Positions 1 to 30,454 of a stretch of DNA of 30,454 nt are shown one piece after another. The stretch is from Wallemia ichthyophaga EXF-994 (Eukaryota; Fungi; Basidiomycota): NCBI RefSeq assembly GCF_000400465.1, contig NW_008806297.1:1-30454 (forward strand), read 5' to 3'. Under the pieces are notes generated by a model, which saw only the letters and a program-made list of their open reading frames with translations, ran no database searches and was not told the origin of the DNA. The position numbers and the translations under genes were made by a program. How positions within the stretch are numbered: the stretch's first letter is position 1; each line of letters opens with the position of its first letter.

Positions 1-360
1 CGCTGCAGTGAGGTGGTCTGCGTGTGCGTGTGTCTCCAGAATATGGCGTACGTCTAATTTGCTCGTGGATATGTGCGCTAGTAGTCCATCGGCACTCTGC
101 GTACTCACATGCCCACTATTGCTGTCATAATCGAGCACTGGGTCTATCACCGCGGCTTGCAGTGTTCTAGGACAGTGCAGCACGTACGTCCATGTCGAAC
201 TGTCCTTATCGTAGAACGTCTGGGTTGTGGGTGTGTTGGCAGCTACATGCGTACGGAATGGCGGGGTTGGAGTGGCTGCAGCAGTACTTTGAAGTCTAAT
301 ACCGCCTTTTATCCCACCAGCTACTTTCCAATTACGATTACGTATAATTTTCGCTATCAT
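1..360 (-). CDS. Persulfide dioxygenase (ETHE1/Blh-like metallo-beta-lactamase fold), 5' part; runs off the left edge of the window
   Basis: Manual translation of 360->1 gives 120 stop-free codons: MIAKIIRNRNWKVAGGIKGGIRLQSTAAA...TQTFYDKDSSTWTYVLHCPRTLQAAVIDPVLDYDSNSGHVSTQSADGLLAHISTSKLDVRHILETHAHADHLTAA. It has the HxHxDH metal motif in the PDO-typical ILETHAHADHL context plus IDPVLDYD. The basic, acid-free N-terminus resembles a mitochondrial presequence. Not in the ORF track because it has no stop in the window. Confidence 0.9.
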   Translation of the reverse strand, partial: MIAKIIRNRNWKVAGGIKGGIRLQSTAAATPTPPFRTHVAANTPTTQTFYDKDSSTWTYVLHCPRTLQAAVIDPVLDYDSNSGHVSTQSADGLLAHISTSKLDVRHILETHAHADHLTAA

Positions 361-447
361 GGTCGAGTCACTAATCACGTCATTCACCGATAAACTTCTT
401 GGTTGGTTACCATCAAAATTTAACCGAGTTTAATGTTATAGAGGAGA
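361..447. promoter_or_regulatory. Putative bidirectional promoter between the persulfide dioxygenase and SSU1-like genes
   Basis: Only 87 bp separate the divergent ATGs at 360 (-) and 448 (+). It contains GAGTCA (TGACTC, bZIP-like) and TCACGTCA (CRE/E-box-like); these motif assignments are speculative. Confidence 0.55.
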
Positions 448-1506
448 ATGTCAAGCAATCTGTCAAGCTCTCTGCTAAGCTCTCGCCTCAGCCGCTCACT
501 CAGGAAGCGTACAATGAACATAATACCTTCGTGGTTCGCTGTAACGATGGGGACTGGGATTCTTTCAATCCTGCTATTTAACTCACCTTACCAATTCAAT
601 GGCCTGCACGTAATAGCCGGCGTGATATTCGCCATTAACATCATCGTATTTGTTGTGTTACTGATATTTACTATACTCCGATACGCTATTTGGCCATCGC
701 TGCTCCCACTGATGCTCACACACCCCGTCAACCTTTTTTTGGGGACGTTTCCAATGGGATTAGATACGCTGATTACAATGATTGTCAACTCTCTAGTCCC
801 CCGATATGGTTACAACTACGTCTTACTAGCCTATGTGCTGTGGTATATCAGCGTTGCCATTTCAATAATCACCTGTATAGGTATTCCTTTTATTCAGATG
901 AGCAGGCAGAACGTCGAAAATAGACAGATATTCGCGACTGCACTTCTACCCACCGTCAGTACAATAGTCGCAGCGTCTACAGGTGCTTCTGTGGCGAATG
1001 TCCTCCCAGACTCACAGGCTAGGATCACTATTGTCATTTCATACATCCTCTTAGGCATGGGACTGCCAATATCCGTACTCCTCATGGCTAATTACAGCTA
1101 CAGACTCATCCTATTCAAGTTGCCCCAGCCTGCTTTCATTAGCTCGACCTTTATCACTATAGGGCCATGCGGGCAGTCTGCATATGCCATCCTCAAGCTG
1201 AGCAGCGATGTTAATATGCTTATCTCAAAAACAGGTCTTCCTTGACTCACCTGCCTCAGCTTCCCTATCGGCACCCTGGCCTTGTCTGCTCAAGAGCTGG
1301 GCAAGGAGATGGACTCAACAGGGATGAAAGTCGTCGGTACTATCCTGATGATGCTCTTGTTGATAATTTGGCTGCTTCTTTTTCCAGTGACTCTTTACTT
1401 CAGCGTCATTAAGGATTCTTGGTTCACTAGCCCGTGTCTGTCGGAAGTCGGTGGCCAGCCGCCTTCATTTGAGGAGGTTGACTTTATCAAGAACCGCAAG
1501 TATTGA
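448..1506 (+). pseudogene. SSU1: SSU1-type sulfite efflux pump (TDT/SLAC1 family), apparently disrupted by an internal deletion and an in-frame TGA at 1243-1245
   Basis: PSWFAVTMGTGILSILL..PYQF.GLH, HP..LFLGTFPMG, LLP.VST.VAA, GPCGQ and FPIG...QELGKEMDS..MKVVGT match the fungal Ssu1 subfamily. ORFs 448-1245 and 1282-1506 share a frame. The conserved WGFGL.WL helix and FN.GWW motif between GPCGQ and FP.G are absent. No phase-compatible canonical intron removes the stop. Family identity is high confidence; pseudogene status is moderate. Confidence 0.75.
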
Positions 1507-1818
1507 ACGAATATAGATATGTTTTATAGAATCAAAGCCAGGATGAGATTGTATGATGTAATGTATTTAATTTATTTTCCCTAATTTTTTTCACTGTCTT
1601 CTTATCGGGTGCTAAGAGGATGGGCAGGAATAAGCTCGATTCTGGCTGGAAAGGACGCCAGCAGAAGCAGTCTGAGGATTAGAAGCCTAACAATGATCTT
1701 AAGGGGGGCTATAAGAAGAACTTTAAGAAGGACAATAAGAATGACTCTAACCACTCAAGTAAACACGACAGAGGCTACAAAAACCACAGCAAGTCACATA
1801 GAAAGTCATCTCACGACC

Positions 1819-3724
1819 ATGTCATCAAATGTGAGCTATTTGTTTTGATATTGAGTGAAATGCTCAAAACATTCTCAAGCTTAACAAGGCGTTACAGAAG
1901 CCTTCACGTTTAGAGCCTTTAGCGCCTCCAGCAACGGACAGCGAGCACGGTGAGGTGTTGACACGTCTCGACGTGTGCAAACCTTCACCAAAAGTGAGCG
2001 CTATAAACATCGAATAAACACAGCATGCTCATATGTATCAGACTATGCTCAAGCTTCTTCATCGCATCAAAGCTTTAGTCGTTCAGCTCCTCCCTCATCA
2101 AGTCGATATGGACGTGTTGAGGCAGCCAGAGGTGAAAAGCCAGATTATTAACAGTAACACTGTTTCAACGTTCATTGACGCCAGTGGCGATCTCAAAGAT
2201 GCTCTCCCTTTTGCCCTTCTCAAGCTGAAACAATATTTCCAAAAGGAAGCTCTTCAAGATCAGTCCGATTACGACGAACATATGTGCAGATCAGTCGCTT
2301 CCGAGGTTCTTTCCCGATACGTCATGCATCGTGTAGACGCCCAAAAGCTACCGAAAGTCATGTCTCACCGTTTCCTCTACTTAGAGTCAGACGGTGACCT
2401 CAGTGCACCGCTGAGCGTGTTGGAACTGGCCATAGATCTTCACGCTACTTTTTTCCTCAGCTCAGATGAATCCCAGACGGCGGTAACGGCTTTGTGGAAT
2501 GGCTCGTGGGTGCAGATACACACCGATACCAGTCAGAATCAGATAGAATACGTACCATATCACAAGACAGACGGTCACTCCCTCTTCCACCACTTTGATC
2601 CATCGAAAATCGCTGTACCCAAGTATCAGAACTACTTGAGGATCGTCATATGGGTTGTCTTTCTCGCTGTTTTTTCATTCTCCGTCCAATCCCCAACAGA
2701 ACAACTTAACCCTAAGAAGAGATTTGACGAGTGGGAGTATGTCTTGTATGGCATGAGTATTAGTTTCTTGTTCGAAGAAGCTAATCGCATGTTCAAGAGC
2801 TTACGTATACGCGGCCTATCATCGGTTTTCAATTTCTGGACGATAGTCAATGTCATCACCTATGTTATACTCACTCTCTCATTCAATCTGAGGGTTGCTG
2901 GGATATACAGTGTGGATGAGAGTGACAAAGACAGACTACATATGCTCAGTTTTGAGATTCTCTCAATGGCTTCACCTCTAATTTGGATCAAGCTACTGCC
3001 AATTTTCGATCTCTTCCTGTATGTAGGCACGATGGAGCTTGTGATTATTCGGATGATCAGGCAGAGTTTAGTCTTCTTCTTGCTACTCGGTGTCGTTTTT
3101 GCAGGGCATGCTCAGGCGCTGTATGCATTAGATGCAGCTGACGGTGAGCAGGGCAGTTTCGCAAGTATATGCAAAATTCTACTCAGGAGTATATTCGGCG
3201 ATGCAGACTTTGGTACAGTTGCAAATCAGGCACGATTCGGTCAGCCGTTTGGCGAGTTTATCTTCTACGCTTGGTGCTTCGTTACCATAATCATCCTCTT
3301 AAACGTACTTGTCGCGCTTTATGCCTCCAGCTATGAAGGTGTAACAGACGACGCCGTCAACGAGTTTATGGCCTTCTTCGCTGGGAAGACAGTCAGTATG
3401 ATTCGTACACCTGATCACTTTGTCTATGTGGCGCCGTTTAATTTAATTGAAGATATCTTTGTCGCGCCTTTTGAATGGATAGTCACGAAAGAGACATACA
3501 GCAAGATCAACAGGGTAGTATTAAGTGTACTGTTTTTTATACCGCTTAGTATCATTGCAGCGCTAGAAGCTAATGATGTCTTTAGGCAGACGACTGTTTA
3601 TAAAAATTTTATCGACACGCGTATTCCATTTATGGACGCGGACGTAGACGATTTAGATGAAGAGGATGAGGAGTATAAGATATGCAGACATAGGTTTGAA
3701 GATTTAAAGAAAAGGCTTGAGTAA
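1819..3724 (+). CDS. YVC1: Vacuolar TRP-type Ca2+-release channel (Yvc1/TRPY1)
   Basis: Spliced model: 1819-1830 (MSSN), intron 1831-1879, 1880-1993, intron 1994-2041, 2042-3724. This restores ...CKPSPK|TMLKLLHRIKAL. It shows ALPFALL, VPKYQN, WVVFL, six-TM/pore region, ILLNVLVALYASSY, FVYVAPFNLIE and an acidic DDLDEEDEE tail. GTAAGT at 3721 may add a tiny last exon ending about 3792. Confidence 0.9.
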
Positions 3725-4145
3725 GTGGCGAAATAGGTTAAAAAAGATATTAAGATGTGTAACTACAATCAAGTCATAAGAAATACATCTAATTAAAAAA
3801 TTGTTAGTAATTTATACCTGAAATGCACTCCTTCTTGGTAATTCCAATCAGTTACCGTTGTATAGTACTCAAGGCTTATCGGCAAAGTTAGGCCAATAAG
3901 CTCATACAGTGTGAATAATATTGTCATCACTTGTATTACAAGAAAGAGTGCTCGTGTTTCAACTCACCTCGTTTACGTTGAAGAAAGGAGAGATTTCAGT
4001 GGATTTTGAGATTTTTAAAGACAAGGCATAACCCTAACAATGACAATTAAAAATCATGAGAATAATTTAATAGAGTCAAAGGCTTCAAATATTCAAGTGT
4101 AATTTCAAGTGAAATAGCTTCAGTCTTTGCACTAGAACTATCAAG

Positions 4146-5208
4146 ATGGAAGATGATTTGTATCAAGACCCATACGCGATAAATAACAATGCTACAACTT
4201 TAAATACACAGTATACACAGCCTATACAGCATTCTCTGCCACCAGATGCCGCTGATGAATCAGCCAGGAAGATATTCATCGGTGGTCTCAATTGGGATAC
4301 TACAGAGGAGAATCTGAGCAAATATTTTAGTAAATTTGGTCAAGTCGTACAGCTTAACATTATGAGAGATCCAAATACAAATAAATCGCGTGGTTTCGGT
4401 TTTCTCACTTTTGCTGATTTAGATAGCGTACAGCAGGTTATGATACGTGATCATTGGCTTGATGGCAAGCTTATTGATCCGAAGAGGAATATGCATAGAC
4501 ATGACAACCTCAAGCATAAGAAAATCTTTATCGGTGGTATTCCACTGACAATGCCCGTCGAGCAAGTGGTGGATGAATTTGGCGCTGTTTTTGGTACAAT
4601 TACAGATGCTAACCTTATGTATGATAAGGAGACAGGTAGATCAAGAGGTTTTGGCTTTCTTACCTTTGAGAGTGAACAGCAGGCAGAAGATGCTGTAAAA
4701 GAAGGGCGATTTGATTTGGTTGGTAAATCCGTCGAAGTTAAGCGTGTTCAGACTAGGAATGAGAGGTCTGGTACTCAAGATGCCGGTAAGCAGTATCAGA
4801 CTTCGATGTTCGGTGGTCCAACAAATAATCCATTCAATCCTCAAGCAATGGCTGCCATGTATCAACGCATGGGCTGGAATGCATTCGGTGGAGTGAGTGA
4901 GATTATTCAATGACTAAGAAAAACTCTAACTAGCCAATCAGATGGGTATGATGAACCCTATGATGATGGGTGGTATGGGCGGTATGGCAAACCCCATGAT
5001 GCAGATGATGCAGCAGAATCCATCATCCACTACCGCAGCACCTTCAGAAGGTGCTAATCAGGATGAAGAATCTGCATACGGATCTTATGGTGGACCACTA
5101 CAGCCCGGCTTGGGTCAGGTACCGAGACATAACGTCAATACACCAAAATCACAACCAGGACCTCAAAGATCAGCGCAGCGTACACAAAACACTTATAAGC
5201 CATATTAA
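4146..5208 (+). CDS. HRP1: Hrp1/Musashi/hnRNP-A/B-like two-RRM RNA-binding protein (about 337 aa)
   Basis: KIFIGGLNWDTTEE...SRGFGFLTF and KIFIGGI...SRGFGFLTF RRMs. A phase-0 intron at 4893-4941 (GTGAGT...CTAAC...CAG) joins to the M/G/Q-rich exon 4942-5208 ending ...TYKPY. Confidence 0.88.
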
Positions 5209-5289
5209 TATAACTAGTTGTACCAATATATTTTATTCTTTCATGTAAATCATCTTCAACTCGTTCAACCAACATCTAAGCAGATAATT

Positions 5290-7778
5290 ATGTCAGATTT
5301 AGCGCAAACTGCTTATGCGGATGCACTGATTGTGAGTAAATGTTGATAAGCCTATAAAAGTAGCTCACATCGCCTAGAATGCACGCCCTGGTGATTCTGT
5401 AGCTGCACTCCAAAACCGTATAAAGAAAGCCGCAACGCTACAAGAAGAACTAGCAAACTTCTTTCAAGCCCGCGCATCAGCTGAACTGGCTTATGCAGCT
5501 TCACTTAATAAAATCACGCGCTCTAAGCCATTCATTTCGGATGTACAACTCCTGAGTCGATCAGGCTTAGGTGGAATCTGGGATAATCTACAGGATGAAT
5601 TATTTCAGCTATCTGTTATACACGATAAATTCGCTAAGAAGATATCCGATCAAGTCGAGAAACCGCTGAGAATGGCGTCCCAACAAGGTGAATGGGGCAG
5701 CCTCCCAAGTTCAGATACAGCAATGAATAAACTCGTCAAGAGCATCGACGAGTCACAGAAGAGCGTTAATAAGGTACGTGAGGGTGTTACATTGGTGTAC
5801 ACACCACTTAAATCACTCACAGTTTCAACGTAAAGTTGATAACGCTGGTGGTAAAAAATCTGGCGCTGCAGGCTCACGACTCACTCAAGCTCAATCTACA
5901 TACGCTAATGCTCAACAAAAATTCATTTCTAGCGCTCCTTCTTACTTCAACTCTTACCAAATTACAGATTCTAATAGACTTCAAGAATTACGCTCGATTT
6001 TCGTTAAATGGGAGACGATGCAGTCTGAATTGAACCAATCAAAGCAAAAAATCAATGAACATAACTTAGCTGAGTTACTTAATTGGTCTACAGATGATGA
6101 TCAAAATGAGTACCTCACTCAACTTTCTTCTTTATTAGGTTTGAACTTAGGCGCTAACGACTCCCTCTCAGCCTCTACACAGGCTCATTCACCAAATACT
6201 CAATCTCAATCATTTGATCCTGTTCGTCCACTCAACAGCAGGAGTAGCTCCACTTTGAAAGAGAATGCCAGCGGCGTGCGCTCTTCAATCGCCAACACTT
6301 TCTTCAGTAGAAATAGATCCAAGTCAAACTCACGCGATAGTTATGTCGCTACAACTCAAGAAATTCCTCCTGTACCTGCGATGAGCAGTAATCCAAGACA
6401 TTCATCCACAGTCGGTGACCTTGAAGCACTCGATCATCCAGCCGCACAATCTACCACTCAACTCGAGCCTGTAAGCGAGAATCTGATGGATGCCAATAAC
6501 GAGGATCAAGGTACTACTGAGAAGGCTGTTGATCTCAATGGCACAAATGCCACAGATGCCACAGATGCTCCAGAGAAAGAAAACCCAGAAACATTAATGT
6601 CGACCTCCCCGCAACCAATCGAAACTTCACCGTCAACCGGTAATGATCAAGACGATAACGCGGCAATGTCCAAAGTTCGTCAGTCCCTTATCGCGTCTGC
6701 ACCGGTTCAGCGTCGACCTACCACCATGCGTGGCAGGAGGGATGTCCGGAATACCATGTTTGTGAATGACGTACCTGACGATATGCCACTGGGTGAGGCG
6801 TTAAAGATGAGGGGAGCTGGACCGACAGGAGCGACAGGCACATCAGCATCACCAACATCACCAACATCACTAACTAATCCATTCGTAAGCGCAAACGCAC
6901 CAGCTACCACCTCTCCACCATCTTTAAACCCTAAACCTTCAATTGAGGGTATAGCGACAGAGCGCACGATGAGCATGAGTAGCACTACGCCATCGCTTAC
7001 GCCGTCCATCCAGAACAAATCCACCGTCGATCCATTCGAAGGCTCCGACGCGATGGTGGAGGGACTGAAGCCGGCCATTACTGAGAATGTAAATGTGCTG
7101 ATGAAGGGCGGAGAAGTAGTCAAGGTAATGATCACAGGTGAGGTTAGCTTATGGTACAAACCGTCGTCTGTAAGTGTCGACACTCCAACATTCCGCCTTA
7201 GTGCGTTTGAGCAGCTCGAGAAAGTAGCTCCAAACCCCCAATACCTCGAACATATCGCAGACAGACACGGAGAATATAAGGTGAATCTCGACGCTTTGTC
7301 CAAGGTTGGAAAAGCATTGGTTCTCAAATATCAGCTATACATATCACAATCACAGCTCAAGAGCTACGTCCCAATGTTGGTTAATATGAAATGGAAACAT
7401 GAGTTTAATACTCACTCAGCTATTGTCAATTACTCGCTTAATCAGGAGTCTAGTCTGATGAAGAAGGGTAAAGCATTAAACGGCGTGCAGCTGCTCATAC
7501 CAATTAATGCAAAGAGTGTTCAATCTAAACCTCAAGGTATATACTCCCCAGAGAGGAAGAAAATGACTTGGATGTTGAACAACATCAATGATGGTAACTC
7601 TGATAAGATATTGGCTAGATTTGTCGTCGATGATGAGCAATATCAGCAACAACCCGCTCAATTGAAGTGGATAGTCGGAGGAGAGATCACTTCAGATGTC
7701 GATGTCGAACTTGAAAACATTGGCAGTGTATCTTCCACCATTAAAAACACTGTCAATGGCAAATATTTGATCAGCTAG
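5290..7778 (+). CDS. SYP1: Muniscin / Syp1-FCHo-type endocytic adaptor (F-BAR + linker + mu-homology domain), about 797 aa
   Basis: Exons 5290-5331, 5378-5773 and 5823-7778; introns of 46 and 49 nt are both phase 0. N-terminal LQNRIKKAATLQEELANFFQARASAELAYA (FCH). Linker RRPTTMRGRRDVRNTMF. C-terminal ITENVNVLMKGGEVVKVMITGEVSL...GKYLIS (muniscin MHD). Confidence 0.88.
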
Positions 7779-7863
7779 GAGTGGGGCGTTTATCGTTATC
7801 ATTTGACCTGTTCCGTAATCCTTCTTTGTTGCTGTTCTAGACATACCCTTTCCTTATACTCTC

Positions 7864-7910
7864 GCACACGTACACACACATACACTCACTCACTCACTCA
7901 CTCACACTCA
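7864..7910. repeat. Compound (CA)n/(CACT)n microsatellite in the convergent 3' UTR region
   Basis: gcacacgtacacacacatacactcactcactcactcactcacactca read directly from the sequence. Confidence 0.9.
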
Positions 7911-8124
7911 TTTCTTGATATAAGTCTATACACTTTCTGTTTTGTACATACACCCAATTTGATATATATAGTGGAATTTAGATAATCTCTGCATAATTTT
8001 AAATAAGATATAGCGCTGTGTGTTGTAATAAATATGCAATGCAAGTCTATCAAAAAATTTGGTTTTCCTCTGTATACTTCAAAGAAACCAAGAAACATAG
8101 GCATGTGCTTCATATTACACCCCT

Positions 8125-9982
8125 TTAAATCGCTTGAATGTTGTACAAACCGTATGATCTTGCATTGACCCGTGAACGAGCCAATCTGTGTTCGTTGTTT
8201 GGGACTGATTGTGAAAAATTAGCAGTGGATATGAGCTATCAATAATCACGCACTTGGAAAGTCCTCACGAATGCCGATATTCACCCCCGATGAGTAGTAT
8301 ACCAGTGGTCTGAATCCAGGTTCTTCTTCCATCACTACGCTATTCCTAAATTTTGCAGTTAAAGCTTCCTTGCCTTGCACATTAGCATATGTCATTCCCA
8401 TTCTCTTTTCACTGTGGTATACGTCCCTGCGTCATCATCTATCAGTACGTCATCGTCTTGGCGTAAGACACTCACCACTTATAATTGATACGCATCGATG
8501 CAAATTTATACAGTTCATCAACTGTCAAAAAACTGGAGCTGATCAGATTTCACGTCTCCTTTCACTCCATCTCACTCACTTGACGAACGCATATCCAACA
8601 TTCGAACGCGACTTGAAATCCATGCGCAGGTAGAGAAAGTCAAATGATCTGGGCACGACATCTGAAATATATTTTTCAAGCTGATCAGTAGTGAGTCTGT
8701 TTGGAATATTCTGTATAGTCAAGTTTGTGGGTAATATGTCTCATAATAAAGCTCACGGACACACCTTGATCATAACAGTCGTACGGGTATCTTCGCCTCT
8801 TTCAATACGGCCGAGATCAATCTGGTTGCGTTCTGGGGTATGTGATCTTTGACTTTTCGCTGACTTGTATGAGCTTTCGTGAGCAACTGATGGAGCATGG
8901 ATAGACGAGGGCAGTGACCTGGATGTACTAGAGATCAATTGCGGCTGGGCGGTGTCAGCTATGAACGACTGTCAAGCCCAACGCACACTAAATGAAGACA
9001 GATAAGACTGAGGATCGAGATTAGGTATGGCTCCTTCAAATGGCTGCAGCTTGCGTTCTTTGAATTTAGCAGCTTTGTTGCGTGCTGCTAACGATTCAAG
9101 CACCGAGTGATTCCATGTCTTCTCGACATCGTAACGCGATTGACCAAGCGCTTTGTCTGCTTCCATAGCATGACGAGTATCGTCGTACTCGATCTGGAGC
9201 AGCACTTGATCATTTTGCAGAAGAATGTGCTGGTATTTGGCTACTCTGCCAATCGTTTCGAGTAGATCCTATTGGCATTGAGCGAGGTGTTTAGCTCAAA
9301 CAAATAACTCACAAGGACAGGTCGTTGGGCTTCTTTATGAAGGCGTACTGAGAGCTTTCCTGACGTCATTGAATTGATGTAGCGCTTGGCGTCGGTTGTC
9401 TGGGTATAAATTGAGCGAGTGATCGAGGCGGAATAAAAGTAAAACTCACTTCGTTAATCTCACTCTCAGTGCACAGCCTTGCCTTGAATTTGGATTCACC
9501 AAGGTCGACGAGCGCGTCGTGTGCATCGGAGTAAGTGAAGAAGGCGAGAATGACCTGCTTTGTGAGATTAAAGCCAAAGGCACACTAAATACACTCACAA
9601 ACCCCTCTTTGGATAGATTTGATATATTGATCGCCTTCATATTTGTGAAATTCTGGCGAATGTGAGCTAAATCACGAGATTAATCACGACCAACGCTAAA
9701 CAAAGACTGAACATTCTCTACAGAGAGATCACCGGAGAGAGAATCGACTCTCAAGAACCTTGATTGAAGCAATTCTGCTTCGCTTTGGAGGGATGTCTCG
9801 ACTGTGCCATCGATAGAATTTGTGTGTGGGCAGCCTTCAGTGGTGTAGCTGAAGCGCATTGCCGATGCAGGTGATAAAGGGCTTTCTGCGGTGACAACAT
9901 CACTAGAGTTGCCATCATCGTTACCGGAGAATGACCACCTCCTAAACGCCATACCCAAAGAAGCAATTTCTCTTGTAGACAT
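8125..9982 (-). CDS. mei2: Mei2-like RRM RNA-binding protein (about 10 exons)
   Basis: Manual splicing gives the diagnostic Mei2 RRM3: EDTRTTVMIK|NIPNRLTTDQLEKYISDVVPRSFDFLYLRMDFKSRSNVGYAFVN|FLTVDELYKFASMRINYKW|DVYHSEKRMGMTYANVQGKEALTAKFRNSVVMEEEPGFRPLVYYSSG. Nine GT-AG introns of about 41-54 nt keep the frame from ATG 9982 to TAA 8125-8127. Confidence 0.88.
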
Positions 9983-10453
9983 TATAATAGCAACTGTTTA
10001 AATTTATCTTCAGCTTGGCATCGTGTAACGCGTATGTGTTAGCCCTACCAAGTTTATTCTCACTTCTTTATGTTTAAGTGAGTGTGTCGTTAGCCCAAAA
10101 ATCCCTTTGTCGTGAAGTTGATTGCTTTAATTAAAGTTTCGAACGAGTGGGGGCGTTGAGTTGAGTGCGTGCAACTCGTGAAATTTTTGATATTCAAAGT
10201 GATTTGTTCAAATGAAAGATATTTAATTGATGGCTTCATACTCCTAGAAAGAGCTGATGCCGTTCTTCAATTCGGCTGAAAGTCTGGATCATTCGCCTTG
10301 TCGGCTGCAATTTCAATCCGTGTCGAAATGAATAGATTCCATGTGGCAAAGATACATAATGACTACATGCTCGATACAGTTGACTTCAGACCAAAAAACG
10401 ACGACGTCAATGTAATGACTGAGCTTCTCAATATTCAAAATGCCAAAAAGATG

Positions 10454-10540
10454 TCCTCCCACCCAGAATCGAACTAGGAACCTCAAGATATGCCGGTTTG
10501 CCATTACAGTCTTGCGCTCTGCCAATTGAGCTATAGGAGG
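10454..10540 (-). tRNA. tRNA-Tyr(GUA) with a 14-nt canonical-position intron
   Basis: Reverse complement: CCTCCTA TA GCTC AATTGGCA GAGC G CAAGA CTGTAA[tggcaaaccggcat]A TCTTG AGGTT CCTAG TTCGATT CTGGG TGGGAGG A. All four stems pair. C1-G72 and A73 are Tyr identity elements. 73+14=87 nt, followed by a TTTTT Pol III terminator. Confidence 0.97.
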
Positions 10541-10559
10541 CTGTGACGTAAACTCGATC

Positions 10560-11975
10560 TATAATGTTCTAATTCCAAACTTATCAACCTTGGCACAAAT
10601 AATTTCATTGATCCGTCCCAGCAATCCATTTTTGAGAATGCTATGATGAAAAGCGCCCTTCACCTTATCGTGATTATTAAAAGAAGTCTCGGACGCTTAT
10701 CACGTACAAGTTTGTTACTAAAATTTTACTCACAGTGATTTCACATCTAAAGGAGATAATCACGAAAACTAGAGCGGTTAATCTTTCGAGTAGCGAGAAT
10801 CTTTCTTGCTTTGTTTGGGACTACTCAGCTTTGTAAATCATTGAATCAGTTGTGACGCGGTGAAGTAGATCCACGTAATGAAGAGATGCATATTTTAGAT
10901 CATTGTTATATTCGTGGGCGAGTAATCATTCAATCAATACAAAGTTCTGATTGATGCAACCGGTAAGATGAGCACCCATCATCATCGAATTGGCTGAAAC
11001 TTGTCACACGGGCAGCCTTTTGATGGCTGCTAGCTAGATTTGATACTCAGGATATATAAATCTCGCACTCTAAATGGCTTTTCAATGTCAATGAGATCTT
11101 AACCATGTCTCTTCCATAATTATTTGAAATCTCGAAATGCACCTGGTGAAGCCAAAGTCCCGATTTATGAGTTGGGCTGACCCCCCATTTTCTTTGCGTA
11201 AAGTGCATCTGATAGGCTTGCAATGACCTGAAATGTCAATGGTTTTTTTCTTGGAGCCGCCATTGAGTCCTGTGGACGCGACTTGTCGGGATACGTATAT
11301 CGTGTCTAGAAGGATGAGTATATTAAAGTTCCGGGTGCTTGAGATATCTATCAGCCAGGAATGTTTGTTTCTATCGACTAAGCACGCGAAAACCTTTATA
11401 TATGTCCTTTAGCGTACTCCAGAGCGATGTCGGATTGCAACTTCCGAACAGCCCATAGGGCGCAAATGGAGACACATGAACACAATACTGGCGAGATATT
11501 GTAACGCCTATTCAGGACTATTTATGAAGCTTTTTTATTTGGAGATCATCAAAACTCGTAAATGCGCCGTCTGAGATGAGATAGGTGGTAGTCAAGAAAT
11601 CCCACTAAGTGGATATTGGGCAGAGGATTGAGATGGGGATGTATTTGGAATGCTGGAAATGTTATGAAAATAATGGTGTTGCTAAAGTTTTCAAATTGTC
11701 AGTATATGGTTTCTCTGCGTTCGTCTTTGCACTTATTTGGCTATTTGCACAGTAATTGGAGTAGATATGATTCTTTCAACTGCTAATCATCTGCTTAATC
11801 CTATTTTTAGTAATTTAAGTATTAATTGCCATATTCAAACCACTCTGCCACTTCTGTCCGTCTTTCTACATCAGCCTATATGCAACGACAAAAGGCAGCG
11901 GCAGAGAATAAGTAGAGTCGTAGCTCTTTGATAACGCTACAATACTACGATGAGCAAAATATCGCAGAATTCTGC
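10560..11975 (-). pseudogene. Possible heavily decayed protein-coding relic of unknown family
   Basis: About 1.4 kb AT-rich gap in an otherwise dense genome. One minus frame has long coding-like stretches broken by about 17-18 stops. A GTGAGT...GATAAG 38-nt intron (about 10696-10733) joins in phase to a stop-free about 45-codon final exon (SETSFNNHDKVKGAF...FGIRTL*). Stop depletion is weak and no family was recognised. Confidence 0.3.
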
Positions 11976-12066
11976 AAAAAAAAGCTGATCATACGACTGA
12001 CATCATTGGAACCACACGGTTACGCCATCATATTCCTTCTTCGTATCCATCGTCATCAAAAGCAAA

Positions 12067-13121
12067 ATGTTTTCAAAACTTGCGCTTAGAAATTTCAAAA
12101 GCTCAGCTCGCACACTAGCATCACGCAGCTCTGCGCCGCTCTCTCAGCGCACATTCGCAACGAACAGCAAGCTCCTCTCGGCGAACAGGGTATCGCACAA
12201 CCCAACTTCCGACAACCCACAGCACGCGGCAGAGAATGCCAAGCAGGAGGCCAGCAAAGTAGCCCACGATGTGAGCGACTACATTTCAGGTGGTCAAGCG
12301 GCGCAATTGGGCAGTGAGCCGCACATGCACCCAACTATTGGAAAGGAATTCGAGACAATGACGCGAGGTCTGTACGTGAATATCCCACGCCCAGCCATCT
12401 TGTGGGGAGCCTTAGGTGTGTGATGCTCTATGACGTCATGGCGTTAAAGACTTAAAAAAGACGTATTTCTAACAAGAATCATTTAGGCGGTGTACCATAC
12501 CTCGGTACAACAATCTCGCATGTTTATCTCAGCTCGCAGCTCTACAGCGCTAATATGGGCGTACCGGATATCGACATGGCCAGCGTGAGTCACCTGCTGT
12601 CGACTGTGGAGAACATCCAGATAGGGTATGGTGCAGCTATGCTGTCGTTCCTCGGCGCTATTCACTGGGGTATGGAGTTTGCAGAATTTGGCGGCAGACA
12701 GGGCAACCAGAGATACTTGATCGGTGTCGCACCTTTCGTCATCGCCGCTATGTCGACTGTGCCAGGCTGGCAGTTGGGCATGATCACCCAGTGGACTGGA
12801 TTCGCTTACCAATGGGGCATGGACACTAAGTTGACGCAGAGGGGATGGACTCCGCACTGGTTCGCTGCGTACAGATTCTGGCTCACAGTCGCTGTTGGCT
12901 CACTCATCTTGCTCTCACTAGCAAGCTCAAACTACTTTACTCCAAGAGTTGGCTCGAACCTTGAAGAGAGAAGATTGCTGCAATCTCAAAAGACTGGCAA
13001 GCTTGCAGGATATACCAAGTCAGAATCAGGCTCAGAGATTGACGAGGACCCAACCGGCAACGTCTTTGGTGTGATCAAGAAGAAGGAATCTGGAGACAGC
13101 GAGGGTGAAGAAGAGGAGTAA
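12067..13121 (+). CDS. Mitochondrial DUF3429/TMEM69-family membrane protein (about 327 aa)
   Basis: R/S-rich presequence. Intron 12416-12486 joins ...IPRPAILWGALG|GVPYLGTT. Contains YGAAMLSFLGAIHWGMEF and P.WF..YRFWLT, characteristic of DUF3429. Confidence 0.82.
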
Positions 13122-13203
13122 ATTGCTAATAAAGATTAAAATTTTGTAATGAGAAACGCCATATGAACAATTGTCATGTAACTCTAATGTTTTGCCAGAT
13201 TAT

Positions 13204-13981
13204 CTAATGCTTTGCCGGTTTAGCTCTGCCTAAAGTTAGCCATGTCAGTAAATCACGGTAACAACAGACTCACCCATCTACGAACATGTTCCTCGTCGCC
13301 GACGGCAACTGTACGACCATACCATCCATGCTCTTAGCGACGTGTACCTGGCATCCCAACCGGGAGCTTGAGTAAGGTTAGAATAGAACTGAACAAGGCA
13401 TTTGAAACACACGTATCAGTCAATCCAAAAGCCAAATCGAGCATATCATTCTCATCGTCCGATGGTTCTTCGAGCTGGTCGAATACTTGAGGCTGTAGTA
13501 TAACGTGACACGTTGAGCAAGCACAGCTGGCTTCACATGCGCCTGAGTTTGTCGTTGGATTAGACAGGGCCAAAAGTACACCAAGTACGCGGTACACACC
13601 TTCCAAATCCACATCCCATTCGTGTGCCAAATGCAAAAGATCGTCGCCTTCATGTGTTTCTATAGTTTTTATTGGATTCTTCTTTGAATCGACGAAATGA
13701 ACTTTGATGCTGGGTCCATGTGAGACGGTGGCTGGGGAGTACAACGAGTAGAACGCACCCTTCCCCTTTTTTAGGCCTGACGATATCACCGTGGTATTTG
13801 GCTGTGTAGTGTCAGGAATACGCTCGATCTGATTGGCCTGTGATTGGCCTGTGGACTCAGACTGACTCAACGAAGTGGTAAATGGCCGCTGTACTCGAGG
13901 CAGTGGCAATAGACTCCTGCTTCTCGCTGTCAATCCAATTCCTCTCAGTCCTACTCTTAAATTTATGCTTTTCCTTATCAT
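13204..13981 (-). CDS. YAH1: Mitochondrial adrenodoxin-type [2Fe-2S] ferredoxin
   Basis: GACEASCACSTCHV...ENDMLDLAFGLTDT|SRLGCQ. Five introns: 13802-13866, 13710-13758, one after DLEG, one after LTDT, and one after RNMFVDG leading to the final AKPAKH* (TAG 13204-13206). Splicing restores HGDIVRPKKGEGIKVHFVD. Confidence 0.93.
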
Positions 13982-14125
13982 GATGATGGTGTGTGAGGAA
14001 GAAGACCATTTCGACGTGACGTAAGTAAATGCAATATTTGATTAAAATACAGTTTCTCTATATTTATGTGTTTGTGCTTATGTTTTATCTTCATATTTGT
14101 ATGCCTATGTTTATGATGCAGTGCG

Positions 14126-16506
14126 CTAGGTACGCTGCTGATTACGCTTTGTCGGTGTCCACCACTGCGGTTCCCAATTCAATCTGCTATACTCGACCTC
14201 CTCATCTCCGAGCTCCGTTCCAAAATCGAAAACATTGATGAAAGTCTGTCCCGACATTTTATTCGACGCTGCAACGAGATAGCGATCAGATATTGCCACC
14301 TGCCAAATATGCATTAGGTTGCTCAGTATATCCTTCTTAAGTTTACCATCGCGCGCGTTCCACATCTTGAGCATCCCATCGCTACCAGAGATAATTTTCT
14401 GCTCGTCGTGGGCCATGCAGCTGATAGCGCTGTCGTGTCCATCGAGCACATGCTCACATTCGCCACTACGCAGATTCCATATCTTCAGATTCGAGTCAGC
14501 GCCGGCAGAGATGAGACTATTTGAGTTGAGACCGAGCAGCCCAACGAGACTAGAGTGACCTGAGGTACTATCAGAGACCTACAACTACTCGTTTAATACG
14601 CAGACACCCACCATCAAGCGATTGCAGCTGCTCGCCTTTGTCCGTCGACCACACCTTCACCGAGCCATCATAGCTTCCAGAGGCGCACCTATTGCGCGGA
14701 GCGTCGAGGACGACTTTGTAAACTGGGTGTGCAAGTGTGAGCATCAGTTTGAATCTACGAAATACCCCACTTACCCATGTCATTGTGTCCTCGCAGCACG
14801 TGCTGCACATTACCCGTTACAGTATCCCAAATCCTCACAGCTTGGTCAATGTTAGCTAGTCTCACTCAAAGCCATGTGCACCCACTAAAATCATAGCTGC
14901 CAGAGACAAGTGTCCGTCCGTCGCCAGCCACACTGCGCACGGCATTGGTGTGCCCCGAGAGCAACTTGAGCGGCCAAGGATTATCGCGCGCCCTTACGTC
15001 CCCATCATTGATCGTCCACGGCTCGTCTCTCGTTGGCGAGGGTAATCTCCAGATGCGTATTGTGAAATCTCGTGAACCACTAACGATAATAGGATAAGGC
15101 GGCTCATACTCCCTCGTAGATACGTTCCATTTGGGCATTATAATAGCCAGGCATCGAACAGTTGAGAAATGCCCCCAGAGGACATGCGTACATCGACCCG
15201 AGGGTATATCCCACACTCTAACGGTGCGGTCCGTAGCGCCGCTAACGAGAGTGTCACCGACATACTGTAATGCCCACACACCGCCAGTATGACCTCTCAA
15301 TCTTTTTCTCAAACGACCAGTTTTAGTGCAGCTTATATCGATGCTTTTGTCGTCACCATCGGACGCTGTAACTATTTTGTCCGAATCGAACTGCAGACAA
15401 GTGACGACATTCTGGCCATGTCGTTCAAACTCTATTGAAGAACGCGGCTCGTTCTCAAACCAATTATTTCGAACGGCGTGTCTCTTTTTGAGGATATGCT
15501 TATATGGATGGCTTTTCCAAATGCTGGGTGATTTAGCCGGCGGTGTACTAGATTCGGAGCTGGCGACGGGAGGCGGAGTGAGAGGGGTACGCGAGGCGTG
15601 TGAGGGGTAAGTGGGTTGTGAACTGTGAGTGACTTGCGTTTTATGTATGCTATCCTGCTCCGCTTCTTCCAGACTGGCGCAGTGAGTGGTGCGATTGGCA
15701 TGCTGATACGCTTCCTGGCGTTGAGCAACAAGGTGGTCCTCATCGCCGAACCACAAGTCGGATCGAATGCCAGCGCTCTTCCAAGCAGCACGGTCTTGAT
15801 CGATAAGCCTGCGCCATGTCTTGGACACAGTCGCCGCACGGCCCAAATCGTCAATATCGAGCTGGTTGAGAATGAGCGAGGAAATTTCGAGCGGCAGATC
15901 AGCCACAAAATCTTTCTGTAGCGCTGGACTGATAAATTCGTGTACATTCCTTATCGCGGTTATGTCAGAAAGACGTAAGAGGTTGAGAAGTATATGCGAC
16001 TGGGTGGCAGTGGATAGGGATGGGTATACGTTGAGTAGGTGGGGGAAAGAGAGAAGTACAGGGAGTGTGTTATTGTGAGTGTGGCTGCTAGTGTGACTGT
16101 GACTGTGATGCGCACCGCTGTCATCCCACTCAGAACTCCGTTCAAAGCGTGGTGGACTGGCCAGTGGACTGGGGAGGGGTGATCTGACGCTGCCGCTACT
16201 GCCAACAACACCAACGCCTTCATCGCGTAACTTCTTTTTCGGCGGACTGTCCATCGATCGCTGCCTGTGGACATCGTAGCTCTGGTAGCTCGCCGTATGG
16301 CCATTTGGGAGACTGAAATTGAAGCTGGCGACGCTCTCTGGTAGCTGGCTTGTACACAGCGGATACTGCTTCCGATTAAGCTGAAGGGGCTCAGAGCGAA
16401 GACTGTTGACAGGAATCTCAGGATAATCTATTATAGTCTTCTTTGTCGTAGTCACTATCTCCGTCTGGACCGTTGGCTCTAAATTTATGAAATGCTTTTC
16501 TGACAT
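14126..16506 (-). CDS. CDC4: F-box/WD40 SCF substrate receptor Cdc4/Fbw7
   Basis: F-box DFVADLPLEISSLILNQL. WD40 repeats VVTCLQFDSDKIV, GHTGGVWALQY, GHFSTVRCL, GHTNAVRSV, GHSSLVGLL, GHDSAISCMAHDEQKIISGSDGMLKMW. Three phase-compatible introns in about 14550-14885. Confidence 0.93.
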
Positions 16507-16737
16507 GACCGTTTGTCACTTAGACACACGGCTGTAAATCTAAATAGCATCCGGATAATTAATTTTCACTACCGCATCCGTAATCATCCGGTAAGCGTAC
16601 CAGCAATTACTCTCTCACACATATACCAATTCCGGCGATTCCCTTTGATTAGCACGTATCGTCACAATGTCTTACGTCATTTTCACGTAAAAGTATTTGT
16701 ATTCTTCATTAAAATGCTTTATTATATTTCTTTTGGC

Positions 16738-19709
16738 TTAATGCCTTGGTGGATATTCACTGTATGCAGGTGCAGGGGATTCATTCACTACTGTTAAGTG
16801 CGTACGCGAGTCAGTTGCCGAATTGACCGACGCCTCACTCAATTCTGACTCAAAGCTATCCATCCGCTGTGGCATTGGTCTGTCAAAGGCGTTTATTGGT
16901 CTGCTGAATGTATTCACCGTTGGCGTCGCTTCGTCTTCTTCATCGTTCAAGTTCACAGGCGAATAAACCCCTTGATTATTCCTCATGCTATCCAGTAGCG
17001 GTCTTTCATAACTTTCATCTACCTTGTGCAGCGATCCAGTCGAAATGCCAAAGTCATTATTATGTGCTTGCTCAGCCAATGTGTCCTTAGATTCTAAAAT
17101 TGAAGGCATTCCACCTTTATTAAATGCTAAAGTCGGTCCTGTCGACTGATAGTAACTATACATACTCCCAGGTGTACCCGCACCCGTTCTATCAATGTTG
17201 TTTCCAGCAACTGCCGAATTAAGTGATCTGAAATCCCAATCCATCTCTCCGCGATCTCTAATCGGCAGCTCCTCCAGCTGTTCCTCTGTAACAGCCTCGA
17301 ATTTAAGTCCATCCGATACGATCTCCTCCTTGAAGTTGTTCGATTTGTGCGTGAACTCTGGTAGCACTTGTTCAAGAAGATGAACATGTTTATCGTGAAC
17401 TTGTATAGTAAACAGATCAGCATGAAGGGCTGCATGACCAAATCGTTTCGCAAGTCTCCCTCTATTCACGTCCGCGTTCTGGTTGTGCACTTTGCTCGTC
17501 GCCGCCTCTACACTGCCTGGTAAGTAGTAATAGAACTGCTTTGAGAACTTCCTGTTGAGCATGTACTTGAATACGATAACGGCAATAATTGGTGGGATCG
17601 CCGCTGCCCACTTTCCATAACCCCAACCCATCTTGAGGCCAAGCGATAGAAGAACAATGAGTTGCATCGCTATTAGCGAGAAGAGCATTCTGTTCATAAT
17701 GACATTCCATATTCTTCCGCCTGTTTCAACCCCCGTCACGAAAACGTACATTAGTTGATATTTTTGAACAAATGCGCTAATCAGGAATATAATAAACGCA
17801 GCTGCAGCGACAAGAGGTGCAATTGGAGCATAAATCATTGCAACACTAGCCATGAAAAGCATTGAGGCGTAGTAAACTGCATATTCGAATGGAGGTGGAC
17901 TAGTCCATTCCTAAGTTTACAGTGAGCATGTTTTCCTTTCAAAACCCAAAAAAAAAAAAGACTTACTTTGATATCTCTCGGTGTTCTACCAAACACATGC
18001 GTACGGATAAAGATAAAGATGAGATTGGTGAGTTGAGCGAGATCGAAGAATACCAAAAAACCTCTCATTGGGAACCACTTGAGCCAGAATGACGCCTGAC
18101 TGACATAGGCGCTCTCTATATCTGAAGGAAGTGACTTTAAAGTCGCCGTTATCTCCGAAAGGCTGTTCTGGTCGTGCGCATGTGACACAATACTGCTGAT
18201 AAGACGGAATGCAACACCGATCAGAGTGAAGATGAACAATTGAGAGATGATCAAGAAAGCAAATAAGCGTGCTATAACAGCTCTGTCTAATCTAGATTCT
18301 GTTGCTGCACCCTTATACTGCGTCAACTTTCTAATAATGATTGGTAAGTAGTATGCGAAAATACCGGCCACTATAGGCGGTAAAATACCAGCCATAACTG
18401 AGAACGTCCATGGTGACTTACTCTGCCAATCTCTCAAGCCCTCAAAGTAAACAGCTGTTGCAGATATGTTTGCGAGGAAGGATATGAAAACGAGTGGGAT
18501 AGTGTTGAGGAAGCAAACGAAAGCCAAAAAGAGCCATCCCCACATCTTGGTAATCCCTGATGGAGGGTTGGTAAGATTGCTCCATATAATATCTCTTGGA
18601 TTAGGTGCGAGTTCAATGTTTGTGCCGTTTGGGTGTTTGTTTCTGCACTTCTGAGCGACAACGTGTGCAGCTGGAATGGAGACCAGCGAAGCAAAGCCAA
18701 AGTTTTCAGCTTTTTTGAATTCGTGGTTATCTCTTGTAGCTTCAATTTGAGTTTCGTAACGCTTTATTTTATCAGTGTAGTACGTGATAGCATCAACCTG
18801 TTTTCCACCGAAACAAAGAAAACCACCAACTCTATGAAGAGGACGTGGTCTGTTCGCAATGGTGCCTTTCTTAAAGTATGTAGTGAGAGTCTGCTCGAGT
18901 TTCTTGACGGCATTGTTGTGTTTTTCTATAAATGTAGGTAATTTCCCAACCCTTCTTGAAACATGCGTAGAGCTGAATTCATACGGAACTTCAATCGAGC
19001 GTTTATTTTTCCTGGAGTTGAGAGCATTAGGGTCACTCTTGAGAATAGAGAGGAGACCGCGATCAGACATGAGTTTCTTCGGTAGATTTTGAATGAGGAG
19101 GGTTCTGGCATAGAGGCTTGTTTGGTACTCTTCAGATCTAAACCACTCCTTACGCAAAGTAACCATTTCGCGTGTATGTACCCAGATTCTCCAGAGAACG
19201 ACAGCAACAATAAAGTAAGCAGCAGCGCAGTGAGCCCAGAGTACACGACCACTAACTGCGATGATAGTGGTAGCGTCTAGCCAAGTTCTATCAGCTTCAT
19301 CGATGTATTTATAATTGTAGACGGTATTGATAGGGATCAGCGCGCCGCAACAGATAACAACGATACAGCCGAATACTTCGCAGAGCAAGCGCAGGAATCT
19401 AATAAAGGTGACTGCATCGAGACCAATCTTGTCAACCAATTGAGATTCCTTCATGGAGAACATGGGCTTCACCCAGCTAAACAAGCTGTCATTGAGTTTT
19501 GGGAGGTGTTTGACAGCGTCGAGAGACTGTTTAGCTTTGGGGGCATAAACAACCTTGTTGCGCGGTCGGAGAAGGGAGAATAGGAGTACGACGATGAGGG
19601 ACACCGAGGTCATAACGGCGAACTGCAACCACACGGCAGAAGCGTCAACGTGCTTTGAGTTGTTGTATGTTCTGAGAGCATCCTCTGAGATGTCTGCGAA
19701 GTCGACCAT
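16738..19709 (-). CDS. OSCA/TMEM63 (CSC1/RSN1, DUF221) osmo/mechanosensitive cation channel
   Basis: RPRNKVVYAPK, IGLDAVTFIRFL, LAPNPRDIIWSNL, YQLMYVFVT.VETGGRIW motifs. A phase-0 intron at 17911-17966 (GTAAGT...CTCAC...TAG) joins RTPRDIK|EWTSPPPFEYAVYY. Confidence 0.92.
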
Positions 19710-20433
19710 AAGTGGGGGTTAAGCGTGAGGTGTCTGTGCTGTGATTGATTACAAGGGGACAATGGCCGTCTAGCGGTATAAATAGGCGGACGTGAATAAT
19801 TTGATTTGGTGGTTAGTTTCAAGTCGCTCAAATCTAGCTGCGTGTATTTGTCTTAAATCATGGCCCAGTCCAGTCCTGAATTCTCGACTTAGACTTGTAA
19901 CTGAATGTGACTCCAACGAAAGCGTCTGTGACAAGTTGATCATTAAAGAGGTAATACATCTGCTCTTTACAGTCCTCCTTGTACGAGATTATTCCTATCG
20001 CCGAATACCAGCAGTAACACCAAGAGCTCTAAACTTACGGGAGAATCAATTGCAATTACTGTCAGTAAAGAAAGCGTTTAGACACGCATATATCTTAGCA
20101 TGGGAGTGATTAGTATTATATCAAATCAGTCTCCCGGAACTTTGGACAGCACAGGCTGAGCTATCCACTAGAACGCATAACATGGCAATGGCTAGCAATA
20201 ACCATCCGATTTGGCTACTCTAGGCCGTTACTTAATCATAGCATCGCATTTTTCGCGAGTCTAATTGGGCTCTTGGCATAAGACTGCATTGCAGCAACGG
20301 CACACACAGTCGCTTCAAGTGAATTAAAGGTGCAAAATATAAATATAATCAACAATTATACTAAAAAGAACATTTCAGTACAAAATCAGTGCTCTCACAG
20401 CTCACACTGCATTGTGACTTTATGTATTACATT

Positions 20434-21328
20434 TTACAAAGGAGCTCCTTGGTCAGGCAGTCTCTCTATAGCGTATCGATGATTTACAATGTACATGAGC
20501 GGGATTCCCTTTGTGCTGGTGTGAGTGGAATAATTCACCTAAGCTCCTTACTCACAGGAACCTTTCTGACCCTCCTTCTAAGCTCTCTATCGCAAGTTGC
20601 GACGATATAACACTTGTGCGCTTGTATACGCTGTATTATACAGTCATCTGCGTATGTACCCTTGTGAGAGCAAGGAATACGCAAGAAACGTGGATCTTTC
20701 GCGACTCTGTGAGGTTGTGGGAGATGAGTGATAGCTCTATATAGCTACACAACAACGCTCACCTCAAAGCCATTCTATACTTTGTACCAAGTTTTTCCAA
20801 CTCCGCGATAACGCAGTCAGAGACACAAGGGATGCCTGTTGAAGGAGTAAGAGGAGTGTTATGTATACACGCCTAGCAACTCACACTTTGCAAATAAGCA
20901 ATCCATCATTCCCTGCACCAAATCGAGCTTATTCTGTAAGCTGAAGTTTATAACTGGTGAGGGGAGTAGTGAGTGGTGATCCACGGCATGAGAATGATTC
21001 CAGCCCACAATTTGTATCAATCAGTACGTGATAAGGCGGGGCTAGAGCTTCATTGTGACTAAAGAAGAGGGAATGTGAAAGCTGCGGACTGGGAAAGCGC
21101 AAGAAAGGCAAATAAGAATGATACTGTGTGTAGTGCTACCTACTCACGTATGCTTCACTTGCTTCTCCTCTCTCTCCTTCCTCTCCTTATCTTTCTTCTC
21201 CTGATTATGCTTGAGGCGTGGATCGCTGGGATTTATCATACGCTTAACTTGAGCGAAGTTCCTCGTCTTCTTTGCTTTACCCTGGAAATTGTGAGCGCGT
21301 GGCTGCGTCTATGAGCCTCACCCACCAT
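20434..21328 (-). CDS. FCF1: rRNA-processing PIN-domain endonuclease Fcf1/Utp24
   Basis: Seven exons, the first being only ATG: M|[23 protein letters not shown]...|[26 protein letters not shown]|[23 protein letters not shown]|[24 protein letters not shown]|RVAKDPRF...[13 protein letters not shown]...[19 protein letters not shown]|[24 protein letters not shown]. Confidence 0.95.
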
Positions 21329-21396
21329 CACCGTCGTTTGATAACAAGTTTTCTGTTTCTTCCGCCTACAATCAACAGCTCAGATACGCAAATAAA

Positions 21397-21633
21397 ATGG
21401 AAAGACCTCTTCAGCCACCAACGCTATTCAAGCCCATTTCCTCAGTCCCCGTCACAGACGAGCAGGCTCAAATATTACTCAACGCCTTCCTCGACAACTA
21501 CAAAGATCCTACGCCTACGAAAGCAGCTCTCGAGAGACTGAGAGCTGGTATGCTTGGTGAGGATGTTGAATACGACCAGTATGAGCAGGACGAGGTGCAC
21601 GAGGACTATGACGCCGGGGGAATGGCCCAGTAA
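21397..21633 (+). CDS. Small 78-aa protein; candidate RNA polymerase I subunit A14 (Rpa14/Ker1)-like
   Basis: Clean ORF with AAAATGG start. PPTLFKPISSVPVTDEQAQILLNAFLD...KAALERLRAGMLG plus an acidic tail resembles the recalled two-helix A14 pattern (P..I....VS.DE...FL..FID ... QLKRI...L.G). Gene status is likely; identity is tentative. Confidence 0.5.
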   Translation: MERPLQPPTLFKPISSVPVTDEQAQILLNAFLDNYKDPTPTKAALERLRAGMLGEDVEYDQYEQDEVHEDYDAGGMAQ

Positions 21634-21850
21634 TATCTACTCAATGTGTACGTGCCACATTACCCACTTTCCACCCCCATAACACCCATGCACAGCTATT
21701 CCAATGTATTTTTATGTAAATGTATTCCCCATATACACAGCTAGACTTGTCCTTGATTTGACTCAAATCGGCTCAAATTTTCACATCACTTTGAACGAAA
21801 TAATTTGGATTTTAAGGTAAGTTTTGAAGCAGGGAATGGCGTAGTCTATC

Positions 21851-23095
21851 ATGTCAGAATTCAGCCAGAAACTTAAAGCCCAGCTACTGCTATCCTTCAC
21901 TGCGCTAAATTTAACGAAAGCTATCGTCTTCGCAACGCAATATATGGCCGACATGAGGTAGATGGGATGGGGCAAAAAGCAAAAGCACTCTAACACAGCC
22001 ACTTAAGCCTCAAATTCTTTTACGGATGGGTCCCCTTGAACATCGTAAATCATCTCAAGTTGTCTCTGACTCCCAAATCAGCACTCGGGGTCTCACCAGA
22101 GCTATTTGGCTACTAAAGTGATTGAATTATGTTTTTAAAGGTTTGCTTTTTAGTTTTTTAGTCTTCTAATCACTGTTTAATTGACCCATTGAGTGGTGGA
22201 AAATTCTCACCAATTCAAACGAAGGAATGATTTGAGCGTTCGCTTATAAAGAAAATGCTTATGATAGAGGTGAAGGATATTAGCAAACATGTTGAAAAAA
22301 TTCCTTCACTGCTTTCCTCCGAAATTCAGAGGCACGTTGGTAATAGTCTTTTTTATCAGCATATTTATAGCTAAAACGTGTATCTTGGATTACCTTATAA
22401 AGACGCTGTAAATTTAAGTGGTTTAGCTACTCGGAAATTGCTAACATATCCACCTACAGCATATATTTCATTACCGGTGAACACACGCTGGGTTTAACAG
22501 ATTATGTCAGAATATTACTGTTTAAATCCAAATCAGAAATGGGTATCACTCCAGAGCAGCTCAGCTATCAAGATATCTAATATAGCTGCTTCTATTAATG
22601 TTGTTTTCACTTTTGTAGCAAAATACATACGTAACTCGTTGAGCAATTAATACAGCGGCTGAAGCTGATGATCTGTTTAGTTTTGCGGTGCTATAAATTT
22701 ATCTCAATATATTTTATTCAATTCAGTACTAACCTTACAACTTATATCTATATTTGAGATAGTTGAGAATTTTCACCATTTCAACCGAAGGAATGAGCGC
22801 GATTTGAAGTAATTGCACAAATTGAAAACACAATAACATTCCACAAAGTACAAATTACACAGCACACATCAAACGACAACCCAATTACTAGCAGAGATGC
22901 AAACATTGACAGAAGTACCGGTGAAACCTTAAAGACTGATTATTAGATTGGAATATTCTTCGTGGCTTATAACGGTATCACTAAGATATGAATGGAAGTA
23001 CCCGCGATATATACACACACACATCTAACACATTCTTCATGGACTATTTCAAAGCCACACCACCAGCAGATGCATGCAGCACCCGAAGAATAACT
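21851..23095 (+). pseudogene. Decayed spliced gene(s) of unknown, probably lineage-specific family
   Basis: ATG 21851 and a 35-codon exon, then a clean 41-nt intron (21958-21998, GTAGAT...CTAACACAG), then one frame to about 22650 with only about 6 internal stops and no frameshift. There is a perfect TACTAAC branch site at about 22727 and a further stop-poor stretch to about 23095. Confidence 0.5.
22202..22796 (+). repeat. Degenerate direct repeat pair, 22202-22230 and 22768-22796 (26/29 identical, extendable to about 50 nt)
   Basis: aattctcaccaattcaaacgaaggaatga versus aattttcaccatttcaaccgaaggaatga, 566 bp apart. The flanks align with one 1-nt and one 6-nt gap. Confidence 0.8.
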
Positions 23096-23192
23096 ATTTT
23101 AATAAATGAGCAGTGAATGAATTTTTTGTAATAAAAATACAATTTATATTGTTTGTTTAGTTAAGGTTTGTCGCTACTTCTAATTAGTTTAT

Positions 23193-25208
23193 CTACTCCT
23201 TCTTCTCCTCACCCTCTGGCTTCTGCTCGCCCTCGTTGGCCTGTCTGTTCTTGTAGACCTGTTCGAAGAGCTTAAGGGAAGCTTGTTGGGTCTCGTCGAT
23301 TTGGTTCTTGATGTCTTCCGAAGAAGTTTCCTCACCGCTTTGTGCCTTTGTGCCAATTTCTCTGAGCTTGCCGACAGATTCTCTGACCTTGTTTGCCTCC
23401 TCTTCATTAATTTGAGAGGCGAATTCACTGAGTGCTTTCTCAGTGTCGGTGGCAATTGACTCGGCTCTGTTAGCCATCTCGATGACGTTTCTACGCTCCT
23501 TGTCGGCTTCAGCGAATTTCTCACTCTCTTCAACCATAGAGCTGATCTCCTTCTCGGAGAGACCAGATGATGATGAGATGGTCATAGATTGATCCTTGTT
23601 TGTAGCTCTGTCCTTGGCGTTGACGTGAACAATACCATCAGCATCAATGTCGAAAGTGATCTCAATCTGTGGGACACCCTTTGGTGCTGGAGGGATACCG
23701 ACCAATTGGAAGTTGCCCAACATTTTGTTGTCTCTGACCAACTCTCTTTCACCCTGGTAGATCTTGACTTCGATGGCGCCTTGACCGTCAGCAGCGGTAG
23801 AGAAGACTTGAGACTTCTTGGTTGGGATGGTGGTGTTACGAGTAATGAGTCTGGTGAACACACCACCAAGAGTCTCGATACCAAGGGAAAGTGGGGTAAC
23901 ATCCAAAAGCAAGATATCAGTTACGTTACCAGCTAAGACACCACCCTGGATAGAAGCACCCATAGCAACAGCCTCATCTGGGTTGACACCCTTAGATGGG
24001 TCGCGACCGAAGGTACCCTTAACGGTTTCGTTGACCTTTGGCATTCTAGTCATACCACCGACCAAGATGACGTCGTTAATTTCTGATGACTTGACGCCTG
24101 CATCAGCGAGGGCCTTCTTGCATGGAGAGATGGTGCGCTCGACAAGTGGACCGACAATCTTCTCGAATTGAGAGCGGTTCATTTTGAGGTTAAGGTGCTT
24201 TGGACCAGAGGCGTCAGCAGTGATGTAAGGCAAGCTGACTTCGGTTTGTGAAGCGGAGGAAAGCTCAATCTTGGCCTTCTCGGCAGCCTCTCTGACACGC
24301 TGAACAGCCAATCTGTCCTTGGTGAGATCAACACCATCAGACTTCTTGAATTCACCAATGATGTGGTTGACGAGGGCGATATCAAAATCTTCACCACCAA
24401 GGTGAGTGTCACCGTTGGTGGACTTGACCTCAAAGACACCCTTTTGCATCTCGAGGATGGAGATATCGAAGGTACCACCACCTAAATCGTAGACAGCGAT
24501 GACACCAGACTCTTCTTTCTCTAAACCGTAAGCGAGAGCAGCGGCGGTTGGCTCGTTAATGACACGCATGACCTCGAGACCAGCGATAGTACCGGCGTCC
24601 TTGGTGGCTTGACGTTGTGAGTCGTTGAAGTAGGCAGGAACGGTAATGACGGCGTGTTTAACTGGCTTGCCGAGGTAGTTGGCAGCGGTCTCCTTCATCT
24701 TCTCAACGACGAAAGCACCAATTTGGGAAGGCGAGAACTTCTGGCCACGGGCTTCAACCCAGGCGTCGCCGTTGGAGTGAGGAACGATCTTGTAAGGAAC
24801 TTGGTCCAAATCGTTCTGAATTTCTTTGTCTGAGAATTTTCTACCGATCAGACGCTTAGTAGCGAAAAGCGTGTTCTCTGGGTTGACGACAGCCTGGCGC
24901 TTGGCAGGGACACCGACGAGTCTCTCGCCGTCCTTGGAGAAGGCAACGACGGAAGGCGTGGTGCGGCCACCCTCGGCGTTCTCGAGAACACGTGGGGTTT
25001 GTCCCTCCATGATACTGACACACGAGTTGGTTGTACCCAAGTCGATACCAGCCACTGGGCCAGTTGCGCGACCGTTGGATTGCAATCTGGTGGCGAGTTT
25101 CTGAGGCGGGTGAGTGGTGCGACAACCATGTGCAAATACACTCACAGGCGTGGCTACTGCCCTTGGGAATCTGCCAAATGTGCTTGAGCGGAGTGTGCGT
25201 GAGAGCAT
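23193..25208 (-). CDS. SSC1: Mitochondrial Hsp70 (about 656 aa after removing a 45-nt intron)
   Basis: [73 protein letters not shown], with a mitochondrial presequence. Likely in-frame intron 25101-25145 (GTGAGT...CTCAC...CAG). Confidence 0.97.
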
Positions 25209-25374
25209 CGTTGTTTGAATGCAAGGAGTGCGAGTATCTCAGGCTCAGGTGAGAAGACGGCAACGGTAAAATTCAATTTGAAATTTATTTGACGGCGTGA
25301 GGGCGTGCAGGCGCCTGGATTGTATTCTCTATATTCATTATACCTATACCCACTCCCGCCACATTCTCGCAAAC

Positions 25375-25389
25375 CTTCGTGAAGTTTCT
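25375..25389. promoter_or_regulatory. Heat-shock element (three perfect inverted nGAAn units) upstream of SSC1
   Basis: cTTCg-tGAAg-tTTCt lies about 170 bp upstream of the SSC1 ATG and matches the HSF1 consensus. Occupancy is not shown. Confidence 0.7.
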
Positions 25390-25472
25390 GCGTCTGAATC
25401 AAGTTAAAATCTTCCAAAGGTGCATCAAGGGCATAAAAAGGCATTAATCATTTCATTACAAAACACACGCTC

Positions 25473-27944
25473 TCACAAAGACTGCACCATCCTCTCGTCT
25501 GCGCTGCTTGTCCCGATTACGACGCTCGTCAGTCCCTCCTCCGGTCTTCTCCACTGGCGTTTCTCGCTGTGCCACGTGCTGAGGTCGTACAGGCTGAGCG
25601 TGAACTCTGCGCTCTTAGTCTGGCCTGGTTCCAGCACTACCTTGTTGAAGTCACGCAGCACTAGCGGTGGCTCGCCGCTCTCGCGCGGGAATTGCAAGTA
25701 AAGCTGGACAATTTCACCTCCTAGCACATCCCCTGTGTTGGTCACATCCACTGTCACCTTGTATGCTGGCTCGTGGAGCCATTCTTGCACAGACGCGCCT
25801 AGCATGTCTGCGTCGTAATCCGCGTGCTCCTCCAGATCCTGGTCCTGCACGCCCTCAATCGACAGCCCAGACAGCTCGAAAGTCGTGTAGCTGAGTCCAT
25901 GGCCGAATGGGAAACGCGGCTCAATGTTCTCCTGCTGGAAATGGCGATAGTCGACAAAGATTGACTCAGTGTAGTTGATCTGCGGGATCGGCGATGTGTC
26001 GTGGTAGACGACTTCAGTCTGGTGTTTTGAAGCGTGTTAGTTATCCGGGCGATTATACACGCGCGCACTCCGACTCACCCCGTAATCTTCGCGCTGCTTA
26101 GCCATCGTGAAGGGCAGCTTACCGGATGGGTTGAAGTAACCGAAGAGTACGTCCGTGATAGAGTTGCCGCTCTCCTGGCCCGGGAAACCAGCCCACAACA
26201 CAGCCGTCACGTTCGGATGCTCGATCCACGCCTCGACGTCGAGCTGTCCTGGGGCATGTATGACCACGATAGTGTTTGCATTCTTCTCGGCCACACTCTT
26301 CACCACCTCGTCGCCGTTATTCCACGCAGTCAGATTGTTCCTGTCGCCCTGGTTGCCCTGCACTGTGAGATACCCCTCACCACTATCCGAATTGACGAAG
26401 ACGAGTGCGGCGTCTTTACCGCTGACAACGCCCTCGAATACCTCATTGTTCACGTCCCAGTTGTTGAGCCAGTTGTCGACGCCGAACCCGTCCTGCGCGC
26501 CGCGCTCCTCGAGTGCCGCGAGCGGGTCGACGAGGTAGGGTAGTTTGACAGCGCCGCTTCCCCACCCCATAGCGAGGGTGCCGTCGACGCAAGCCTGGTC
26601 GACGCAGCCATTAGGTCCTTTAGCAGCAGGGCCAGCGTCATCGCCCACAACCGCGATCGCACCGAGGCTGTCGCCGTTGAGGGGGAGAGCGCCGTCGTTC
26701 TTCAAGAGCACCGTAGAAGCGGAACCAATCTCCTTAATAAGATCAGCGTGGTCGTGCGTCACGTCCTTCACAGGTCCATTTTCTCTACCTTTGCCGAAGA
26801 AATCAAAGTTGACTGGCGGGTACTCTCCCTCGTCTTGACCGAGCATAAACCACCCGGCCACAATACGCGTGGCCATATCGTCCACTCTCTCTTCAGGCAC
26901 GGTGCCGTTCGCGACGGCCTCTGTGAGGTTCGCACCGAAGTAGCTCCAGCCGGAGTAGAAGGTAGAGTCACCGGGCATGCTCATGTCGAGTCCACCGAGT
27001 GCCGACGGTGTACCCGAGTACTGTGCCTGCCAATCCGACTGCACATACCCCTGGAATGCCAGCTCACGCTTAAGGAGTCCGTTAAGAAGGTAGCTGTTCT
27101 CGCACGCGTAAGACTGCAGTACGTGGTTATACGAGCACATAACCGACGCAACGCCCGCCTGTACAGCGCGGAGATATGGGTGAAGGTAGAGTTCATGCGC
27201 GGCGCGTTCATCCAAATTGGAGGAGGATGTGGTACGATAATGTTCTTGGTTGTTGGCCAAGTAGTGCTTAGCTGTGGCTTGTACACCGGCGCTCTGAAGC
27301 CCCGATACAGTCTTGGCACCCATCTCGCCTATGACATAGGGATCGGCACCGAAACCCTCCCAGTTGCGTCCGCCTGTTGGTGCGCGCGCGAGATCGATGG
27401 ACGGGGAGAGGGCGACGTGCACCCCCTTCTCTTTAAACTCCACTCCCATAGCGTGTCCGCGAGCGCGTGCGAGGTTCTTGTCGAATGTGGCTGCCACATT
27501 GATGCCGGCAGGGAAAGCACTGGCACCGTCCACCTCTCGCACACCAAGCGGGCCATCCTGGAGACATATTCCGGGGAACACGTCGCGGATTGGTGCTATA
27601 TTGCCTACACATGGCCCATTACTCCACCCCACTCCCGTTGTTAGGTTGACGCGCTCTTCGATGCTCAGCGAATACACCAGGTCGCGCGCTTTGCCGGTGG
27701 CGGATGCCCAGTCACCTACACCAGGAGTTTGGGGTGTGGGGAAAACGTCGGGGTGTGTGGGGAGATGCTCACTGTCTCCATTGAATGCTACCGGTTTCAC
27801 CGTTGGTGGCTCCTCTCCTATGTCGGCAGGTGCATCGTTGTTAGCGGTAGGTGCATTTGGATTGGTTGCAGGTGCATCTGCACTTGTGTCTTGAGCTATA
27901 ACACTCGCTAAAGCTGCTGCGAGTACTGCTAATCTTACTTTCAT
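25473..27944 (-). CDS. Secreted GH3 beta-glucosidase with C-terminal Fn3-like domain (about 803 aa)
   Basis: Signal peptide MKVRLAVLAAALASVIAQ from ATG 27944. Contains CLQDGPLGVR, GGRNWEGFGADPY, AKHYLANNQE, VQSDW (nucleophile), DSGEGY (acid/base) and PSGKLPFT. A 60-nt phase-0 intron at 26019-26078 precedes the exon with FVDYRHF...PRFPFGHGLSYTTF. Confidence 0.95.
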
Positions 27945-28237
27945 CGTATTCGTCAGCGCTAGTGATTGGTCAAAGCTGGAGGTGCTGGATAACAATGCTT
28001 TTATTCACTCCGTTCACATGCTCGTATTCATGCGCTTGCATATTCATCTTCATATTCACGCTTGGTTTTAGTGCGGAATGCGCTCGGGCACGTGAACATC
28101 TCCATCGGTTCGAACGTCTTGAGTGAATGCATGTAATAGTACATGTGGTGTAATGAGTGGGTATATCGTTATGCCATTTTGGAATGCCATAAAGTGGGTC
28201 GCGTGCTGTGAATAGTGAGACATGAAAAACTTCACCT

Positions 28238-29174
28238 CTACCACTGGGCCCGGAAATCAGCATCAGGATCGCCATCGGCATCTTCGTCATCATCTGAGCT
28301 GAGAACAACGGCTTTGGGCTTACGTGAGCGTTTGTTGGGGAAGGAGAAGGAGGAGTCAGGGATGGAGGGGCGTTTAAGTGGGTAGGGGTCTGGACGTGAT
28401 TTGTTGGAGGGTGGAGAGGGAGAGCCTATTGTTTCAACGAATAGAGACGGGTCTATGGGGTGTTCTGGGTGTTCTGGGTGCTCTGAGTCAAAGAAAAGGC
28501 CACTGTTGAGATGTTTGTGAAGAGTGGCTGTAGATTCAGGGTGAGGATGTGAGGAGAGGGTGTAGTGGACATCGCTTAAAGAGAGACTGCGTGATTGAGA
28601 GTTATCGAGGGAGTCCTGGAGGATGTTTTTGAGGTAGAGAGCGAGAGAGGACTGGAGGTAGGGGATGCACTCGGGGTCCACACCGGAGAGGGAGTGGCTG
28701 GCAGACACGGCATTGAGCCTCGAGGCCAAGTTATCGGGCGATGGAAGCAACTTGGTCTCTGAGGATAGGGAAAAGTTGGAGTAGAGAGGGAGCGAGGGGA
28801 GAGCTTCAGCATGGTCACCGCCGCTGCCAACGAGCTTCTTAATGCGCTGTCTCTCTGGACCCGACAAAGAGCGTACAGCCTCAGATTCGAAGCCCAGGTG
28901 GAGCTGTGGCGGGGGAATATGATGGATAGGCTGCTTATTAAGGGAAGCATTATGAAGAATAGAGAGAATGAGATTGTTGTGTGAGTGTTCTGTGGCTGTT
29001 AGTGTATTTTCCAGCGCCTAAACTACACGTACTCAATGTCTCTGGCCAATTTTCACAAAACGAATGAAGCTGGTAGAGGTTGATGGCGCCTTGCAGGTAT
29101 TGGTTGAATAGGCCCAAATACTCCTTATTACCAAGGAGGAGATTTAAATTTTTATCAGAATCCAATTTGTCCAT
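28238..29174 (-). CDS. SAGA subunit Ada1/Hfi1-like protein
   Basis: L..LLG.KEYLGLFNQYLQGAI...|KHSHNNLILSILHNA (Tad1 N-domain pattern, via intron 28990-29032), then LPSPDNLASRLNAVSASHSLSGVDPECIPYLQSSLALYLKNIL (histone-fold-like). The 3' end is uncertain. Confidence 0.65.
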
Positions 29175-29217
29175 CGATTAGCTGTTGTCTCTTCAAGGAA
29201 GAACGTAAAATATTTAA

Positions 29218-30454
29218 ATGTCAAATCCATCAGATAATCCTGTGAATAACGCGTTTATATCTGGGTGTATCTATTAACATGCTTATCTAGATATTCGAAC
29301 ACCGTAGAGCTCACCTCTACGTCGGGAATCTATCTCCACGTGTCACCGAGTATATGCTCACTGAGGTGCGTCGACTTGCCCCGTTATTCCCCTCTAACAC
29401 CCTCCCAGATCTTCGCTGTCGCTGGTCACGTGCAATCCGTGAAAATTATCCCCGACAGGAACTTCAGCCACGGTGGTTTGAACTACGGCTTCGTCGAGTA
29501 CACAGACATGCGCGCTGCTGAAACCGCCCTTCAAACTTTAAACGGCAGAAAAATATTTGATACTGGTGCGTATTACCCTCCACACCCTCGCTCCACTCAC
29601 TCGCCGTAGAAATACGCGTAAACTGGGCTTATCAGGGCAACAACAAGCAGGAAGACACCACCAACCACTTCCACGTATTTGTCGGTGACCTCTCCCCAGA
29701 AGTCAACGACGAGATTCTCTCCAAGGCTTTCTCCGGCTTCAAATCCATCTCAGACGCCAGAGTCATGTGGGACATGAATACCGGCAAGTCCCGCGGCTAC
29801 GGCTTCCTCTCGTTTAGAGACAAGCCCGATGCCGAGTCTGCCATTTCCACTATGAACGGCGAGTGGCTCGGCAGCAGAGCCATCAGGGTCAACTGGGCCA
29901 ATCAGAAGACCCAGACTGGCTCCCACCGCCTCAACGACCTCATGCCCACAATGAATGCCTTCAACGGCCCTCTCTCGTACGAGGCCGTCTTTCAGCAGAC
30001 CCCTGCTTACAACACCACGGTGTATATCGGCAACCTCACCCCATACACCACCCAGGCTGATCTAGTTCCTATCTTCCAAGCATTCGGTTATATAATCGAG
30101 GTGCGTATGCAAGCTGACCGCGGCTTTGCTTTCGTCAAGATGGACTCCCACGAGAATGCCTCGATGGCGATTGTTCAGCTCCAAGGCACACTCATTCAAG
30201 GTCGTCCTATCAAGTGTTCCTGGGGCAGGGACAGAACGGCGAATGCAAACAATATGATGCAGCAGCAGAATGCACAGGCAGCAGCAGCAGCAGCCGCGGC
30301 AGCACAAGCAGCAGGTAGTGGTGGAGTAGATCCAACGCAGTTCAACGGCGCATATGGACAATTACCGATGTACAACCTGCCTCAGGTGCAGCCATACGGT
30401 GCTGCGCAGTTCGGCTACCCTCCTCAAGCTAACCCTGCTGCTGCTGCTGCTGCT
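29218..30454 (+). CDS. PUB1: Pub1/TIA-1-family three-RRM RNA-binding protein; runs off the right edge
   Basis: Introns 29242-29290, 29366-29408 and 29566-29609. HLYVGNLSPRVTEYMLTE|IFAVAG...LNYGFVEY, EIRVNWAYQ, FHVFVGDLSPEVND, ARVMWDMNTGKSRGYGFLSF, GEWLGSRAIRVNWANQKTQ, TTVYIGNL...DRGFAFVK, followed by a Q/A-rich tail. Confidence 0.93.
30277..30454 (+). repeat. GCA and GCT trinucleotide runs encoding poly-Ala in the PUB1 low-complexity tail
   Basis: gcagcagcagcagcagccgcggcagca at about 30277-30313, and at least (GCT)6 at 30437-30454, cut off by the window edge. Confidence 0.85.

Follow-up and report, generated by a model that had tools for sequence, protein, structure and literature searches.

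A divergent persulfide dioxygenase and SSU1-type gene pair in a tandem unit of Wallemia ichthyophaga EXF-994 that may link sulfite production to export

A gene for a type II persulfide dioxygenase (PDO) and a gene for an Ssu1-clade transporter lie head to head in Wallemia ichthyophaga EXF-994, in a unit that is assembled as a tandem repeat. The stretch analyzed, called the window here, covers positions 1 to 30,454 of contig NW_008806297.1 (30,454 nt). We lean towards the explanation that this divergent pair, carried by the tandem unit, couples the production of sulfite to its export, and we find it better than the other readings discussed below by a modest degree of confidence. The initial annotation had described the head-to-head pair. 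The present analysis goes beyond it with the pseudogene copy of SSU1 in the window, a copy-number-variable 2.8-kb tandem unit, and the pairing of the same PDO family with a sulfide:quinone oxidoreductase (SQR) gene or a YeeE-like gene in other fungi.

The 5' part of the PDO gene occupies positions 1–360 on the minus strand, with its ATG at 358–360. The gene continues beyond the left window edge, and codons 1–120 of 330 (~36% of the gene) are in the window. Because the minus-strand ORF runs past this edge, it is absent from the ORF list; the initial annotation had noted this absence and placed the start at 360, which is the correct position. The MBL HxHxDH motif was present in the translation as ETHAHADH (13–36, minus strand), in which HAHADH (H111–H116, positions 13–30) is the metal-binding motif and H111 is the equivalent of His71 of PaPDO. 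The 120-aa fragment matched the PDB entries 9G8T and 4YSK with E values of 9.2e-17 and 3.8e-15, respectively. Its match to PF00753 was weak (E 0.0026, under the cutoff), and full-length relatives are annotated with PF00753. Full-length copies from other strains aligned through the protein end with PaPDO (9G8T, E 4e-65) and PpPDO2 (4YSK, 2.8e-59), compared with 5.6e-15 for human ETHE1 (4CHL) and 1e-9 to 1e-15 for GloB. Over the full length, with the C-terminal region of type II included, they resemble type II PDOs more closely than ETHE1 (type I) or glyoxalase II. The best NCBIfam match was the Blh dioxygenase (SDO) domain (9e-82), and the identity of the Wallemia protein to proteobacterial type II PDOs was 47–50%. 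Among bacteria, type II PDOs have been described as limited to Proteobacteria (PMC5702731).

PaPDO has glutathione persulfide (GSSH) dioxygenase activity, with His71, His146 and Asp163 as metal ligands and Arg174, Arg244 and Arg247 as GSH-binding residues (PMC12856154). The positions of His146, Asp163 and the GSH-binding arginines lie outside the window and were read from full-length copies of the same species. The iron triad (2-His-1-carboxylate) is kept, with H111 in the window and the equivalents of His146 (PGHTP) and Asp163 (TGDS) in the full-length copies L001, L006, L007 and L012. The equivalents of R174 and R244 are also kept, and R247 is Lys in W. ichthyophaga and Arg in W. mellicola. 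The match to 9G8T and the retained metal triad bear out the PDO identity proposed initially, here refined to type II, and the enzyme activity is predicted through homology alone. Alignments to bacterial PDOs begin at residue 44, leaving an N-terminal extension of 43 residues (232–360, minus strand). This extension contains seven Lys and Arg residues and no Asp or Glu, is not found in bacterial PDOs, and looks like a mitochondrial presequence.

The transporter gene on the plus strand begins with the ATG at 448, as initially annotated, and its ORF extends to 1506 (stop codon at 1504–1506). It is the remnant of a TDT/SLAC1 transporter gene (448–1506), with 352 codons when the internal stop described below is read through, compared with 409 in intact copies. 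PF03595 (SLAC1) matched it in two stretches with an E value of 1.5e-64. In a neighbor-joining tree of 30 database-retrieved sequences, for which a distance method only was used, the Wallemia transporter grouped with the Ssu1 clade with 99% bootstrap support and to the exclusion of S. pombe Mae1. The SSU1 sequences of this clade came from Saccharomyces, Schizosaccharomyces (S. octosporus), CTG-clade yeasts and Pezizomycotina (Onygenales). Some observations would fit a transporter of another anion, such as malate or other dicarboxylates or tellurite/selenite-type oxyanions, in which case the pair would have no product-export logic. Many relatives are named "C4-dicarboxylate transporter/malic acid transport protein" in databases, the identity to Saccharomyces Ssu1 is only ~20% (tblastn), and a PDB search with the transporter gave no match and hence no solved structure of a relative. 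However, S. pombe Mae1 and Mae1-like proteins fall apart from the Wallemia transporter in the tree, and the score against the TehA/Mae1-type model TIGR00816 was 128 bits, under its cutoff of 237. Together with the bootstrap support for the grouping with SSU1, these results make a different substrate unlikely. We retain the placement in the Ssu1 clade rather than with Mae1, in agreement with the SSU1-subfamily identity given initially. Sulfite is the putative substrate, assigned only through homology. Judged from sequence, it is highly probable that the minus-strand gene encodes a type II (SdoA/Blh/PpPDO2/PaPDO-type) persulfide dioxygenase and that the plus-strand gene belongs to the Ssu1-clade TDT transporters.

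Although the transporter identity stood, the copy in the window is not intact. A stretch of 216 bp (10693–10908 of L001) that all other W. ichthyophaga copies contain is missing at a deletion junction at 1238/1239. The loss removes 57 codons, including a hydrophobic stretch (residues 276–316), and the 5' splice site of the sole intron. A 3' remnant of this 45–46-nt intron (CCTTGACTCACCTGCCTCAG, 1240–1259, plus strand) is left, and reading into it gives an in-frame TGA at 1243–1245, so that the transporter frame is broken because of the missing 216 bp. Two ways of splicing around the stop were considered. The use of a GT at 1235 was rejected, since the intron would be just 25 nt and the frame would be shifted. 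The EXF-994 gene model GME4544_g (898–1506, plus strand; 174 aa; exons 898–1175 and 1260–1506), listed in Table S6 of PMC3849046, skips the stop codon with a predicted 84-nt intron; its product is identical to the one encoded in the window. The cryptic GTCTGC site at 1176 on which this intron depends keeps the frame, but it removes yet more of the protein. The window copy has no uninterrupted ORF with a full set of transmembrane helices, and a normal 10-helix transporter cannot be made from it. With 216 bp missing and its frame running into a stop codon, this copy is most likely a deletion pseudogene. The 265-aa cut-off ORF of this deletion allele was not on record as a called ORF in public assemblies. 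Intact copies of SSU1 (409 aa, for example on KE007235.1) and PDO are found on other scaffolds of the EXF-994 genome, and both genes are under purifying selection (pN/pS 0.04–0.18).

The pair is part of a 2810-bp unit consisting of a 3' fragment of BUD22, PDO and SSU1, which is arranged head to tail in EXF-994. Positions 1–1608 of the window are the last unit, 1609–1811 are the stub of a further one, and unique DNA starts at 1812. The stub is a 203-bp fragment of the BUD22 coding region (1609–1811, plus strand), with which the next unit begins and the array ends; it is 93% identical to 8470–8671 of L001 and 99.5% identical to 10929–11131 of L006. At the junction between the array and the right flank (1811/1812), single-copy strains join the 3' flank of SSU1 straight to the unique DNA, where the first gene is a YVC1/TRPY1-like channel ORF (2033–3724, plus strand). 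The array in L006 has a period of 2810 bp. Three other strains (L001, L007 and L012) carry the unit as a single copy, which corresponds to 8470–11277 in L001, and W. mellicola is single-copy as well.

The evidence for the array and the deletion comes from a short-read assembly made in 2013 with SOAPdenovo at K=21 (PMC3849046), and the copy number that can be counted is limited by scaffold breaks inside the array. An assembly artefact could have given rise to the tandem array, to the loss of 216 bp or to both, with a single intact PDO-SSU1 pair as the true locus. The assembler and its K value, three scaffold ends inside the repeat, the undeleted single-copy locus of the three other strains and the absence of the deletion allele elsewhere in the collection as a called ORF would all be in line with this. 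Against it, three occurrences of the unit-to-unit junction, two of them in L006 and one in the window, are identical in sequence. The copies are separated by real substitutions, with 98.3% identity between the window and L006 and 99.95% between units within L006. Synonymous divergence from the single-copy strains is 8–13% with low pN/pS, which is not a pattern of errors, and the breakpoints of the deletion are clean with well-matched flanking sequence. An artefact thus appears improbable, and we regard the array and the deletion, as read from the assembled sequence, as real with considerable confidence.

The spacer between the two start codons (361–447) is 87 bp long, exactly as initially annotated for the head-to-head layout. 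L001 and L006 have the same spacer; its length is 116 bp in W. mellicola and 130 bp in L008. Distances of 116–402 bp separate other divergent pairs at this locus, and the EXF-994 genome contains 514 genes per Mb and is about three quarters coding (PMC3849046). A spacing of 87 bp is unremarkable in such a genome, and the warning in the initial annotation that proximity is weak evidence was well placed. Within the spacer, ATCACGTCAT (374–383, plus strand) differs by one mismatch from the CYS3/MetR-type site ATGRYRYCAT and is a weak lead. Over the window, this motif shows no enrichment, with 12 matches compared with 14 expected by chance. In W. mellicola and L008, too, sequences similar to the CYS3/MetR-type site lie close to the start codon of PDO.

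Expression data were available for salinity as the sole condition. In RNA-seq at 10% and 30% NaCl, the SSU1 remnant was up 4.5-fold at 30% NaCl, starting from a very low level (17 reads, rising to 78), and PDO is not in the differential-expression table for these two salinities (PMC3849046). There is no sign of co-regulation of PDO and SSU1 in this comparison. The supplements of Zajc 2013 were uninformative on sulfide, rhodanese, thiosulfate and cysteine dioxygenase genes.

The adjacency of PDO and SSU1 is kept in three Wallemia lineages (W. ichthyophaga, W. mellicola and a third), in which BUD22-PDO-SSU1-YVC1-RRM-muHD is colinear and the pair sits inside a seven-gene colinear block. No SSU1-like sequence was found within 8–10 kb of PDO in Trametes, Vanrija, Sporobolomyces or Podospora. 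The synteny that the initial annotation proposed to survey in relatives held within Wallemia and failed in the four other fungi, and conservation of the adjacency does not reach beyond general synteny. It carries little weight, because it is confined to Wallemia, lies in a colinear block and occurs in a very compact genome. These facts, the close spacing of other divergent pairs, the presence of the SSU1 remnant without PDO in the salinity table and the lack of enrichment of the CYS3-like motif would be expected if the adjacency were incidental. The two genes would then be regulated independently, and the repeat would be a neutral or SSU1-driven variant that happened to take in PDO. Against this, a sulfite producer beside a homologue of a sulfite pump is an unlikely coincidence among ~4,900 genes, and sulfur-related neighbors of this PDO family recur. 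In Sporobolomyces phaffii, a member of the family is head to head with a homologue of the mitochondrial SQR gene SQOR (E 2.7e-83), and in Podospora australis another is divergent from a PF04143 YeeE-like transporter gene (E 1.1e-32). The family is thus found repeatedly beside pathway partners, in a sample of only five non-Wallemia or Wallemia-like contexts, and these pairings raise the odds that the PDO-SSU1 pairing is not due to chance. An incidental adjacency is a distinct possibility, though one we hold with less than even confidence; the chances that the adjacency is functionally meaningful, with a plausible coupling of PDO to SSU1, seem evenly balanced.

The initial annotation had also raised the prospect of SQR, rhodanese or YeeE-like genes to the left of the window. 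The 30-kb window has none, and none was found within ~10 kb leftward in other strains. Its tentative view that the arrangement was undescribed in fungi agreed with our literature search, in which nothing relevant on a fungal PDO with SSU1 or on Wallemia SSU1 was found.

In the coupling that we favor, PDO would be imported into mitochondria and would produce sulfite there by oxidizing glutathione persulfide. The sulfite that passes out of the mitochondrion and escapes assimilation would then be exported across the plasma membrane by Ssu1. The short common promoter region and the co-amplification as one unit could couple the production of sulfite to its disposal, in a manner resembling those pdo operons of bacteria in which a transporter for sulfite or sulfur is encoded as well. 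Ssu1 proteins act at the plasma membrane, and the two Wallemia proteins are probably in different compartments, with PDO predicted in the mitochondrial matrix. Since PDO looks mitochondrial and Ssu1 acts at the plasma membrane, the link between them would be at most indirect.

A broader proposal would treat fungal type II PDOs as recurrent two-gene sulfur-detoxification modules with swappable partners, namely SQR in Sporidiobolales, a YeeE-like transporter in Podospora and Ssu1 in Wallemia. It would also have the W. ichthyophaga PDO-SSU1 unit shaped by selection on copy number and by diversifying or balancing selection, as an adaptation to sulfide or sulfite in hypersaline habitats. Taken jointly, these ideas are speculative and we consider them rather doubtful. 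The signs cited for selection are the tandem amplification and the synonymous divergence of 8–13%, set against a genome-wide SNP density of 0.1–0.4% in the species.

Fungal sulfide and persulfide oxidation has hardly been described so far. If the pairing is functional, it would represent a fungal pathway in which reactive sulfane sulfur is converted to sulfite and exported, parallel to bacterial pdo-transporter operons and to the route that dermatophytes take with cysteine dioxygenase and Ssu1. Operons that combine pdo with a TauE or YeeE transporter have been documented in bacteria. The bacterial sulfide-oxidation operons (sqr-pdo, bigR-blh and cst, with TauE/SafE or YeeE/YedE) share with the Wallemia locus, going by its predicted functions, a sulfite-making PDO of the type II class that adjoins a sulfur-oxyanion transporter. 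In contrast, the Wallemia genes form a eukaryotic divergent pair, the transporter is an unrelated TDT/SLAC1 protein (Ssu1), the probable locations differ (mitochondria for the enzyme, plasma membrane for the pump), and a sensor or repressor gene is absent nearby.

Dermatophytes and Candida albicans secrete sulfite by means of cysteine dioxygenase and Ssu1, which are linked by shared regulation. As would be the case in Wallemia, a sulfite-producing dioxygenase feeds an Ssu1-family pump, and the Wallemia transporter falls in the clade that holds the SSU1 of Onygenales and CTG-clade yeasts. The Wallemia enzyme, however, is a predicted persulfide dioxygenase instead of a cysteine dioxygenase, and the link is physical adjacency, known from the genes alone. 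In animals and plants, mitochondrial sulfide oxidation proceeds through SQOR, ETHE1, rhodanese and sulfite oxidase. The likeness to this pathway would be a PDO, putatively targeted to mitochondria, that acts downstream of SQR, and the Sporobolomyces homologue adjoins an SQOR gene; the fungal enzyme differs in being type II and not the type I ETHE1, which it matched with an E value of only 5.6e-15. In wine Saccharomyces, translocations and inversions raise the expression of SSU1 (PMC3904918, PMC8150848). Both cases involve structural variation within a species that is centered on SSU1, whereas in Wallemia, a halophilic basidiomycete, a 2.8-kb unit with PDO in it is amplified in tandem. If true, this co-amplification of SSU1 with a likely source of sulfite would be a new kind of SSU1 structural variant, beside the cases known from wine yeasts.

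In the window, translation of the minus strand at 1-360 yielded the first 120 codons of a persulfide dioxygenase (PDO) gene (ATG at 358-360), as the initial annotation had claimed for a gene overlooked by the ORF track. The left window edge cuts this gene, and it was missing from the ORF list because its reading frame leaves the window there; the encoded fragment terminates at ETHAHADHLTAA, a metallo-beta-lactamase metal motif. The SSU1-type ORF on the plus strand starts at 448, runs to a stop at 1504-1506 and matches PF03595 (SLAC1/TDT, E 1.5e-64). Its annotated start and family stand, but the frame is not intact, since a TGA lies in frame at 1243-1245. The spacer between the two ATGs (361-447) was measured at 87 bp, as described before. 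Both gene identities and the head-to-head layout are correct. The proteins closest to the window products are from Wallemia ichthyophaga, and none of the single-copy strains E3P77 (L001), L007 and L012 is identical to the window here.

Window 1-1238 aligned to L001 9455-10692 and window 1239-1608 to L001 10909-11277, and therefore 216 bp are missing from the window SSU1. The missing segment comprises 57 codons, including a hydrophobic stretch at residues 276-316, and roughly the first 25 bases of the sole intron with its 5′ splice site, and the frame enters the intron remnant and reaches the stop at 1243. Every other W. ichthyophaga SSU1 copy seen was intact (409 aa). The deletion looks recent, because the remnant has very few non-synonymous differences from intact copies. 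Zajc et al. 2013 printed in their Table S6 a 174-aa protein of the type strain EXF-994, GME4544_g (PMC3849046), which is identical to the product encoded by plus-strand exons 898-1175 and 1260-1506. Its unusual exon join spans the deletion and is reproduced exactly by the window, which identifies the window as DNA of EXF-994. The publication annotated the pseudogene at 898-1506 as a protein. The remaining two EXF-994 SSU1 copies were annotated as N-terminally truncated proteins of 259 aa, despite an open 409-codon frame.

Past the SSU1 remnant, a fragment of the BUD22 coding region was found at 1609-1811. Its counterpart in single-copy strains sits immediately past the PDO gene (L001 8470-8671), and unique DNA restarts at 1812, the exact point where those strains continue past SSU1. 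At the end of EXF-994 scaffold KE007235.1 (L006), a unit junction identical to that of the window was present twice, in the order SSU1, BUD22 fragment, PDO, SSU1, BUD22 fragment and PDO 3′ end; the unit repeats every 2810 bp, and its copies there are 99.95% identical. Scaffold KE007243.1 (L013) of the same strain starts with GDI, BUD22, PDO and the first 59 nt of SSU1, where it ends. The PDO of L013 (147-1001) contains a 10-bp tandem duplication, TTCAGAATGG, which shifts the frame and leaves 284 aa (EOQ99198.1); this truncated PDO is the BUD22-proximal copy of EXF-994. From the structure of the two scaffolds and the window, EXF-994 therefore carries a scaffold-broken PDO-SSU1 array in which two or more SSU1 copies and one PDO are intact and the copies at both ends are decayed. 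Given the frameshift, both terminal copies appear damaged, in PDO at one end and in SSU1 at the other. The locus was single copy, with no BUD22 stub, in L001, L007 and L012. The window pair is thus a decayed copy, the last unit of a tandem array specific to this strain, and the window scaffold probably starts inside the repeat. To the left of the array, L006 4829-6616 is a 1.8-kb stretch (38.9% GC) without an ORF of at least 80 aa, part of which resembles window 11120-11750 (about 70%). The array meets this sequence 25 nt inside the PDO start, and this join reflects a second site of insertion, a rearrangement or an error in scaffolding.

Array copies and single-copy alleles diverge by 8-13% at synonymous sites, with a pN/pS of 0.04-0.18, and both genes are under purifying selection. 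Across the 2.8-kb unit, pS between strains or copies was 0.05-0.13 (window 1-1608, L001, L006, L007 and L012), while the flanking DNA was 99.5-99.65% identical and the whole-genome SNP density of W. ichthyophaga is 0.13-0.40% (PMC6738226). By these comparisons the unit is an island of unusually high diversity, for which old haplotypes, paralogue exchange and selection are candidate causes.

Full-length PDO copies in other strains are intronless and encode 330 aa. They matched, over nearly their entire length, Pseudomonas aeruginosa PDO (PaPDO; PDB 9G8T, E 4e-65), whose GSSH dioxygenase activity has been demonstrated (PMC12856154), and P. putida type II PDO (4YSK/4YSL, E 2.8e-59). Human ETHE1 matched at only 5.6e-15, and glyoxalase II enzymes more weakly yet. 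The top NCBIfam match was the dioxygenase domain of Blh (9e-82), which is placed among type II PDOs (PMC5702731). The PaPDO metal ligands (His71, His146 and Asp163) and GSH-binding residues (Arg174, Arg244 and Arg247) (PMC12856154) were transferred by alignment with the full-length copies. All three ligands and the equivalents of Arg174 and Arg244 are conserved; at the Arg247 position W. ichthyophaga has Lys and W. mellicola has Arg. Of the three metal ligands, H111 alone falls within the window. These results bear out the proposed identity. Residues 1-43 have no bacterial counterpart and contain seven K/R and no D/E, resembling a mitochondrial presequence, and a mitochondrial localisation is predicted. 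Close homologues of this type II PDO, at 43-53% identity, were found in Agaricomycetes, Pucciniomycotina, Tremellomycetes, Ascomycota and chytrids, and many of them carry an N-terminal extension. In the match list they were intermixed with proteobacterial proteins about 47% identical. Eukaryotic PDOs are described in the literature as type I, and among bacteria type II PDOs are described as limited to Proteobacteria (PMC5702731).

Outside Wallemia, SSU1 matched fungal proteins, most of them labelled "sulfite efflux pump SSU1". In a neighbour-joining tree of 30 sequences, including database Saccharomyces Ssu1, S. octosporus SSU1 and S. pombe Mae1, the Wallemia transporters grouped with other basidiomycete homologues within a clade (99% bootstrap) that contained all SSU1 proteins and left out Mae1 and Mae1-like proteins. 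This supported the annotated SSU1 subfamily, and the substrate is predicted to be sulfite. The window transporter scored under the TIGR00816 cutoff in the NCBIfam search, and the PDB search gave no relative with a solved structure.

GME4544_g, the SSU1 remnant, was listed as 4.5-fold induced from 10% to 30% NaCl (RPKM 1.65 to 7.40, 17 to 78 reads; PMC3849046), although these reads may be shared among paralogous copies. No protein beginning with the PDO N-terminus was present in that differential-expression table (PMC3849046). The salinity data lend no support to co-regulation, but salinity is not the relevant stimulus. Each of the three Wallemia spacers contains a CYS3/MetR-like half-palindrome 14-30 bp upstream of the PDO ATG (ATCACGTCAT, window 374-383; ATGACATCAT, W. 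mellicola L002 ~9905-9925; ATTATGTCAT, third Wallemia-like lineage L008 ~7960-7985); the motif was not statistically enriched in the window.

Conservation of the adjacency held within Wallemia but not outside the genus. W. mellicola and a third Wallemia-like lineage, assembled from a read archive, both have the pair head-to-head, with spacers of 116 and 130 bp, respectively, and in both the block BUD22-PDO-SSU1-YVC1-RRM-muHD is colinear throughout. In Trametes coccinea, Vanrija albida, Sporobolomyces phaffii and Podospora australis, the PDO homologue had no SSU1-like sequence within 8-10 kb. The W. ichthyophaga genome is very compact (PMC3849046), and further divergent pairs close by are spaced 116-402 bp apart. 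These observations suggest that the adjacency may carry no functional meaning. Elsewhere in the window are genes for a YVC1-like channel, an RRM protein, a muniscin, an F-box/WD40 protein (ORF at 14866-16506), an RSN1/CSC1-type (OSCA-like) channel, Hsp70, a GH3 glycosidase and a DUF3429 protein. The RSN1/CSC1-type gene (16738-19709, minus strand) is read as two overlapping ORFs (17835-19709 and 16738-17862), suggesting an intron or a frameshift. In other strains, the 10 kb left of the pair contain BUD22, GDI, a protein without Pfam matches and a mitochondrial carrier of 287 aa (L001 2204-3067, about 5.7 kb left of PDO). Mammalian dicarboxylate carriers transport sulfite and thiosulfate, and the identity of this carrier could bear on sulfite exit from mitochondria. 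A sulfide:quinone oxidoreductase (SQR), rhodanese or YeeE-like gene, considered a possible neighbour on the left, was found neither in these 10 kb nor in the window. Neither the pairing of PDO with SSU1 nor this array was described in the literature searched.

PDO adjoined a sulfur-pathway gene in three of the five sampled lineages (Wallemia, Sporobolomyces and Podospora), with a different partner each time. In S. phaffii (L010, BAABVN010000002.1, 5903-9340), 175 bp separate it from a head-to-head mitochondrial SQR homologue (E 2.7e-83 against human SQOR), in what appears to be a fungal gene pair of SQR and PDO. Detoxification coupled to export by PDO and SSU1 is a reasonable proposal, based on adjacency and analogy. 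A functional link in Wallemia is plausible, because sulfur neighbours recur, bacterial precedent exists and the two genes were co-amplified as one unit. In P. australis (L014, MU864377.1, 7351-11199), the PDO (297 aa, with introns and no N-terminal extension) diverges from a YeeE/YedE-type gene (PF04143, "sulphur transport"; E 1.1e-32) 1.6 kb away, a partner typical of bacterial pdo operons.
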